This document shows positions 1 through 64,000 of a stretch of DNA of 64,000 bases, piece after piece. The DNA comes from an uncultured bacterium (GTDB lineage: Bacteria; Krumholzibacteriota; Krumholzibacteriia; Krumholzibacteriales; Krumholzibacteriaceae): assembly GCA_963747385.1 (NCBI GenBank), contig CAVVEY010000022.1, positions 11,739-75,738 on the forward strand. Direction: 5' to 3'. Position 1 is the stretch's first letter. Every line of letters begins with the position of its first letter. The notes beneath the pieces were generated by a model. That model saw only the letters and a program-made list of their open reading frames with translations, was not told the DNA's origin and made no database searches. Position numbers and translations under genes: made by a program.

Positions 1-2
1 AT

Positions 3-968
3 GCGCGGCTCGAAATCGAGTTCGAGCGCACGCTCCGGATTCCCGACGACGGGAAGGATCACTCCCTGCCCCCCGGGCTCGGAAACTTTCCGCTGAAGCA
101 CGTCGACGATTTCGCAGGCGGCGTGCCGGGGCAGTGGCTCGAGCATGGCGGGGTGATGCTCCCGATGCACCAGGCTGAGGCGATGTGGCTCATGTTTCGC
201 TCGTCATACGTATCCGGGCACGGCGCGCAGTATCCATTCGCCGTCAAGATCGCGGCTGGCAAGATCGACGCCGTCTCGGGCGAGCAGTGGACGAACGGCC
301 TTCACGGCGTGCCGCAGGATTACGCCGTCGTCCCCGAGCAGCCCTGGCTCGACGGCTTCTGCGTCGAGAAGGGAATCATCCGGCAGTTCGTCGCGATGCC
401 TCTCGGCGGCGGCTACACCGCCGAGGAGCAGATCACGGGCGCCGCGGAGTTCGGGGGACTCCAGATCGTCGCCTATCCGATGAAGCGCGAGGCGTTCGAG
501 CGGCGGTTCCCGAAACGGTCAGGCCGCGAGATGGCGATGGAAGAGACGCGCTGCATGCCCATGATGGCCCCCCCGGACATGGGCCTCGCTCCGGGCGGGC
601 GCATGAGACAGGAGATCTACGAGGATCCGTTCGATTTCAATGACTGGGACCGCTCGAGCTCCAGCAGGTGCTTCGTGCACATCGCGAACTCCCTCGTCTG
701 GCGGGCGATCACGGGAGAGGCGCCGCCGACCGTGCCGCCGACCGCGGAGGCATACACGTGCGCGGGGCTCCCCTGGTTCGACTACTACGCCGAAGGCGCG
801 GAGGCGCTCGAGGGTTCCGATATCCTGAAGCAGCTGAAGAGTGTGATTCAGCTCGGCCGCTCGAAGCGCGAGAATCCCGTGCCGGAGAACGGGTCCGTCG
901 CTCCGAAGAGGGTCGTCCGCCTCGGCGATAAGCGCCCGCGGTCTCATGTCAGGGAGGGGAAGTTCTAG
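3..968 (+). CDS. Conserved hypothetical protein, 5'-truncated by the window edge
   Basis: The frame is open from position 3 (ARLEIEFERTLRIPDDGKDHSLPPGLGNFPL...) into the 123..968 ORF. It carries motifs EAMW, QPWLDG, RQFVAMPLG, MGLAPGGRMRQEIY and PWFDYY, recalled from an uncharacterised bacterial/fungal family. Confidence 0.8.
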   Translation, partial: ARLEIEFERTLRIPDDGKDHSLPPGLGNFPLKHVDDFAGGVPGQWLEHGGVMLPMHQAEAMWLMFRSSYVSGHGAQYPFAVKIAAGKIDAVSGEQWTNGLHGVPQDYAVVPEQPWLDGFCVEKGIIRQFVAMPLGGGYTAEEQITGAAEFGGLQIVAYPMKREAFERRFPKRSGREMAMEETRCMPMMAPPDMGLAPGGRMRQEIYEDPFDFNDWDRSSSSRCFVHIANSLVWRAITGEAPPTVPPTAEAYTCAGLPWFDYYAEGAEALEGSDILKQLKSVIQLGRSKRENPVPENGSVAPKRVVRLGDKRPRSHVREGKF

Positions 969-980
969 CTGGAGGCATAC

Positions 981-1008
981 GCGGCGCGGGAGTCACGCCC
1001 CGCGCCGC
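981..1008. terminator. GC-rich hairpin between convergent genes (probable terminator)
   Basis: GCGGCGCGGG...CCCGCGCCGC 10-bp inverted repeat between the stops at 968 and 1015; no clear U-tract. Confidence 0.5.
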
Positions 1009-1014
1009 GATATC

Positions 1015-1734
1015 TCATCGGCGGAGCAGCGCCGCCATCTCCCGCACCGCCTGCTCGATCCCGACGAACATCGCCCGCGAGATGACGCTGTGGCCGATGT
1101 TGAGCTCCTCGATCTCGCGGATCTCGACGATCGCTCGCACGTTATGGTATGTCAGTCCGTGCCCCGCGTGAACTTTGAGCCCGTGCTTGGCGATCGCTGA
1201 CGCCGCGTCCCGGATCGCCCGGAGCGTTCGCTCGACCTCCGTCTTCCCCGCGTTCGCGTACTCACCCGTGTGGATCTCGACCGCGTCGAAGCCGAGCTTC
1301 GCGGCCTCCTTGATCTGCGCGATGTCGGGATTGAGGAAGGCAGCTACCGTGATTCCGCCTTCCTTGAGCGACTTGACGATGGGCCCCGCGGCGGCGCTAA
1401 TCTTGAGAAGATCGAGCCCGCCCTCGGTCGTCACCTCTTCGCGCTTCTCGGGCACGAGCGTCACCGAATCGGGACGCAGCGCGAGCGCGATCTCCTGCAT
1501 CTCGGTCGTCGCGGCCATCTCCATGTTGACCCGCGTCTGCGCGAGCTCGCTGATGAGGCGCGCGTCGCGGTTCTGGATATGCCGCCGGTCCTCGCGCAGG
1601 TGAAAGGTGATCTGATCGGCGCCCCCGTGCTCGGCCGCCATCGCGGCGGTCACCGGATCGGGCTCCGTCGTCTTTCGCGCCTCGCGGAGCGTGGCCACGT
1701 GGTCGATATTGACTCCAAGCCTGATCGTGCTCAC
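1015..1734 (-). CDS. pdxJ: Pyridoxine 5'-phosphate synthase
   Basis: RLGVNIDHVATLREAR, HLREDRRHIQ, VHAGHGL and ELNIGHS motifs. GTG start overlaps the upstream stop (GTGA). Confidence 0.96.
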   Translation of the reverse strand: MSTIRLGVNIDHVATLREARKTTEPDPVTAAMAAEHGGADQITFHLREDRRHIQNRDARLISELAQTRVNMEMAATTEMQEIALALRPDSVTLVPEKREEVTTEGGLDLLKISAAAGPIVKSLKEGGITVAAFLNPDIAQIKEAAKLGFDAVEIHTGEYANAGKTEVERTLRAIRDAASAIAKHGLKVHAGHGLTYHNVRAIVEIREIEELNIGHSVISRAMFVGIEQAVREMAALLRR

Positions 1735-2921
1735 GGCCTTCCTCCCTCTGCCATCGCCAGGTTGTGTCTCTTTATCATCTGGGAGATCGTCAGAAAATCG
1801 ATTCCCTCTTTCCTCGCCTCGTCGATCATCCAGCGGAGATCGTCGAGCGTCTGCGGCTTCACGTGAACGATGCCGATCGCCGAGCCTCTCCGCGCCGCGA
1901 TCGACAGGAGCTTCCGCATGTTCTCGCGCGTGTCCCCGTCGCCGCCGTCGACGAGCATGTCGTTGGCCGCGGCGTTCGTCCCGAGCTCCCCGGCGACCTC
2001 GCGCACGACCGAGTGCGAGGTCGTCACGCTGTCGAAGAAGAAGAGCCCGCGCTCCCGGCAGAGCCGCAGCACCGTTTTCATGAGCGCGCGGTCGGCGGTC
2101 GCCTTCGAGCCCATGTGATTGTTGATCCCGATGGCGCCGGGGGTGGTCTCGAGCGCCTTCGCGATCGTCTTCTCGATCTCGGCCGGCTTCATCGACACGC
2201 GGACGAGCGGAATCTCGCCGCTGTCCCAGCCCTCTTTCTCCGCCTCCATCGGAAGATGGCAGAGAATGTCCTTCCCCGCCTCGGCGGCCGCGAGGCAGAT
2301 CTTCTGAGAATGCTTGAGCCCCGGTATCACCGCGATCGTGAGCGGTATGTCGAGCTCGAGAAACTCCTTCACGAGCGCGTTGTTGAAGAATCCGAAATCG
2401 TCGACGCAGATGGCGACGACGCGCTCGGGCCGCTGCCCGGCTCCTGCCCGATGCTGGCGCTCGGAGCCTTTCTTGATGATACACCGGTGCGTGAGCGCGC
2501 GCCTCGTGCCGATTTCCATCGTGATGATCGAGCCGTCCTTCCCCTCGCGGCAGGAGCGCACCCGCCCCCCGGTCGCGCGGACGGCCTTCGATATCGCGGC
2601 GTTGATCTGCACGAGAGAGGCGTCGGGGGCCGTCTCGGCGCGGATGATCGTCGCCGCGCTCTCCGATCCGGCCTGATTCTCGGTCTCGATCCTCAGATGT
2701 TTTCCCATGACGCCGTAGCGCCTGAGCGCCTTCACGATGCGCTGCTCCATGTCGCGCTGGACGTGCGTGTACCGGTTGTCTGCGCCGGCGTCGAGGAGAA
2801 ACACCCTCCCGCTCTCCGTCTTGAAATAGCGATAGAGCCCGAGCACGGCGACGAAAACGAGGCAGAGGACGACCGCGAACATCTTGAGGCGCGACGAGCT
2901 GTCCGATTTCTTCTTTACCAC
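1731..2921 (-). CDS. Divergent polysaccharide deacetylase (YibQ-like) with N-terminal membrane anchor
   Basis: ICVDDFG, HLPME, GINNHMGS and FFDSVT motifs; N-terminal TM helix. GTG start at 2921 is inferred. Confidence 0.88.
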   Translation of the reverse strand: MVKKKSDSSSRLKMFAVVLCLVFVAVLGLYRYFKTESGRVFLLDAGADNRYTHVQRDMEQRIVKALRRYGVMGKHLRIETENQAGSESAATIIRAETAPDASLVQINAAISKAVRATGGRVRSCREGKDGSIITMEIGTRRALTHRCIIKKGSERQHRAGAGQRPERVVAICVDDFGFFNNALVKEFLELDIPLTIAVIPGLKHSQKICLAAAEAGKDILCHLPMEAEKEGWDSGEIPLVRVSMKPAEIEKTIAKALETTPGAIGINNHMGSKATADRALMKTVLRLCRERGLFFFDSVTTSHSVVREVAGELGTNAAANDMLVDGGDGDTRENMRKLLSIAARRGSAIGIVHVKPQTLDDLRWMIDEARKEGIDFLTISQMIKRHNLAMAEGGRP

Positions 2922-2927
2922 GTGAAT

Positions 2928-2957
2928 ACTATAGGCGGGAGATCGCGGCAAAGTCAA
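2928..2957 (-). promoter_or_regulatory. Sigma70-type promoter of the deacetylase-pdxJ operon
   Basis: TTGACT-N18-TATAGT on the minus strand, 6 nt before the GTG. Confidence 0.55.
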
Positions 2958-2987
2958 GGAGCGGCGGAAGAGCGCTTCCAATCGGGC

Positions 2988-3017
2988 AAAAGAAAAGCCC
3001 CCTCGGGGGAGGGGGCT
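2988..3017 (-). terminator. Rho-independent terminator
   Basis: AGCCCCCTC-4nt-GAGGGGGCT stem followed on the minus strand by TTTCTTTT. Confidence 0.8.
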
Positions 3018-3067
3018 CGATCGTTCGCCGATGCGCGGGAACTGGCGTTCGCCGCGGCTCCTGCATC

Positions 3068-3664
3068 TCAGCCCTCGGGTTTCGCGATATCGTCTGCGCG
3101 CCGGAGGAGGTAGATTCTCTGGCCCCCTTTATCGACGCCCTTCGCGATGAACTTGACGAGATCGTTTCCGACCCACGTGGTCGCTCCCCCATTGAGGCGT
3201 GCCAGGATGGTGTATTCCCGCGTCGTTTCCCAACAGTCGTCGCAGGCGACACTTTCGATGTCATAGATCTGCACCCAATATCCCCCCTGCTGCACAACAG
3301 TCAACTCGAGCGCCTCGAGCCACTTCAACGGATCGATATTGGGTCTATTCTCGGCCGCGTCGAACATTCTGCCCGTCTGGGCGATATCCGTGGTCCTGTC
3401 GTAGTATTCCGGCGTTTCTTCGCCCGGCTGGTTGTACCATATATAATCGTCATGAAGGAGCTCGATGAACCGATCTTTATTGTGCTCCTTGTAGCACTGC
3501 ACGAGGTTATATATGATGTTTTCCTTGTCCGTCAGAGATTTGTACGTAGCCGCGGGCGGCTTCTCCGGCACCTCTTCATCCGGAGACAGGATACATCCCG
3601 AATAACCGACCAGCGCGAACACGGCGAGCACCAGGAACGCATATCTCAGTCTGTTTCCAAACAT
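3068..3664 (-). CDS. Hypothetical lipoprotein (possibly NTF2/SnoaL-like fold)
   Basis: GGAGGAGG SD, signal peptide and lipobox YSG-C (CILSPDEE). The fold is a guess from the helix-then-beta-strand pattern. Confidence 0.75.
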   Translation of the reverse strand: MFGNRLRYAFLVLAVFALVGYSGCILSPDEEVPEKPPAATYKSLTDKENIIYNLVQCYKEHNKDRFIELLHDDYIWYNQPGEETPEYYDRTTDIAQTGRMFDAAENRPNIDPLKWLEALELTVVQQGGYWVQIYDIESVACDDCWETTREYTILARLNGGATTWVGNDLVKFIAKGVDKGGQRIYLLRRADDIAKPEG

Positions 3665-3769
3665 ACGTTTTCCTCCTCCTGGAATAGTACCACATTCGGG
3701 GGAATTATTCAAGATCATATTTTCTTCCGCCATGTCTGATATCCTGCCGCTTTATGCACGCCATGCGCC

Positions 3770-4354
3770 CTACGGGCGAAGCGCCCCCCTCAGAATACCC
3801 GAGGTCGGGTTCGCGCCGCTCGGCTGAATGTCCTCCCATATGGAAAGAACCCATCCCTGCGTTCCCTGGATGATAGTGAATTTGGCTATCCCCGCGTACA
3901 CCACGGCGGGGGAACCGTCCCCGAGGTTCAGGGTTATCGTGTAGGTGCCCTCATAGGTGGCGAGGCCCACCTGCTCGTTTTCGTAGGTGAAGGCCAGATT
4001 CGCGTCGCCGAACTGCACGGTTCTCTCGCCGACGTAGAGCGTCTTTATCCTCGTGAGGACACCGAGCTCGACCGCCTTGGTCCAGTCCGCGAAGCTCCCC
4101 GGGTACACGGCCTCGGCGTCGGCGGACGGGATGAAGGTGAAGGCCGGATCGAGGCTCCGCTCGTAGTTCGAGTCGAGATTGCAGGCGAACCCGCTCTTGA
4201 GGTTGACGAACACGTCCTTGGGCCTGTTGGGCACGATCCACGGGCACACGTCCCCTCCGCCCCCCGGGGTCTCGGCCGTGCGCGGCTCGAAGATGCAGCC
4301 CTCGGGCGCGATCGCCGCGAGAAGCAGCAGGCCCGCGATGAGATATTTCCGCAT
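3770..4354 (-). CDS. Hypothetical lipoprotein (likely distant paralogue of the adjacent one)
   Basis: Signal peptide with EG-C (CIFEPRTAE); similar size and layout to 3068..3664. Confidence 0.75.
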   Translation of the reverse strand: MRKYLIAGLLLLAAIAPEGCIFEPRTAETPGGGGDVCPWIVPNRPKDVFVNLKSGFACNLDSNYERSLDPAFTFIPSADAEAVYPGSFADWTKAVELGVLTRIKTLYVGERTVQFGDANLAFTYENEQVGLATYEGTYTITLNLGDGSPAVVYAGIAKFTIIQGTQGWVLSIWEDIQPSGANPTSGILRGALRP

Positions 4355-4367
4355 GGCGCTTTTCCTC

Positions 4368-6359
4368 CTAGAACCTGAGCGTAAGCTCCGAATCGGCTTC
4401 CCAGTATTCCTTTCGCTCGCGCGTGATGTAGGGGCCGTAGTTCCTCACGTACGCGACGTCGAGCGATATGCCGCCGCGCTCCCCGAATTTCATCGTTCTC
4501 ACAAAGCCGACTTTCATGCCGCCCGACTCGTACGTCGTCGTCGAAGCGATGATCCTCCGTCCGTTCCGGGAACCGATGACGTTGCTCCTTTGAATCCTGA
4601 AATCGTTTTCGGCCGTCAAGAGAAAATCGGCTATCACCTGGTACTGGACCGTCAGCTCCAGAGAGTGTTCGAACGTCTCGTTCGTGGGGCTGTACCGCCG
4701 CCCCGCCGCTCGCATGAGATAGCTCCCGGTATCCTTCTTGAGATAGCTGTGCAGAAAATCGAATGTGAGCGAGCGGAACACGTTGAAGTCCGCCCGCGTA
4801 TTCAGGCTCGTCGTTCTGTTGAGGTAGTTCTTGTCCGCCGTGTAGACGAAATCGGTGAACTCGATCTTGACGAGGTAATCCTGAGAAAGGGACAGCCAGG
4901 GGGCGGCCTGCAGCCAGAGCCTCGGGCCGAGCTGATACTTGTTTTCGATTCTGTTGTCGCCCGAGAGCGTGCTGTTGATATTGATCGTTTCGTACCGGTC
5001 GGCGGAGCCGTTGATGACGGCGCTGAATTTCCGGTACGGCGCCCTCAGGTTGAACTTGGCGCGGTAGAGAAGATAGTCGGCGTCGCGAGGGTTGACGGTC
5101 TGCTTCAAATAGAAGCGCTGCTTGAGAGACCCCGAGCCGCTCAAGCTGATCGAGATGGAGTCGCCGAGATCCTGATTGACGCTCAGGCTCAAGACGTGGT
5201 CGCGCTCCCGGTAGCTCGAAAGGGAGACCGGCCCGTAGTCCGACAGGGCGTCGCTCGTGGAAGCGCCGAACTGAAGCGTGCCCCGGGGGGCGTAGGAGTA
5301 GCGCGCGGCCGCGTCCATCGAATTCGTCTCGCTCTCCATCGAGAGCCGCGTATCCACCCGGTATTTCTGTGTCGCCCTGGAATGCTTGAAATTCGTCGAG
5401 AGGGCCAAAAAGGAAAGCGGCTGGAGAGAGGTATTCACGATGAGCTGCTCCGAACGGTTCCTCGCCTCCTCCCTCTTGGCCAGGGACGGGTCGGCGAGAA
5501 TCTCGTAGGTGTTGCCGAGCGGGGGCATGAGCTTTCGGTCGACTCCCTTGAGCCAGTTATATAAGACCTCGACGGTCTTCGTCTGGCCCCTGCCGTAGCT
5601 CAAGCCCGCCCGCACCGAGTCCGCGTTGCTCGACATCGGGCCGAACTTGTTTCTGCCGACGTAGCTCGTCTCCCGCTTTCCGCTCGCGCCGACGCCGCCC
5701 ACCACGGTCAAGAGGTCGCCGATCAGGTATTTCAGGGTGCCGCTCGCGCTCCCGGTATAGGCGCGATCGAATTTGAAGTCGTTCGTTCCCTTGCTGCCAT
5801 CCGCCGTTATGGTGAGATTCGACGAGGAAGCCTTGAGGAGCGGTTTCAGGACGGCGAAGTCGAGGCTCGCTTTCGTGTTGTTGAAGACGATATCCTGCCC
5901 GAACCGGCCGAGCCCGAGCGTCTTCATCTTGCTGTAACTTTCGCCGACCTCCATGCCCAGCCGGTACAGGCCGGGCTGCACCTTGTCCGCCTGGTTCGAA
6001 ACGCGCTCGGTGATGTCTTCCATGGTGCGCTGGCGGTATCGCTTTCGCTCCATGCCGAGGCTGTGCGTGAACTTCCATCCTCTGCCGGCGTCGATCGTGG
6101 CGTTCAGGCTGCTGCCGATGGAAACATAGATATCGTTGCTGGCGACGCTGGACGTGCTGAGGGCGGTGAAGCGGTCGACGGGCGCCCGCGCCGAATCGGC
6201 CGTCGTCGAGTCGGCCTTGGCCGAGTCCGCTTTCGCCTCCGCGCTGGCGGCGAAATCCGAGAGATTGGAGGGTTTCGATTGCGCGCGCGCCGGGGCGCCC
6301 CACATGAAATGAAGCGCGATACACAGCGAAACGCCCGCGATGCGGATGAGGGTGCTCAT
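4368..6359 (-). CDS. Hypothetical outer-membrane beta-barrel protein
   Basis: Signal peptide (PARA-QS), alternating amphipathic Tyr/Ser-rich strands and a C-terminal barrel signal ADSELTLRF. Start overlaps the rsmA stop. Confidence 0.7.
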   Translation of the reverse strand: MSTLIRIAGVSLCIALHFMWGAPARAQSKPSNLSDFAASAEAKADSAKADSTTADSARAPVDRFTALSTSSVASNDIYVSIGSSLNATIDAGRGWKFTHSLGMERKRYRQRTMEDITERVSNQADKVQPGLYRLGMEVGESYSKMKTLGLGRFGQDIVFNNTKASLDFAVLKPLLKASSSNLTITADGSKGTNDFKFDRAYTGSASGTLKYLIGDLLTVVGGVGASGKRETSYVGRNKFGPMSSNADSVRAGLSYGRGQTKTVEVLYNWLKGVDRKLMPPLGNTYEILADPSLAKREEARNRSEQLIVNTSLQPLSFLALSTNFKHSRATQKYRVDTRLSMESETNSMDAAARYSYAPRGTLQFGASTSDALSDYGPVSLSSYRERDHVLSLSVNQDLGDSISISLSGSGSLKQRFYLKQTVNPRDADYLLYRAKFNLRAPYRKFSAVINGSADRYETININSTLSGDNRIENKYQLGPRLWLQAAPWLSLSQDYLVKIEFTDFVYTADKNYLNRTTSLNTRADFNVFRSLTFDFLHSYLKKDTGSYLMRAAGRRYSPTNETFEHSLELTVQYQVIADFLLTAENDFRIQRSNVIGSRNGRRIIASTTTYESGGMKVGFVRTMKFGERGGISLDVAYVRNYGPYITRERKEYWEADSELTLRF

Positions 6360-7178
6360 CGAAGCCCTTTCACGCGCCGGGAGGCTGCGAAGAGTTCGAA
6401 CCAGCTTTCGAGCGAGAGCTCCTCGGGACGCATGCCGAAATCGACGCCCGAAAGTTCGCCCAGCCTGTCCCAATCCTTAGCAGTTTCTACGTCCAGCAAT
6501 TCTCCCAGGATGTTGCGGAGCTTTTTCCTTCGATGAGAAAAGCATCCCTTCAGAAACTGGAGAAACGCCCCCCGGTCTTCGGGCCCTCTCCCCGGCGTGT
6601 GCGGCACGAATCCGAGCACGACGCTCTCGACCTTGGGGGGCGGCGTGAACGATCCGGGGCGGACCCTGAGCACTCTCTTCATTATAAAGTAAGTCCGCAG
6701 AAAAATCGACAATATACCGCAATTCCTCTCGCCCGGCTCGGTCAGGATCCGGTCGCCGACCTCCCTCTGGACCATGAGCACGGCCGCGCTCAGCATCCGC
6801 CAGCGGGCGAGATCGATGAGGATCGTGCCGGTGAGATTGTAGGGGATGTTGCCGGCGACCTTGTAGCTCGTCCGGCCTCGCTCCCGCGCCGTCTCGTCGA
6901 AGTCCACGACGCGTATGTCGCCGTAGCGAATCTCGACGTTGCTCGGCGGTTGCGAATTTCTCGCGGAGGAGATCGACGAGCTCGCCGTCGATTTCGTAGG
7001 CGACGACCGAGGCGCCGCTCCGGGCGAGGGGGACCGTGAGCGCGCCGCGCCCGGGCCCGATCTCGAAAACGAGGTCCCCCGGCGCGGGGGAGATCGCGTC
7101 CACGATCCGCTTCGCCACCGACTCCGCCGTGAGAAAATTCTGTCCGAGTCTCTTCTTCGCGCGGAGCATGGCCCTCAT
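6356..7178 (-). CDS. rsmA: 16S rRNA dimethyladenosine methyltransferase (one apparent +1 frameshift near 6945)
   Basis: KKRLGQNFL and EIGPGRGALT in one frame; GNIPYN, MVQREV and SFTPPPKVES in the next. Confidence 0.93.
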
Positions 7179-8551
7179 TCCTTATAGTACGTTCTCACGC
7201 GGAATCGCGCGCGCGGGATCGACGAGACGAGCGCCCGGCACGCCTCGACGTCCACGCCCGGATAATCGAGCACGGTCACGGTGCACGCCATCTTCGAAGC
7301 GGCGGCGCGCTTGATGAAATCGAGAACGGCGTCGAACGCCTTCTCCCCCGCGTCCGGGCGGCAGAGCCGCGCGTACGAGGCGCGGTCGTGGGCGTTGAGG
7401 CTGACCGATACGCCGTCGAAAACGCCGGCGAGCTCCGGGACGATGTCGCGCCGGTTGATCGTGTTCCCGTGGCCGTTCGTGTCGAGCCTGAGCGGGAGCC
7501 CGAGCGACTTGAGCGCGCGAGCCGCCTCGAGCACGTCCGCCGCCCTGCACGTCGGCTCCCCGTAGCCGCAGAAGACGATCTCCCCGTACGGCCCCTCGCG
7601 CGCGAGCGCCGCCGCCGCCTCGACCATCTCGCTCACCGTCGGGTCGGCCGCGAGGTTGAGGTTGTGGCCGTAGAGAGAGTTGTCGCGGCGGTTGCGGAGG
7701 CAGAAGACGCAGTTGTTGGTGCATGCGCGCGTGGCGTTGATATAGATGTTTCCCTTGAGGACGTACGCGACGGCGCCCGGGACGTTCTTCCGCTTGTGGA
7801 TCAGGCGCGCGTAGTTGCTCTCGGCCGCGCGCTCGACGTCGGCGGGCTCGACGCCCCGTATCGCGGCGAGCCGGTCGCGTACGATCGCCACGCGCGCGGG
7901 CTCGTTGCGCGTGCCGCGGTGCGGCTCGGGGGGCAGGTAGGGGCAGTCGGTCTCGAGGACGAACGCCGACGACGGGAGAATCTTCGCGAGCTCCGGCAAT
8001 CTCGAATTCTTGTACGTGAGCGGGCCTCCGACGCCTATGAGGAAACCGAGCTCGCGCGCCTGGCGCGCCTCCTCGACCCCGCCGGGAAACGCGTGGAATA
8101 TCCCGCCGACCTCCGAGGCCCCTTCCTCGCGGAGGATCGCTATCGTGTCGTCGAAGGCCTCGCGCGAGTGGACGACGATCGGCTTCTTGAAATAGAGCGC
8201 GATCCCGATCTGCCGCCTGAAGACCTCGCGCTGCCGCTCCCGCGGCGAGAGATCGCGGTAGTAATCGAGCCCCGTTTCGCCGACGGCGACGATTTTCTTC
8301 AGGAGAAGCCCCTCCTTGATTTTATTCTCGAGGGCCTCGTCCCATTGCTTCGCGTCGTGCGGGTGTATGCCGAGCGCGCCGTAAACGTCGCCGTACCGCC
8401 GGGTGAGGGCGATCGTGTTGTCGACGGACCGCGCGTCGTAGCAGACCTGGAGCATCTCCCCCACGCCCGCCGCGCGGGCTCGCGCGACCACGTCGTCGAG
8501 GTCGTCTTTGAACTGCTTCATGTCGAGATGGACGTGGGAGTCGACGAGCAT
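7175..8551 (-). CDS. tatD: TatD DNase fused to a C-terminal TatD-associated radical SAM domain
   Basis: DSHVH, GETGLDY, HSREA and ETDCPYL (TatD), followed by CTNNCVFC, FCGYGEP and DTNGHG (radical SAM). Confidence 0.92.
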   Translation of the reverse strand: MLVDSHVHLDMKQFKDDLDDVVARARAAGVGEMLQVCYDARSVDNTIALTRRYGDVYGALGIHPHDAKQWDEALENKIKEGLLLKKIVAVGETGLDYYRDLSPRERQREVFRRQIGIALYFKKPIVVHSREAFDDTIAILREEGASEVGGIFHAFPGGVEEARQARELGFLIGVGGPLTYKNSRLPELAKILPSSAFVLETDCPYLPPEPHRGTRNEPARVAIVRDRLAAIRGVEPADVERAAESNYARLIHKRKNVPGAVAYVLKGNIYINATRACTNNCVFCLRNRRDNSLYGHNLNLAADPTVSEMVEAAAALAREGPYGEIVFCGYGEPTCRAADVLEAARALKSLGLPLRLDTNGHGNTINRRDIVPELAGVFDGVSVSLNAHDRASYARLCRPDAGEKAFDAVLDFIKRAAASKMACTVTVLDYPGVDVEACRALVSSIPRARFRVRTYYKE

Positions 8552-8558
8552 GCGCGCT

Positions 8559-10098
8559 TCAACCCTTCAGGAGATCGGCGCTGTCCACCTTGATGCGCGG
8601 GAAGAGCGGCACGGGCTGCGCGAGGGCGCTCGCGCCCGCCGCTTTCTCCGGAAGATCGTTCATCGTGAGTTTCTCCGCTCCGAGCTGGGCGAGCATCTCC
8701 GCCATCTTGCGGGGCATGAAGGGAGAGAGCACGACCCCCGAGGCCCTGAGCACGGCGAGGAGCTCGCGGAACATCTCCTCGAGCTCGTGGCACTTCGCGG
8801 GATCCTTGGCCAGGTCCCAGGGGCGCTTTTCCTCGATGAAGCGGTTCGCGCGCTGGATGACCGCCCAGTAGGCGCCGAGCGCCCGCGAGAACTCCATGCG
8901 GTCCATGTGGCCGCGATACGCATCGAGCGATCGCGCGAGCTCGGCGTAGAGCTCGTGCCCCGCCCCGAGCGGCTTCGCCTCGACCGCGCCGCCGAGATAC
9001 TTCGAGATCATCGTGACGGTGCGGCTGAAGAGATTGCCGATGTCGTTCGCGAGATCCGCGTTGTAGCGGTTGAGGAAGACCTCGGCCGTGACGTCGCCGT
9101 CGCGGTCGAAGGGAACCTCGCGGAGCAGCAGATACCGGAGCGCGTCGGAGCCGAAGGCCTCGACCATCCGCATCGGATCGATGATGTTCCCGCGCGTCTT
9201 CGACATCTTCTCGCCGGCGAGCGAGATGAACCCGTGCGCGAAGACCGAGCGCGGGGGCGCCACACCTCCCGCCATGAGCATCGCCGGCCATATGATGCAG
9301 TGAAAGCGCGTGATGTCCTTGCCGATCACGTGCACGTCGGCGGGCCACCAGCGATCGAACGCCTTCGTGTCGGCCCCGCCGAAACCGAGCGCCGAGATAT
9401 AGTTCGTGAGCGCGTCGAACCAGACGTAGATCACGTGCGCCTCGTCGATCGGGAGCGGTATTCCCCACTCCTTGCCGAAGCGCGAGATCGAGACGTCGTC
9501 GAGCCCGCCCTTGATGACGTTGATGACCTCGTTGAAACGGATCTGCGGCCGCACGAATTCGGGATTCTTCTCGAAGAACTCGAGGAGCGGCTGCTGGAAC
9601 CGCGAGAGGGCGAAGAAATAGTTCTCCTCGCTGATCTTCTTGGGCGGCAGCTTGTGTTTCGGGCAGAGGCCGTCCGCGAGATCCTTCTCGACGATGAACT
9701 CCTCGCACGACTCGCAGTAGAGCCCTTCGTACTTTCCTTTATATATGTAGCCGTTCGCGTGGATTCGTCTCGAAGAGCGTGCGCACCGAGAGAACGTGCC
9801 GCTCTTCCGTCGTGTGGATGAAGTCGTCGTACGAGATATCGAGCGCCTTCCACGCGGCCTGGAACTCCACCGACATCGAGCGGCAGTATTCGCGGGGGTC
9901 GAGCCCGCGGCTCCGCGCCTCGCGCTCGACGTTCGTGCTGTGCTCGTCGTTCCCCATGAGAAAATGAACGTCGAAGCCCGAGAGGCGCTTGTAGCGCGCC
10001 ATGCAGTCGGCGCCGATCTTCTCGTAGGCGGTGCCGAGGTGCGGCTTCTGATTCACGTAATCGATCGCCGTGGTTATATAGAATCGTTTCGTATCCAT
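8559..10098 (-). CDS. metG: Methionine-tRNA ligase, short form (apparent +1 frameshift near 9765)
   Basis: YITTAIDYVNQKPHLG, GNDEH, YCESCEE, YVWFDAL, IGKDI and KMSKT motifs. Confidence 0.95.
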
Positions 10099-10103
10099 TC
10101 CGT

Positions 10104-11033
10104 TTACCGTCCCGGCGGGCGATCCTTCCCGCCGTTTCTGTCGTTCCTGGGAAATCTGCCGCCCCTGTCGTTTCTCTCGTTCTTCTCGCCCTTCTCCCCC
10201 GCGTCGTTTTTCTCGATCTTCGCGGGGCCCGGATCCTTGCGCAGCTCCTCCTGCAGAACCTCGAGCTTGACCTCGACCTGGTTCTTTTCCGCGTCGCTCA
10301 GGATAACGGTCCGATTGAATATATCGACCTTCTCGATGCGGTGCTCGCCGCCGAAAACCCGTATCTTGCTCCCGATCTTCGGAATGTCCTTCGTGAGATC
10401 CTTGTAATACTCGAGCTCGTAGTCGAGGCAGCACATGAGGCGCCCGCACGCGCCGGAGATCTTGGACGGCGTGAGCGGAAGATTCTGATCCTTCGCCATC
10501 TTGAGGGACACCGGCTCGAAGTCCTTGAGGAACGTCGCGCAGCAGAGGCGCCGCCCGCACATCCCGATCCCGTCGAACCGGCGGGCCTCGTCGCGCACGC
10601 CGATCTGCCTGAGATCGATGCGCGTGCGGAACACGCCGGCCAGGTCCTTCACGAGCTCGCGGAAATCGATCCTCCCCTCGGAGGTGAAATAGAAGGTGAT
10701 CTTGTTTCCGTCGAACTGATATTCGACGTCGACGAGCTTCATCGGCAGCTTGTGCTCGGCGACCTTCTGCTGGCAGACCTTGAGCGCCTCGGATTCCTTC
10801 GTCCGTATCTCGTTCAGATGCTCGACGTCCTTGTCGGTCGCGTGGCGGAGGATCTCCTTCATATCGGCTTCGATCTCGCCCGTTTCCGCGCGCGTGAGCG
10901 ATATGATCTGGCCCATGTCCTCCCCCCGGTCCGCCTGGACGACGCAGTAATTGCCGGTCCGGAGGTACAGGGCCTTCGCGTTCCGGTAGAACTCTTTCCG
11001 CTGCGCCTTGAATTGCACTTCGATAATTTCCAT
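10104..11033 (-). CDS. yaaT: PSP1/YaaT (RicT) family protein
   Basis: FYFTSEGRIDFRELVK, IGVRDEA, GMCGRRLCC and SGACGRLMCCL motifs. Confidence 0.92.
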   Translation of the reverse strand: MEIIEVQFKAQRKEFYRNAKALYLRTGNYCVVQADRGEDMGQIISLTRAETGEIEADMKEILRHATDKDVEHLNEIRTKESEALKVCQQKVAEHKLPMKLVDVEYQFDGNKITFYFTSEGRIDFRELVKDLAGVFRTRIDLRQIGVRDEARRFDGIGMCGRRLCCATFLKDFEPVSLKMAKDQNLPLTPSKISGACGRLMCCLDYELEYYKDLTKDIPKIGSKIRVFGGEHRIEKVDIFNRTVILSDAEKNQVEVKLEVLQEELRKDPGPAKIEKNDAGEKGEKNERNDRGGRFPRNDRNGGKDRPPGR

Positions 11034-11043
11034 AGGCCTCAAT

Positions 11044-12174
11044 CTAATACCACGCGCGCGCCAAATCAAGAAACAGATGAGAGAGCGTCAGCTCCATGTC
11101 CGCGTTCCGGCGGAGGCTCCCGATCGCGGAGGATATCTTTCCGACGTCGCCGGGGAGATCCCGCGCGGCGGCCGCCGCGAGCCGCTCGGGTCCTATCGCG
11201 TCCGCGAGAACGCCCTTCTCGGACTCTCCCGCGCGCCCGTCGCGGTTCCTGATAATGAGACCGAAGAGAATCGTCATCTCCTCGAGAAGCTCGGCGATAT
11301 CCTCGCGCGAGTAGCCCCGGTTGCGCCTCCTCGCCTCGCTGTAGCCCGCGAGCTCTTCGGCCTCCGCGATCAGATCCTTCGACTTCCCGTCGATGACGAG
11401 CCGGACGACCGCCGCGGCGTCCTTCCAGATTCCGAGGAAACGCTCCTCGAGGAGGTTGATGCCGCGGCGAAGGTTCCCCTGGGCGAGGGCCGCGAGCCGC
11501 TTCGCTTCCTCCTTCTCGACCGCATAGAACTCCTCGAGAAAGCCGGCGATCGCCCCTGCCGCGAGCGGATCGAAGCGGACTTCGTGGCAGCGGGAGCGGA
11601 TCGTCGGAAGAAGCCTGTCGGGATACTCCGTCACGAGAACGATCGCGGCGGAGGGCGGAGGCTCCTCGAGCAGCTTGAGCAGCGCGTTCTGGGCCTCCAC
11701 CGTCGCGAGGTGCGCCTCGAAGATCGCGACGACGCCGCGCCTCCCCTCGAACGGGTGTTTGGAGAGCGCCTCGATGACGAGCCGCACGAGATCGATGCCG
11801 ACGCTCCGGCCCTTGTTGCCGAACTCCCCCCGGGCGAAAAAGTCCTCGCGCCTGCTCTCGAGAACGAGCGGGAGGCCGGTATCGATCTCGCCGTGGGGGA
11901 GGGGATAGATGAGATGGAGGTCGGGGTGCTCGAGGGTCCGGATCTTCGAGCAGGCTCCGCATCTCTCGCCGGCGCCGCACGCCCCCTCCGGGCCCCGCTT
12001 CTCGCAGTTCAGCGCGGCGGCGAGCTTCACGGCCATGAGCTCCTTGCCGGCGCCCTCGGGCCCCGCGAAAACGAGCGACGGGGGAAGCTTCCCCGAGGCG
12101 ACGAGCCCTTCGAGGAGCGGCCCGACGCGCGGTTGCGCGCGCGCGATCGCCTCCGCTGCAGCGAGAATATCCAT
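11044..12174 (-). CDS. holB: DNA polymerase III delta' subunit
   Basis: GPEGAGK, zinc-binding Cys residues, HPDL, AQNALLKLLEEPP and LLPTIRSRC motifs. Confidence 0.92.
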   Translation of the reverse strand: MDILAAAEAIARAQPRVGPLLEGLVASGKLPPSLVFAGPEGAGKELMAVKLAAALNCEKRGPEGACGAGERCGACSKIRTLEHPDLHLIYPLPHGEIDTGLPLVLESRREDFFARGEFGNKGRSVGIDLVRLVIEALSKHPFEGRRGVVAIFEAHLATVEAQNALLKLLEEPPPSAAIVLVTEYPDRLLPTIRSRCHEVRFDPLAAGAIAGFLEEFYAVEKEEAKRLAALAQGNLRRGINLLEERFLGIWKDAAAVVRLVIDGKSKDLIAEAEELAGYSEARRRNRGYSREDIAELLEEMTILFGLIIRNRDGRAGESEKGVLADAIGPERLAAAAARDLPGDVGKISSAIGSLRRNADMELTLSHLFLDLARAWY

Positions 12175-12239
12175 GCTCGACGCACCCTCCCGAACTTCGG
12201 CGCTTCCGCGGCCCCGCGGGCGGCCCCGCGGGCGGCCGC

Positions 12240-13442
12240 CTATCTCCCGAGCCACTCGGCCGGGTCGAGCGCCTTCTTCGATTTCCGTATCTCGAAATGG
12301 AACGCGTTCCCCGCTTCCGCCGCCGCGCCTCCCGCCTCCGCGATGACGTCCCCCGCGTTCACCATCGCATCCTTCTTGACGAATATTTTCGACGTATGCG
12401 CGTAGAGCGTGTAGTACCCCTGGCCGTGCGCGACGATGATGCAGTTGCCGAAGCCGGGCAGCAGGCTCGCGTACTCGACCTTGCCCCGGGCGACCGCGCG
12501 GACGGGGGATCCGGCCCGCGCCTCGATGTCGACGCCCGGATTGAACGTCACCGTCCCGAACTCGGGATGCTTCGACTCGCCGAATCCGCGCACCCGCTTC
12601 CCTTCGACGGGCGGGTTCATGCGTCCCTTGAGCGCTGGAAAATCCTTCCCGGCGGTCGCTTCCCAGGCCTCCGGGGCGCCCGCGGTCCGTTCCTTTTCGA
12701 ACGCCTCGATGATGGCCAGGAGATCCCGCTCCGCGCGCGCGAGCCGCTCGATCCTCTTCTGGGAACCGGTCTTGCTCGTCTTGAGCTCGGCGAGCGATTT
12801 TGTGCGCTTCCGCTCGTTCGCCTTGAGACGCGCGAGCTCCCGCTCCTTCTCGCGCCGCGCGGAGGTCGCCTGCGCGAGCGATTCCGTGAGGTTCGTCTCC
12901 CGGCGGGCGATGTCGGTCTTTCGCTGGCGGACCTCCTCGACGAGGTTCGCGTCGCGCTCGGCTACCAGCGCCATAAACTTGTACCGCTGGAGAAGGTCTC
13001 CGAAATCGTTCGCCTGAAGGAGCTCCTGCCACGTGTCCTGCGGCCCGCTCTTGTACATCTCCCGCAGCCGCTTCGCGAGAATGACGCGGCGACGGTCGAA
13101 CACCGTTTCGCTGTAATCGAGATCCTTCCGCAGGCGCTCCACCTGCTGTTCGAGCATGCCTTCCTTCTCCGAGATGCCGGCGAGGAGCCGCTTCGTGAGC
13201 TTCTCTTCCCGGTCGAGCTTCGCCAGATAACCGGCGATGTCCTTTTCCTTCCGCTCGACCTCCTCGATCTTCTTGCGCTCCGCGGCGATTTCCTCGCGGA
13301 GCTTCTGAAGCTCGGCGTCTTTCGCCCTCATCCGTTCGTCGAGGGTGCCCCCCTCCTGCCCCTGGGCGGCCGGCCCGGCAGCAAGCGCGCAGAGCAGCGC
13401 GGCGAGCGGGACAAGCGTCTTGATGGCATCCTTCCAGAGCAT
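12240..13442 (-). CDS. envC: EnvC-like murein hydrolase activator (coiled coil plus M23 domain)
   Basis: Signal peptide, long coiled coil and a C-terminal M23 domain with degenerate NPGVD; lies downstream of ftsEX. Confidence 0.85.
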   Translation of the reverse strand: MLWKDAIKTLVPLAALLCALAAGPAAQGQEGGTLDERMRAKDAELQKLREEIAAERKKIEEVERKEKDIAGYLAKLDREEKLTKRLLAGISEKEGMLEQQVERLRKDLDYSETVFDRRRVILAKRLREMYKSGPQDTWQELLQANDFGDLLQRYKFMALVAERDANLVEEVRQRKTDIARRETNLTESLAQATSARREKERELARLKANERKRTKSLAELKTSKTGSQKRIERLARAERDLLAIIEAFEKERTAGAPEAWEATAGKDFPALKGRMNPPVEGKRVRGFGESKHPEFGTVTFNPGVDIEARAGSPVRAVARGKVEYASLLPGFGNCIIVAHGQGYYTLYAHTSKIFVKKDAMVNAGDVIAEAGGAAAEAGNAFHFEIRKSKKALDPAEWLGR

Positions 13443-13464
13443 GATCGGACCGCCTTCGGAGCCG

Positions 13465-14334
13465 TTACACTTTGAGGAAGCGCCGCATCGCCCCGTAGCT
13501 CGCGAGGGCGCCGAGCAATGCGCAGAAGACGACGAAACCGAATATCGAATCCCCGCGCAGGAACATCAGGCCCGGCAGGAGGCGCTTCGCGAACGCGTGG
13601 ATCACGGCGAGGAGCGCGATCGCGAGGAGCGAGGACACCGCTCCCTGGAACGCTCCCTCGACGAGGAACGGGATACGGATATACGCGTTCGTCGCCCCGA
13701 CGAGCTTCGCCACCTCGATCGTCTTCTGCCGCGTGAGAACGGTGAGGCGCACCGTATTCGCGATGACGAATATCACCGAGAGAAGGATGATGACGCCGAG
13801 GCACAGATCGACGACGTAGAAGCCGCGGACGAGCTTCTCGCCGCGCCCGAGCCATTTTTCGCCGTAGCGGAACTCCTCGACGCCTTCCCATTTTCCCACT
13901 TCGCCCGTCAGTTTCTCCAGGTGTTCGGAGCGGATGTACTCGGGCTTCAGCTTGATCCGGTACGCGTCGGGAAGCGGGTTGCTCCCGAGAGCGTCGAGCA
14001 TGTCCTTGTTGTCCCCGAGCGCCTGGCGGTAGGCGGTGAGCGCCTCGTCCCGCGAAACGAAGACGACCTCCGCTACTCCCTCGAGCCCGAGGAGCTTCAT
14101 CTGGATCTCGCGCGACGCCGCGGCGCCGACGCCGTCGTCGAGATAGACGTAGGCCCGCATCTCCCCGCTCGCCCGGTCGATGACCGACTGCACGTTGAGG
14201 GTGAGGAGGATGAAAACGACGAGAATGAGGAGGCTCAGCCCCATGATCACGATCGAGAAGCCGTTCGCCGCTTTCCGGCGCGCCATCATCGTCATCGATT
14301 CGCCGACCACGTACCGCAGCTGATTCAGATTCAC
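13465..14334 (-). CDS. ftsX: Cell division permease FtsX
   Basis: NPLPDAY, ANTVRLTV and LVGATNAYIRIPFLVEG motifs; four TM segments. Confidence 0.93.
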   Translation of the reverse strand: MNLNQLRYVVGESMTMMARRKAANGFSIVIMGLSLLILVVFILLTLNVQSVIDRASGEMRAYVYLDDGVGAAASREIQMKLLGLEGVAEVVFVSRDEALTAYRQALGDNKDMLDALGSNPLPDAYRIKLKPEYIRSEHLEKLTGEVGKWEGVEEFRYGEKWLGRGEKLVRGFYVVDLCLGVIILLSVIFVIANTVRLTVLTRQKTIEVAKLVGATNAYIRIPFLVEGAFQGAVSSLLAIALLAVIHAFAKRLLPGLMFLRGDSIFGFVVFCALLGALASYGAMRRFLKV

Positions 14335-15119
14335 CGGCGATCCCCCCTGTCCCCCGTTATGTCGCGATCCTCGAGACGATCGGCCTTTTCGCTGATCTTC
14401 GAGTCGGCGATCCTGTCGCGCAGATCGCCGACGTAGATCATATCCTTGTCCTTCACGACCCGGCCCCCGTCGAGATAGATGATCCTCTGCCCGAAACTCT
14501 TGACGAGGTCGAGGTCGTGCGTCGCCATGAGCACGGCCGTGCCGCCCGCGTTGATCTTGAACAGGAGCTCGAGAATGCTCCGGGTCACGACCGGATCGAG
14601 ATTGCCCGTCGGCTCGTCGGCGAGCAGCACCGAGGGGCGGTTGGCGACGGCCCGCGCGATCGCGACCCGCTGCTGCTCGCCGCCCGAAAGCTCGTGCGGA
14701 TAATCGTACCGCTTGTGGTAGAGCCCGACGCGCATGAGAATGTCGGTGACCTGGTGCTTGACGTCGCTGATGCCGGCGCCCGCGACCTTGAGCGCGAGAG
14801 CGACGTTCTCGAAAACGGTCCTGTCGTCGAGGAGGCGGAAATCCTGAAACACGATGCCGACCTTGCGCCGGAGATTCGGGATCGTGCTCCGTTTCATCTT
14901 CGTCGAGACGTGCTGCCCGACGACAACCTGCCCCGAGCTCGGGAAGTCGTCCATGTAGATCATGCGAAGGAGCGTGCTCTTGCCCGCGCCGCTCCGCCCC
15001 ACGAGGAACACGAACTCTCCGTTCGTGACCTGGAGATTGATGTCGTGGAGACTGAAGTGCTTCCCGAAATTCTTCGAGAGATGATACACGCCGACGATGA
15101 TTCTCTGTTCCTGCTCCAT
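14331..15119 (-). CDS. ftsE: Cell division ATP-binding protein FtsE
   Basis: [31 protein letters not shown] and ADEPTGNLD motifs. Confidence 0.94.
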
Positions 15120-15120
15120 T

Positions 15121-16147
15121 TCACACTTTCCCGCGGGCCGCGCGCCACGCGCGCCGCGCGAGGCAGCATTCCACGGCGAGGGCGAACGCGCTCGCGAGGC
15201 TTCCCGTTTCCGCCGTGCCCGTTCCGGCGATGTCGTAGGCCGTGCCGTGACAGACGGACGTCCGCACGATCGGAAGCCCGATCGTCATGTTGACGCCCTC
15301 CTCGAAGCCTCCCGCCTTGAAGGGAATCATCCCCTGGTCGTGGTAGAGGGCGATGAACGCATCGTACCCTTTCCTCTCCCATTTGTAAAATAGTGTGTCC
15401 GCGCTCAAGGGGCCGTCGACGAGGAGCCCCTCCGCGCGGAGCGCACTCGAGGCACGGGATAATCGTGTCGCGCTCCTCCGTCCCGAGGACCCCGCCGTCG
15501 CCGGCGTGCGGGTTGAGCGCGGCGACCGCGATTCGCGGACTCTCGACGCCGAAGAGCTCGCGGAGAGAGCTCGCGGCGACGCGCACGCCCGCCGCGATCC
15601 TCTCCGCCGTCACCGCCGAGGGCACGTCCCTGAGGGGGATGTCCCTCGTGAGGATCACGATGCGGAGGCCGCGCGATACCATCATCATCTGGCAATCGGG
15701 CGCGTCGAAGGCGTTCGCGAGAAGCTCGGTATGGCTCACCCTCGAGTAGCCGGCGAGCGCGAGGGCTTCCTTTGAAATCGGACCCGTGACGATGCCTTCG
15801 ACGAGCCCCCGCTTCGCGAGGGCGGCGGCGGTCTCGATCGCGAGGCCCGCCGCGCGGCCGCCCTCCGCCGTGGGGCGGCCGAGGCGATAGGCCGTATCCT
15901 CGCCCGTATCGATGTAGAGGGGGAACGAATCGGGCGCTTCGAGCCTCGCCGCCTCCGCGAGCGGAATCACGCGGGCGGCCCCGCACGCCTTCGCCGGGAG
16001 CCAGCTCGAGAGCGCCGCGTGCGCGCCGATGACGTACACGTCCGCGCCGGAGAGAGCCCGCGTCGCGAGGAGCGATCCCGTTATCTCGGGACCGATCCCC
16101 CCCGGATCCCCGACGGTGAGCGCGAGACGCACCCTGCTTTCAGACAT
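15121..16147 (-). CDS. pdxA: 4-hydroxythreonine-4-phosphate dehydrogenase (apparent +1 frameshift near 15445)
   Basis: [12 protein letters not shown] and LNPHAGD in one frame; YHDQG and [14 protein letters not shown] in the next. Confidence 0.93.
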
Positions 16148-16436
16148 CCCGTCCCCCGCCGCCGCCCGTGTCGATCCGGGCTTCCCGGATGACGCGGAAG
16201 AAGCGCTCGCGGTCTTTCCGCGACACCTGTCCCGCGGGAATTTCCAGGATCTCGACCGCCGTCACCGCGCGCGGATAACGGATCTCGATCACGTCGCCCG
16301 GCCGGACGTCCGCGCTCGGTTTCGCCTTTCTGCCGTTGATGGAAATACCGCCCGCCTCGCACCCCTTGTGCGCCTGGCTCCGCGTCTTCACGAGGCACAG
16401 CGCCTTGAGGAGCAGGTCGATTCTCACCGGGGTCAT
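16140..16436 (-). CDS. S4-domain RNA-binding protein (HslR/YabO-like)
   Basis: RIDLLLKALCLVKTRSQA...NGRKAKPSADVRPGDVIEI; this is the C-terminal 98 aa of the 16140..17042 ORF. Confidence 0.88.
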   Translation of the reverse strand: MTPVRIDLLLKALCLVKTRSQAHKGCEAGGISINGRKAKPSADVRPGDVIEIRYPRAVTAVEILEIPAGQVSRKDRERFFRVIREARIDTGGGGGRDV

Positions 16437-17855
16437 TCTCCCTTTATCGCGACGGTATAGCTCTTTTTGAGCTCCTCCACGTACGCGCTCATCTTTTCCA
16501 TGATCTTCTGCTCCATAAGGAGCCTCCGCACCTGGTTCTTCGCCTCGTCGTACGAGTACGTTCCCGCCTCGTTCCAGTCGAGGACCTTGACGACGCGAAA
16601 GCCCCTCTCCTCCTTCATGACCGGCGCGAGCCCGCCCGCGGGCACCCCCTTGATCGCTTCCTTGAACTGCTCGGGCAGGTTCTTGATCTCGACCGCGCCG
16701 AAGACCCCCCCCTTGTCCTTCGTGGCGTAATCGCCGGAGTACTTCGCCGCCGCCTCCGCAAAATCGGCGCCTCCCGCGATCTCCGTCCGAACGCGCTCGG
16801 CCAGCTTCGATGCCGTTTCGACGTCTTCCGGCGTCGGCGTGGCGCGCACGAGAATGTGCCGCAGGGTGACCTGGTCCCCCTCGACCTTCTCGATCTTGAT
16901 GAGATGATACCCGAACTCGGTGAGAACGGGCCCGCTCACCCGTCCCACGGCGACCTTGCGCGCCGCCTCGGCGAAGGGAGGGTTGTTGAGCTCGTCGAGG
17001 TTGAGGGTCCCGAGGTTGCCGCCGAACTTGGCGCTCGGACAATCCGAATACTCTTTCGCCGCCGCCGCGAACTCCACTCCGGCCTTGAGCTTCCCCTCGA
17101 TCGTCGTGATCTTCTCGACCGCTTTCGCGAGCACCTCATCGGAAGGCTTCGGCACGATGAGAATGTGCGCGATCGGATACGGTCGGTTCCTTCTGCGGGA
17201 ACTCGGACAGATGCGCCTTGTAGTATTCGCGCACTTCCGGCTCGGTCACCTTAACCTCCGGCAGTATCTTCTGATACTTTATCTTCTCGATAAGGAGAAG
17301 TGTCCTGATATTATCGCGGTACCGCTCGCGAAGCGCGTCCATCGTGAGCCCTTCCGCCGCGAGCTGCCGCTCGAACGCGTCGTCCCCCCCGATCTCCGTT
17401 TTCTTCTGCTCTATCCAGCGATCGATCGCCGCGTTCAGCTCCTTGTCCTCTATCCTGAGATTGTCCCGGTCCGCCTGAATCGTGAGCAGCGCGGTGGCGA
17501 TGAGACTGTTGAGCGCTTCCTGCCTCAGCGCTTTTTCCTCGTCGGGCGGCAGGGACGCGCGCTGCGCCTGGATAAGGAAGTTCCTGATCTCGTTGTCCAC
17601 TTCGCTCTTGAAAATCGCGCGATCCTCGACGGTCGCGACGATCCGGTCGACGATGCCGGGGGCGCTCGTCGCCGTGCCGGCGCCCGCCGCGCCGGCGCGC
17701 GTCGTGTCCCCCCACACCGTAATAACCCGCGCCGAATCGACCCGCGCCGTATCGACTCTCGCGCTCTGCGCGAGCGCGCCCGCGAACGGCGCCAGCGCGG
17801 CGATCGCGGCCGCGCATATCGCGCAGGCGGCCGCGAGGATCTTCCGGTGATGCAT
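16433..17855 (-). CDS. surA: SurA-like periplasmic chaperone/PPIase (apparent +1 frameshift near 17175)
   Basis: Signal peptide, VDRIVATVED SurA N-domain and two parvulin domains (FAAAAKEYSD, HILVR); adjacent to pdxA. Confidence 0.85.
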
Positions 17856-17874
17856 CGTTCCTCCTCTTTCGATT

Positions 17875-18787
17875 TCAGGGAGTCCCCGTCGTATCGGCGT
17901 CTTCGTAGGCCTCGGCCGTGTCCGCCCGCGGCTCGCTCTCCGCCGGGCGCAAATACGATTGGTCCTTGTACGCGATGTCGGCCTTCGCCTTGAGCGAGTC
18001 GAGGAGCTCGCGATAGGCCCTTTTCCGTTTCTCGAGCATGAGCGTGTTCATGATCTGCTCGCGCACGTCGTCGAGCCCGACCGAAACGAGCGCCTCGCGC
18101 ATGTCGTCGAGCCTGAAGACGTGGTAGCCGAAATCCGATTTGACGACCCCGGTGACGTCGTTCGGCTTCATGTCGAAAACGATCGCTTCGAGCTCGGGAA
18201 TCATGTTCCCCTTCGTGAGATAGCCGAGATCGCCGCCGCGCTTCGCGCCCGCGTCGATCGAGTAGCGGTTCGCGACCCAGGCCCAGCTCTTTGTCTTGAG
18301 AAGCTCTATCACCTGCGCGGCGTCTTCGGGAGTCCCCACGAGAATCTGGCTCACGCGGTACTCGTTCATGTACTCGCGCTCGTGCGCGGCGTAATACCCC
18401 TCGACCTCCTCCTCGCTCACCTCCGTCCGCTTCCGAAGCTCGGCGTATACGAGATAGTCGGCGAGGAACTGCTGCTCGAGCTCTCGCAGGCGCGCCTCGA
18501 CGTACGGGTCGGCCTTGAGGCCGCGGCGGAGCGCTTCCTGCCGGAGAACCTCCGTATCGACCCAGCGGCGGACAAACTCCCGCCGCTCCTCGAATGTCAG
18601 TGGAATCTGCTCGTCCTCGGGAACGAGCCTGTTGAGGTCGCCGCCGGTGAGCACGGCATCCCCCACCCGGACGATCTCGCCCGCATTCTCGCCGGGCGCC
18701 TTTCCCCGGCTCGTTCCCCTTCCCGCACCCGCCGACGGCAAAGAGCACGAGGAGAAAGAGGATTATCGCCTCCCGTGCCCCGATCAT
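17875..18787 (-). CDS. Parvulin-type PPIase lipoprotein (apparent +1 frameshift near 18705)
   Basis: Lipobox VGG-C in one frame; SQILV, GGDLGY and SDFGYHV in the next. Confidence 0.85.
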
Positions 18788-18802
18788 ATCAATGCGCCCG
18801 CC

Positions 18803-20575
18803 TTATCGCGGCATCTGCAGCTGCTGTTGCTGCTGCTGCTGTTGCTGCAGTTCCTGCTCCCGCGCCTTCTGCTCCAGCACGGCATCGCTCGGCCGCGTCC
18901 TCGAGAGATCCGTCTTCTTCAGGTTCCGCATGTTGATCTTGATCGCGAAATCCTTGCGCCATTTCACGAGTTTTTCCTTGAGGAGCTTCTCGGCCCGGTC
19001 TTCCTGCATCTTCGTCTTCATGGGCTGCGCGGCGCTCGCGTACGGCATCGCCTGGGGCGCCTCGATCTGCTCGACCTTGACGACCGCCCATCCCCTCGGC
19101 ACCTGGAACGGATCGGAGACCTGGCCGGCGGCGAGCGAAAATGCGATCTCGTCGTAGTCGGGGAAATTCCCCTTCGGGACGAGTCCCGTCCCGCCGCCGC
19201 TCCGGACCCCTTCGGGATCCTCGGTGAACTTCTTCACGAGCTTCTCGAAATCCTCCCCCTTGCGCGCGAGCGCGACGGCCTGATCGGCCTTCGCCTTGTC
19301 GCTCACGAGGATGATCCTGAACTCGCGCCGCTCCGGAGAGGAGATACTGGCCTGATTCGCGTTGTAGTAATCCTGGACCTCCAGATCGCTCACGCTGACC
19401 TCGTTCTTCACCTGGTCCTCGTAGAACTTCCACGTCAGCATCATTTCCTTCTTCGTCTGGAGCCCCTTCGCGACTTCGGGGATATCCTGAACCTTGAGGT
19501 CTTTTTCGACGTAGGTCGGCAGAGCGGTGTCCCATATGCGCCTGTGTATGGATTCGACGATCGCTTCCTTCCCGAGCTTGCGGCTCGGCCGATCGGGAAG
19601 ACCCATCTCGTCGAAAATCTTCATGTAATCCCTGAGCGTGTAGGAACCGTCCGCGTACTGGGCGAGAAGCATGTCCCGGTACTGCTCCGGGATCTCGAGC
19701 TTCGGCGCGTTGTCGCGCGTCACCTTGTACGTGACGATGTCTTGCATGGGGATGTCGGGCGGGAGGTTGTTGTATACGATGTTGATCGCCTCGGGATAGA
19801 TGGCCAGCCCGATATCCTTCTCGATCTTCTGCTTCATCTCGGCGATCATCTTCTTCTGCTTGTCCGCCTCGACCCTCTTTCGCGCGTACTGCAGATCCTT
19901 CTCGGGCGTGATCTTCCGGATAGTGTGAACCTTGAGGATCGACCAACCCGTCGGCGTCTGCAGGGGTTGGGTGATATCCCCTTCTTTCGCGTCCGAAAGG
20001 GCGTCCTCGATCCAGTAGAGCATGCCTCCGATTGTGCTGGTCCCCAGGAAGCCGCCGTCGCCGGCCTCGGGGCGCAGCGAATATTTCTTCGCCATTTCCG
20101 CGAAATCGGCTCCGCCGGAGAGCTGCTCGCGGATGGCGCGCGCCTCGTCCTCGTTCGCGACGAGGATCTGGCTCAGCTGGTACTCGTTGTGCATCCTGTC
20201 GAAGTAATCCTTCGCTTCCTGCTCGGTCACCTTGACCTTCTTCACGACGTACTCGTTCTCCATCGCGGCGACGAGGTACTGCCCTTTGAATCTATCCCAG
20301 AATTCGACGAACCATTTTTCCTTTTCGTATCCCGCCGCGAGCGCCTTGAGCGTCATGACTTCCTTGTTGATCATGATGTCGAGAAGCTCCTTCTTGCCCT
20401 CGAGATCGTTCGTCTTGGGCAGGAACTTCTCGTCCATCGTCGCGACCGCCTTGTTGAAGTCCCCCACGGTGATCTTCCGGTCGGCCACCTTGGCGACGAC
20501 GAGGTTCTCCTTCTTGCCGCATCCGAGGGAGAGCGCGAGGCCGGCCGCCAGGATGCACAGAATCGTTTTCTTCAA
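18803..20575 (-). CDS. Two-domain parvulin PPIase lipoprotein (PrsA/SurA-like)
   Basis: AAGGAG SD, TTG start and lipobox SLG-C; two rotamase domains; C-terminal poly-Gln. Confidence 0.87.
   Translation of the reverse strand: MKKTILCILAAGLALSLGCGKKENLVVAKVADRKITVGDFNKAVATMDEKFLPKTNDLEGKKELLDIMINKEVMTLKALAAGYEKEKWFVEFWDRFKGQYLVAAMENEYVVKKVKVTEQEAKDYFDRMHNEYQLSQILVANEDEARAIREQLSGGADFAEMAKKYSLRPEAGDGGFLGTSTIGGMLYWIEDALSDAKEGDITQPLQTPTGWSILKVHTIRKITPEKDLQYARKRVEADKQKKMIAEMKQKIEKDIGLAIYPEAINIVYNNLPPDIPMQDIVTYKVTRDNAPKLEIPEQYRDMLLAQYADGSYTLRDYMKIFDEMGLPDRPSRKLGKEAIVESIHRRIWDTALPTYVEKDLKVQDIPEVAKGLQTKKEMMLTWKFYEDQVKNEVSVSDLEVQDYYNANQASISSPERREFRIILVSDKAKADQAVALARKGEDFEKLVKKFTEDPEGVRSGGGTGLVPKGNFPDYDEIAFSLAAGQVSDPFQVPRGWAVVKVEQIEAPQAMPYASAAQPMKTKMQEDRAEKLLKEKLVKWRKDFAIKINMRNLKKTDLSRTRPSDAVLEQKAREQELQQQQQQQQQLQMPR
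18821..18847 (-). repeat. CAG/CAA trinucleotide run encoding Q9
   Basis: ctgctgttgctgctgctgctgttgctg on the + strand. Confidence 0.9.
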
Positions 20576-20707
20576 AGCGGGCTCCTTTCTCGTTCCACTG
20601 TTCGGCATGTGATGCCAAAGGCTCCCCGAGGGAGCCGTGCGCGACGGTAAAGCCGGATTCCGGGCGTGCCCCCGGGAGGGGCTGCCCTCCATACTGTTTA
20701 AACTACT

Positions 20708-23700
20708 CTATTTATCAGAAAATTCCAACGATTTCAACAGATTTTCGAGGTCGCCGAGGGCGTCGGGCCTGCCGTCCGCGGAGCGGAGCCCCTTGACGGT
20801 CATTCCGAACCCCTCCCTCGTATGAAAGATCAGGCGGCCCGGAAAGAGATCGACGATAGAAGCTATCTGCTTCTTGTTCGGGAGCTTGTCGCTCGAGAAG
20901 CTCGCCTTGAGCGTGAACGAGCGGTCGATTTCGACACGGTCGATGCCCGCCGCCGCCGCGCGGGCCTTGAGCTCCACGATCTTCAACATGTTGGCGGCGC
21001 TTTCGGGGAGCGGCCCGAACCGGTCGCGGAGCTCGCTCGCCATCTCTCCCGCCTGGGCGGCGGTCTCGATCCTCGAAAGCCGCCGGTAGATATCCATCCG
21101 CTCCTCCGAGTCGGGAACGTATTCGGAGGGAAGATACGCCGGCAGCGGCACCGAGATGCGTATCTCGCGTTCCGTCGCGACCGGCTCCCCCTTGAGGCGC
21201 GCGACCTCCTCCCTGAGCATGCGCGTGTAGAGATCGAGGCCGACCGCCGCGATGTTCCCCGATTGCTCGATGCCGAGCAGGTTGCCGGCCCCGCGGATCT
21301 CGAGATCGCGCATCGCGATCCGGTAGCCCGCGCCGAGGTAATCGAACTCGCTGATCGCCTGGAGCCTTTTCACCGCCGTCGGCGTGAGGGTGCGGCCGCG
21401 CGGAACGAGAAGATAGGCGTACGCCTTGCGATCCGATCTCCCGACGCGTCCGCGGAGCTGGTAGATCTGCGCGAGCCCGAAGCGATCGGCGCGGTTGATG
21501 ACGATCGTGTTCACGTTCGGGAAATCGAGCCCCGCCTCGATGATCATCGTGCAGACGAGCACGTCGAACTTGCGTTCGAGAAAGTCGATCATGCGTCCCT
21601 CGAGCTCGCGCTCGCGCATCTGGCCGTGCGCGTGCGTGATCCGCACCCGGTCCGGCAGCAGCCTGCGCAGGTACCCCTCCATGACCGCGATCGACTGCAC
21701 CCGGTTGTGCACGAAGAAGACCTGCCCGCCGCGGTCGATCTCGCGCATGCAGGCGTCCCGGATGCTCGCGTCGTCGAAGGGAAGGATCTCGGTATGAATG
21801 GGGAGGCGGTTGCGCGGGGGGGTGTCGATGACCGAGAAGTCGCGGATCCCCGAGATCGCCATCGAGAGGGTCCGCGGGATCGGCGTCGCCGTCATGCTGA
21901 GGACGTCGACCGACTTCTTCATGCTCTTGAACGAATCCTTGTGGCGCACCCCGAACCGGTGCTCCTCGTCGATGACGACGAGCCCGAGGTCCTTGAACCG
22001 GATGTCCTTCGAGAGGAGCCGGTGCGTGCCGACGACGATGTCGACCTTTCCCTCCGCCACCGCATCGACGGTCTCTTTCTGTTTCGCGTTCGTGACGAAT
22101 CTGCTCAGCGTCGCGACGGTCACCGGATAGCCCGCGAGGCGCTCGCTCACCGTGCTGAAATGCTGCATCGCGAGCACGGTCGTCGGGACGAGGATCGCGA
22201 CCTGCTTGCCCGACATCGCCGCCTTGAAGGCCGCGCGCACGGCGACCTCCGTCTTGCCGAACCCGACGTCCCCGCAGAGGAGCCTGTCCATCGGGCGCGG
22301 CGCCTCCATGTCTCCCTTGACCTCGTCGGTGGCGCGGAGCTGGTGCTCGGTCTCCTCGTACGGGAAGGACGCCTCCATCTCCTTCTGCCACGGCTTGTCG
22401 GGGGGGAACGTGAAACCCTTCGCGAGCTGCCGCGCCGCGTACACCTCGAGGAGATCGCGGGCGATCTTCTCGGCGCTCTTTCTGGCCTTCTCGCGGGCCC
22501 GCGTCCACGACGCGCTCCCGAGCCTGTCGAGCTGCGGGGCCGCGTCTTCCGCGGCGACGTACTTCTCGACGAGGCGGAGCTGGCCGATCGGGATGAAGAG
22601 GTGGTCGTCCCCGCCGTAGCGCATGTCGAGGCACTCGGTCTTGCCGCTCTCGATCTCGAGAACGCGCATTCCCATGTAGCGCCCGATGCCGTGATTCACG
22701 TGGACGACGAAATCCCCCGGCTGGAAATGCGACGGGTCGTAGGTGAGCGACCTGCTCCGGGCGGGCGGCGTATGGTACGGACGATGGTAGCGGCCGAAGA
22801 CCTCCTCCTCGCTCAGGAAGAAGACGCCGATCTCGGGCCAGCGGAAACCGCTCGAGAGCCCGCCGAGGGGAAAATCGATATCCATCGCGACGTCCTCGAG
22901 GAGCTCCTCGGCGCGCTCCCTCTGGAATTTGTTCGCGCAGAAGAAGTAGACCCTGTTCCCGCGCTTGAGCTCTTTCTGCGCGTCGGTCACGAGGGAGGCC
23001 AGGTTCCGCCGGTAGTCCCCCGGCGAGGAGGTGCCGAAGCGCACGGCGCCTTCCCATTCGAGCTTGTTGATCGAGACGCGGCGCGAGCGCGCGAGCCATT
23101 CGGAGAGCTCCCCTTCCCCCACGTACGCCTCGTCGGGCGGCGGGAAGAGATTCCCCTCGTCGCGGGTCCGCGCGTAGCGCTGCACGATTTCCTCCCGGAA
23201 ATCGGCGAGGGCGCTCTCGATATCCTCGGCGTCGACGAGAACGACGACCGGCGGAACGTCGAAGTGCGCGAAGAGCGGAACGACCCCGTGCAGGGTCGCC
23301 GCGTAATGCTCCATTCCGAAAAAGGAGATCCCTTTCTCGAGGCGCTCCGCCGGCAGCATGAGCTTCGCGCGCTCCTCGTCGCTCGCTCCCGCCGTCTCCT
23401 TCCGTATGCGCTCCGCGAGACGCGCGATCCCTTCGTCCGTCGGGGCGATATGATGGGGCGGGCGCACGCGGAGGCTCTCCCGCGCGCCGGTCGACCGCTG
23501 CGTTTCGATATCGAAGTCGCGCATCGAGACGATCTCGTCCCCGTCGAACTCCATGCGCACGGGAGTCTCCTCGGACACCTCGAAGATGTCGAGAATCCCG
23601 CCGCGGACGGCGAACTGCCCCTTCGCCTCGACCGTCTCGTGCCTCTCGTAGCCGAGACGGACGAGACGTTCCGCCAGCTCGTGCGGGTCGTGCTCCTCGC

Positions 23701-24133
23701 CGGCGCGCACGTCGACGAGAAGGCCGCGGAAGAGCTCGCGGGGAAATACCTTCTTGAGCGCGGACCGGATCGTGCAGACGAGCACGCGGCATCTGCCCTC
23801 GCCGAGCGCTTCGAGCGCCTTCATCTGGAGCCCGGTGAGGCTCCGGTCGGGATCGTGATAATCGTACGGGAGCATCTCGTCCTCGGGATACGGAACGACG
23901 CCGTCCACGCCGAATATCCCGAGATCCTCCTCGACGTCGCGCGCGCGCACGGGATCGGGGGCGATGACGAGAAAGGGGGTTTTTCGCTCGGAGGCGAGGG
24001 CCGCGACGACGAGCGATCGCGCGCTGCCGTAGAGCCCCGCGACGGGGACGTGCGCGCTTTCGGCGTCGAGCTTCTTACCGAGCTCCCGGTACGCCTCCAG
24101 GCGATCGATCTTCTGCTTCAGGTCGTTCCACAT
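20708..24133 (-). CDS. mfd: Transcription-repair coupling factor
   Basis: UvrB-like N-terminus, CarD/TRCF domain, GDVGFGKT, DEEHRFGV and QLRGRVGRS motifs. Confidence 0.97.
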   Translation of the reverse strand: MWNDLKQKIDRLEAYRELGKKLDAESAHVPVAGLYGSARSLVVAALASERKTPFLVIAPDPVRARDVEEDLGIFGVDGVVPYPEDEMLPYDYHDPDRSLTGLQMKALEALGEGRCRVLVCTIRSALKKVFPRELFRGLLVDVRAGEEHDPHELAERLVRLGYERHETVEAKGQFAVRGGILDIFEVSEETPVRMEFDGDEIVSMRDFDIETQRSTGARESLRVRPPHHIAPTDEGIARLAERIRKETAGASDEERAKLMLPAERLEKGISFFGMEHYAATLHGVVPLFAHFDVPPVVVLVDAEDIESALADFREEIVQRYARTRDEGNLFPPPDEAYVGEGELSEWLARSRRVSINKLEWEGAVRFGTSSPGDYRRNLASLVTDAQKELKRGNRVYFFCANKFQRERAEELLEDVAMDIDFPLGGLSSGFRWPEIGVFFLSEEEVFGRYHRPYHTPPARSRSLTYDPSHFQPGDFVVHVNHGIGRYMGMRVLEIESGKTECLDMRYGGDDHLFIPIGQLRLVEKYVAAEDAAPQLDRLGSASWTRAREKARKSAEKIARDLLEVYAARQLAKGFTFPPDKPWQKEMEASFPYEETEHQLRATDEVKGDMEAPRPMDRLLCGDVGFGKTEVAVRAAFKAAMSGKQVAILVPTTVLAMQHFSTVSERLAGYPVTVATLSRFVTNAKQKETVDAVAEGKVDIVVGTHRLLSKDIRFKDLGLVVIDEEHRFGVRHKDSFKSMKKSVDVLSMTATPIPRTLSMAISGIRDFSVIDTPPRNRLPIHTEILPFDDASIRDACMREIDRGGQVFFVHNRVQSIAVMEGYLRRLLPDRVRITHAHGQMRERELEGRMIDFLERKFDVLVCTMIIEAGLDFPNVNTIVINRADRFGLAQIYQLRGRVGRSDRKAYAYLLVPRGRTLTPTAVKRLQAISEFDYLGAGYRIAMRDLEIRGAGNLLGIEQSGNIAAVGLDLYTRMLREEVARLKGEPVATEREIRISVPLPAYLPSEYVPDSEERMDIYRRLSRIETAAQAGEMASELRDRFGPLPESAANMLKIVELKARAAAAGIDRVEIDRSFTLKASFSSDKLPNKKQIASIVDLFPGRLIFHTREGFGMTVKGLRSADGRPDALGDLENLLKSLEFSDK

Positions 24134-24143
24134 ACGCTACCAC

Positions 24144-24236
24144 TACGCGGGTCCTGCCGCTGATTGCTACCCCGCGCGTGCTCGCTCGCACCGCGAGCTG
24201 CGCGCCACGCGGGGACCCCATCAGCGTCACCCGCTA
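24144..24236 (-). repeat. Dispersed rod-hairpin repeat (module A+B), copy 1
   Basis: Near-identical to the reverse complement of 54713-54804; its 5' part also occurs at 29389-29419. Folds into four nested stems. Confidence 0.9.
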
Positions 24237-26451
24237 GTCGGGCAGGCGCGGACACTCTCGCGACGAACTCATTGGAGGCTCTGCGACTGAGTTCGGAGCG
24301 AGAGTGTCCGCGCCATCCCCACCCGCTGCGCCTCGGTTTCTCCACGTCTCCCGCTGCGCGACGAAGAGCTCGAGGGCGAGCAGGGCCATCGCGGCGAGAA
24401 GAACCGGAATCGTGATTTCCCTGCCCGTGCGCGCCGCGCGGATCGCGGGGGCGAGCTCCCTGTCTTCCTCGACGACGAGCCTGGCCCCAAGCCCGAGGGA
24501 ATCGGCCGCGGCGCGGGGATCGAGGTACGCGAGATCCGACTCCTCGCGGCAGTCCGGGTTGACGGCGGTCTTTCCTTTCACTTCGGCGCCCGCGAATATC
24601 GTCACGATGCCGGGCGTCTCGACGGGAGGAACGAGAATGCCCGCGGGCACTTCCGCGGGCTTGAGCGTCGCGCCGCCGGGAAGCTCGACGGTGAATTCTC
24701 CGCCCCGCTCCCCGCTCCATACTATCGGCTCTCCGACGAGGCTCCCTTCGCGCGCGGGCAGCTCCCGGCCCGTCGCGAGAACGAGCTGCTGCACGAGCGG
24801 CAGGAAATACGGCGAGAGCACGAGCTCTCCCGCCTCCGGCCTCGGGTCTATGGCGGCGAACACGACCGTTCCCTCGCCGCGCCTCTCTTCCCATACGAAT
24901 GGGCCGCGCCTCTCGAACGAGAGCGTCGCGGCTCCGGGAGGCACTCCCCTCACGAGCGCGGCGCTTCTGAATCTCAGGCGCGCGAGCGCCTCGAGGTCCC
25001 TTTCGTCGAACGGCGCGAGAAAGCCCGGCGCCCCCGCCGGCTTCGAGAGCCGGAAAAAGCCCTGCGGCATTTCGGCGAAATCGAATTTGAGCGGATACCG
25101 GCTGAGCCTCTCGGCGGCCGCCTCGAGCTCCGGCACGAGAAACACGATCGCCGTGCCCCCGCGCGCGACGAAACGATCGACGATCTCGACGTCTCCCGGC
25201 GCCGGGCCCCGTCCGGGCCCGAGCACGACGACGTCCGCCGCGCTCAGGTCGGCGCTCGTGAAGGCGCGCCACCCGCGCTTCACGAGGGCGACGTCCCCCT
25301 CGACCCCTCCGGGAACGAGCGCCTGCTCGACGTAGAAGCCTCCCTCGTCGGCGAGAAGAAGGACGCGCGTCCTGTCCCGGACGTTCAGCGTGAAATATCT
25401 CGTGTCGTCGGCGGGGAGACGATCGGATCGTTTCTTCACGACGCCGTCGATCCATCCCGAGCGCTCGACGGGAAACACGACCGTCTCGGTGAAATAGTTG
25501 TCGGGGAGGATCTCGATCTCCTTCTCCATGACGCGTCGCCCCGCGATCGAGACCTCGAGCGGGAATTTCGCGGCGAGCTCGCGCGACCTGTTCCGCAGAA
25601 CGATCCCGAGCTCCGCCGTCTCCCCCTTGTGGAGCGCGACGCCCGGCACGACGACGCTCTCGACCGCCACGTTCGCCGCCGCGTTCGCCTGCACGGGAAG
25701 AAGAAACGCCCGGACGGGATGTGCGGCGCGGGACTTTTCGCGGGTCGCCGGCACGCCGATGGCGCTGCGGCCCGGCATATCGGCGACGTCACGATCCGGC
25801 GCGCCCGCCTCGCCCGCGACGCGCGTCCCCGCGCGAGCGAGCGCCGTCCTCTGGAAATCCGATATAATGTAGAGCTCGCGCACGTCGCGGCGGCTCCCGG
25901 CGAGCATGCGCTCCCCGGTCGCGGCGGCGCTGCGCAGATCGGTTCCCCCATACGACGGCCGCGCGCCGCGCAGCGCCTCGAGGACGGCCTCTTTCTCGAT
26001 CTCCCCGTCGTAAACGATCTCGCTCGCCGTATCGAAAAGAACGATCGACACCGCGTCCCCCCGCTCGAGATTGTCGAGGATCGCGGAGAGCCGCGCGACC
26101 GCCGCGGTCGAAGGCGACGCCCGCCTCCCCCTCCACTCCCATGCTGAAGCTCCGGTCGAGGAGAATGCACGCCGCGCGCGAACCTCCCGCCGGAAAGAGC
26201 GACGCGAGGGAGCCGCGCACCACGGGCCGCGCGAACGCGAGCGCGACGAGGGCGACGGCGAGGATCCTCATGAGCAGGAGGAGCAGCCGCCGCACGTTTA
26301 TCCGCATCATGCTGCGCCGGTCGGACCGGCTGAGGAAGCGGATCGTGCTGAAGGGAACCTCGGGGACGCGCCTCCGGCTGAAGATATGTATGAGAATGGG
26401 GACCGCCACCGCGGCCAGCGCGAAAAGGTAGAGCGGACTCAGAAAATTCAC
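24234..26451 (-). CDS. BatA N-terminal / vWA domain membrane protein (apparent +1 frameshift near 26103)
   Basis: MNFLSPLYL...PILIHIF BatA motif, LLDRSFSM MIDAS, ISDFQ and a C-terminal TM. Confidence 0.87.
24245..24314. repeat. Palindromic hairpin repeat (module H), copy 1
   Basis: Perfect 17-bp outer stem and 8-bp inner stem with a 16-nt loop; homologous to 29309-29380. Confidence 0.9.
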
Positions 26452-27356
26452 CGGAGCCTCCGCCGCTTATTGAGATACCGCACGAGCGCCTGATCGAACG
26501 GGGTCTCTGTGGTCACGAGATTGTAGTCGATCGCGTCTTCCTTGCACTCGCGCTCGAGGCGCGAGATCCATTCGCGCACGCTCCGGCGATACTCCTTCTT
26601 CAGGAACCACGGCTGCGTCCGGAGCTTCTCCCCCGTTTCCCTGTCGACGAATCGCACCTCGCCGCCGTAGTCGAGCGTGAGCTCTTTCGCGTCGAGAATA
26701 TGGAACACGACCACCTCGTGCCCGCGATGCCGGAACGCCTTGAGTCCCGCGATCACCGCGGCGGGGTCGTCGTAAAGATCGGAGAAGAGCACGACGAGGC
26801 CGCGGCGCTTGATGCGCTCCGCCATCTCGCGGAGCGCGGGCGCGATCTCCGTCTTCGCGCCGGGCGCGATCTCCTCGAGCGTCTTGAGGAGGTGGAGCAG
26901 GTGCCGCCGCACCGACCGGTGCGGCACGAGCACGTTGATCTTCTCGTCGAACGCCACGAGCCCCACCGCGTCCCGCTGCATGATCATGAGGTAGCCGAGC
27001 GCCGCGGCGAGGAGCGTCGCGTAGCGCAGCTTCGTCACGGCGGCGCCGCTCGTGAAATCCATCGACGCGCTCTGGTCGACGAGCAGCGTCGCGCGCAGGT
27101 TCGTCTCGTCCTCGAAGACCTTCACGTAATAGCGGTCGGTCTTCCCGTAGATCTTCCAGTCGACGTCGCGCGCCGACTCCCCCGCGTTGTACTGGCGATA
27201 TTCGGCGAACTCCACCGAGAAGCCGTGGTAGGGGCTCCGGTGGAGGCCGGCGATGAAGCCCTCGACGATGAGCCGCGCCCGGAGGTCCATGTTGGCGAGG
27301 CGGCTCACGACTTCGGGCTTGAGGAACTCCGCGATGTTCGTTTCTCTGGGCGACAT
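26448..27356 (-). CDS. DUF58 / vWA family protein
   Basis: GLHRSPYHGFSVEFAEYRQY, DWK and DQSASM motifs. Confidence 0.92.
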   Translation of the reverse strand: MSPRETNIAEFLKPEVVSRLANMDLRARLIVEGFIAGLHRSPYHGFSVEFAEYRQYNAGESARDVDWKIYGKTDRYYVKVFEDETNLRATLLVDQSASMDFTSGAAVTKLRYATLLAAALGYLMIMQRDAVGLVAFDEKINVLVPHRSVRRHLLHLLKTLEEIAPGAKTEIAPALREMAERIKRRGLVVLFSDLYDDPAAVIAGLKAFRHRGHEVVVFHILDAKELTLDYGGEVRFVDRETGEKLRTQPWFLKKEYRRSVREWISRLERECKEDAIDYNLVTTETPFDQALVRYLNKRRRLR

Positions 27357-27365
27357 TTCAGATTT

Positions 27366-28349
<984 letters not shown>

Positions 28350-28497
28350 CGGCTCTCCTCTTCTTCGCTATATACTATGGAAAGGGAAACCCGTCCATCG
28401 CGCCGCGCCGGCGGCGCGAGAGCGATTGTAACATAGCCGCCTCGCTCCAAAAATATCTTATCATACGCAGGGGGCTTTGAGCTACAATTCCGCCGCC

Positions 28498-29283
28498 ATG
28501 CTCTTCGAAACGAAAAAGAGGCGCCGCACTCGCCTCATGAAAACGCCCCTCCCCCCGGCGCAGCTTGCGATCGTCGAGCGCAACGTGCCGTATTATCGCG
28601 CGCTCGCGCCCGAGGATCGGGAGGAGCTCCGGGGGCTCGTCCAGATCTTTCTCGCCGAGAAGAACTTCGAGGGCTGCGACGGCCTCGAGATCACGGACGA
28701 GATCCGGCTCACGATCGCCGCGCAGGCGTGCATCCTCCTGCTCCACAGGAAAACCGATATCTACCCGCTGCTGCAATCGGTCCTCGTCTACCCGCACACG
28801 TTCGTCGCCCCCCTGAAGGAACGCGGGCCGGGCGGCGTCGTGATCGAGGATTTCGAGGAGCGCGACGGGGAATCGTGGGATATCGGAGCTCTCATTCTCT
28901 CGTGGGACGACGTCATGGAAAGCGTCGCGGACCCCCGCGACGGCTACAACGTCGTGTTCCACGAGTTCGCCCACCAGCTCGACGACGAGGCGGGGATCGC
29001 CGACGGTGCGCCGCCGCTGCCCGAGAGATCGATGTACGACGATTGGGCGCGCGTACTCGGCGCCGAGTACGACGCGCTCGCGGAAGCCGTCCGGCGCCAC
29101 CGGCCGACGCTGCTCGACGAGTACGGCGCCGAGAGCCCCGCGGAGTTCTTCGCCGTCGCGACCGAGACTTTCTTCGAGCTGCCCCGCGATCTCAAGGCCG
29201 CACATCCGGCGCTCTACGAGCAGCTCTCCCGCTTCTACAGGCAGGATCCCGCCGCATCCGCGCCGCCCGCGCCGCAGCGCTGA
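28498..29283 (+). CDS. MtfA-like M90 zinc metallopeptidase
   Basis: IAAQACI, VLVYP, NVVFHEFAHQLD and YGAESPAEFFAVATETFFE motifs. Confidence 0.92.
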   Translation: MLFETKKRRRTRLMKTPLPPAQLAIVERNVPYYRALAPEDREELRGLVQIFLAEKNFEGCDGLEITDEIRLTIAAQACILLLHRKTDIYPLLQSVLVYPHTFVAPLKERGPGGVVIEDFEERDGESWDIGALILSWDDVMESVADPRDGYNVVFHEFAHQLDDEAGIADGAPPLPERSMYDDWARVLGAEYDALAEAVRRHRPTLLDEYGAESPAEFFAVATETFFELPRDLKAAHPALYEQLSRFYRQDPAASAPPAPQR

Positions 29284-29308
29284 CTCCCCACCAGCAGGTG
29301 GCGGCGAA

Positions 29309-29380
29309 GGCGCAGGACATTCCCGCGAACGAGCCCATTGGAGCCCTGCGACTGGGCTCGGAGCGGGAATGTCCTGCGCC
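29309..29380. repeat. Palindromic hairpin repeat (module H), copy 2
   Basis: Perfect 18-bp outer stem and 8-bp inner stem with a 15-nt loop; intergenic between convergent genes. Confidence 0.9.
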
Positions 29381-29388
29381 GGCACTGT

Positions 29389-29419
29389 TAGCGGGTGACG
29401 CTGATGGGGTCCCGCGTGG
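29389..29419 (+). repeat. Module A (5' half only), copy 2
   Basis: TAGCGGGTGACGCTGATGGGGTCCCGCGTGG matches 54713-54744 and the reverse complement of 24205-24236. Confidence 0.88.
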
Positions 29420-29422
29420 GCG

Positions 29423-31657
29423 TCAGTATCTCCCGATCTGCCATTCGTCGAAGATAACGTCGGCGATCGAATCGACCTGCGCGCGATTGAAGAACCAGAG
29501 CGGCAATCCGAAGTGCACGCTCGGAGCGCCGACGGCATCGGTGGCGTCGGCGACGACATCCTCGTATTTCGTCGTCCAGAAGGCCACGACGTCGCCGTTC
29601 ACGGCGGAGATCGCGCTGCGGGCCTTCATCCGGTACATCGGGACGAAGCAGGGCTGCCGGCTCGCGTTGATCGTTCTCATCCAGTACGTCGGATTGTACA
29701 GCTCCACGTAGGTGAATCCCTGCACTTTGGGATCGAAGAACATCCCGTCCTTGGTGACCTGGCCCCAAAGGGTGAGCTTGTTGGGCAGATCCAGGTGCCC
29801 CGTCGTGAGCGGTTCGCGGGTGTCCTTGACGGCGTACGCCATGGCGTCGTAATCGACGCGCCGCTCGGGCATCCGCGGATCGATCCGCGAAATCGGCCTG
29901 GCTCTGTCGATAACGGTCACGCAATAGGTCTTGTACGCGATGCTGTAGACGCCGCTCGTGTCGCCGTCGCACCCCGTGCTCGTTCCCGCGATCTCGCAGC
30001 GAAGGTTCCGGGGAAACGACTGGTTGGTGATGGAGAACACGGCGCCGAGCCCTCCCCGCGAATCGGACTTTCCTTCGGACCAGATGTGCCCGCCCGCCGC
30101 CACGTAATACGCGAGGTAATTGAATTGCCCGGTATTCGATCAAGCCGAGCTGCGATTCCGGCGTGAACCGGACCATGTCGTCCCACGTCATGACGTCGTC
30201 GCTCGCCGTATAGCTCCAGATGATGTTCTTGTACTTCCACAGGACTTCGATATCGATCTTTCGGAAGCTCATGTCCGCCGTTTCGTACACGTCGGAGCCC
30301 GGATCGAAATCCCTCGCCCTGCCGCAGATGCTTCAGCCAGAACTCGTCGTGCTCCGTTTCCGTCGGAAATGCGTAGGTCGTCTGGGAGAAATTGGTCGAG
30401 TAGAAATCGTCGACCCAGAGCAGATTCTTCGTCATCTTCGACGGGAAAAATCGTCATCTCGAACTGGGCGAGCGTCGTCGTGCCCATGTCGTCGATCGTT
30501 TCGATGAAGAGCGTGTGCACGCCGGTCTCGAACGATATCCGCGGCGCCGCCTTGACGAGCGGCGACGGGAGCACGGCCCATTCGCTCTGATCGTTGAGGT
30601 CCGCGATGTCCCATCCGTACCGGTACGAGCTCACCGCGGCGCCGTAGCTCGAGGCATCGGCCGACCAGCTGAAATCGAGCGGGAAGTTTCCGGGGACGCG
30701 AAACGTCTCTATTCTGTTCTTGCCGCCGATGAACGTGTACGTGCCGAGATTCCGCTCCCTGACACTGAGCAGCGGGCCCGGAGGGTTGAACACCCTGAAT
30801 ATCCTCGCATTCTGGCCCGGATCGAACACGGACGTCACGGCGCCCGCCTCGTCCTTGGCCTGCACGACGAGCACGTATCCGAACCCTTTCACGATGAGCT
30901 CGTCGTCGCCGATGACGGTCGAGGTTCCGGAATCCCCCGGGGCGTCATACGGGATCCACGGGCACCAGCGGCTCTCGTATTCTTCCGGATTCCTGTTCAG
31001 GTTGTCCAGGAAGCTCAGCGTATGGGTGGCGACGAAATAGCGGATCGATTCCGGTTCCTGGATGTTCCACGGATCGTCGACCGGGTCTTCTCCCCTCCAC
31101 GTGAACCTGACGAGCGCGGGGAGCTGCTGCTCCCTTCCGGGAAAGGCGTTTCGCGGCGTTTCGATGACGGCGTAGGGAGCCAGCGTGCTCGCGGTGAACG
31201 ACCGGTAAGCAGCCCTCGATCTCGCTCCCTTGTCGTCCACCGCTCTGACGAAGAACGTGTGGACCTTCCGGCAATACGTGGAGTACCTTCCGGGTCCGAC
31301 AGTTATGTCTTCGCCGTTCTCGAAGGCCGAGAACGCGAACGTGCTGTCCGTGCAACGGATCTTCGTCCATGCGGCGAGCCCGGTCGTATCGGCGGGATCG
31401 AAGCCTCCCGGGCTTCCGTCGCACATGGCGTATTCGTAGCTCTCCACGGTGCCGTCGGCGTCGTTTCCCATCCAGCTGAACTTGATCTGATAGCTGGTCG
31501 TGTCCCCTTCGGGCGGGGCTCCCGTAAGTCGCACCGTCGGGGGTTTGTTCGGGTGCGGATCGCCGATGAAGACGCTGTCGTCGCATCCGAAGAGCGCTGC
31601 GAGAACCAGCGCACAGGCGAGAACCGCCCCCGGCAGATATTCGCGCATACGCTTCAT
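29423..31657 (-). CDS. Large lipoprotein of duplicated module 1 (three apparent +1 frameshifts near 30437, 30330 and 30135)
   Basis: Lipobox LFG-C. The joined frames are colinear with the intact paralogue 34296..36533 (HTFFVRAVDD, VQAKDEAGAVTS, LLWVDDFYST, APSVHFGLPLWFFNRAQVDSIADV). Confidence 0.85.
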
Positions 31658-34163
31658 CGTATCACCACGAATTTCCCGACGACCCTCGGAAATTTCCCGT
31701 CATCGGGATCGACGCTGAAGAGATATACGCCGCTCGTGACGGTCTGGCCGTTCCGCGAGACGAGGTTCCACGCGAGCGTGCCGCTGCCGGCGCTCCCGTC
31801 GTGTCGAAGATTCTGCACGAGATCCCCCGCGACGGTGAAGATACGCACGGTGCTCCAGCACTTCGGGAGATTCCGGAATTCGGCCTTCTCTCCCGAAGGA
31901 TCGGCGTTGTTCGGCTCGAACGTCCACGGCGCCATCCTTTCGCGCGTGACCGGATTCGGCACGACGTAGACGTCCGTTTCGTCGAAAAATTCCGCCTCCT
32001 GGGCCTCCGATCGCGGCGCCGCGTAGACGAAATTCCCATAGGGAGAATCCACTCTCCCCATTCCTTTCGGCTTGCCGAATACGTACAACGGCTCATACGC
32101 GATGACGGAGTAGAAATAGGGCATCCCGTTCTTCACGTCGTGATCGATGTATCGATAGTACTGCCGCCCGCCGTCGAAGCCGAGATTCCACCGCGCGAGC
32201 GCTTCCAGCGTGTCGCACTCCGCGCCCGTGACTCCGGGAGGGCAGGGAACCTCGGCGAGCGGATCGTAGCGGAGGTTTTCCTCGAAGGCCTTGAGGAGCG
32301 CCGCCCGTCCCTCCACCTGCTGGAGGGGCTCGTACTGAAAACCTCCGTCCTGCCACGGTCTCCTGAGATCGACGTTGGGCTCGATGTCGTTCACGAGATC
32401 GCGGGTGTCGAGCAGGTGCCACAGGTCGTCGCTCGGCCCGCTCGCCACCGTCGTCCCGAGCGGCCGGTGCCATTCGTCGGCCCTCCAAACCTGATAGCCC
32501 TCGAATTCGATCTTCAACGTAACCGGATCGGGGGTAATCTCGCTCAGGTTATCCCAGATGAGGCCGACGACGCCGTCGCCGACGACGGCGCGCATGACGG
32601 GCGCGGGCGGCGTTACGCTCGTGATCCAGTTTATCCGGGCCTCGCAGCCGTTGATGCCCGTTTGAAAATCCTTCAGGAGCATCGACCCTTTGAAGCAGCC
32701 CGGATAATTCGCCATCGTCCTTTCTTCGAAGCAGTCCGCGTTAATCCAGATCGTGTCGCGGACGGCGACCTTGACCTTCTCGGTGCTCGCGCAGGGGTCC
32801 GGATATATCCCCTGTGTCGCGGAATTCTCGTCGCCGATGAAAATCGTCTCGCGGCCGTTGATTCCCGTATTGCGGTTCTTGTCCTTGTCGACCCACGTCC
32901 CTGCGTAAACGAGCTTCATGAATGCGGCGTTGTCGCAGGAACTCATCGAGCCCTTCGCCGGCCGTGTATGCGATGTCCAGCTGTATCGATTGCCCCGGCG
33001 CGAGGAAGAACGGCCCCACGCTCATGAGGGCCTTGTAGTCGTTCGGATCTTCCGTGTCGGGCTGAAACGAGCTTTTCGAGAGAAGCTCGTAGCGCTGAAA
33101 GTCGTTTATCGGCTCGCCGCCGCGATCGTATGGAAGCAGCCCGGCGAAAATGCGGATCGCCGAGGGAGTGTCCTGCGCCTCCTCCGTCGGTCCCGTCCTG
33201 CATAACCATATGGGTGCCCAGAAGCACGATGCCGAAATATCCTTTCGTTCTCCCGCCGTCCCCGTCGTCGTCGTGGACATAGAGCGTGGAGATCCTCTCG
33301 GGTCTCGAAATGCCTCCGCCGAGGGGGGCGCACCAGATGCCCGACCACGATCCGATCTGATCGTCCTTGTAGTAGCTCGGAGCGTTCCTCGGCCCCGCGT
33401 CGAGATCGGCGTATATGCCCACATAGACGTTCTGAAGAAATCTGACTCCCTCGTTGCTGATATCGTAGTGCACGCCCACGGAGTTGTAGCTGCTTTCCTC
33501 GCTCCACTGGTACGTCTCCTGGCGAACCTTGAGATTGAGCGGCGCGTGCTCGGGCCATACCTCCTGCGCGGTGCCCTGATCGTCCGTGAACCAGCAGGAA
33601 TACATGATCTTCCCGAGGGCGGCGAAATCTTCGTCGATGAGCCCGTCATGATCGTCGTCGCGCCCGTTGAGCCAGTCCTCGTTGATTCGCCCGTCGCCGT
33701 CGTCGTCGGGATTTGACGGATAGGTGCGCCCTCCCTTCATCCCTTCGGTCGTCTTGTAGATGATATCGACCGCGTCGTCGCTGGGGTAAAACTCCATTTC
33801 GGGATAACCGGTCGAGACCGAGGGCACGCCGTCGATCTCGGCGCCGACCCAGAGCCCGGCGGCGTAGAGATACTCGACCCCGCTTCCCGCGGGCCACTGG
33901 GCCGAGGGGGAATCGGCCATCGGATAGCTGCTCTTGGGAAGCGAGCCGAGAAAGCCGAAGTTCGTCACGTTCATCTGGAGGTTCCCGCTCGAAGTTACTG
34001 CCCGTCCGTCCAGAACGAGCGTCCGGCTGATGGTTTCGATCTTGTCTTTGAGATTATCCCCGCGGTCCTGGGCGTATGCCGGTCCGCGCATGACGGTGCC
34101 AAGAGCCAGGAGAATCCAACAGCCCGTCGCCCGCACAACATAGCAACGCCGGAGCACGAACAC
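31654..34163 (-). CDS. Secreted protein with T9SS/FlgD-like C-terminal domain, module 1 (apparent +1 frameshift near 32936)
   Basis: Signal peptide, GNLQMNVTNFGFLGS, DxDGDG repeats and C-terminal YVVPNP...RIFTVAGDLV...WNLVSRNG...SGVYLF...GKFVVIR. Confidence 0.82.
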
Positions 34164-34224
34164 ACCTCCGCCGCGTCCCCCCGGAAATTCGAGGTAACGC
34201 GCAAAAACCGTGCAGCTTTAATAT

Positions 34225-34233
34225 ATTATACCA
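34225..34233 (-). promoter_or_regulatory. Extended -10 promoter element upstream of module 1
   Basis: TGgTATAAT on the minus strand within an AT-rich patch. Confidence 0.5.
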
Positions 34234-34295
34234 TATGGAGCGAGTAAAGTTCCTTGACGGGGCGAGCGGAGGAAGCGGGCCGCGCCCGTTTCGCG

Positions 34296-36533
34296 TCACG
34301 GGCCTGCTCGTATTCCCCACTCCCCGAACACGACGTCGGCTATCGAATCGACCTGGGCCCTGTTGAAGAACCAGAGCGGCAAGCCGAAATGCACGCTCGG
34401 GGCGGCGACGGCGCCCGGAACCGGCGCGACGACGTCTGCGTACCTCGTCGTCCAGAACGCTACCACCGTCTTGTCGACCGCCGAGACCGAGTTGCGCGCC
34501 CGCATGCGGTACAGGGGGTGGAAGCAGGACTGCGGGCTCGCCCCGATGACGTCCATCCAGTATTCGGGGTTGTATATCTCCACGTAGCTGAATCCCTTGA
34601 CCTGGGGATCGAAGAAGTTGCCGGGCTTCGTCACCGTCGACCAGAGCTGGAGCTTTCGCGGCAGACCGGGCAGCGCCCCCGTAACCGCGTCAGCCGCGTC
34701 GATGTATCCGTAGCCCATCGCGTCCCACTCGATCCGCCTTTCGGGCATGGACCACCACCAATCGCCTCGGGGCAGCGCCGCGGCCTTGTCGATCACCGAA
34801 ACGCAGTAATCCCGGTACGCCATGCACTCGACCCCGCTCGTATCCCCCGCGCAGCCGACCTGCGGCCCGTTGATCTCGCATTTCAGGTACAGGGGAAATC
34901 GCTGCGCGTTCTCGTACAGAACCGCGGCGAGACCGCCTTGCCTGTCCGACCTCCCGCAGCTCCAGAGATGCCCCCCCGAGGCGACGTAATACGAAAGGAA
35001 ATTGAACCTGGAGTGGCCCAGCGTGGATATGCGGCTCTCGGGCGTGAACAGCACCATGTTGTCCCACGCGTTGATTCTGTTGTCGGACGAATAGGTCCAG
35101 ATGATGCTCCGGTATTTCCACAGAATCTCGGCGCGCGGCGGAAGAAAGCTCAGGTCTTTCGTGTCGAACACGTCGCGGTCGGGATTGAAGTCCCGCGCGC
35201 GCGCGCAGATCCTGAGCCAGAACTGATCGTGCTCCTTCTCCGTCGGAAAGGAGTAATCGGTCTGAACGAAATCGGTCGAATAGAAATCGTCGACCCAGAG
35301 CAGGTTCCTGCTCATATCGATGGGGAATACGCTGATCTCGATCTGCGCGAGCGTCGAATAGCCGTTGTTGTCGATCGCCTCGATGAACAGCGTATGGACG
35401 CCCGAGCTGAAGCTGCGGGGCGGCGCCGACGTCGCATAGGGGCTCGGGAGCACCTCCCAGTCGCTCGGATTGGAGAGATCCGCGACGTCCCACCCGTACC
35501 GGTAGCCGCTGATGACCCCCCCGTAGCTGCTCGCGTCCGCGCTCCATGTGAAGCGAAAAGCGAACTCGGCGGGAAGAGAGAACGCCTGCGGCCGGATATT
35601 GGTGCCGATGAACCGGTGCAGGCCGAGATACGTTTCTTTGACCGTGAGCTCCGGCCCCACGACCTTGAGGATCGCGTAGACGCGGACGTTCGATCTCATG
35701 TCGAATATCGACGTGACCGCCCCGGCCTCGTCCTTCGCCTGGACCGCGAAAACGTACCGGCTCTTCATGTCGAGCATCTCGTCGTCCCCCAGGACGACGG
35801 TCGTGCCCGAATCCCCCGGAGCGTCCGTCGCGATCCATCGGGACCAGAGCGATTCGAAGCGATCGAGGCGCTCGTTCAGCTCCTGCACGGTGCCGTCGGT
35901 CCAGACCGTCCAGAGGTAACGGATCGAGTCGACCTTCGCGACGTGCCACGGATCGTCCCTCGGATCGGTCCCCACCCAGTGGAACCGGACGATCGGCGGC
36001 AGCGTCTGGGTCTGTCCCGGAAAGGCGTTGGGGGGAAAATCGATCGTGACGCCCGGGGCCAGAGTCCAGGTCGTGAACGAGCGGTATGCGGGCTCCGACC
36101 GGCTTCCCCGGTCGTCGACGGCCCTCACGAAAAAGGTATGCGTTCTCTTGAATCGCGAGAACGTGCCCCCGCCTATCGTCACGGTCGTATCGTATTGATC
36201 CGCGGCGAGCACGAAAACGCTGTCGGTGCGGGGCGTCTTCGTCCACCGCTCGAGCCCCGTCGTATCCTGCCGGTTGAACCCGAGAGGGTCGCCGTCGCAG
36301 ACGACGAACTCGTAGCGCTCGACCTTTCCGTCGCGGTCTTGCCCCAGCCAGCTGAGCTCGACCTTGTACCCGACGACGTCCTGCTCGACCGGACCGTTCA
36401 CGAGCCGGATCGTCGGCGGCGCGTTCGTTTCCGTCGAGTCGATGAACGCGTTCTCCGAGCAGCCCGCGCAGAGGAGCGCCGCGGCGGCGAGGATAATCCG
36501 GATTCTGCGGCCCTTCATGTTCATGCCGTTCAC
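34296..36533 (-). CDS. Large lipoprotein of duplicated module 2 (intact)
   Basis: Lipobox CAG-C; Ig/Fn3-like beta-rich segments then an alpha/beta C-terminal domain. GTG start overlaps the upstream TGA. Confidence 0.85.
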   Translation of the reverse strand: MNGMNMKGRRIRIILAAAALLCAGCSENAFIDSTETNAPPTIRLVNGPVEQDVVGYKVELSWLGQDRDGKVERYEFVVCDGDPLGFNRQDTTGLERWTKTPRTDSVFVLAADQYDTTVTIGGGTFSRFKRTHTFFVRAVDDRGSRSEPAYRSFTTWTLAPGVTIDFPPNAFPGQTQTLPPIVRFHWVGTDPRDDPWHVAKVDSIRYLWTVWTDGTVQELNERLDRFESLWSRWIATDAPGDSGTTVVLGDDEMLDMKSRYVFAVQAKDEAGAVTSIFDMRSNVRVYAILKVVGPELTVKETYLGLHRFIGTNIRPQAFSLPAEFAFRFTWSADASSYGGVISGYRYGWDVADLSNPSDWEVLPSPYATSAPPRSFSSGVHTLFIEAIDNNGYSTLAQIEISVFPIDMSRNLLWVDDFYSTDFVQTDYSFPTEKEHDQFWLRICARARDFNPDRDVFDTKDLSFLPPRAEILWKYRSIIWTYSSDNRINAWDNMVLFTPESRISTLGHSRFNFLSYYVASGGHLWSCGRSDRQGGLAAVLYENAQRFPLYLKCEINGPQVGCAGDTSGVECMAYRDYCVSVIDKAAALPRGDWWWSMPERRIEWDAMGYGYIDAADAVTGALPGLPRKLQLWSTVTKPGNFFDPQVKGFSYVEIYNPEYWMDVIGASPQSCFHPLYRMRARNSVSAVDKTVVAFWTTRYADVVAPVPGAVAAPSVHFGLPLWFFNRAQVDSIADVVFGEWGIRAGP

Positions 36534-39056
36534 CGTATGACGACGAATTTTCCCACGACCCGCCGGAATCTCCCGTCCTCCGGCTCGACGCCGAAAAGAT
36601 ACACGCCGCTCGCGAGGCCCTGCCCGTTCCTCGATACCATGTTCCACGGGAGCGTCCCGTTGCCGCCGCCGCCGTCATGCGCGAGCGCCGCGACGAGATC
36701 CCCCGAGAGCGTGTAGATTCTCACCGTGCTGCGGCACCTCGGGAGATTGCGGAACTCCAGCTTTTCGCCGCTCGGATCGCCGTTGTTCGGCTCGAGCGTC
36801 CACGGCGCCGTTCGCGCCTTCGTGACGGGATTCGGCACGACGTATATCTCTTCCGGATCGAAATCCCCGTACGTCTGCGCCGGCGAATGCGGCTCGACGT
36901 AGACGAAATTCGAAATGGGCGTGTCGCGCACGCCGATGGCGTCCGGATTCCCGTGCAGCAGGAGATTGTCGTATGCAACCACGGCGTAGAAATAGGGCAT
37001 CCCGTTCTTCGGCGCGGTGTCGATATACGTGTAGTACTGCCTTCCCCCTTCGAGCCCGAGATTCCAGCGGGCGAGCGCCTCGAGCGTGTCGCATTCCGCG
37101 CTCGCGAGCCCCGACGGGCACGGGGGAGACTCGAACGGATTGGACTTCAGGCGCTGCTCGAACTCGTCGATGAGACCTTCGCGCTCGCCGAGGCGCGCGA
37201 GAGGCTCGTAAGCGAACCCCCCCTCCGAGAACGATCTCTTGAAATCGTTGTCGGGCGGAAGGCCGTTGACGAGATCCCGGTTCTCGACAAGATGCCACAG
37301 ATCGGCGCTCGGACCGCTCGCCTCGGTCGTCCCGAGCGGACGGCGCCAGTCGTCGGCCCTCCAGATCTGGTAGCCCTCGAAGTCGTACCGCAGCGTGACG
37401 AGGTCGCGCGTTATCTCGCTCAGGTTGTCCCAGAAGAGCGTGACCGTGCCGTCGCCGGCCGTCGCCCGCATCGCGGGAGGAGGAGGCGCCGTGCTCGTCA
37501 CCCAATGAACCTGCGTTTCCTTGCCGTCGACGCCGGTTTGAAAGTCCCTGAAGCTCAAGTTCCCCCGGTAGCACGCGGGGTAATTGTAGAATTCGAGCTC
37601 CTCCGCGCAATCGGCGTTCGTCCAGAGCGTGTCTCCCCTTCTGAGGCGGATGCTTTCTTCGTAGTCGTCGCAGGCGTCGGGATCGATCATGTCCACGGGG
37701 CCCGCCACCGGCGTCTCCCTGCCGCGGATCCCCGTCTGCGGCCGCTTGTCGACGTCGTGCCATATGCCGCGATAGACGTACGCCGCCATCGCGGCGTTGT
37801 CGAGAAGACCCGCGAGCCCCTCGCCGCACGCATAGGCGGCATGAATCTCGATCGCGGCGCCCGGCATGAGCTGCGAGAACGGGCCGACGCTCATGAGCGC
37901 CTTGTAATCGTTCGGCTCGACCGTATTCACATCCATCGCCGCGTTCGAGAGCGAGGAATAGCGCTCGAAGTCGTTCACCGGCTCTCCCCCGCGCTCGAAA
38001 GGCAGCAGCCCCGTGAAAATCCTCACGGCGTTGAGCTGCCCCGCGACCGGAACGGCATCCCAGATCGTCTGCGTCCAGCTCCCGAGAAGCACGAGCCCGA
38101 AATAGCCCGGCGTCCTGCCGCCGTCACCGTCGGCGTCGTAAACGTATACGACGCTGAATCGCACCGGCACGGAGGCGTCGCCCACCCTCGCGCACCAGAT
38201 CCCTTCCCACGTGCCTACCATGTCGTCCCTGAAATAATTGCCGAGATTTCTCGGCCCCGCGTCGAGGTCGGCGTATATGCCGGCGTAGATATTCTCCAGG
38301 ATGTCGTCGCCGGTATTCGTGACGGTGTAATGAACCCCGATGAAATTGTAGAGCTGCTTTTCGCTCCACTGGAAGGTCTCCTGCCGCACCTCGATCCCGA
38401 GCGGCGAATGCTCCGGCCAGACGCGCCTCGCGACCTCCTCGACGTCGGAGTAGCGGCACGAGTACATGAGATTGCCGATCGCCGCGTAGTCCTCGTCGAT
38501 GAGGCCGTCGCCGTCGTCGTCGCGCCCGTTCGAGCGGGTCCTCGTTCACGCGCCGGTCGCCGTCGTCGTCGGCGCGGCCCGGGTAATTCCCGCCCCCCTT
38601 CGTCCCTTCCGAGCTGCGATAGATGACGTCGATCGGATCGTCCGACGGATAGAGCTCGGTCTCGGGATATCCCGTCGAGACGGCCGGGACACCCGTCCGT
38701 TCCGCGCCGATCCAGATCCCCGCCGCGTAGAGATATTCGATTCCGCTTCCCGCGGGCCATTGCGCGGACGGGGAATCGGACATCGGCAGCCGGCTCGCCG
38801 GCATCGAGCCGAGGAATCCGAAGTTGGTCACGTTCATCTGGAGATTGCCCGCGTACTGGACGCGGCTTCCGTCGATGACGAGCGACTTCTTGGCGAGATC
38901 GAGCTTCCCGGCGAGGGCGCTCGCGCGGTCTTCGGCGCGGGCGGACGAAAAGGCTCCGGGCCCGAACGGGATCGAGCCGCCCGCGAACTGAAGCATTCCG
39001 AGCGCGAGCACGAGCGAGAGTGCGATCGTTTTGCCTTGCGGGAGAGAAAGCCGCAT
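36530..39056 (-). CDS. Secreted protein with T9SS/FlgD-like C-terminal domain, module 2 (apparent +1 frameshift near 38531)
   Basis: Paralogue of 31654..34163 with the same N-terminal motifs and the same GKFVVIR end. Confidence 0.82.
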
Positions 39057-39218
39057 ACCCCGCCATGCCCCCCATGGCATCGTGTGCAGATTGTGCCGAG
39101 ATCGTTTCGTGCCGGGTCGTATTGTGCTTGAAATATCGCGGTTGCCGCGGCGCGCCGCAATTCCATAATGGGGCGGAGGAGGACGCGGCTCACCCCCGCC
39201 CTTGCGCGGCGACGAGCG

Positions 39219-40050
39219 CTACCTGGCCGCCGATCGCGGCCTGATCCCGAGGACATTCGGGACGGGCCAGGCGTGGTCGTTGTCGTCATCTTCCTCGAAA
39301 TCGGTTTCGAAGCTCCCGAACGTCTCGATTTCTTCGTCGCCGACGCGAAGATAGAGCTGGGCTTCCGGGCCCCCTTCAAGATGCTGCGCGGCCACCAGGC
39401 CGATTCCCATCGAGAGCAATTCGCGGTTCAGGTCGTGCATCGTGAAGGGCGACCGGGAGAAGATAAAGAGAATCCGCCCCGCGGCGTCTTCGCCCAGAGC
39501 GCGCCTCGCTCCAGCGTTTGGCTTGCTGACTCCAGCGATTCGTCCCGGGCCGCTTGATGAGCCTGAGATTCTGGACAACGAGAGAATAATCGCTCCGGAT
39601 AGAGTCTATCGTCGCTCCCGGTTCATCCAGATCGAATATGCGGAACCGCGGCAGGTTCTTCTTCCCCGTGGGGCCGAACGCGGCCGCCGATTCATATCTA
39701 TTCACGCGATTGCTGTTCACATGCCCGCCCTGTCGAAGATACCCGATGTGCGTCCTGTAGTCGTCGGCGAACATGCCGGCGTTGATCGCGGCCGTGAACG
39801 TGCGCTCCCTGCACCATTGCCTGGCGGTTCGCCCGACGGTCGCTTCCTTCTCCTGGCTCAACCCGGCGAACTCCAGATCCCACTGGGCCGGATCGATGCG
39901 CAGCACCGTTATGCGCCCTTTGCCGCTCCCGGGCGAGGAGCCCGCGACGAAGGTTCCTATATCCAATCCGGGGGCGAGCGTTCTCCAGGGAGCGCTCGCT
40001 CCCCCGTTCAGAGCCAGGACCAAACCGAGAAAAAGTCCGCATATTTGCAA
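39219..40050 (-). CDS. Phosphodiester glycosidase (NAGPA/DUF2233-like) exported protein (apparent +1 frameshift near 39501)
   Basis: GGAGGTG SD and TTG start; signal peptide; AAINAGMF, ALGEDAAGRILF and HLEGGPEAQL motifs. Confidence 0.72.
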
Positions 40051-40067
40051 TCTGCACCTCCGGCGAG

Positions 40068-41196
40068 CTACCCCGCCCGCTTGTGGAACCTCATCGTCGC
40101 GAACCCGAACACGCACACCCCTATAATAAGCAACGAGCGCAGCTCCGGCCAGAGCACATCGAGCCCTCCCCCTTTGAGGAAGATCTCGCGGTTGATCGCG
40201 ACGAAGTAGCGGAGCGGATTGATCGCGGTGATCGTTTGCACGGCGCGCGGCATGTTCTCGATCGGGTAGAAGAGCCCGCTGAGCAGGATGAATATCTGGA
40301 GGAAGAACCACGTGATGAAGAGCGCCTGCTGCTGGGTGCCCGCCATGGTCGAGATAAGGACCCCGAGCCCGAGGGTCGCGAGGATGAAGGTGAAGCCGAG
40401 GAGCGCGAGAAGCGCGACGTTCCCGGCGATCGGGATCTTGAACCAGAGAACGCCCACCGTCGTCGCGAGCGCCATCTCGGCGATCCCGAGCATCGCGAAG
40501 GGGATCGTCTTTCCCGCGATGATCTGCCAGGGCTTGAGCGGCGTCACGAGCAGCTGCTCGAGGGTCCCCGTCTCCCGCTCCTTCACGATGGCGAGACCCG
40601 TCAGCAGCATCGTTATGATCGTGAGCAGAATCGCGATGATCCCCGGGATCATGAAATAGACGCTCTTGAGCTCGGGATTGTACCAGATGCGCGTCTCCGG
40701 CTCGATGAAGCGCGGCGCGCGCATGATCGCAGGCGAGCGGGCGAGCCCCTCGGCCGCCCGGTCGCTCGCGAACCGGTGAATGATCCGGTTGCAATAGCCG
40801 AGCGCGATCCCGGCCGTGTTCGAATTCTGCCCGTCGAGAAGGATCTCCACCTCGGTCGGCTTTCCCGTCTCGAGACTCCGCCCGAAGTTCTTCGGGATGA
40901 CGATCGCGAGCACCGCTTCGCCGCGCCTCAGGTATCCCTCGATCCCCTTCTCCCGGATCGGCGATGCGTTTCACGACGAAATGCTCGTTGTGCGCGAAGC
41001 GGTCGACGAGCCCCCGGCTCGCGCTCGTGCCGTCGCGATCGATCGCGAGCAGCGCCACGTTCTTGACGTCGAAGGTCACCGCGTAACCGAGAACGAAGAG
41101 CTGAATGAGCGGCATCACGAAAATGATCCGCAGCATGGTCGGATCCCGGAAGATCTGGCGGAGCTCCTTGCGCACGAGATGGAGAACGCCCTTCAT
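40068..41196 (-). CDS. ABC-2 permease (YbhR-like; apparent +1 frameshift near 40952)
   Basis: KELRQIFRD, WYNPEL, KERETGTLEQLLVTP and SGLFYPIENMP motifs. Confidence 0.9.
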
Positions 41197-42356
41197 GCGC
41201 GCCCCCCCTTCGTCCCGAGCTTCATGTTGAACCGCTTCACCGCGAGGACCATGAGAACGAGGCCGACGGCGCCGAGCGCCGCGACGTGCGGCCAGAGATC
41301 CGCGAGAACGTTCCCCTTGAGCATGACCCCTCTCACGATCACGAGAAAATGCGTCGCCGGGAGAACGAACGAGACCGCCTGGAGCGCCCGCGGCATCGAG
41401 GCGACCGGGAAGATGAATCCCGAGAGCATGATGCTCGGAAGCAGCGTCAGCATGAGCGAGAGCATCATCGCGACCTGCTGCGTCGAGACGAGCGTCGATA
41501 TGAGGATGCCGAGCGCGAGCGCCGCGAAGAGATAGAGCAGGCAGTAGAGCATGAGGGCCCCGAGCGACCCGACGAAAGGCACCTTGAACCAGTAGTGCCC
41601 CACGGTCACGACGATCATCGCGACCGAAAAGGCGAGGACCAGATACGGGAGCACCTTGCCGACGATCACCTCGAAGGGTTTGATCGGGCTCACGAGGATC
41701 TGCTCCATCGTCCCCATTTCCTTTTCGCGGGCGATGGTGACGGACGTGAGGAGCGCCCCGAGCATCATCATGACGATCGCGACGAGGCCCGGCACGATGT
41801 AGTTGGTCGAATCGAGCGCGCGGTTGTAGAAGACGACCGGCCTCGCGGCGATAACGGGCGCGGCGCCCGCCCGCGGCGCGCCCGACGCCGCCCCGCCCGC
41901 GCCGGCCGCTCCGCCCCCCATCGACCGCGTCGCGATGAACGTCTCGAGATAGTTCTGCACGATCGAGGCGCTGTTCGCGTCGCTTCCGTCGATGACGATC
42001 CCGACCGCGGCGCGGCGCTCGCGCTCGAGCGTTCTCGCGAAATCCCGGGGGATGATCACCCCCGCGCGGATGACGCGCCGCTCGAACAGCCGCGCCGTTT
42101 CCCCGGGGCTCTCGCAGCGGGCGGCGACGGAGAAGTAGCTCGACGCGTCGATCGCCTCGACGAGCTCCCGGCTCTGGGGCGTGCGGCTCATATCGCAGAC
42201 GCCGAGGCGCACGTCTTTCAGGTCGAGATCGATCGCGTAGCCGAAGAGGAACATCATCACGTTCGGCAGCATGAATACGATCACGAGCGATCGCGGATCG
42301 CGGAGTATGTGCTTGAACTCCTTCCGCGCGAGCGCCGGTATGCGCGATCCTTTCAT
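41193..42356 (-). CDS. ABC-2 permease (YbhS-like)
   Basis: KEFKHILRDPR, DGSDAN and REKEMGTMEQILVSP motifs. Confidence 0.92.
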   Translation of the reverse strand: MKGSRIPALARKEFKHILRDPRSLVIVFMLPNVMMFLFGYAIDLDLKDVRLGVCDMSRTPQSRELVEAIDASSYFSVAARCESPGETARLFERRVIRAGVIIPRDFARTLERERRAAVGIVIDGSDANSASIVQNYLETFIATRSMGGGAAGAGGAASGAPRAGAAPVIAARPVVFYNRALDSTNYIVPGLVAIVMMMLGALLTSVTIAREKEMGTMEQILVSPIKPFEVIVGKVLPYLVLAFSVAMIVVTVGHYWFKVPFVGSLGALMLYCLLYLFAALALGILISTLVSTQQVAMMLSLMLTLLPSIMLSGFIFPVASMPRALQAVSFVLPATHFLVIVRGVMLKGNVLADLWPHVAALGAVGLVLMVLAVKRFNMKLGTKGGRA

Positions 42357-42387
42357 GCGCCCTCCCGCGGTGCGCGCGTTTCCCGGG

Positions 42388-43116
42388 TCATGCGCCCCTC
42401 ACGAGCTGAACGAATACGTCCTCGATCGAATGCGCGCCATGGCGCTTCTTGAGCTCGCCGGGCGAGCCGACGCTCACGATCTTCCCCGCGTGCATGACGC
42501 AGAGCCGGTTGCAGTACTCCGCCTCGTCCATGTAGTGCGTCGTCACGATGATCGCGACACCCCCGGCGGCGAGCTCGTTGATGAGCTCCCAGAAGCGGCG
42601 CCGCGCGATCGGATCGACCCCCGAGGTCGGCTCGTCGAGGAAGATGATCGCCGGCTTGTGCAGGATCGCCGCTCCGAGCGCGAGCCGCTGCTTGAACCCG
42701 AGGGGAAGCGACGCGGTGCGCCGATCGAGCCATTCCCCGAGCCCCAGCGCCTCGTTCAGCTCCGCCGTCCGTTTCTCGATCTCCGCCCGGCCGAGACCGT
42801 AGACTCCGCCGAAGAACTGCAGGTTCTCCTTCACGGTGAGATCGTTGTAGAGAGAGAATCTCTGGGACATGTAGCCGATGCTCTTCTTTATATTCTCGAA
42901 CTGCGTGTTGATATCCCATCCGCCGACCGTGCCGCCCCCCGAGCTCGGGCGCAGGAGCCCCGTGAGCATCCGGATCGTCGTCGTCTTGCCCGCGCCGTTC
43001 GCGCCGAGAAGGCCGAAGATTTCTCCCGCGCGGACCTCGAGCGATATGCGGTCGACCGCCGAAAAATCGCCGAAGCTCTTCGAGAGGTCCTTCACGACGA
43101 CGGAGAGCTCGTTCAT
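42388..43116 (-). CDS. ABC transporter ATP-binding protein
   Basis: GANGAGKTT, GYMSQRFSLY, LDEPTSGVDP and TTHYMDEAE motifs. Confidence 0.92.
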   Translation of the reverse strand: MNELSVVVKDLSKSFGDFSAVDRISLEVRAGEIFGLLGANGAGKTTTIRMLTGLLRPSSGGGTVGGWDINTQFENIKKSIGYMSQRFSLYNDLTVKENLQFFGGVYGLGRAEIEKRTAELNEALGLGEWLDRRTASLPLGFKQRLALGAAILHKPAIIFLDEPTSGVDPIARRRFWELINELAAGGVAIIVTTHYMDEAEYCNRLCVMHAGKIVSVGSPGELKKRHGAHSIEDVFVQLVRGA

Positions 43117-43118
43117 GC

Positions 43119-44040
43119 TCACTCCCGCATGAGAGAGACGAATGTATCTTCGACGCCGGGGGGTATCTCCCGGCTGTGCGACACGACGCCGCCCCGCCTC
43201 ATCGTTTCGATGAGGGCGCCGACGTCGTCCCTGCTGCGCCCAAGCGCGAGCACCTGAACGGCGTCGCCGAGGATTCTCACGAGCTCGGGCTCGACCGCGC
43301 TCTTGAGCCGCGCCGCTATCGCTTGAAGGTTCGGTCCCTCGGCCGCGAACACCGTTCCCCGGAAGAGCGCCGTGATTTCGTCGACGCTTCCCGAGGCGAG
43401 GATCTTTCCCTTGTGAATGAACACCATGTGCCCGCAGAGCGAGGCCTCGTTCATATACGGCGTCGAGACGACGATCGTCACGCCCTGCGCGCGAAGCCTC
43501 TCGAGCATATCCCAGAAATCGCGGCGCGACACGGGATCGACTCCCGTCGTCGGCTCGTCGAGAACGAGAACCTTCGGCGTGTGTATGAGCGCGCATGCAA
43601 GGGCGAGCTTCTGCTTCATCCCGCCCGAGAGCGCCCCCGCGCGCCGCTTCACGAAAGGACCGAGCCGGCTGAAGTCGAGGAGCTCCACGGTCCTCGCGAC
43701 GCGCTCCTCTCTCGGAACACCGAAGAGATCCGCGAAGAATTTCATGTTTTCGGCGACGGTGAGATCCGAGTAGAGGGAGAAATGCTGCGGCATGTAGCCG
43801 ATCGCCTCGCGCACGCGCGCCGACCCGGAGCGCAGCGAGATACCGAGCACCCACGCCTCTCCCTCGTCGGCGATCGACGAGCGACGCGAGAATGCGCATG
43901 AGCGTCGTTTTGCCCGCGCCGTCGGGGCCGATGAGCCCGAACATCTCGCCGGGCTCCACGGCGAAGCTCACCGATGAGAGGGCGACCGTATCGCCGTAGC
44001 TTTTCTTGACGGCTTCGACCCGGATCGCGGGGTCGCTCAT
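43119..44040 (-). CDS. ABC transporter ATP-binding protein (two apparent +1 insertions near 43862-43875)
   Basis: GPDGAGKTT, LSGGMKQKL and DEPTTGVDP motifs. Confidence 0.88.
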
Positions 44041-44954
44041 TTGAAGTGCACCTCGGCGGGCATTCCGATCTTGAGCACGCCGGGGGGGCTCTCGATCGAG
44101 ACCTTCACCGCGTAGACGAGCTCCGCGCGCGCGTCCCTCGTCTCGACGTTCTTCGGCGTGAACTCCGCCTCGGGAGAGACCCACGAGACTACCCCCGCGA
44201 GAGGCTCCGCATGAGCGTCGACGCGCACCTCGGCGGCGCTCCCGAGGCTGAAGAGCCCGAGGTCTTTTTCGGATACGTAAATCTTGATCCAGAAGCGCCT
44301 CGTATCGGCGATCTTGAATATGGCGCCGCCGACCTGGACGAGCTCTCCGGGCTCGACGTACTTTTCCGTGACGACGCCCGCGAGCGGCGCCCTCACGGCG
44401 CCGTCCCCGATCTGCCTGTCGAGGAGCGCGATCGAGGCGCGCACCGTCGCCTCACGGGCGTCGAGCGTCGCCCCCTGCGCCTTCGCCGATTCGAGCTGGC
44501 TCTGCGCCACCCGGTATTTCGTGTGGGCGTCGTCGCGCTGCTGCTGCGTGGCCGTGCCCTGCTCGAAGAGCGCGTTTATCCGCCGGTAGCTCTTCTCGAT
44601 GTTCTCGTAATTATCCGCCGCCTGCCGCACCGTCTCGGCGACGGGCCTGCGGTTCGCCCGTATCTCGTCGACGCTCGCGAGGAGCTGCCGGCGCTGGAGC
44701 ATGAGCTTCTCGACGTCGATCGTCGCGAGCGTATCGCCGGCCGCGACGGCGTCCCCCTCGTCTTTCGGCAGCCGGAGAATCTGACCTGCCGTCTGCGCCG
44801 CCACCGTGACCTCGGTCGCCTCGAGCGTCCCCGAGCCCGCGAAACCGGCTTGTTTCTCCCCGCCGCACCCGGCGAGCGCGGCGAACAGAAGCGCCCCGCA
44901 CGCCATGCCCGGAAGCCGGATCGCGACGCGACGATGGATGCCTGCATTATTCAT
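44037..44954 (-). CDS. HlyD/YbhG-family periplasmic adaptor lipoprotein
   Basis: Lipobox LAG-C, SGTLEATEV, lipoyl halves around a coiled coil, and AEFTPKNVET...LKIGMPA. Confidence 0.92.
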   Translation of the reverse strand: MNNAGIHRRVAIRLPGMACGALLFAALAGCGGEKQAGFAGSGTLEATEVTVAAQTAGQILRLPKDEGDAVAAGDTLATIDVEKLMLQRRQLLASVDEIRANRRPVAETVRQAADNYENIEKSYRRINALFEQGTATQQQRDDAHTKYRVAQSQLESAKAQGATLDAREATVRASIALLDRQIGDGAVRAPLAGVVTEKYVEPGELVQVGGAIFKIADTRRFWIKIYVSEKDLGLFSLGSAAEVRVDAHAEPLAGVVSWVSPEAEFTPKNVETRDARAELVYAVKVSIESPPGVLKIGMPAEVHFK

Positions 44955-45639
44955 GAGCCTGCTCCTTCTCGGTCTTTGCCTTCGACGGGCTTCTGAGCTC
45001 TATGCCTATGCCGTATTGGGCGTATGTCGTGCCTCTGATCGCCGCGCCGTCGTTTTCCTTGAACACCATCCAGCCCACCTCCGGCCGCACGATCCACCTG
45101 CCGGACGCGCTCTTGATTCCCAGCCCGATATTGTATCCCATCGCAAAAAGATCGGGGGCGCGGATGAAGGTGTGGGCGCGCACCGCTCCGGTGATCTCGA
45201 ATCTCTCTCCGAGAGGGATCGTGCCGACGAATCCCGGCTGCATGCGAAGAGAAGAGAGATAGGAATCCCCCACGGTGATGGCCGTGGGCAGCGCGAAGGC
45301 CAGATAGTCCTTGATGATCCCGGCCCGCACGTCGACGGTTACCACCGCGGCCCCCCATCCTTCCGGCACGCTCGTGAATATCGATAACATCGCGGATGCA
45401 TCGATCCGCTTCGCGACCCCGGAGCGCAGGCACGTTTCGAACGCGTACCAGGATGCGTCGTCGTCGGCCACGCTCGCGATATGACTGCGCGAAAAGGCGA
45501 AGGTGGCCTGCGGCTGTCCCCGCTCCGCGATTCTGGCCGATTGAAAGGACGAATAGGTGAAGCACCCCGGCGCCCCAAGGAACGCAAGCGTCAGCAAGCA
45601 CGCCCGCGAAAACAGCATCCGAAAACGACGACCGCGCAT
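44947..45639 (-). CDS. Hypothetical exported protein (lipoprotein or small beta-barrel)
   Basis: Signal peptide with APG-C followed by amphipathic beta strands. Confidence 0.65.
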   Translation of the reverse strand: MRGRRFRMLFSRACLLTLAFLGAPGCFTYSSFQSARIAERGQPQATFAFSRSHIASVADDDASWYAFETCLRSGVAKRIDASAMLSIFTSVPEGWGAAVVTVDVRAGIIKDYLAFALPTAITVGDSYLSSLRMQPGFVGTIPLGERFEITGAVRAHTFIRAPDLFAMGYNIGLGIKSASGRWIVRPEVGWMVFKENDGAAIRGTTYAQYGIGIELRSPSKAKTEKEQAHE

Positions 45640-45677
45640 TGCACGCCACCTCGCGGGACTCTCTCTCGTCCCTTCCT

Positions 45678-47498
45678 CTACGGTCCATACCGCAGAATCG
45701 TGCCGAAATATCCGACGGCGAACACGTTCGAGGGACCGCTCCCCGCGATGCCGTACAGCGTCGTATACGATATGTAGGGAAAGCTGACCCAACTCGCCCC
45801 GTCGAAATGGTAGATTGTGCTGTACGAGAAACTGAAGAGGTCCTTCGGCCCGGACATCCATATATCGGACTGCGAGGATCCGATCGGATTCGGCACGCTT
45901 TCCCAAGATGAGCCGTCATAGTGGAGCAGAAAACCTCTCGATCCCATGGCATACACGTCGCTCGACGAGCTCCCTGTGACGCTGATCATATAGTCGTCGA
46001 ATCCGCCCGTGTCCATCGGGCTCCAGTCTGTTCCATTATAGTGGAGAATGGTGCCGCCGGCACCGACCGCAAAGACGTCGCTCGTCGACGATCCCCAGAC
46101 GCCGTACAGCTCCTCGGTCGTGCCGCTCTCCATCGTCGCGAGCGTCGCGCCGGAGATATGGACAATAATTCCGGAGCTGCTGACCGCGAACGCTTCGTTT
46201 CCGGAGGCCCAGACATCAGTCAGCCCGGCCCCAACGACTCCGTTGTCGCTTATGTCCGACCACGCGCCTCCGCTATAACGCAGCACCTTGCCTCCGTTGC
46301 CCACGGCGTAGAGATTGTCCCGGCTGCCCGCTATGCCGTTCAGATTGTGCGTGATGCCCGGCAGGCTCGCGTCGGTGACGGTCATGCCGTCGTATTCGAG
46401 AATCACGCCTTCGGCGCCGACCGCGACGGCCTCCTGCGGTCCGCCCGTCCAGACGTCCTGCAACGTGCGCCACGGGCCGCCGTTCTCGTTATTCCATGAG
46501 GCGCCGTCATACGTGACGACGGTTCCGCCGTCGCCTGCGACAAACAGCTTCGTCGCGCCGACCCAGAGGTCATGGATGTAGGGATAAATCCCGAGCGAGC
46601 CGATATTGATATCGGTCCATGATGAGCCGCCGTAGTGATAAACCTTGTCGTAGGTGGCGACGAAGATATCGGCGCCGCTCCTTCCGCGGATCGCCCGCAG
46701 GGTCTCGCTCGCCGGCAGACCCGTCGTGCTCATGGTGCCCCACGCCGTCCCGTTCCAGCGGCGTATCGTCATTCCGTCGCCGACGACGTAGACGTTGTTC
46801 GAAGCCGTGCCCCAGACCGAGTAGAACACGCTGTTCGTCAGGCCCGGCGGTGTTACGTCCGACCAGCTCGTTCCGTTATAATGCCAAACCGTCGCGAGGT
46901 TCGTGGACCCGCTCTGTCCGACCGCATAGATGTCGTCGGCGGCCGTCCCCCACATATCCTGGAAATAGTTGTACGACGGGAGCATTTCGCTGACCCAGCT
47001 CGCTCCGTTCCAATGCGAGAAGAAGTTCGATGTTGTGCCGCACCAGACGTTGTCCGGGTCGGCCCCCCACAGGCACGAGTAATAATAGCTGCCCGTATTG
47101 AACAAGGGGCTCCACGACGTTCCGTTATACTCATAGACTCCCCCGTCTCCCACCGCGTAGGCGCTCGTCGCCGAGTAGGCCCAAACGTCGCGGAATCCTC
47201 CGTTGAAGCCGGCGCTCGTCCGGGACCAGCTCGCTCCGTCGTACCGCCCGACGGCGCCCAGTTCCCCGACGACGAATACGTTGTTCTCGGAAGAGCCGTG
47301 CACCGCATAGTAGGCGTTCGACGCGAGCGGCGGCCAGACCCACTTCCACGAATAGAGCTGTCCGCACGATCCCGGAACCGGCACGAGAACGGTCTCCGTC
47401 GTCGTCTTCTCGCAGCTTGAGAAAACGGACGCGAAAAAAGCGATGGCGAGAAGAATCGCCGCCGCTGACGTGTGGCTCCTGCGAAGAATACGACGCAC
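45678..47498 (-). CDS. Beta-propeller repeat lipoprotein
   Basis: AGGAGG SD, GTG start and lipobox FSS-C; 14 repeats of about 40 aa resembling VWGxSxxDVFAVGxxGxILHYDGxSW. Confidence 0.82.
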   Translation of the reverse strand: MRRILRRSHTSAAAILLAIAFFASVFSSCEKTTTETVLVPVPGSCGQLYSWKWVWPPLASNAYYAVHGSSENNVFVVGELGAVGRYDGASWSRTSAGFNGGFRDVWAYSATSAYAVGDGGVYEYNGTSWSPLFNTGSYYYSCLWGADPDNVWCGTTSNFFSHWNGASWVSEMLPSYNYFQDMWGTAADDIYAVGQSGSTNLATVWHYNGTSWSDVTPPGLTNSVFYSVWGTASNNVYVVGDGMTIRRWNGTAWGTMSTTGLPASETLRAIRGRSGADIFVATYDKVYHYGGSSWTDINIGSLGIYPYIHDLWVGATKLFVAGDGGTVVTYDGASWNNENGGPWRTLQDVWTGGPQEAVAVGAEGVILEYDGMTVTDASLPGITHNLNGIAGSRDNLYAVGNGGKVLRYSGGAWSDISDNGVVGAGLTDVWASGNEAFAVSSSGIIVHISGATLATMESGTTEELYGVWGSSTSDVFAVGAGGTILHYNGTDWSPMDTGGFDDYMISVTGSSSSDVYAMGSRGFLLHYDGSSWESVPNPIGSSQSDIWMSGPKDLFSFSYSTIYHFDGASWVSFPYISYTTLYGIAGSGPSNVFAVGYFGTILRYGP

Positions 47499-47617
47499 GG
47501 GAGACCTCCTCCTGATGAAGGCTGATCTGAAATAGAATCGCACGGGAATTGTACAGGATGCGCCCGCCGGAAATCAACGTTTTCCACGGCGGCGGCCCAT
47601 GCTAGAATCGAAGGCAT

Positions 47618-49381
47618 ATGAGGAACAAGGACGTCGCCGGGCTCTTCAACGAAATCGCCGACATTCTCGAGCTCAAGGGCGAGAACGTGTTCCGCGTGAA
47701 CGCCTACCGGCGCGGCGCGCAGAATATCGAAGGCCTCTCGCGAGCGATCGAGGATATCGCCGCGGAGGGCTCGCTCCTCGAGCTTCCCGGAATCGGGAAG
47801 GACCTGGCCGCCAAGATCGCCGAATACCTCGAGAGCGGCGAGATCGATTATCTGAACGAGCTTCGCACGGAAACGCCCCAGGTGCTCCTCGCCATGCTCC
47901 GCATCCCCGGCGTCGGGCCGAAGACGGCCGTGCGCCTGCAGGCCGAGCTCGGGATCGAATCGCTCGATGAGCTGAAGCGCGCCGCGCTCGATCATCGAAT
48001 TCAAGAGCTCCCGAAGATGAAGGCGAAGACCGAGGAGAATATTCTCAAGGGGCTCGAGTTCCTGAGCCGCGCGAGCGCCCGCACGCCGATCGGCACGGCG
48101 CTTCCTCTCGCCGAGCGCTTCGTCGCGGAACTCGCCGAGCTCCCCGAGGTGAAGAAGATCTCCGTCGCGGGGAGCCTCCGCCGTTTTCGCGAGACGGTCG
48201 GCGACATAGACATCCTCGTGACGTCGCGCTCCCCCGAGAAGGTCATCGCGCATTTTACGCATCTCGACGACGCCGTGCGCATTCTCGCGGAAGGCTCGAC
48301 GAAGGGCAGCGTCGTCACGCGCGACGGGATCCAGGTCGACCTCCGCGTCGTCGAAGAGTCGTCGTACGGCTCGGCGCTCAACTATTTCACCGGCTCGAAG
48401 GAGCACAACATCCGGCTCCGCGAGATCGCCCTGCAACGCGGAATGAAACTCAGCGAGTACGGCGTGTTCAAGACCACGGGCGCCGCGAGGCGGAAGCGAA
48501 GGGCCGGAGAGAAGGCGCGGAAGGAGATTCGAGTCGCGGGCAAGACCGAGAAAGAGGTGTACCGCGCGCTCGGGCTCCCCTATATCCCGCCGGAGATCCG
48601 CGAGGACTCCGGAGAGATCGAAGCCGCGCGCGAGGGAACCCTCCCGACCCTCGTCGAGATCGAAGACATCAGGGGCGATCTTCATTGCCATTCGAGCTAT
48701 AGCGACGGCGCATCGCCTCTCGAGGAGGTCGCCGCCGCGGGAAAGAAAAGAGGCTACTCGTACATCCTCGTCACCGACCATTCGCGGAGTCTCCATATCG
48801 CGAACGGGCTCTCGCCGGAGCGTCTCCGCAAACAGCTCGCCGAGATCGATTCGATCAACGCGAGGCTCAGAGGCTTCAAGCTTCTCAAGGGGAGCGAGGT
48901 CGATATCCTCCCCGACGGCTCGCTCGACATGGACGAGGCTCTTCTCGCCCGCCTCGACGTCGTTTACGTCGCGATTCATTCGAAATTCAAGCTGGACCGA
49001 GCGGCGATGACGAAGCGCGTCATTCGCGCGATGGAGAATCCATACGCGAACGTTCTGGCGCATCCGACGGGGCGCCTCATCGGCGTCCGCGACGCGTTCG
49101 AGATCGACATGCGGGAGGTCATCCGCGCGGCCGCGCGAACGGGCACGGCGATCGAGATCAACGCCCATCCGGCGCGCCTCGACCTCGACGCGACTACATG
49201 CCGGGCCGCGGCGGCCGCGGGCGTCATGATAAGCATCGGAACGGATACGCACGTTCTCTCCGAGCTCGACTACATGCTCTACGGCGTCGGCACAGCCCGG
49301 CGCGGATGGCTCACGAAGTCGCACATCCTCAACACAAGGCCGGCGCGTGAGCTCCTTTCACTCCTGAGGAAGAAGCGCTAG
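47618..49381 (+). CDS. polX: DNA polymerase X / PHP 3'-5' exonuclease
   Basis: GSLRR, GDIDIL, VDLRVV and YFTGSKEHN; PHP motifs DLHCHS, TDHS, LAHPTGR and GTDTH. Confidence 0.95.
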   Translation: MRNKDVAGLFNEIADILELKGENVFRVNAYRRGAQNIEGLSRAIEDIAAEGSLLELPGIGKDLAAKIAEYLESGEIDYLNELRTETPQVLLAMLRIPGVGPKTAVRLQAELGIESLDELKRAALDHRIQELPKMKAKTEENILKGLEFLSRASARTPIGTALPLAERFVAELAELPEVKKISVAGSLRRFRETVGDIDILVTSRSPEKVIAHFTHLDDAVRILAEGSTKGSVVTRDGIQVDLRVVEESSYGSALNYFTGSKEHNIRLREIALQRGMKLSEYGVFKTTGAARRKRRAGEKARKEIRVAGKTEKEVYRALGLPYIPPEIREDSGEIEAAREGTLPTLVEIEDIRGDLHCHSSYSDGASPLEEVAAAGKKRGYSYILVTDHSRSLHIANGLSPERLRKQLAEIDSINARLRGFKLLKGSEVDILPDGSLDMDEALLARLDVVYVAIHSKFKLDRAAMTKRVIRAMENPYANVLAHPTGRLIGVRDAFEIDMREVIRAAARTGTAIEINAHPARLDLDATTCRAAAAAGVMISIGTDTHVLSELDYMLYGVGTARRGWLTKSHILNTRPARELLSLLRKKR

Positions 49382-49523
49382 CCTGCCAATGTGGCACCCC
49401 AAATGGCCGAACGTCGCGCCCCTGGCAGGTTTTGTCAGGGCTTACGGCTGCCGCGCGCTCGAGCGCTTTTCCACAGCGCTCGTATCGCATTATTATTCAA
49501 CTAGTTGCTAGCCGCGCCTCCCT

Positions 49524-49538
49524 TGGCACGCATCCTGC
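49524..49538 (+). promoter_or_regulatory. Sigma54 (-24/-12) promoter of hsp20
   Basis: TGGCACGCATCCTGC has GG and GC at canonical spacing, one mismatch from TGGCACG-N4-TTGC. Confidence 0.65.
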
Positions 49539-49608
49539 GATGTCTGTTTCGATGAAGACAGGCTATCTGAAAAGAGTCGTGAGACAATCAAAACAGGAGG
49601 TGTCCGAA

Positions 49609-50055
49609 GTGGCTATCGTAAGATGGAATCAGACAAGGGACCTGTTGGGGCTTCAGGACGAGATGAGCATGTTGCTGGGCGACTTCTTCGGCGTGGACAA
49701 GCGCGGCGAGGAAACCAATTTCGTTCGTTGGGCTCCGCGCGTCGACATCGTGGAGCAGGACGGCGGCTATGAGCTCGTCGCCGATCTTCCCGGCATGAAG
49801 AAGGAAGACATCAAGATCGAGATTCAGGACGACATGCTCACCCTGCGGGGAGAGAAGAAGATCGAAGGGGAAAAGAAGGAAGAGAGCTACCGGCTCTGCG
49901 AGCGCTACCACGGCGAGTTCGTCCGGACCTTCGCGCTCCCCGAGAACGTCGACCGGGACGGCATCGTCGCCGAGTTCAAGGACGGGGTGCTCAAGCTCGA
50001 GATCCCGAAGACCGAGAAGGCGAAGCCGAAACAGATCGAAGTGAAGGTCAAGTAG
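49609..50055 (+). CDS. Hsp20/alpha-crystallin small heat shock protein
   Basis: AGGAGG SD and GTG start; WAPRVDI, ADLPG, ERYHGEFVRTF and FKDGVLKLEIPK motifs. Confidence 0.95.
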   Translation: MAIVRWNQTRDLLGLQDEMSMLLGDFFGVDKRGEETNFVRWAPRVDIVEQDGGYELVADLPGMKKEDIKIEIQDDMLTLRGEKKIEGEKKEESYRLCERYHGEFVRTFALPENVDRDGIVAEFKDGVLKLEIPKTEKAKPKQIEVKVK

Positions 50056-50108
50056 ATCTCTGGCCTGCCTCCAGAGAGCCCGGCCGCTTGCAACCAGCGG
50101 CCAAAACG

Positions 50109-50138
50109 AAAGGCGCCCGAACGCGGGCGCCTTTTCTT
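50109..50138. terminator. Rho-independent terminator, possibly bidirectional
   Basis: AAAGGCGCCCG-aacg-CGGGCGCCTTTTCTT. Confidence 0.85.
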
Positions 50139-50211
50139 GCTATCCGCGCGCCGCCCCGCCGGCGGGCCGCGTCGTTTTTAACTATCTAATTCCCTTGCCG
50201 TCCGCGATCCG

Positions 50212-50661
50212 TCACCGCGATCCGACCGGCACCTCGGGCTTCTTCATCTGCTGATACTGCGGATTCTGCTGCGTCTGGGTCGACGGCTTCTGCTCGCTTC
50301 TTCCGTCGGGGCTCATCTTGCAATTGCCCTCGAAGAAGACGCCCTCGTCGATGACGAGACGCGTCGTTTTGATGTCGCCTTCCACGCGCGATCCGGCCTG
50401 GAGCTCGACCTTTTCCTTCGCGTCGATGTTGCCGACGATCGTGCCGCCCACGACCGCGCTCTTCACCTTGATCTCGGCCTTCACGCGGCCGTCCTTGCCG
50501 ATGACGAGCGTGTCCGGGACCTGGATCGTTCCCTCGAACTCGCCGTCGATGCGGAGCGTTCCCTCGCTGACGAGGATCGTTCCAGTGATCTTGCAGCCCT
50601 TGCCGATGATCGAATTCATCTTGCCCTCCCCTGGGAGCTGTTCGCCTTCTTTCCCGAACAT
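50212..50661 (-). CDS. Bactofilin (polymer-forming cytoskeletal protein)
   Basis: SIIGKGCKITG...LRIDGEFEG...LVIDEGVFFEGNCKM. Confidence 0.92.
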   Translation of the reverse strand: MFGKEGEQLPGEGKMNSIIGKGCKITGTILVSEGTLRIDGEFEGTIQVPDTLVIGKDGRVKAEIKVKSAVVGGTIVGNIDAKEKVELQAGSRVEGDIKTTRLVIDEGVFFEGNCKMSPDGRSEQKPSTQTQQNPQYQQMKKPEVPVGSR

Positions 50662-50708
50662 GACGTCCTCCTTCCTGCCCTCTTTCTTTCCTCCTATCAT
50701 ATTCCTCC

Positions 50709-51488
50709 CTATTCCAGCAGATATTTCAACGGGTCGACGGGGACGTTGTTCTGCGTTACCTGGAAATGCAGATGGGGCGCCGTGCTTCTCCCCGTATTCC
50801 CCGAATACGCTATCGTCTGTCCCTGCGCCACGCGCTCCCCCTTGGAAACTACCAGCATATCGGCATGCGCGTAAAGCGTTTTTATTCCGTAGCCGTGATC
50901 TATCTGTACGTAAGATCCGTACGAATCGTTCCATCCCGCCTCGATCACGTACCCCGACGCGGCCGCGCGCACCGGCGCCCCGCGGTCGACCGCGATGTCT
51001 ATGCCGCTGTGAAAAATCGTTTGTTTGTCTCCCTCCGCCCTGCTGTACCTTTTCGTGATGAACCCGCGCACGGGCCAGAAAGTCGGAATGGCGCGAAGCA
51101 TGGCGGCCTGCTCGCTCCGGAGCCCTTCCGGCATCGCCGTTTTCCCTCGCTCGGCCTGAAGTATCGCGGCGCTGTCGTCGGGCGTGACGACGAGCCCGAG
51201 CATCCGGCGCACCTGAAGATTCATCGATCGCAGTTGCGCGACGTTTCTCCGCAGCTCCACGATCTGCTCCTGCCGCTTCTGGATCTCCTCGAGCTGATGC
51301 TTGTACATGCGCCCCTCCTGCACCTTGAGAAGAAGCGCTCCGTAAGTCGCCGCGAACACGACCATGATCGCGAAGCCCGCGGCGAGAATGCCGACGATCG
51401 CGTAGAAAAGCGTGTACGGTATCCGCACCGTGCGCGTCTTCTTGAGATCGTGCGGAACGACGATTATCGAGAATTTTCCTTTATTCAT
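50709..51488 (-). CDS. M23 peptidoglycan endopeptidase with TM and coiled coil
   Basis: HSGIDI, TLYAH and GRSTAPHLHF motifs. Confidence 0.92.
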   Translation of the reverse strand: MNKGKFSIIVVPHDLKKTRTVRIPYTLFYAIVGILAAGFAIMVVFAATYGALLLKVQEGRMYKHQLEEIQKRQEQIVELRRNVAQLRSMNLQVRRMLGLVVTPDDSAAILQAERGKTAMPEGLRSEQAAMLRAIPTFWPVRGFITKRYSRAEGDKQTIFHSGIDIAVDRGAPVRAAASGYVIEAGWNDSYGSYVQIDHGYGIKTLYAHADMLVVSKGERVAQGQTIAYSGNTGRSTAPHLHFQVTQNNVPVDPLKYLLE

Positions 51489-51513
51489 GCGCGCGATCTG
51501 CCGCCGCCGGACT

Positions 51514-52371
51514 CTATCGCGGAAGCTTGATTCCCATTTTTTCGAGAACGCTCTCGAGCTCCTCGTCCGAGTAATATTCGATCCAGAGGATTCCGCCCTT
51601 GCTTCGCGGCGCGATCTTGGCCCTGGTGCCGAGGTGCGTTTCGATCGCCTCTTCGATCGCCTGGATCTGCGGGGATATCTTTCGCAGGCCCCGGCGCTTC
51701 TTCGTGCGGGCCTTGCCCGGAGCGATATGCTCGATTTCCCGCACGGTGAGGCTCTCGCTCACGATCTTTCTCGCCCATTCGATCTGCGCCGCTTCCCCCT
51801 CGATCGAGAGCAGCGCGCGCGCATGCCCCGCCGTGAGCTTGCCCTCGACGATGAGCGTCTTCACGATCTCGGGAAGATTGAGGAGCCTCAGGCTGTTCGC
51901 GACCGTGCTTCTGTTCTTGCCGATCATCCCGGCGATATCGCCGACCGTGAGCTGGAAACCGTCTTTGAGCGCCTGATAACCGCGAGCCTCTTCCATCGGG
52001 TTGAGATCCTCGCGCTGCAGATTCTCCATGAGGGCGTGCCTGAGCGAATCGGCGTCATCCACGTTCCGGACGATGGCCGGAATCGTCGCCCTGCCCGCAA
52101 GCTTCGACGCGCGGAGCCTCCGCTCCCCGAGGACGAGCTCGTAGCGGTTCCCCACGTGCCTGACCACGATCGGCTGAAGAACGCCGTTTTGCCTGATCGA
52201 TTCGGCGAGCTCCTTGAGGTGCTCGCCGTCGAAGTGCTCTCTCGGCTGATGAGGATTCGGGTCGATATGCTCGATGTCGAGATCCTTGACGCGCTCCGTC
52301 TCCGAGACGCTCTCCCTGAGATCCTGCGATATCAAAGCCTCGATCCCGCGCCCCAGCACTTTCTTCGTCAT
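51514..52371 (-). CDS. parB: Chromosome partitioning protein ParB
   Basis: [35 protein letters not shown] and an HTH. Confidence 0.96.
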
Positions 52372-53207
52372 TTCGGCTCCCACCTTCCTTCGCTCGCCTT
52401 CCTGCTCGTCTCGATCAGCGGTGTGAGCCTCTCCCTGGGTTCGGCGCGGCTGTCCTGCCTGTCGATAAGCTCCTTTGCCAATTTGAGATAGCTCTTCGCC
52501 CCGACACTCTGAACGTCATAGAGCAGAACGGGGCGCCCGAAGGACGGGCACTCGCTGAGCCTGACGTTTCTCGGTATCGCGGTCTCGTAAACCTTTTCCC
52601 CGAAATAAGATATGGCTTCCTGAGCAACCTGGTTGGACAGGTTGAGCCTCTTGTCGAACATCGTGAGCAGGACCCCTTCGATCCGGAGATCGGGGTTCAG
52701 ATGCTTCTGCACCATGCGAATCGTGCTGAGGAGCTGGCTCAAGCCCTCGAGAGCGTAATACTCGCATTGAATGGGGATTAGCACGGAATCCGCGGCCGTC
52801 AGCGTATTGAGGGTCAGGAGCCCGAGACTCGGCGGCGAATCGATGAAGACAAAATCGTAATCGTCCGCAATTGTCGCGAGGGCCTCTTTCAGCTTGTACT
52901 CGCGCGCGATTTGCGAGACGAGCTCTATCTCGGCGCCGGTGAGCTTCGGCTGCGAGGGGATAAGATCGACGAGCTCGACCTTCCTGACCGCTTCTCTCGC
53001 GCTGATTCCGCCGAGAATCACCTCGTAGATCGTCAGCTCTCCCGGGCCGGCCCGCACGCCGAAACCGCTGCTCGCGTTCGCCTGCGGATCGATGTCGACG
53101 AGGAGAACTTTCTTCTCCGCGGCCCCGACGCTCGCCGCAAGGTTCACGGCCGTCGTCGTTTTCCCTACGCCGCCCTTCTGATTCGCTATCGCCACTATCT
53201 TGCCCAT
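52368..53207 (-). CDS. parA: Chromosome partitioning ATPase ParA/Soj
   Basis: [17 protein letters not shown] and QCEYYALEG motifs. Confidence 0.96.
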
Positions 53208-54479
53208 GGTCTCACTTTCGCGCCTCCCGCGGGGTTGGTCTTCAGCGCCTCGGGGCTCTCGTTGAGCCAGGGAATGAAGCCCACGAAAGGCAAGCCCACT
53301 TGGTCGTTCCCGTCGTATATCACGAACTCGATCTTCTGTTCCGTCGTAACGCCGGCGCCCCAGAAATTATTCTCCGCGTGTATGGAATCGTTTCCGGCGT
53401 AGCCGGCGAGCCGTATCGCATAGCCCCCGGCGGACTCCGCGCTGTTGGAGTGGATCGAGCAGTACCGTATCACGGGGGCTGCCAGGTTCGACAGCACGAC
53501 GCCGTTGTAGCGATTGTTCGCAATGATTGTGCTGTCGATCGTCACGTCCGTTTCGGAAAGGGAATACGAGACCTCGATCCCGTTCGAGGCGTTGTACTGG
53601 ATAGAGCTCGATGTGATTTCGACGCTTGCGTTCTCGATCTCGACCCCTGTGCCGTTGTCCCAAATATCGCAGGAAAGTATGTGCGCCGAGGACGTTTCGT
53701 ACACGACGCTTATTCCGGTATTGCTATTATCGTACACCGCGCATCTATCGAGCGTGAGCCTTGCCCCGTCCATGACCTGTATCCCGTTCGAGCTCGCGCC
53801 TATCTCGACGTTCCTGAAAACAGCCTCGCTGCGCTGCCCGAACTGCCCGTACAAGTATATTCCATCCCACAGGCCGGAGCCGGATCCGCAGGTATTGCCG
53901 CGGAAACGAATCTTCTCGCCGGGGGTTCCCTCGGCCACGATGCGCCCGAACGCCTCGAATCCGCCCGAAGCTCCGTCGAACACGATCGTCACGCCGGCCT
54001 CGATCGTCAGTGTCGCGGTGGACGCGATCGGCAGCAGGTTGGCATTCTTGACGATGTAGACGGCTCCCGTGTTTTCGATCGTTGTAGGCGTCATTATCGA
54101 GCTCTGAACCCGGGTGCAGACGGTTACGCTCTGGCTCTTTGTAACTGATTCTATTTCGTCAGTTACCGCCATTCGAATCGTCACGGCCCCCGGTGTGGCG
54201 GGCGCCGTCCATTGCACGCTTTTGCCCGTCCCGGATTCCGGCGTGAAGCTTCCCGCCGTAGCCGCCCATCGATACGTCAGAGGATCTCCGTCATCGTCGG
54301 TGGCGTTCGCGCTGAGCGTTATGGTCCCCTCCGTTTCGATGAAGCACTTGCTCACCGAGAGAGTGACGTCCCCCGGCGGCGCGTTGGCGACCTTGGTCCT
54401 GCTTTCGCAGCCCGGAGCCGAAAGGATGGCAGCCAAAACCGCCGGAACCGCAAGCACATAGAATATGAGCGGCTTTCAT
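53195..54479 (-). CDS. Lipoprotein with Ig/PKD-like and right-handed beta-helix domains (apparent +1 insertion near 54475)
   Basis: AGGAGGAGG SD. The corrected N-terminus reads [24 protein letters not shown]. It has an [13 protein letters not shown] Ig domain, pectin-lyase-like repeats and ENNFWG. Confidence 0.8.
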
Positions 54480-54513
54480 TTCCTCCTCCTTGGACAGAGG
54501 CGGGGTCAAGGGC

Positions 54514-54542
54514 ATTATAGATTTCATGCGGAGGGAAAGCAA
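54514..54542 (-). promoter_or_regulatory. Sigma70 promoter of the lipoprotein-parA-parB operon
   Basis: TTGCTT-N17-TATAAT on the minus strand. Confidence 0.65.
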
Positions 54543-54575
54543 CGGAAAAAGAGCCGCATGACGGCCGGCGGGCGG

Positions 54576-54591
54576 TGTTTCACGTGAAACA
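54576..54591. promoter_or_regulatory. parS site 1
   Basis: Perfect palindrome TGTTTCACGTGAAACA. Confidence 0.95.
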
Positions 54592-54712
54592 TTCGGGCCG
54601 GTCGCTCCCGGCGCGCCCATACTGCCCCGACCAGCGGGTGACGAGGATGGCGAGGACATTCCCGCCTGCACCATTAGCGGGCGGCGGCGCCAGGGTCTCC
54701 TCCGGGCACTAG

Positions 54713-54804
54713 TAGCGGGTGACGCTGATGGGGTCCCCGCGTGGCGCGCAGCTCGCGGTGCGAGCGAGCACGGGCGGGGTGCAATCGGTGACAGGACCCG
54801 CGTA
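54713..54804 (+). repeat. Dispersed rod-hairpin repeat (module A+B), copy 3
   Basis: Matches the reverse complement of 24144-24236. Confidence 0.9.
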
Positions 54805-54902
54805 TCGTGCGAGCACGCGCGGGGCGTAATCAGCGGCAGGACCCGCGTATCGTGCGAGCACGCGCGGGGTGTAATCAGCGGCAGGACCCGCGTATCGTGC
54901 GA
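54764..54902 (+). repeat. 45-bp tandem repeat x3 (3' half of the rod hairpin)
   Basis: Units start at 54764, 54809 and 54854; consensus GCGAGCACGCGCGGGGTGTAATCAGCGGCAGGACCCGCGTATCGT. Confidence 0.93.
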
Positions 54903-54921
54903 AGCGGGCGCCGCGGTCAAG

Positions 54922-54937
54922 TGTTTCACGTGAAACA
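54922..54937. promoter_or_regulatory. parS site 2
   Basis: Perfect palindrome TGTTTCACGTGAAACA. Confidence 0.95.
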
Positions 54938-54938
54938 A

Positions 54939-55590
54939 TCAGGCGGGCGAGCTCTTGCGGAATACCAGCGCCATGCCGCGCGCTTCGGGGAGCTCGACAA
55001 CGGACTCCAAATGCAGCGGGGATTGAAGGGGTTGAGGCATTTCGCTCTCCCAGGACAGCCCTTTGACGGTGAGGTACGCTCCTCCCGGGCCGAGAAGCCT
55101 GTCCGCGAGCGGAAGGATGCTCGCAAGCCGCCCCGCGGCTTTCGATACGACGAGATCGAACGTGCCCGCTTCCTTGCAGTTCGCGGCATCTTCTGCGATT
55201 ACCCTGACGCCCTTGAGGCCGAGCTGCGCCACAACCCTGTCGAGAAAGAGCTGCGGCTTGAGCCTCCGATCGAAAAGCGCCAGATCGAGCCGCGGCCGCA
55301 CGATCTTCCATACGAGTCCTGGAAATCCCGCGCCGGAGCCTATATCCGCCACTTTGTTTGCGGCGATGCCGCTTTCATCCGCGGCGTTCAGCAGCGCGAG
55401 GGAGTCGAAAACGAGAAGCTCCAGGGTGCTCTCGAGGCGCCCCTTGCCCACGAGGTGCATTTTCCCGTTCCAGAAATCCACCTCTTGCAGGTAAAGCTTG
55501 ATCTGCCTGGCTATTTCGGGAGCTGCGTCGCCGAATCCCGTCCGGCCGAGCACGCTTATCCACGATTTTTCCTATCTCCTCGCAGGACAT
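54939..55590 (-). CDS. rsmG: 16S rRNA m7G527 methyltransferase (apparent +1 insertion near 55556)
   Basis: ADIGSGAGFPG and FDLVVSKA motifs; lies downstream of mnmG. Confidence 0.88.
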
Positions 55591-55604
55591 ATTACCCTCC
55601 TTGC

Positions 55605-57488
55605 CTACCGGCGCTCGATCCGCTCCCGCTTTCCCAGATGGATCATGAGAATCGACAGGTCGGACGATCGCACGCCGGAGAGCCGCGCCGCCCGACCGAG
55701 CGTGGTGGGCCTGAACTTCTCGAGCTTGAGCCTCGCTTCGGCGCTCAGGGCCTCGATAGCGTACGAAAAGTCGGCGGGGATCCGCACACGTTCGATCTGC
55801 AGCATCCGCTCGGCGAGCTTCTTCTGCCTGCGGATATACCCCTCATACTTGATCTTTATTTCGAGCGTCTCTTTTTCCCGCGGCTCCAGCGCGAGACCTC
55901 CGGCCGGAAGCGCGCTCTCTATATCCGCCACGGCTATGCCGGGCCGCTGGAGGAGCTGCGAAGCCTTGAGGGGTGCCGACGCGCTCCCCTGTCCCTTTGC
56001 GGCAAGAATGCGGGTGCATTCATCCGCGCTCAGCGCTCGTCGCTCGACGAATCTTCGCGCCCCGGCGACGCGCTTGCGTCCCGCGATCATCTTCTCCCAG
56101 AGCCCGCGCGGCAGCAGACCGCAGCGAACGCCGTGCCTGAAGAGCCGCTCGTCCGCGTTGTCCTGTCTCAGGACGAGACGATGCTCGGCCCTCGAGGTGA
56201 ACATGCGGTACGGCTCGTCGATCTCCTTCGTCACGAGGTCGTCGATCAGCACGCCGATATACGCCTCGTGCCTTCCGAGAATGAGCGGGCTTTTTCCCGC
56301 AAGGCTCAGCCCGGCGTTGATTCCCGCCAAGAGCCCTTGCGCCGCCGCCTCCTCGTAACCCGAAGTGCCGTTTACCTGGCCGGCGAAATAGAGCCCTCCG
56401 ATCTTCCGCGATTCGAGGGTCGGAAAAATCTGATGCGGAGGATAATAATCGTACTCGATCGCGTAGCCGTATCGAACGATCGCGGCGCTCTCGAGCCCCA
56501 CGATCGAATGGATCATCTCCTCCTGCACGTCGCGCGGCAGACTCGTCGAGAGCCCGTTGATATAGATTTCAGTCGATTCCCTTCCTTCGGGCTCGAGAAA
56601 GATCTGATGCCGCTCCCGATCGGAGAAGCGGACCACCTTATCTTCTATCGACGGGCAGTATCTCGGGCCGACGCCCTTGATCCGCCCCGCATAGAGGGGA
56701 GATCTGTCCAGGTTCCTGCGGATGATCTCGTGAGTCCTCGCGTTCGTATAGGTTATGTGGCAAGGCGCCTGATCGCCCTTTATCTCCTTCGTTCTGAACG
56801 AGAAGGGAGCGGGCTCCCTGTCCCCGGCCTGCTCTTCGCAGCGCGCAAAATCGACGCTGCCTTTCGCGACCCGCGCCGGCGTGCCCGTCTTGAGCCTGCC
56901 GCGTTCGATCCCGAGGGAGGCCAGCTGCTCCGCGAGTATGCACGAAGGGGGCTCCCCCTCGCGTCCGCCCGCAAAGCTCTCGTCCCCGATATGCATGAGC
57001 CCGTTGGGAAATGTGCCGAGGGTCAGGATAACCTTCGGCGCGCGAAAGCGTTTCCCTCCGGCCGTCTCGATACCCTCGACCGTGCCGTTCCTCGCCAGAA
57101 CGCCCGTCGCCTCCGCCTCGAGGAGAACGATGGTGCCGACGCTCTCGATCGCCCCCAGCATTCGGAGGTGGTATGCCTTCTTGTCCGCCTGGGCCCGGGG
57201 GGACCATACGGCGGGGCCCTTTGCCCTGTTCAGCATCCGGAACTGTATTCCGGTCTCGTCGATCGCGAGCCCCATCTCGCCGCCCAACGCGTCCACTTCT
57301 CTTACGAGCTGCCCCTTGGCGAGTCCGCCTATAGCCGGATTGCACGGCATCCTGGCGACATGGTCCCGGCTCATCGTGATGAGCAGCGTCACCCGCCCCA
57401 TCCTGCCCGCCGCGAGCGCAGCCTCGCAGCCGGCGTGGCCCGCGCCCACGACGATGACATCGAAGTCGGTATTCTCGATATTAGTCAT
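55605..57488 (-). CDS. mnmG: tRNA uridine 5-carboxymethylaminomethyl modification enzyme
   Basis: GAGHAGCEA, MPCNPAIGG, GPRYCPSIEDK and AGQVNGTSGYEEAAAQG motifs. Confidence 0.97.
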   Translation of the reverse strand: MTNIENTDFDVIVVGAGHAGCEAALAAGRMGRVTLLITMSRDHVARMPCNPAIGGLAKGQLVREVDALGGEMGLAIDETGIQFRMLNRAKGPAVWSPRAQADKKAYHLRMLGAIESVGTIVLLEAEATGVLARNGTVEGIETAGGKRFRAPKVILTLGTFPNGLMHIGDESFAGGREGEPPSCILAEQLASLGIERGRLKTGTPARVAKGSVDFARCEEQAGDREPAPFSFRTKEIKGDQAPCHITYTNARTHEIIRRNLDRSPLYAGRIKGVGPRYCPSIEDKVVRFSDRERHQIFLEPEGRESTEIYINGLSTSLPRDVQEEMIHSIVGLESAAIVRYGYAIEYDYYPPHQIFPTLESRKIGGLYFAGQVNGTSGYEEAAAQGLLAGINAGLSLAGKSPLILGRHEAYIGVLIDDLVTKEIDEPYRMFTSRAEHRLVLRQDNADERLFRHGVRCGLLPRGLWEKMIAGRKRVAGARRFVERRALSADECTRILAAKGQGSASAPLKASQLLQRPGIAVADIESALPAGGLALEPREKETLEIKIKYEGYIRRQKKLAERMLQIERVRIPADFSYAIEALSAEARLKLEKFRPTTLGRAARLSGVRSSDLSILMIHLGKRERIERR

Positions 57489-57555
57489 AATTATTCTTAA
57501 TACCAGCGCATCGCATTATTTAACTGGCATATATCTTGTAAAAGATTTGGCACCG

Positions 57556-58923
57556 CTATTTCCCTATACAGAATTTCGCGAAAATCGTCTCGAGAAGGGC
57601 GTCCGGCATGGACCGGCCCGTGATCGCGCCCAGAGCGTCCAGCGCGCATCTCGTCTCCACGCTGAGAATCTCCGCGGGCGCTCCTTCCTCGATGGCGGCG
57701 GCGAGCCGATCGAGCGCTTCGTCCGCCTCCCGGAGCGCGGCTGCCTGCCGGGCGTTCACCGCGATTCGCTCGCGATCGAGATCGCGGGCGGAGCGCCTGA
57801 CCGCCCTCTCGAATATCCACGCCCGAACGTTCTCGAGCCCCTCGTGCTCGAGCGCCGAGACGGCAATCGCGTCCCGCGCGCCGAGCCGCCGCCCGGCCTC
57901 GTCTGGCGGGCGCCGCAGCCCGAGATCGCTCTTATTGAGCACGCACAGGAGCTTCTCCGGAGCGATCCGGGCGATTTCCTCTCGAATGTCGTCCGCGATT
58001 TCCGCGCTCCCGTCGACGACGAACAGAACGAGGTCCGCCTCGAGCGCGGCGGCTCTCGCGATCTCGATTCCCTTCGCCTCGATCTCGCAGCGCGTCTCGG
58101 CGATGCCGGCCGTATCCTCGAGCCGGCACGTGAAGCCGCCGACGTGGATCCTCTCGCGAAGAAGGTCTCTCGTCGTTCCGGCGACGGGGGAGACGATCGC
58201 CCGTTCCTCCCCGAGAAGCGCGTTGTAGAGGCTGCTCTTCCCGACGTTGCGGCCTCCGAGAATCGTCACGCGAAGGCCGCGCCGAAGCCTCTCTCCCGCG
58301 ATTTCCGATTCGAGCAGCGCCGCGATCGCCGCGCGCGCATTCCGCGCGGCCTCGAGCGTATCCCGCGGGGCGCGCGCCGGAACGTCCTCTTCGGAGAAAT
58401 CGATCGACGCCTCGATGAGGGCGAGCTCGTCGAGGAGCGCTTCCTCGATCGCGCGCACCTTCCGCGAAAGCGCCCCCCCGAGCTGTTCGAGCGCGATCTT
58501 CCGCTGGAGCTTCGTCTCCGCCGATATGAGATCGACGACCGCCTCGGCCTGCGCGAGATCGAGCTTCCCGTTGAGGAAGGCCCTTTTCGTGAATTCTCCG
58601 GGGGTGGCGATCCGGGCGCCGAGCCGGACTATCTCGCCGACGAGGTCCGAGACCACCTGCATGTTTCCGTGGCAGGAGATCTCCACCATGTCTTCGCCCG
58701 TGTAGCTCGCGGGGGCGCGCATGACGGCGACGAGCGCTTCGTCTATCGGCTCGCCCGAGCCGTCGTTGAGCGCGACGAGGGAGAGGACGCGGGAGGGAGC
58801 GAGCCGCGCGCCCGGAGCCATCGCGTCGAGAATCGCGACGGCCGAGCTCCCCGAAATGCGCACGACGGCGATTCCCGACTCGCCCGGCGGAGTGCTGAGC
58901 GCGACGATTGCGTCATTCTCCAT
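57556..58923 (-). CDS. mnmE: tRNA modification GTPase
   Basis: SYTGED, NVGKSSL, GTTRD, DTAG, NKSD and a C-terminal FCIGK. Confidence 0.96.
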   Translation of the reverse strand: MENDAIVALSTPPGESGIAVVRISGSSAVAILDAMAPGARLAPSRVLSLVALNDGSGEPIDEALVAVMRAPASYTGEDMVEISCHGNMQVVSDLVGEIVRLGARIATPGEFTKRAFLNGKLDLAQAEAVVDLISAETKLQRKIALEQLGGALSRKVRAIEEALLDELALIEASIDFSEEDVPARAPRDTLEAARNARAAIAALLESEIAGERLRRGLRVTILGGRNVGKSSLYNALLGEERAIVSPVAGTTRDLLRERIHVGGFTCRLEDTAGIAETRCEIEAKGIEIARAAALEADLVLFVVDGSAEIADDIREEIARIAPEKLLCVLNKSDLGLRRPPDEAGRRLGARDAIAVSALEHEGLENVRAWIFERAVRRSARDLDRERIAVNARQAAALREADEALDRLAAAIEEGAPAEILSVETRCALDALGAITGRSMPDALLETIFAKFCIGK

Positions 58924-58929
58924 GATGCG

Positions 58930-59646
58930 TCAGCGGTTGCCCTGCCGCCTGCCGTCGTCCGGCTTCGCGGGCGAGATGCAGACCTTCCGAAGCTCGCCGT
59001 TTCCTATCGTGTAGGTCGTGATGCCGTCGAGGCCGGAGAGCGCCAGGTGAACGACGCGGCGCTCCGAGGCGTACATCGGCTCGAGCGTCACGTCGTGGTT
59101 GCTCTTCTTCGCCTTTTCCGCCGCCTTGACGGCCTTTTGCTTCAATATCTCGTGGCGGTTCCTGAGGTAGCCGCCCACGTCCAGGGTGAGCCGCTGATAT
59201 CCGCCCATTTTTTTCGACACGATGCGGCCGACGAGGTGCTGGAGGGAGGTCAGCGTGTCCCCCTTGCGCCCGATGAGAAGCCCGTCGACCCCCGCGGTCT
59301 CGACGTTGACGTAGGTCGCCCCGTCCAGCTCTTCGGAAAAGAGCCGGTAGTTCACGTCGAGACATTCCATGATCGAGCGCGTGATATAGTCCACGATCTC
59401 CTCGACGCCGCTTCCCGATTTCTTGCGCGTTACGCGGATCTTCGCGTCGCGCGAGCCGAAAATGCCGAGAAAACCCTTCTGCCCGGGGTCCAGTATTTTT
59501 ATCTCGACCTCGTCGATGCGCGCGCGGAGCGATTCGAGCCCTTTTTCGAGCGCTTTCTCGACGGTCTTCCCCGCCATTTCGACGTTGTCCGGCCGGGCTT
59601 CCTCCCGGTTCTTCCCTTTTCCCTTATCGCGTTCGAACATGCCCAT
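58930..59646 (-). CDS. jag: Jag/KhpB RNA-binding protein
   Basis: Jag_N (GKTVEKAL, KGFLGIFG), KH (LIGRKG) and R3H (ERRVVH) domains. Confidence 0.93.
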   Translation of the reverse strand: MGMFERDKGKGKNREEARPDNVEMAGKTVEKALEKGLESLRARIDEVEIKILDPGQKGFLGIFGSRDAKIRVTRKKSGSGVEEIVDYITRSIMECLDVNYRLFSEELDGATYVNVETAGVDGLLIGRKGDTLTSLQHLVGRIVSKKMGGYQRLTLDVGGYLRNRHEILKQKAVKAAEKAKKSNHDVTLEPMYASERRVVHLALSGLDGITTYTIGNGELRKVCISPAKPDDGRRQGNR

Positions 59647-59664
59647 GCAAATTCCTGCCTTTCA

Positions 59665-61458
59665 TTACGCGGCGAGCCTCGTCGCCTCTTCGGCGTCGAG
59701 CTCTTTCTGCACGAAGTATTGCTGAACGATCTGGGCCACGTTATTGACCAGCCAGTACAGGACGAGCCCCGACGGCATGCTGTAGAAGAATACGGTCATG
59801 ATGACCGGCATGAGGTAGGTCATCATCTTCGTTTGCGCCGCGGGCACCGTGTCTCCTGTCGGCGAGCCGCTCAGCTTCGACTGGTAGAGCATCGCTCCGC
59901 CCATGAGAATGGGGAGGAGGTGAAATTCCTTGCCGATGACCGGAAGCGCCGCGCTCCACCCGAAGAGCGCGTCCGGCGCCGAAAGATCGCTGATCCAGCT
60001 CACGAACGGGGCGTTCCGGAGCTCGATCGTGTTGCTCAGGACGCTGTAGAGGGCGAAGAACACCGGCATCTGGAGCAGGAGCGGCAGGCATCCGCCGAGC
60101 GGATTCACGCCCGCTTCCTTGTAGAGCTTCATGACTTCCTTGTTCTGCCGGTCCCGGTCCCCCTTGTGCTTTTCCTGGATTTCCTTGAGCTTCGGCTGAA
60201 TGCGCTGCATGTCCTTCATCGCCTTGAGGCTTTTGTGGGTGAGGCGATAGAAGAGGAACTTCGTCAACAGGGAGATGATGATGATGACGACCCCGTAGTT
60301 CGGGATGAACCGCTCCATCCAGACCATGAGCCAGAGAATGCCGACGCTCAGGGGCCGCAGCCGCCCGAGGTCGATCGTCTTCTCGAGTCCCACGCCGAAC
60401 GCCTTGAGCGAATTCATGTCGAGGGGCCCGACGTACCACTCGAACGAATCCTCGACCTGCCGCGGGTCCCCGCGGAACGGATAGGCGATCGCGTACCCGA
60501 CGAAGCCCTTGTCCCGCTCGCCGAGGAGGACGAGCGTGCCCGTGCCCCGGTTCTCCTTCGCCGCGACGAGCGCGCTCAGGAAATATTTCGTTCGCGCTCC
60601 GGCCCAGACGACCGTGCCGTCGTACGAGTGCCTCGTCTCCTTCGAGAACTTGCCCAGCCCCTCCTGGTGGTACTCGCCCCCGACCAGGCCGAGCGCCGCG
60701 AACTTCGTGTGCTCGAGCTTGATATCGGTCTCGCTCGTGGCGAGCCCGCTCTCCCAGCCGATCGAATACGCGCCGCTGTGGGCCATTTCCCCTTCGCGCC
60801 TGAGCGCGATCGTGACGCCGACGACGTAGCCGTCGCGGGAGAAGGCGAGCCGTTTTTCGACGTATTCGCCCGAGGGTCCCGCGCGCCTGAAAAGGATCTC
60901 CGCCTTTTCGCGCCCCTCGCCGAGCACGACGCGGGCGCCGTCGGCGACGGGAGCGCCGTCGACGAAAGCCTCGAATCCGAGCGATGAGAGCTTCTTCCAT
61001 TCGCCGTTCTGCTGAAGGGCGAGGGAGAGACCGCCCTCGGCCTCGGCGGGAACAAGCTCGACGGAGCTCCCGTCTTTCCGCTTGAAGCTCGGGAAGATGA
61101 CGCTCTCGACCTCTCCGCCGACGCTCGAGAGCACGACCTCCATCTTGTCGGTCACGACCGTTATTCTCGCCTCGCCGGTCGCCGCGCCTCCCGGAAGAAG
61201 GAACGCGCTCGCGCTCACCGCGGCCGGCTCCGTGCCCGCCTCCGCGTTCTTCGTGTCGGCCGAGCCCGAAACCGCGAGCGTTTCCTCCTCGGCGACCCCC
61301 CGCTCGAGCGCGGCGAGCGAATCGGCGCGCTCGCGTTCGCGGAGCTCCGCCGTGCGTTTCGCCGCGAGCTTCTTCTGCTGCGGCGCGACGAAGAACGCCT
61401 GCCAACCGATGAGTATGACAAACGTCAGAGCGATCGCCATCAACGATCTCTTGTCCAT
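59665..61458 (-). CDS. yidC: Membrane protein insertase YidC
   Basis: N-terminal TM, periplasmic domain, NPLGGCLPLLLQMP and GLVLYW motifs. Confidence 0.96.
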   Translation of the reverse strand: MDKRSLMAIALTFVILIGWQAFFVAPQQKKLAAKRTAELRERERADSLAALERGVAEEETLAVSGSADTKNAEAGTEPAAVSASAFLLPGGAATGEARITVVTDKMEVVLSSVGGEVESVIFPSFKRKDGSSVELVPAEAEGGLSLALQQNGEWKKLSSLGFEAFVDGAPVADGARVVLGEGREKAEILFRRAGPSGEYVEKRLAFSRDGYVVGVTIALRREGEMAHSGAYSIGWESGLATSETDIKLEHTKFAALGLVGGEYHQEGLGKFSKETRHSYDGTVVWAGARTKYFLSALVAAKENRGTGTLVLLGERDKGFVGYAIAYPFRGDPRQVEDSFEWYVGPLDMNSLKAFGVGLEKTIDLGRLRPLSVGILWLMVWMERFIPNYGVVIIIISLLTKFLFYRLTHKSLKAMKDMQRIQPKLKEIQEKHKGDRDRQNKEVMKLYKEAGVNPLGGCLPLLLQMPVFFALYSVLSNTIELRNAPFVSWISDLSAPDALFGWSAALPVIGKEFHLLPILMGGAMLYQSKLSGSPTGDTVPAAQTKMMTYLMPVIMTVFFYSMPSGLVLYWLVNNVAQIVQQYFVQKELDAEEATRLAA

Positions 61459-61534
61459 GCCGTCCTTTCGTTCGGAAACCGGAGGGTCTCGAATGAGCTA
61501 TCGATGGTTCGCGGGCCCGGCAGGCCCCGTCGCG

Positions 61535-61759
61535 TCAGCGCACGGGATCGTAGCCGCCGCTCGAGAAGGGATGGCAACGCAGGATGCGCCTGACCGCAAG
61601 CGCCGTTCCCTTGCCGGGACCGTGCATCCGGAGCGCGTCCTCGGCGTACCGCGAACAGGTGGGCGTGAATCGGCACACCGGTGGATGATAGGGAGAAACA
61701 ACCACTCTGTATATGTGCAAAGCCGCAAGGCCGATCCGTGTGAGAATTCGCGATATCAT
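61535..61759 (-). CDS. yidD: Membrane protein insertion efficiency factor
   Basis: CRFTPTCSRY...RILRCHPF...GGYDPV. Confidence 0.95.
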   Translation of the reverse strand: MISRILTRIGLAALHIYRVVVSPYHPPVCRFTPTCSRYAEDALRMHGPGKGTALAVRRILRCHPFSSGGYDPVR

Positions 61760-62103
61760 CCGTTTGTTGAAATGAGTCCAGCCCTACCCAACGAGCTTTC
61801 GACGTCCGCTAAGATCTCGTGGAACGAACATTCCGTCGGGCGAAAAGAGGCGATAAAAACGATCCAGAGATTCGTATCGATGAAACGATCTTCCAATCTC
61901 CTGAATATCTCTCTCATGTACCTCTTCGCCCTGTTACGCTGACAGGCCTTTCCTATTTTCTTCTTGCTCGCTACGAACCCGGGCGCGACGCAATCGCTCT
62001 CGCGCCTGAGAAAGCAAATGACGACCTTCGTCCCGGCTTCCCTCTTTCCTTCACTATAAACAAGACGAAACTGACTATTTTTCTTGAGGCTCCGCGATTG
62101 CAT
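61756..62103 (-). CDS. rnpA: Ribonuclease P protein component
   Basis: SLKKNSQFRLVY and SKKKIGKACQRNRAKR motifs; synteny. Confidence 0.9.
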   Translation of the reverse strand: MQSRSLKKNSQFRLVYSEGKREAGTKVVICFLRRESDCVAPGFVASKKKIGKACQRNRAKRYMREIFRRLEDRFIDTNLWIVFIASFRPTECSFHEILADVESSLGRAGLISTNG

Positions 62104-62123
62104 GCGGGCATCTTTCCTCTCGA

Positions 62124-62258
62124 TCAGACGCTCAGGCGTTTTCTTCCTTTCGCTCTCCTCCTTTTCAGAACCAGGCGGCCGTTCTTCGTGCTCATGCGCT
62201 TGCGAAATCCGTGTGTCGTTTTCCTTCTCGTGTTGTGCGGCTGAAACGTTCGCTTCAT
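62124..62258 (-). CDS. rpmH: 50S ribosomal protein L34 (absent from the ORF track)
   Basis: Translated by hand: [44 protein letters not shown]. Confidence 0.97.
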
Positions 62259-62299
62259 TTTGCACCTTCTCCGGTGATGGGTGTCTTCCTCAATTCGTA

Positions 62300-62830
62300 T
62301 GCCCTATTATACAAAAGCAGAATACGATAGAAAAGTCCTAAAACGTTGTCAAGCTAATAATGCCGCAGAATCACATCTCCGCTTCGCATCAAGGGTTTTC
62401 CCCGTCCCGGAAAATCCGGCTCGGCTCCCGTTTTTGCTGTCAAGCCCAAATTGTCATTTATTATTTTTTTAATTTATTACCCGCAAACGAGTTGTGGCTA
62501 TTTTCCCCCGGCCGGCAAAATTGTCTTGATAAGCCGCCGAACGTGTGATAGATTTCCCCCCGCGGGATGGGGGGACATTCCCCCGCGAGCGATAATGGCC
62601 ACACCGTCTTACATCTTGGCCGACAGCTCTTTCTTAATGTGGATAACGCTCTGTAATTAATATTTGAACCCCGCTGATTCTATTGTAAAAATTGAAGTTG
62701 CTTGGTTATCCACATTTGTGGGCAACCTCTGCAATTCAAAGAGATTCATAGCGGTCTCCTGGGGGGCTTCACTTACCTTTCGGGAGAGCGCAAACGGGGA
62801 TTTTGGGGCTCTTTTTCTCTCATATCGACG
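62300..62830. other. Putative oriC / dnaA regulatory region
   Basis: AT-rich rpmH-dnaA intergenic region with perfect DnaA boxes TGTGGATAA (62638-62646) and TTATCCACA (62706-62714), a degenerate box at 62717-62725 and an AT-rich tract near 62455-62480. Confidence 0.75.
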
Positions 62831-64000
62831 ATGAAAGACCGGCTCAAACACCTCTGGGATTCCATTCTCGAACGCGTGAGCGCTGAGGTCAACGCTCAAA
62901 GCTTCCAGACATGGTTCAAGCCGACGCGGCTCCTGAGCTGCGAGAACGGGCGTCTCGTGATCGAGGGTCCGAATCCTTTCTTCGTCGATTGGCTCTCGGA
63001 GCATCATCGGAGAAAGATCGAGCAGGCGGCGAGCGAAACGCTCGGCGAGCCCGTCTCGGTCGATTTCGTTTCGCCCGCGTCCCCGCCGCGCGTTTCCCCG
63101 CCCGAAGCGCGAGCGGCGCGGACGATGCTCGTGAACGAGCCCGTCGTCGTTCCCGAAAACGCCCAGCTCAACGCTCGATACGTATTCGACGAGTTCGTCG
63201 TCGGAAGCAGCAACCGTTTCGCCCACGCGGCGGCGCTCGCCGTCGCCGACAATCCCGCGCGCGCCTACAATCCGCTCTTCATCTACGGCGGCGCGGGGCT
63301 CGGCAAGACCCATCTCATCCAGGCGATCGGGCACCGCGTCATCGAGAAGCACCCGAAGATGCGCATCTCGTACGTGTCCGCCGAAGGGTTCATGAACGAC
63401 CTGATTCTGGCGATTCGCTCCGGCATCACGCACGAGTTCAAGGACCGGTACCGCAACATCGACATTCTCCTCATCGACGACGTACATTTCCTCGCGGGAA
63501 AGGAAAGCACGCAGGAGGAGTTCTTTTTCACGTTCAACTCGCTCCACAACGCGAACAAGCAAATCGTGGTCACGAGCGACCGGCCCCCGAAGGAAATCCC
63601 CACGCTCCAGGAGCGCCTCACGTCGCGCTTCGAGTGGGGACTGATCGCGGACATGCAGCCCCCCGACACCGAGACGCGGATCGCGATCCTCCGGAAGAAA
63701 GTCGAGAAGGAGCATATCCAGATCCCCGACGACGTCATCCAGCTCATCGCGGAAAACGCGAAGTCCAATATCCGGGAGCTCGAGGGCTCCCTCATCAAGC
63801 TGCTGGCCTGTTCGAGCCTCGCCAGCCGCGAGATCACCGTCGACATGGCGCGCGACGTCCTGGCCGATATGGTGAAGAGCGCCGCTCCGAAGAAGATCGC
63901 CGTCCAGGCGGTTCAGAAGGCCGTCGCCCAGCACTTCGACATCCCGAGCGACAGCCTCCGCGCGAAAACCAGAATCGCCCGCGTCGTCATCGCCCGCCAG
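62831..64000 (+). CDS. dnaA: Chromosomal replication initiator DnaA (3'-truncated; absent from the ORF track)
   Basis: MKDRLKHLWDSILE...FQTWF, YNPLFIYGGAGLGKTHL, LLIDDVHF, QEEFF, RLTSRFEWGL and NIRELEG motifs. Confidence 0.97.
   Translation, partial: MKDRLKHLWDSILERVSAEVNAQSFQTWFKPTRLLSCENGRLVIEGPNPFFVDWLSEHHRRKIEQAASETLGEPVSVDFVSPASPPRVSPPEARAARTMLVNEPVVVPENAQLNARYVFDEFVVGSSNRFAHAAALAVADNPARAYNPLFIYGGAGLGKTHLIQAIGHRVIEKHPKMRISYVSAEGFMNDLILAIRSGITHEFKDRYRNIDILLIDDVHFLAGKESTQEEFFFTFNSLHNANKQIVVTSDRPPKEIPTLQERLTSRFEWGLIADMQPPDTETRIAILRKKVEKEHIQIPDDVIQLIAENAKSNIRELEGSLIKLLACSSLASREITVDMARDVLADMVKSAAPKKIAVQAVQKAVAQHFDIPSDSLRAKTRIARVVIARQ

Follow-up and report, generated by a model that had tools for sequence, protein, structure and literature searches.

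The hairpin described here, H, is best explained as a palindromic DNA repeat of the REP/REPIN/BIME kind that is non-coding and mobile, or was so until recently, and with which no RAYT was detected; in it, a short core around the loop is the constrained part and the compensation between the stem arms comes from arm copying and from replacement at the DNA level. We put the probability of this reading at about 0.65. H occurs twice in the analysed window, a stretch of 64,000 nucleotides from the metagenome-assembled genome (MAG) of an uncultured bacterium of the Krumholzibacteriaceae, and it is probably a selfish palindrome dispersed in one genus of Krumholzibacteria. On the best reading of the data, stepwise compensatory selection on RNA was not the origin of its stem compensation.

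The initial annotation had described two copies of H with four substitutions and one indel between their stems, each mirrored on the opposite arm, and had taken the loop and a purine GA internal loop to be conserved. Both copies were found where it had placed them (Table 1), and comparison of their stems confirmed the four substitutions and the indel together with all the mirrored counterparts. The outer stem measures 17 bp in copy 1 and 18 bp in copy 2, and the inner stem 8 bp in both; between them lies an internal loop, which is GA/GA with tandem G·A mismatches in copy 1 and GAA/GA in copy 2. Folded as DNA, both copies reached -31 to -34 kcal/mol on either strand, with z-scores from -7.8 to -9.9, and none of 200 shuffled sequences was equally stable. 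The claim of a constant loop held in part, in that a sequence-specific loop is kept across about 140 distinct copies of the family, but the loops of copies 1 and 2 (16 and 15 nt) are not identical and lie apart by one indel and one substitution. The same applies to the internal loop, which reads GA on the 5' side of copy 1 and GAA on that of copy 2, a difference that is not mirrored; it is open in 131 of 141 copies, but in the other 10 it is closed to Watson-Crick pairs by changes on either arm.

Table 1. Coordinates of the two H copies and of the features around them, numbered from the first letter of the window.
Feature	Coordinates	Strand	Sequence or remark
Module M	24144..24243		separate repeat family, far more abundant than H
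ORF running through H copy 1	24234..26051	-	in the genome of the window
H copy 1	24245..24314	+	GGCGCGGACACTCTCGC-GA-CGAACTCA-[TTGGAGGCTCTGCGAC]-TGAGTTCG-GA-GCGAGAGTGTCCGCGCC
H copy 1, 5' arm	24245-24271		
H copy 1, loop	24272-24287		16 nt
H copy 1, 3' arm	24288-24314		
H copy 1, conserved core	24270-24289		CATTGGAGGCTCTGCGACTG
Peptidase_M90 gene	ends at 29283	+	convergent with a minus-strand ORF beyond H copy 2
Degenerate P-like stretch	29294-29308		abuts the other side of H copy 2
H copy 2	29309..29380	+	GGCGCAGGACATTCCCGC-GAA-CGAGCCCA-[TTGGAGCCCTGCGAC]-TGGGCTCG-GA-GCGGGAATGTCCTGCGCC
H copy 2, 5' arm	29309-29337		
H copy 2, loop	29338-29352		15 nt
H copy 2, 3' arm	29353-29380		
H copy 2, core	29336-29354		CATTGGAGCCCTGCGACTG
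Linker	29381-29388		GGCACTGT; attaches the P unit to H copy 2
P unit	29389..29416	+	TAGCGGGTGACGCTGATGGGGTCCCGCG

Copy 1 is located between mfd and an unknown gene, and copy 2 between two convergent genes. H belongs to a modular assembly together with other repeats, and both of its orientations relative to that frame were found. Frequently a 17-nt unit, (G)TAGCGGGTGRCGSYGAT, directly adjoins H; this unit also forms the end of module M, and H and the 17-nt units are joined by a recurring linker, TGCACCGT. Module M, about 100 nt long, is composed of two inverted units of the (G)TAGCGGGTG type, the P units, which begin with (G)TAGCGGG and flank a small central hairpin. The right end of M together with a 7-nt linker, GTCGGGC, abuts H copy 1, and in one related genome (G067) the module stands at the copy-1 site without H.

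The two copies are members of a family. A profile built from them and run with nhmmer gave 43 matches, which resolve into 35 non-overlapping sites, in the 3.05-Mb, 25-contig MAG; because this MAG mixes two related strains, the 35 sites represent only about 28 loci. Self-comparison of the genome revealed the mixture as contig pairs of 87-96% identity, for example C1 with C15 and C4 with C17. As judged by crude GC3-based gene calls, all 35 sites lie outside genes or at gene ends, and the loop motif was found 30 times in the genome versus 0 times for a reversed-pattern control. Covariation was analysed in 33 of the 35 copies, two truncated tandem partners being dropped. Double-sided changes were present at 17 of the 26 stem pairs, a value reached by none of 500 shuffles; double-change cells numbered 68 where 13.7 were expected, alongside 6 one-sided ones (0/500 shuffles), and 93.5% of the cells were paired compared with 84.9% in the shuffles, of which again none in 500 came up to the observed share. 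The signal was lost when the partner column was slid. Covariation over these 33 copies is strong, and the further copies do not show uncompensated mismatches at a background rate.

The pooled set, drawn from the MAG itself, other MAGs and metagenome contigs, comprised 182 distinct family-type copies, which are not phylogenetically independent and of which those from MAGs and metagenome contigs may share source populations. Complete hairpins amounted to 136, or 141 by the looser criterion used for counting internal loops, and lengths ranged from 69 to 77 nt. Across the 136 hairpins, 2956 of 3128 pairs (94.5%) were Watson-Crick, 50 were G·T and 122 were other mismatches. G·T accounts for 29% of the mismatches and is not preferred; the stems are kept by Watson-Crick pairing only. 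Perfect hairpins (47) and hairpins with a single mismatch (46) were about equally frequent, and each of the 23 stem positions occurred with at least two Watson-Crick pair types, CG to GC swaps included. The arms are complementary at a mean of 21.1 of 28 positions within a copy versus 17.3 between copies. The stretch conserved among all this variation is a core of 19-20 nt, CATTGGAG-(G)CYY-TGCGACTG. Compensated divergence of the stem together with a conserved loop, as first noticed in two copies, therefore extends to about 140 distinct ones.

Several known signals were compared with the core by inspection. A Shine-Dalgarno sequence with a start codon was not supported, as GGAGG is lost in a GGAGCCC variant; a -35/-10 promoter looked plausible only in the AT-rich stems of a CPR genome described below; and no support was obtained for a tRNA-Trp-like anticodon loop, an IHF site, a dif/Xer-like site or a DNA uptake sequence.

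Comparison of orthologous sites revealed insertion polymorphism. The copy-1 site is empty in two genomes (G068 and G069), in which the flanking genes are about one base apart; it holds M plus H, with species-specific and compensated stems, in the MAG of the window (G000) and in G070, G077 and G075, and it carries H in the opposite orientation in G065. The copy-2 site is occupied by H in G000 and G077 and by another kind of repeat in G073 and G070, and it has no insert in G067 and others. In line with such variation, a DNA contig of a public run (X1) skips positions 24243-24346. No direct target-site duplication was found when filled and empty sites were compared at the two positions.

H also inverts in situ. 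Between the two strains in the MAG, one pair of alleles (C1_6549 and C15_13997) differs by an inversion of the whole hairpin, loop and internal loop included, with the right flank unchanged, and the module of two hairpins that separates a radical-SAM gene from its partner has opposite orientations in C4 and C17. Two substitutions, each of them mirrored, distinguish another allelic pair (C4_3481 and C17_7495). Moreover, hairpins are nested and arrayed: at C15_31940 the core and 3' arm of an older hairpin have been replaced by a new complete hairpin, and one conserved locus holds two to four units per species with a 58-nt period, the units being truncated and only the last one complete.

The distribution of H is narrow. 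Among 208 Krumholzibacteriota genomes, the loop motif was detected in 10, all belonging to the genus of the window, with 0 matches for reversed-pattern controls; this corresponds to 9 of 15 other species of that genus versus 0 of 192 genomes elsewhere in the phylum. The exact 20-mer, searched in 185,579 species genomes, was found only in Krumholzibacteriota MAGs, in one MAG labelled 'Candidatus Berkelbacteria' (G001, a CPR genome) and in two matches lacking a hairpin. The GC-rich type of H makes up 61 of 62 metagenome loci. Exact 20-mers in Aquimarina (L141), a Lachnospiraceae MAG (L191) and one metagenome locus (L307) have no surrounding hairpin and were set aside. So were most of the 116 genome loci of a loose pattern, which are single chance matches, and the 21 loose-pattern loci in IMG/VR viral contigs, none of which forms a hairpin (stems of at most 3 bp) and which we attribute to chance. 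No match to H copy 2 was obtained in PLSDB plasmids or INPHARED phages (distant mode). A search of the whole window against Rfam at gathering thresholds gave 0 matches, the best sub-threshold ones being generic hairpins of miRNA precursors, which scored 26 bits where 84-97 would be required.

The CPR genome, AT-rich and 1.0 Mb in size, contains 14 H cores, seven of them exact, versus 0 in the reversed-pattern control, and no core was found in 60 of its relatives. Twelve of the 14 cores sit in perfect hairpins of 13-22 bp with AT-rich stems that are different in every copy. These hairpins are located 5-45 nt past the stop codons of housekeeping genes (lysS/asnS, alaS, priA and dnaA) and upstream of ordinary terminators, and relative to the upstream gene 9 of 12 are antisense and 3 sense. 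Two pairs of copies have common outer flanks and a common loop with unrelated stems. At one locus (L123), the gene-proximal arm holds the native codons W-P-L-N-Q-stop, and nine orthologues in relatives end in WPx(x)-stop and have no hairpin; the proximal arm thus overlaps the native end of the gene, and therefore the distal arm, in its outer part at least, must be an inverted copy of local sequence. The core found here and that of the Krumholzibacteria genus are the same letter for letter. A rather improbable explanation is recent DNA traffic between the two phyla, for instance between an epibiont and its host, in which the core would be the sole transferable 'hairpin seed', put behind genes by an undescribed enzyme and building and rebuilding its own stem from adjacent host DNA.

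These observations suggest how H may be maintained as a mobile DNA palindrome. The 19-20-nt core would be the only part constrained in sequence, presumably as the recognition site of the agent that spreads it, and the arms would need only to be complementary. One arm may be copied from the other by template switching during replication, a process that would homogenise the arms, extend them into flanking DNA and invert the spacer. Whole hairpins might also be replaced by other members of the family, and such ectopic replacement would exchange stems wholesale. Two reports describe template switching in inverted repeats as a source of perfect stems and of corrected pairing, and as a process by which arms become alike and spacers are inverted (PMC8794818, PMC8604942). 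The occasional closure of the internal loop on either arm is what arm copying would be expected to produce. A point against this reading is that the internal loop is open in 131 of 141 copies although unrestrained arm copying should erase it. Therefore, some selection must act as well, perhaps for a strand-specific structure or against long perfect palindromes. Searches with three enzyme profiles, given below, also failed to reveal a mobilising gene. The persistence of the internal loop argues for some constraint on one strand, possibly on a single-stranded DNA form that a protein may recognise. Among 22 independent loci, H is opposite to the locally dominant gene strand at 17 (p = 0.017) and opposite to the sign of the GC skew at 16 (p = 0.052), a weak bias that could mirror a mechanism on single-stranded DNA or an effect of RNA.

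Between the two origins that the initial annotation had offered for the mirrored changes, selection on structure and self-correction of the palindrome, self-correction at the DNA level fits better. We prefer it over an RNA explanation because multi-base changes at nearly identical allelic loci are mirrored, spacers are inverted, stems extend into local DNA and wobble pairs are not preferred, all of them signatures of template switching known from PMC8794818 and PMC8604942. An element acting as structured RNA, for instance as a 3'-UTR stabiliser, a site of processing or a hairpin that binds protein, with a stem kept by selection on the RNA fold and a loop bound by protein, would agree with the very stable fold, the strong covariation and the position of copies just downstream of genes. 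REPs act on mRNA, a subject taken up in PMC3733652. RNA-library contigs also overlap H and a neighbouring gene; they are assembled contigs that cover part of H and its flank with shares of at most 0.23, come without strand, ends or expression level, and are no proof of transcription. Against such an element, G·T(U) pairs are not enriched (50 versus 122 other mismatches), and the orientations are mixed, with about 10 copies antisense, 6-7 sense and the remainder between convergent genes, as judged by eye on crude gene calls. Furthermore, H inverts in situ between strains, the stem in the CPR genome includes a native gene end, the hairpin is not followed by a T-run and has no Rfam match, an ORF reads straight through copy 1, and the occurrence in part of one genus plus one CPR species is unlike that of a host RNA-protein system. 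We consider an RNA element quite unlikely. A chance palindrome or an assembly artefact can be virtually dismissed: the MAG does mix two populations, but H recurs, each time as a hairpin, in no fewer than 9 further MAGs of its genus as well as in a CPR MAG and at 61 of the 62 metagenome loci, and the reversed-pattern controls at 0 and the independent assemblies refute it.

H might instead be the cis-site of a dedicated transposase or recombinase acting on single-stranded DNA hairpins, comparable to REP with RAYT, the IS608 ends with TnpA or attC with IntI. In that case it is the loop, together with the asymmetric G·A internal loop, that would mark the active strand, and only copies with intact pairing would propagate, so that selection at the level of the element, not arm copying, would keep the stems compensated. 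The conservation of the loop core across two phyla, the strand-asymmetric internal loop kept in most copies and the slight tendency of H to lie opposite to the GC skew and to the dominant gene strand are consistent with this possibility. Moreover, the (G)TAGCGGG-type units flanking H resemble GTAG-tagged REPs as described in part of PMC3733652, and compensatory changes in REPIN hairpins are reported in a passage of PMC3116915. However, PF01797, the profile of RAYT/Y1 transposases, had no match in the genome of the window, which is 84% complete; among five other H-bearing genomes, all incomplete MAGs, it matched in one, in an AT-rich stretch with no P, M or core motifs nearby, and this Y1/HUH candidate is thus not flanked by the repeats associated with H. 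In addition, no two of the CPR stems are alike and part of one stem is native coding sequence, which is not expected of a cut-and-paste hairpin element, and mirrored changes and inversions at allelic loci of ~93-96% identity would be too fast for independent double events. We therefore regard a dedicated hairpin transposase as possible but doubtful. Other enzymes were looked for in five genomes: RVT_1, suggested by the idea of snap-back synthesis, gave 0 of 5, and so did DDE_3 of the IS630 type, suggested by the TA at the end of module M. Self-comparison of the genome revealed no repeats of IS size, only the strain duplicates.

Perfectly compensated stems are usually read as proof of a functional RNA, and the H family, understood as a mobile DNA palindrome, is a clear counter-example, because its compensation can be traced to copying, inversion and replacement of DNA at allelic and orthologous sites. 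Repeats of this kind distort gene ends, as with the ORF that passes through the hairpin, and may lead searches for RNA genes astray where these rely on covariation. Should a specific enzyme recognise the core, that enzyme would represent a new kind of hairpin-directed mobile-DNA machinery and also a marker of DNA exchange in which CPR bacteria take part.

Among known elements, the attC sites of integrons share with H an imperfect palindrome, a sequence that varies while the structure is kept, unpaired bases that mark the strand, a folded single strand and an arrangement in arrays. H lacks the R''/R' core sites (RYYYAAC / GTTRRRY) at the stem base, where attC has its conserved bases and H has them in the loop, and it delimits no cassettes and is not seen beside an integrase; its copies flank housekeeping genes such as mfd and Peptidase_M90 here and dnaA, lysS and alaS in the CPR MAG. 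MITEs, for example Correia/NEMIS and ERIC, are likewise non-autonomous, dispersed hairpin repeats of ~70-150 nt with insertion polymorphism between strains. Their terminal inverted repeats are conserved and bound by a transposase, and their targets are duplicated, whereas the arms of H vary, no duplication can be recognised beside it, and a partner transposase was not found (DDE_3 in none of five genomes). Template-switch (quasipalindrome) mutation (PMC8794818, PMC8604942) yields compensated changes in one step, perfect stems, extension of arms and inversion of spacers, all of which were seen in H. As a general mutational process, however, it leaves the conservation of the 20-nt core, the spread of that core, also between phyla, and the survival of the G·A loop unexplained.

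The closest likeness is to REP sequences and REPINs. H is extragenic, dispersed and clustered, and its changes preserve the hairpin, as is the case for REPs. REPINs and REP/BIMEs (Bertels & Rainey 2011, PMC3116915; Di Nocera et al. 2013, PMC3733652) are short extragenic palindromes that for the most part follow genes or separate convergent ones; they form hairpins as single-stranded DNA or mRNA, undergo compensatory changes, cluster, insert into or next to each other, and are interspersed with linkers and repeat modules of other kinds. Certain families of REPs occur inside longer palindromes for which empty targets were not found, according to section 7 of the latter report (PMC3733652). On the other side, H has no 20-40-nt palindrome with an unpaired GTAG/CGTC head, was not found with the repeat-flanked RAYT gene that is a feature of REPINs, and reaches tens of copies per genome versus hundreds. 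Also unlike REPINs, H has its core in common with a bacterium of another phylum, in which no two copies share their arms and one arm is partly local sequence. The usual REP logic is inverted in H: in a REPIN the two REP arms are conserved and the spacer is free, whereas H keeps its loop and lets its arms change.

The hairpin repeat H at copy 1 is read through in its entirety by an ORF lying upstream of mfd in the window's genome. The ORF is thereby longer by about 36 residues, with the C-terminal end ...GGDGADTLAPNSVAEPPMSSSRECPRLPD*, and in G070 and G077, two H-bearing MAGs of the same genus, the corresponding gene stops at a TAG immediately before H. The added residues reflect either a genuine extension of the C-terminus or an error in sequencing.

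The window's own MAG, G000, contains long syntenic contig pairs of 87-96% identity (C1/C15, C4/C17, C2/C7, C5/C20, C18/C20, C8/C21, and C17/C19), which indicated that it is a mix of two related populations. This mixture raises copy counts, and it is also a natural source of allelic comparisons. In one gene row of G000, two spacers separated by about 3.5 kb are occupied by back-to-back pairs of H hairpins. The first of these spacers runs from the end of a radical-SAM-type gene to the next gene, whose N-terminal start, RYRVVFEKRG, is putatively TIGR03936-like, and the paired arrangement of this row was also observed in other species (loci L012 and L066). In G001, a CPR MAG labelled Candidatus Berkelbacteria, dnaA is flanked by two sites bearing the H loop core. 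In the window itself, a block of genes spanning about 4.87 kb also occurs as a tandem duplication, with 70-86% identity between the two copies (window repeat families D1-D5, D8, D11, and D16).

Coordinates of the features described (window positions unless a contig is named)
Feature	Location	Strand
H copy 1	24245-24314	
ORF through H copy 1	24234-26051	-
Duplicated gene block	29441-34300; 34317-39200	
Module M	24144-24243; 54706-54902	
45-nt tandem repeats	54754-54902	
Palindrome TGTTTCACGTGAAACA	54576-54591; 54922-54937	
Paired H hairpins	G000 C4:3399-7183; C17:3780-7565	
Core-bearing site 1 (L128/L129)	G001 C35, rnpA-dnaA spacer	
Core-bearing site 2 (L128/L129)	G001 C35, 21 nt past dnaA stop codon	

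Module M, a repeat of about 100 nt in which a small hairpin is flanked by inverted (G)TAGCGGGTG-type units, one on each side, is much commoner than H, with hundreds of matches distributed over all 16 genomes of the genus. Three tandem repeats of 45 nt, which are part of this module, are enclosed by two copies of the palindrome TGTTTCACGTGAAACA, which is the canonical parS consensus. Searches with the PF01797 profile found no RAYT for module M in its own genome (84% complete) or in five other H-bearing genomes, the sole match, in one of the five, having none of these repeats nearby. Module M looks like a GTAG-REP doublet.
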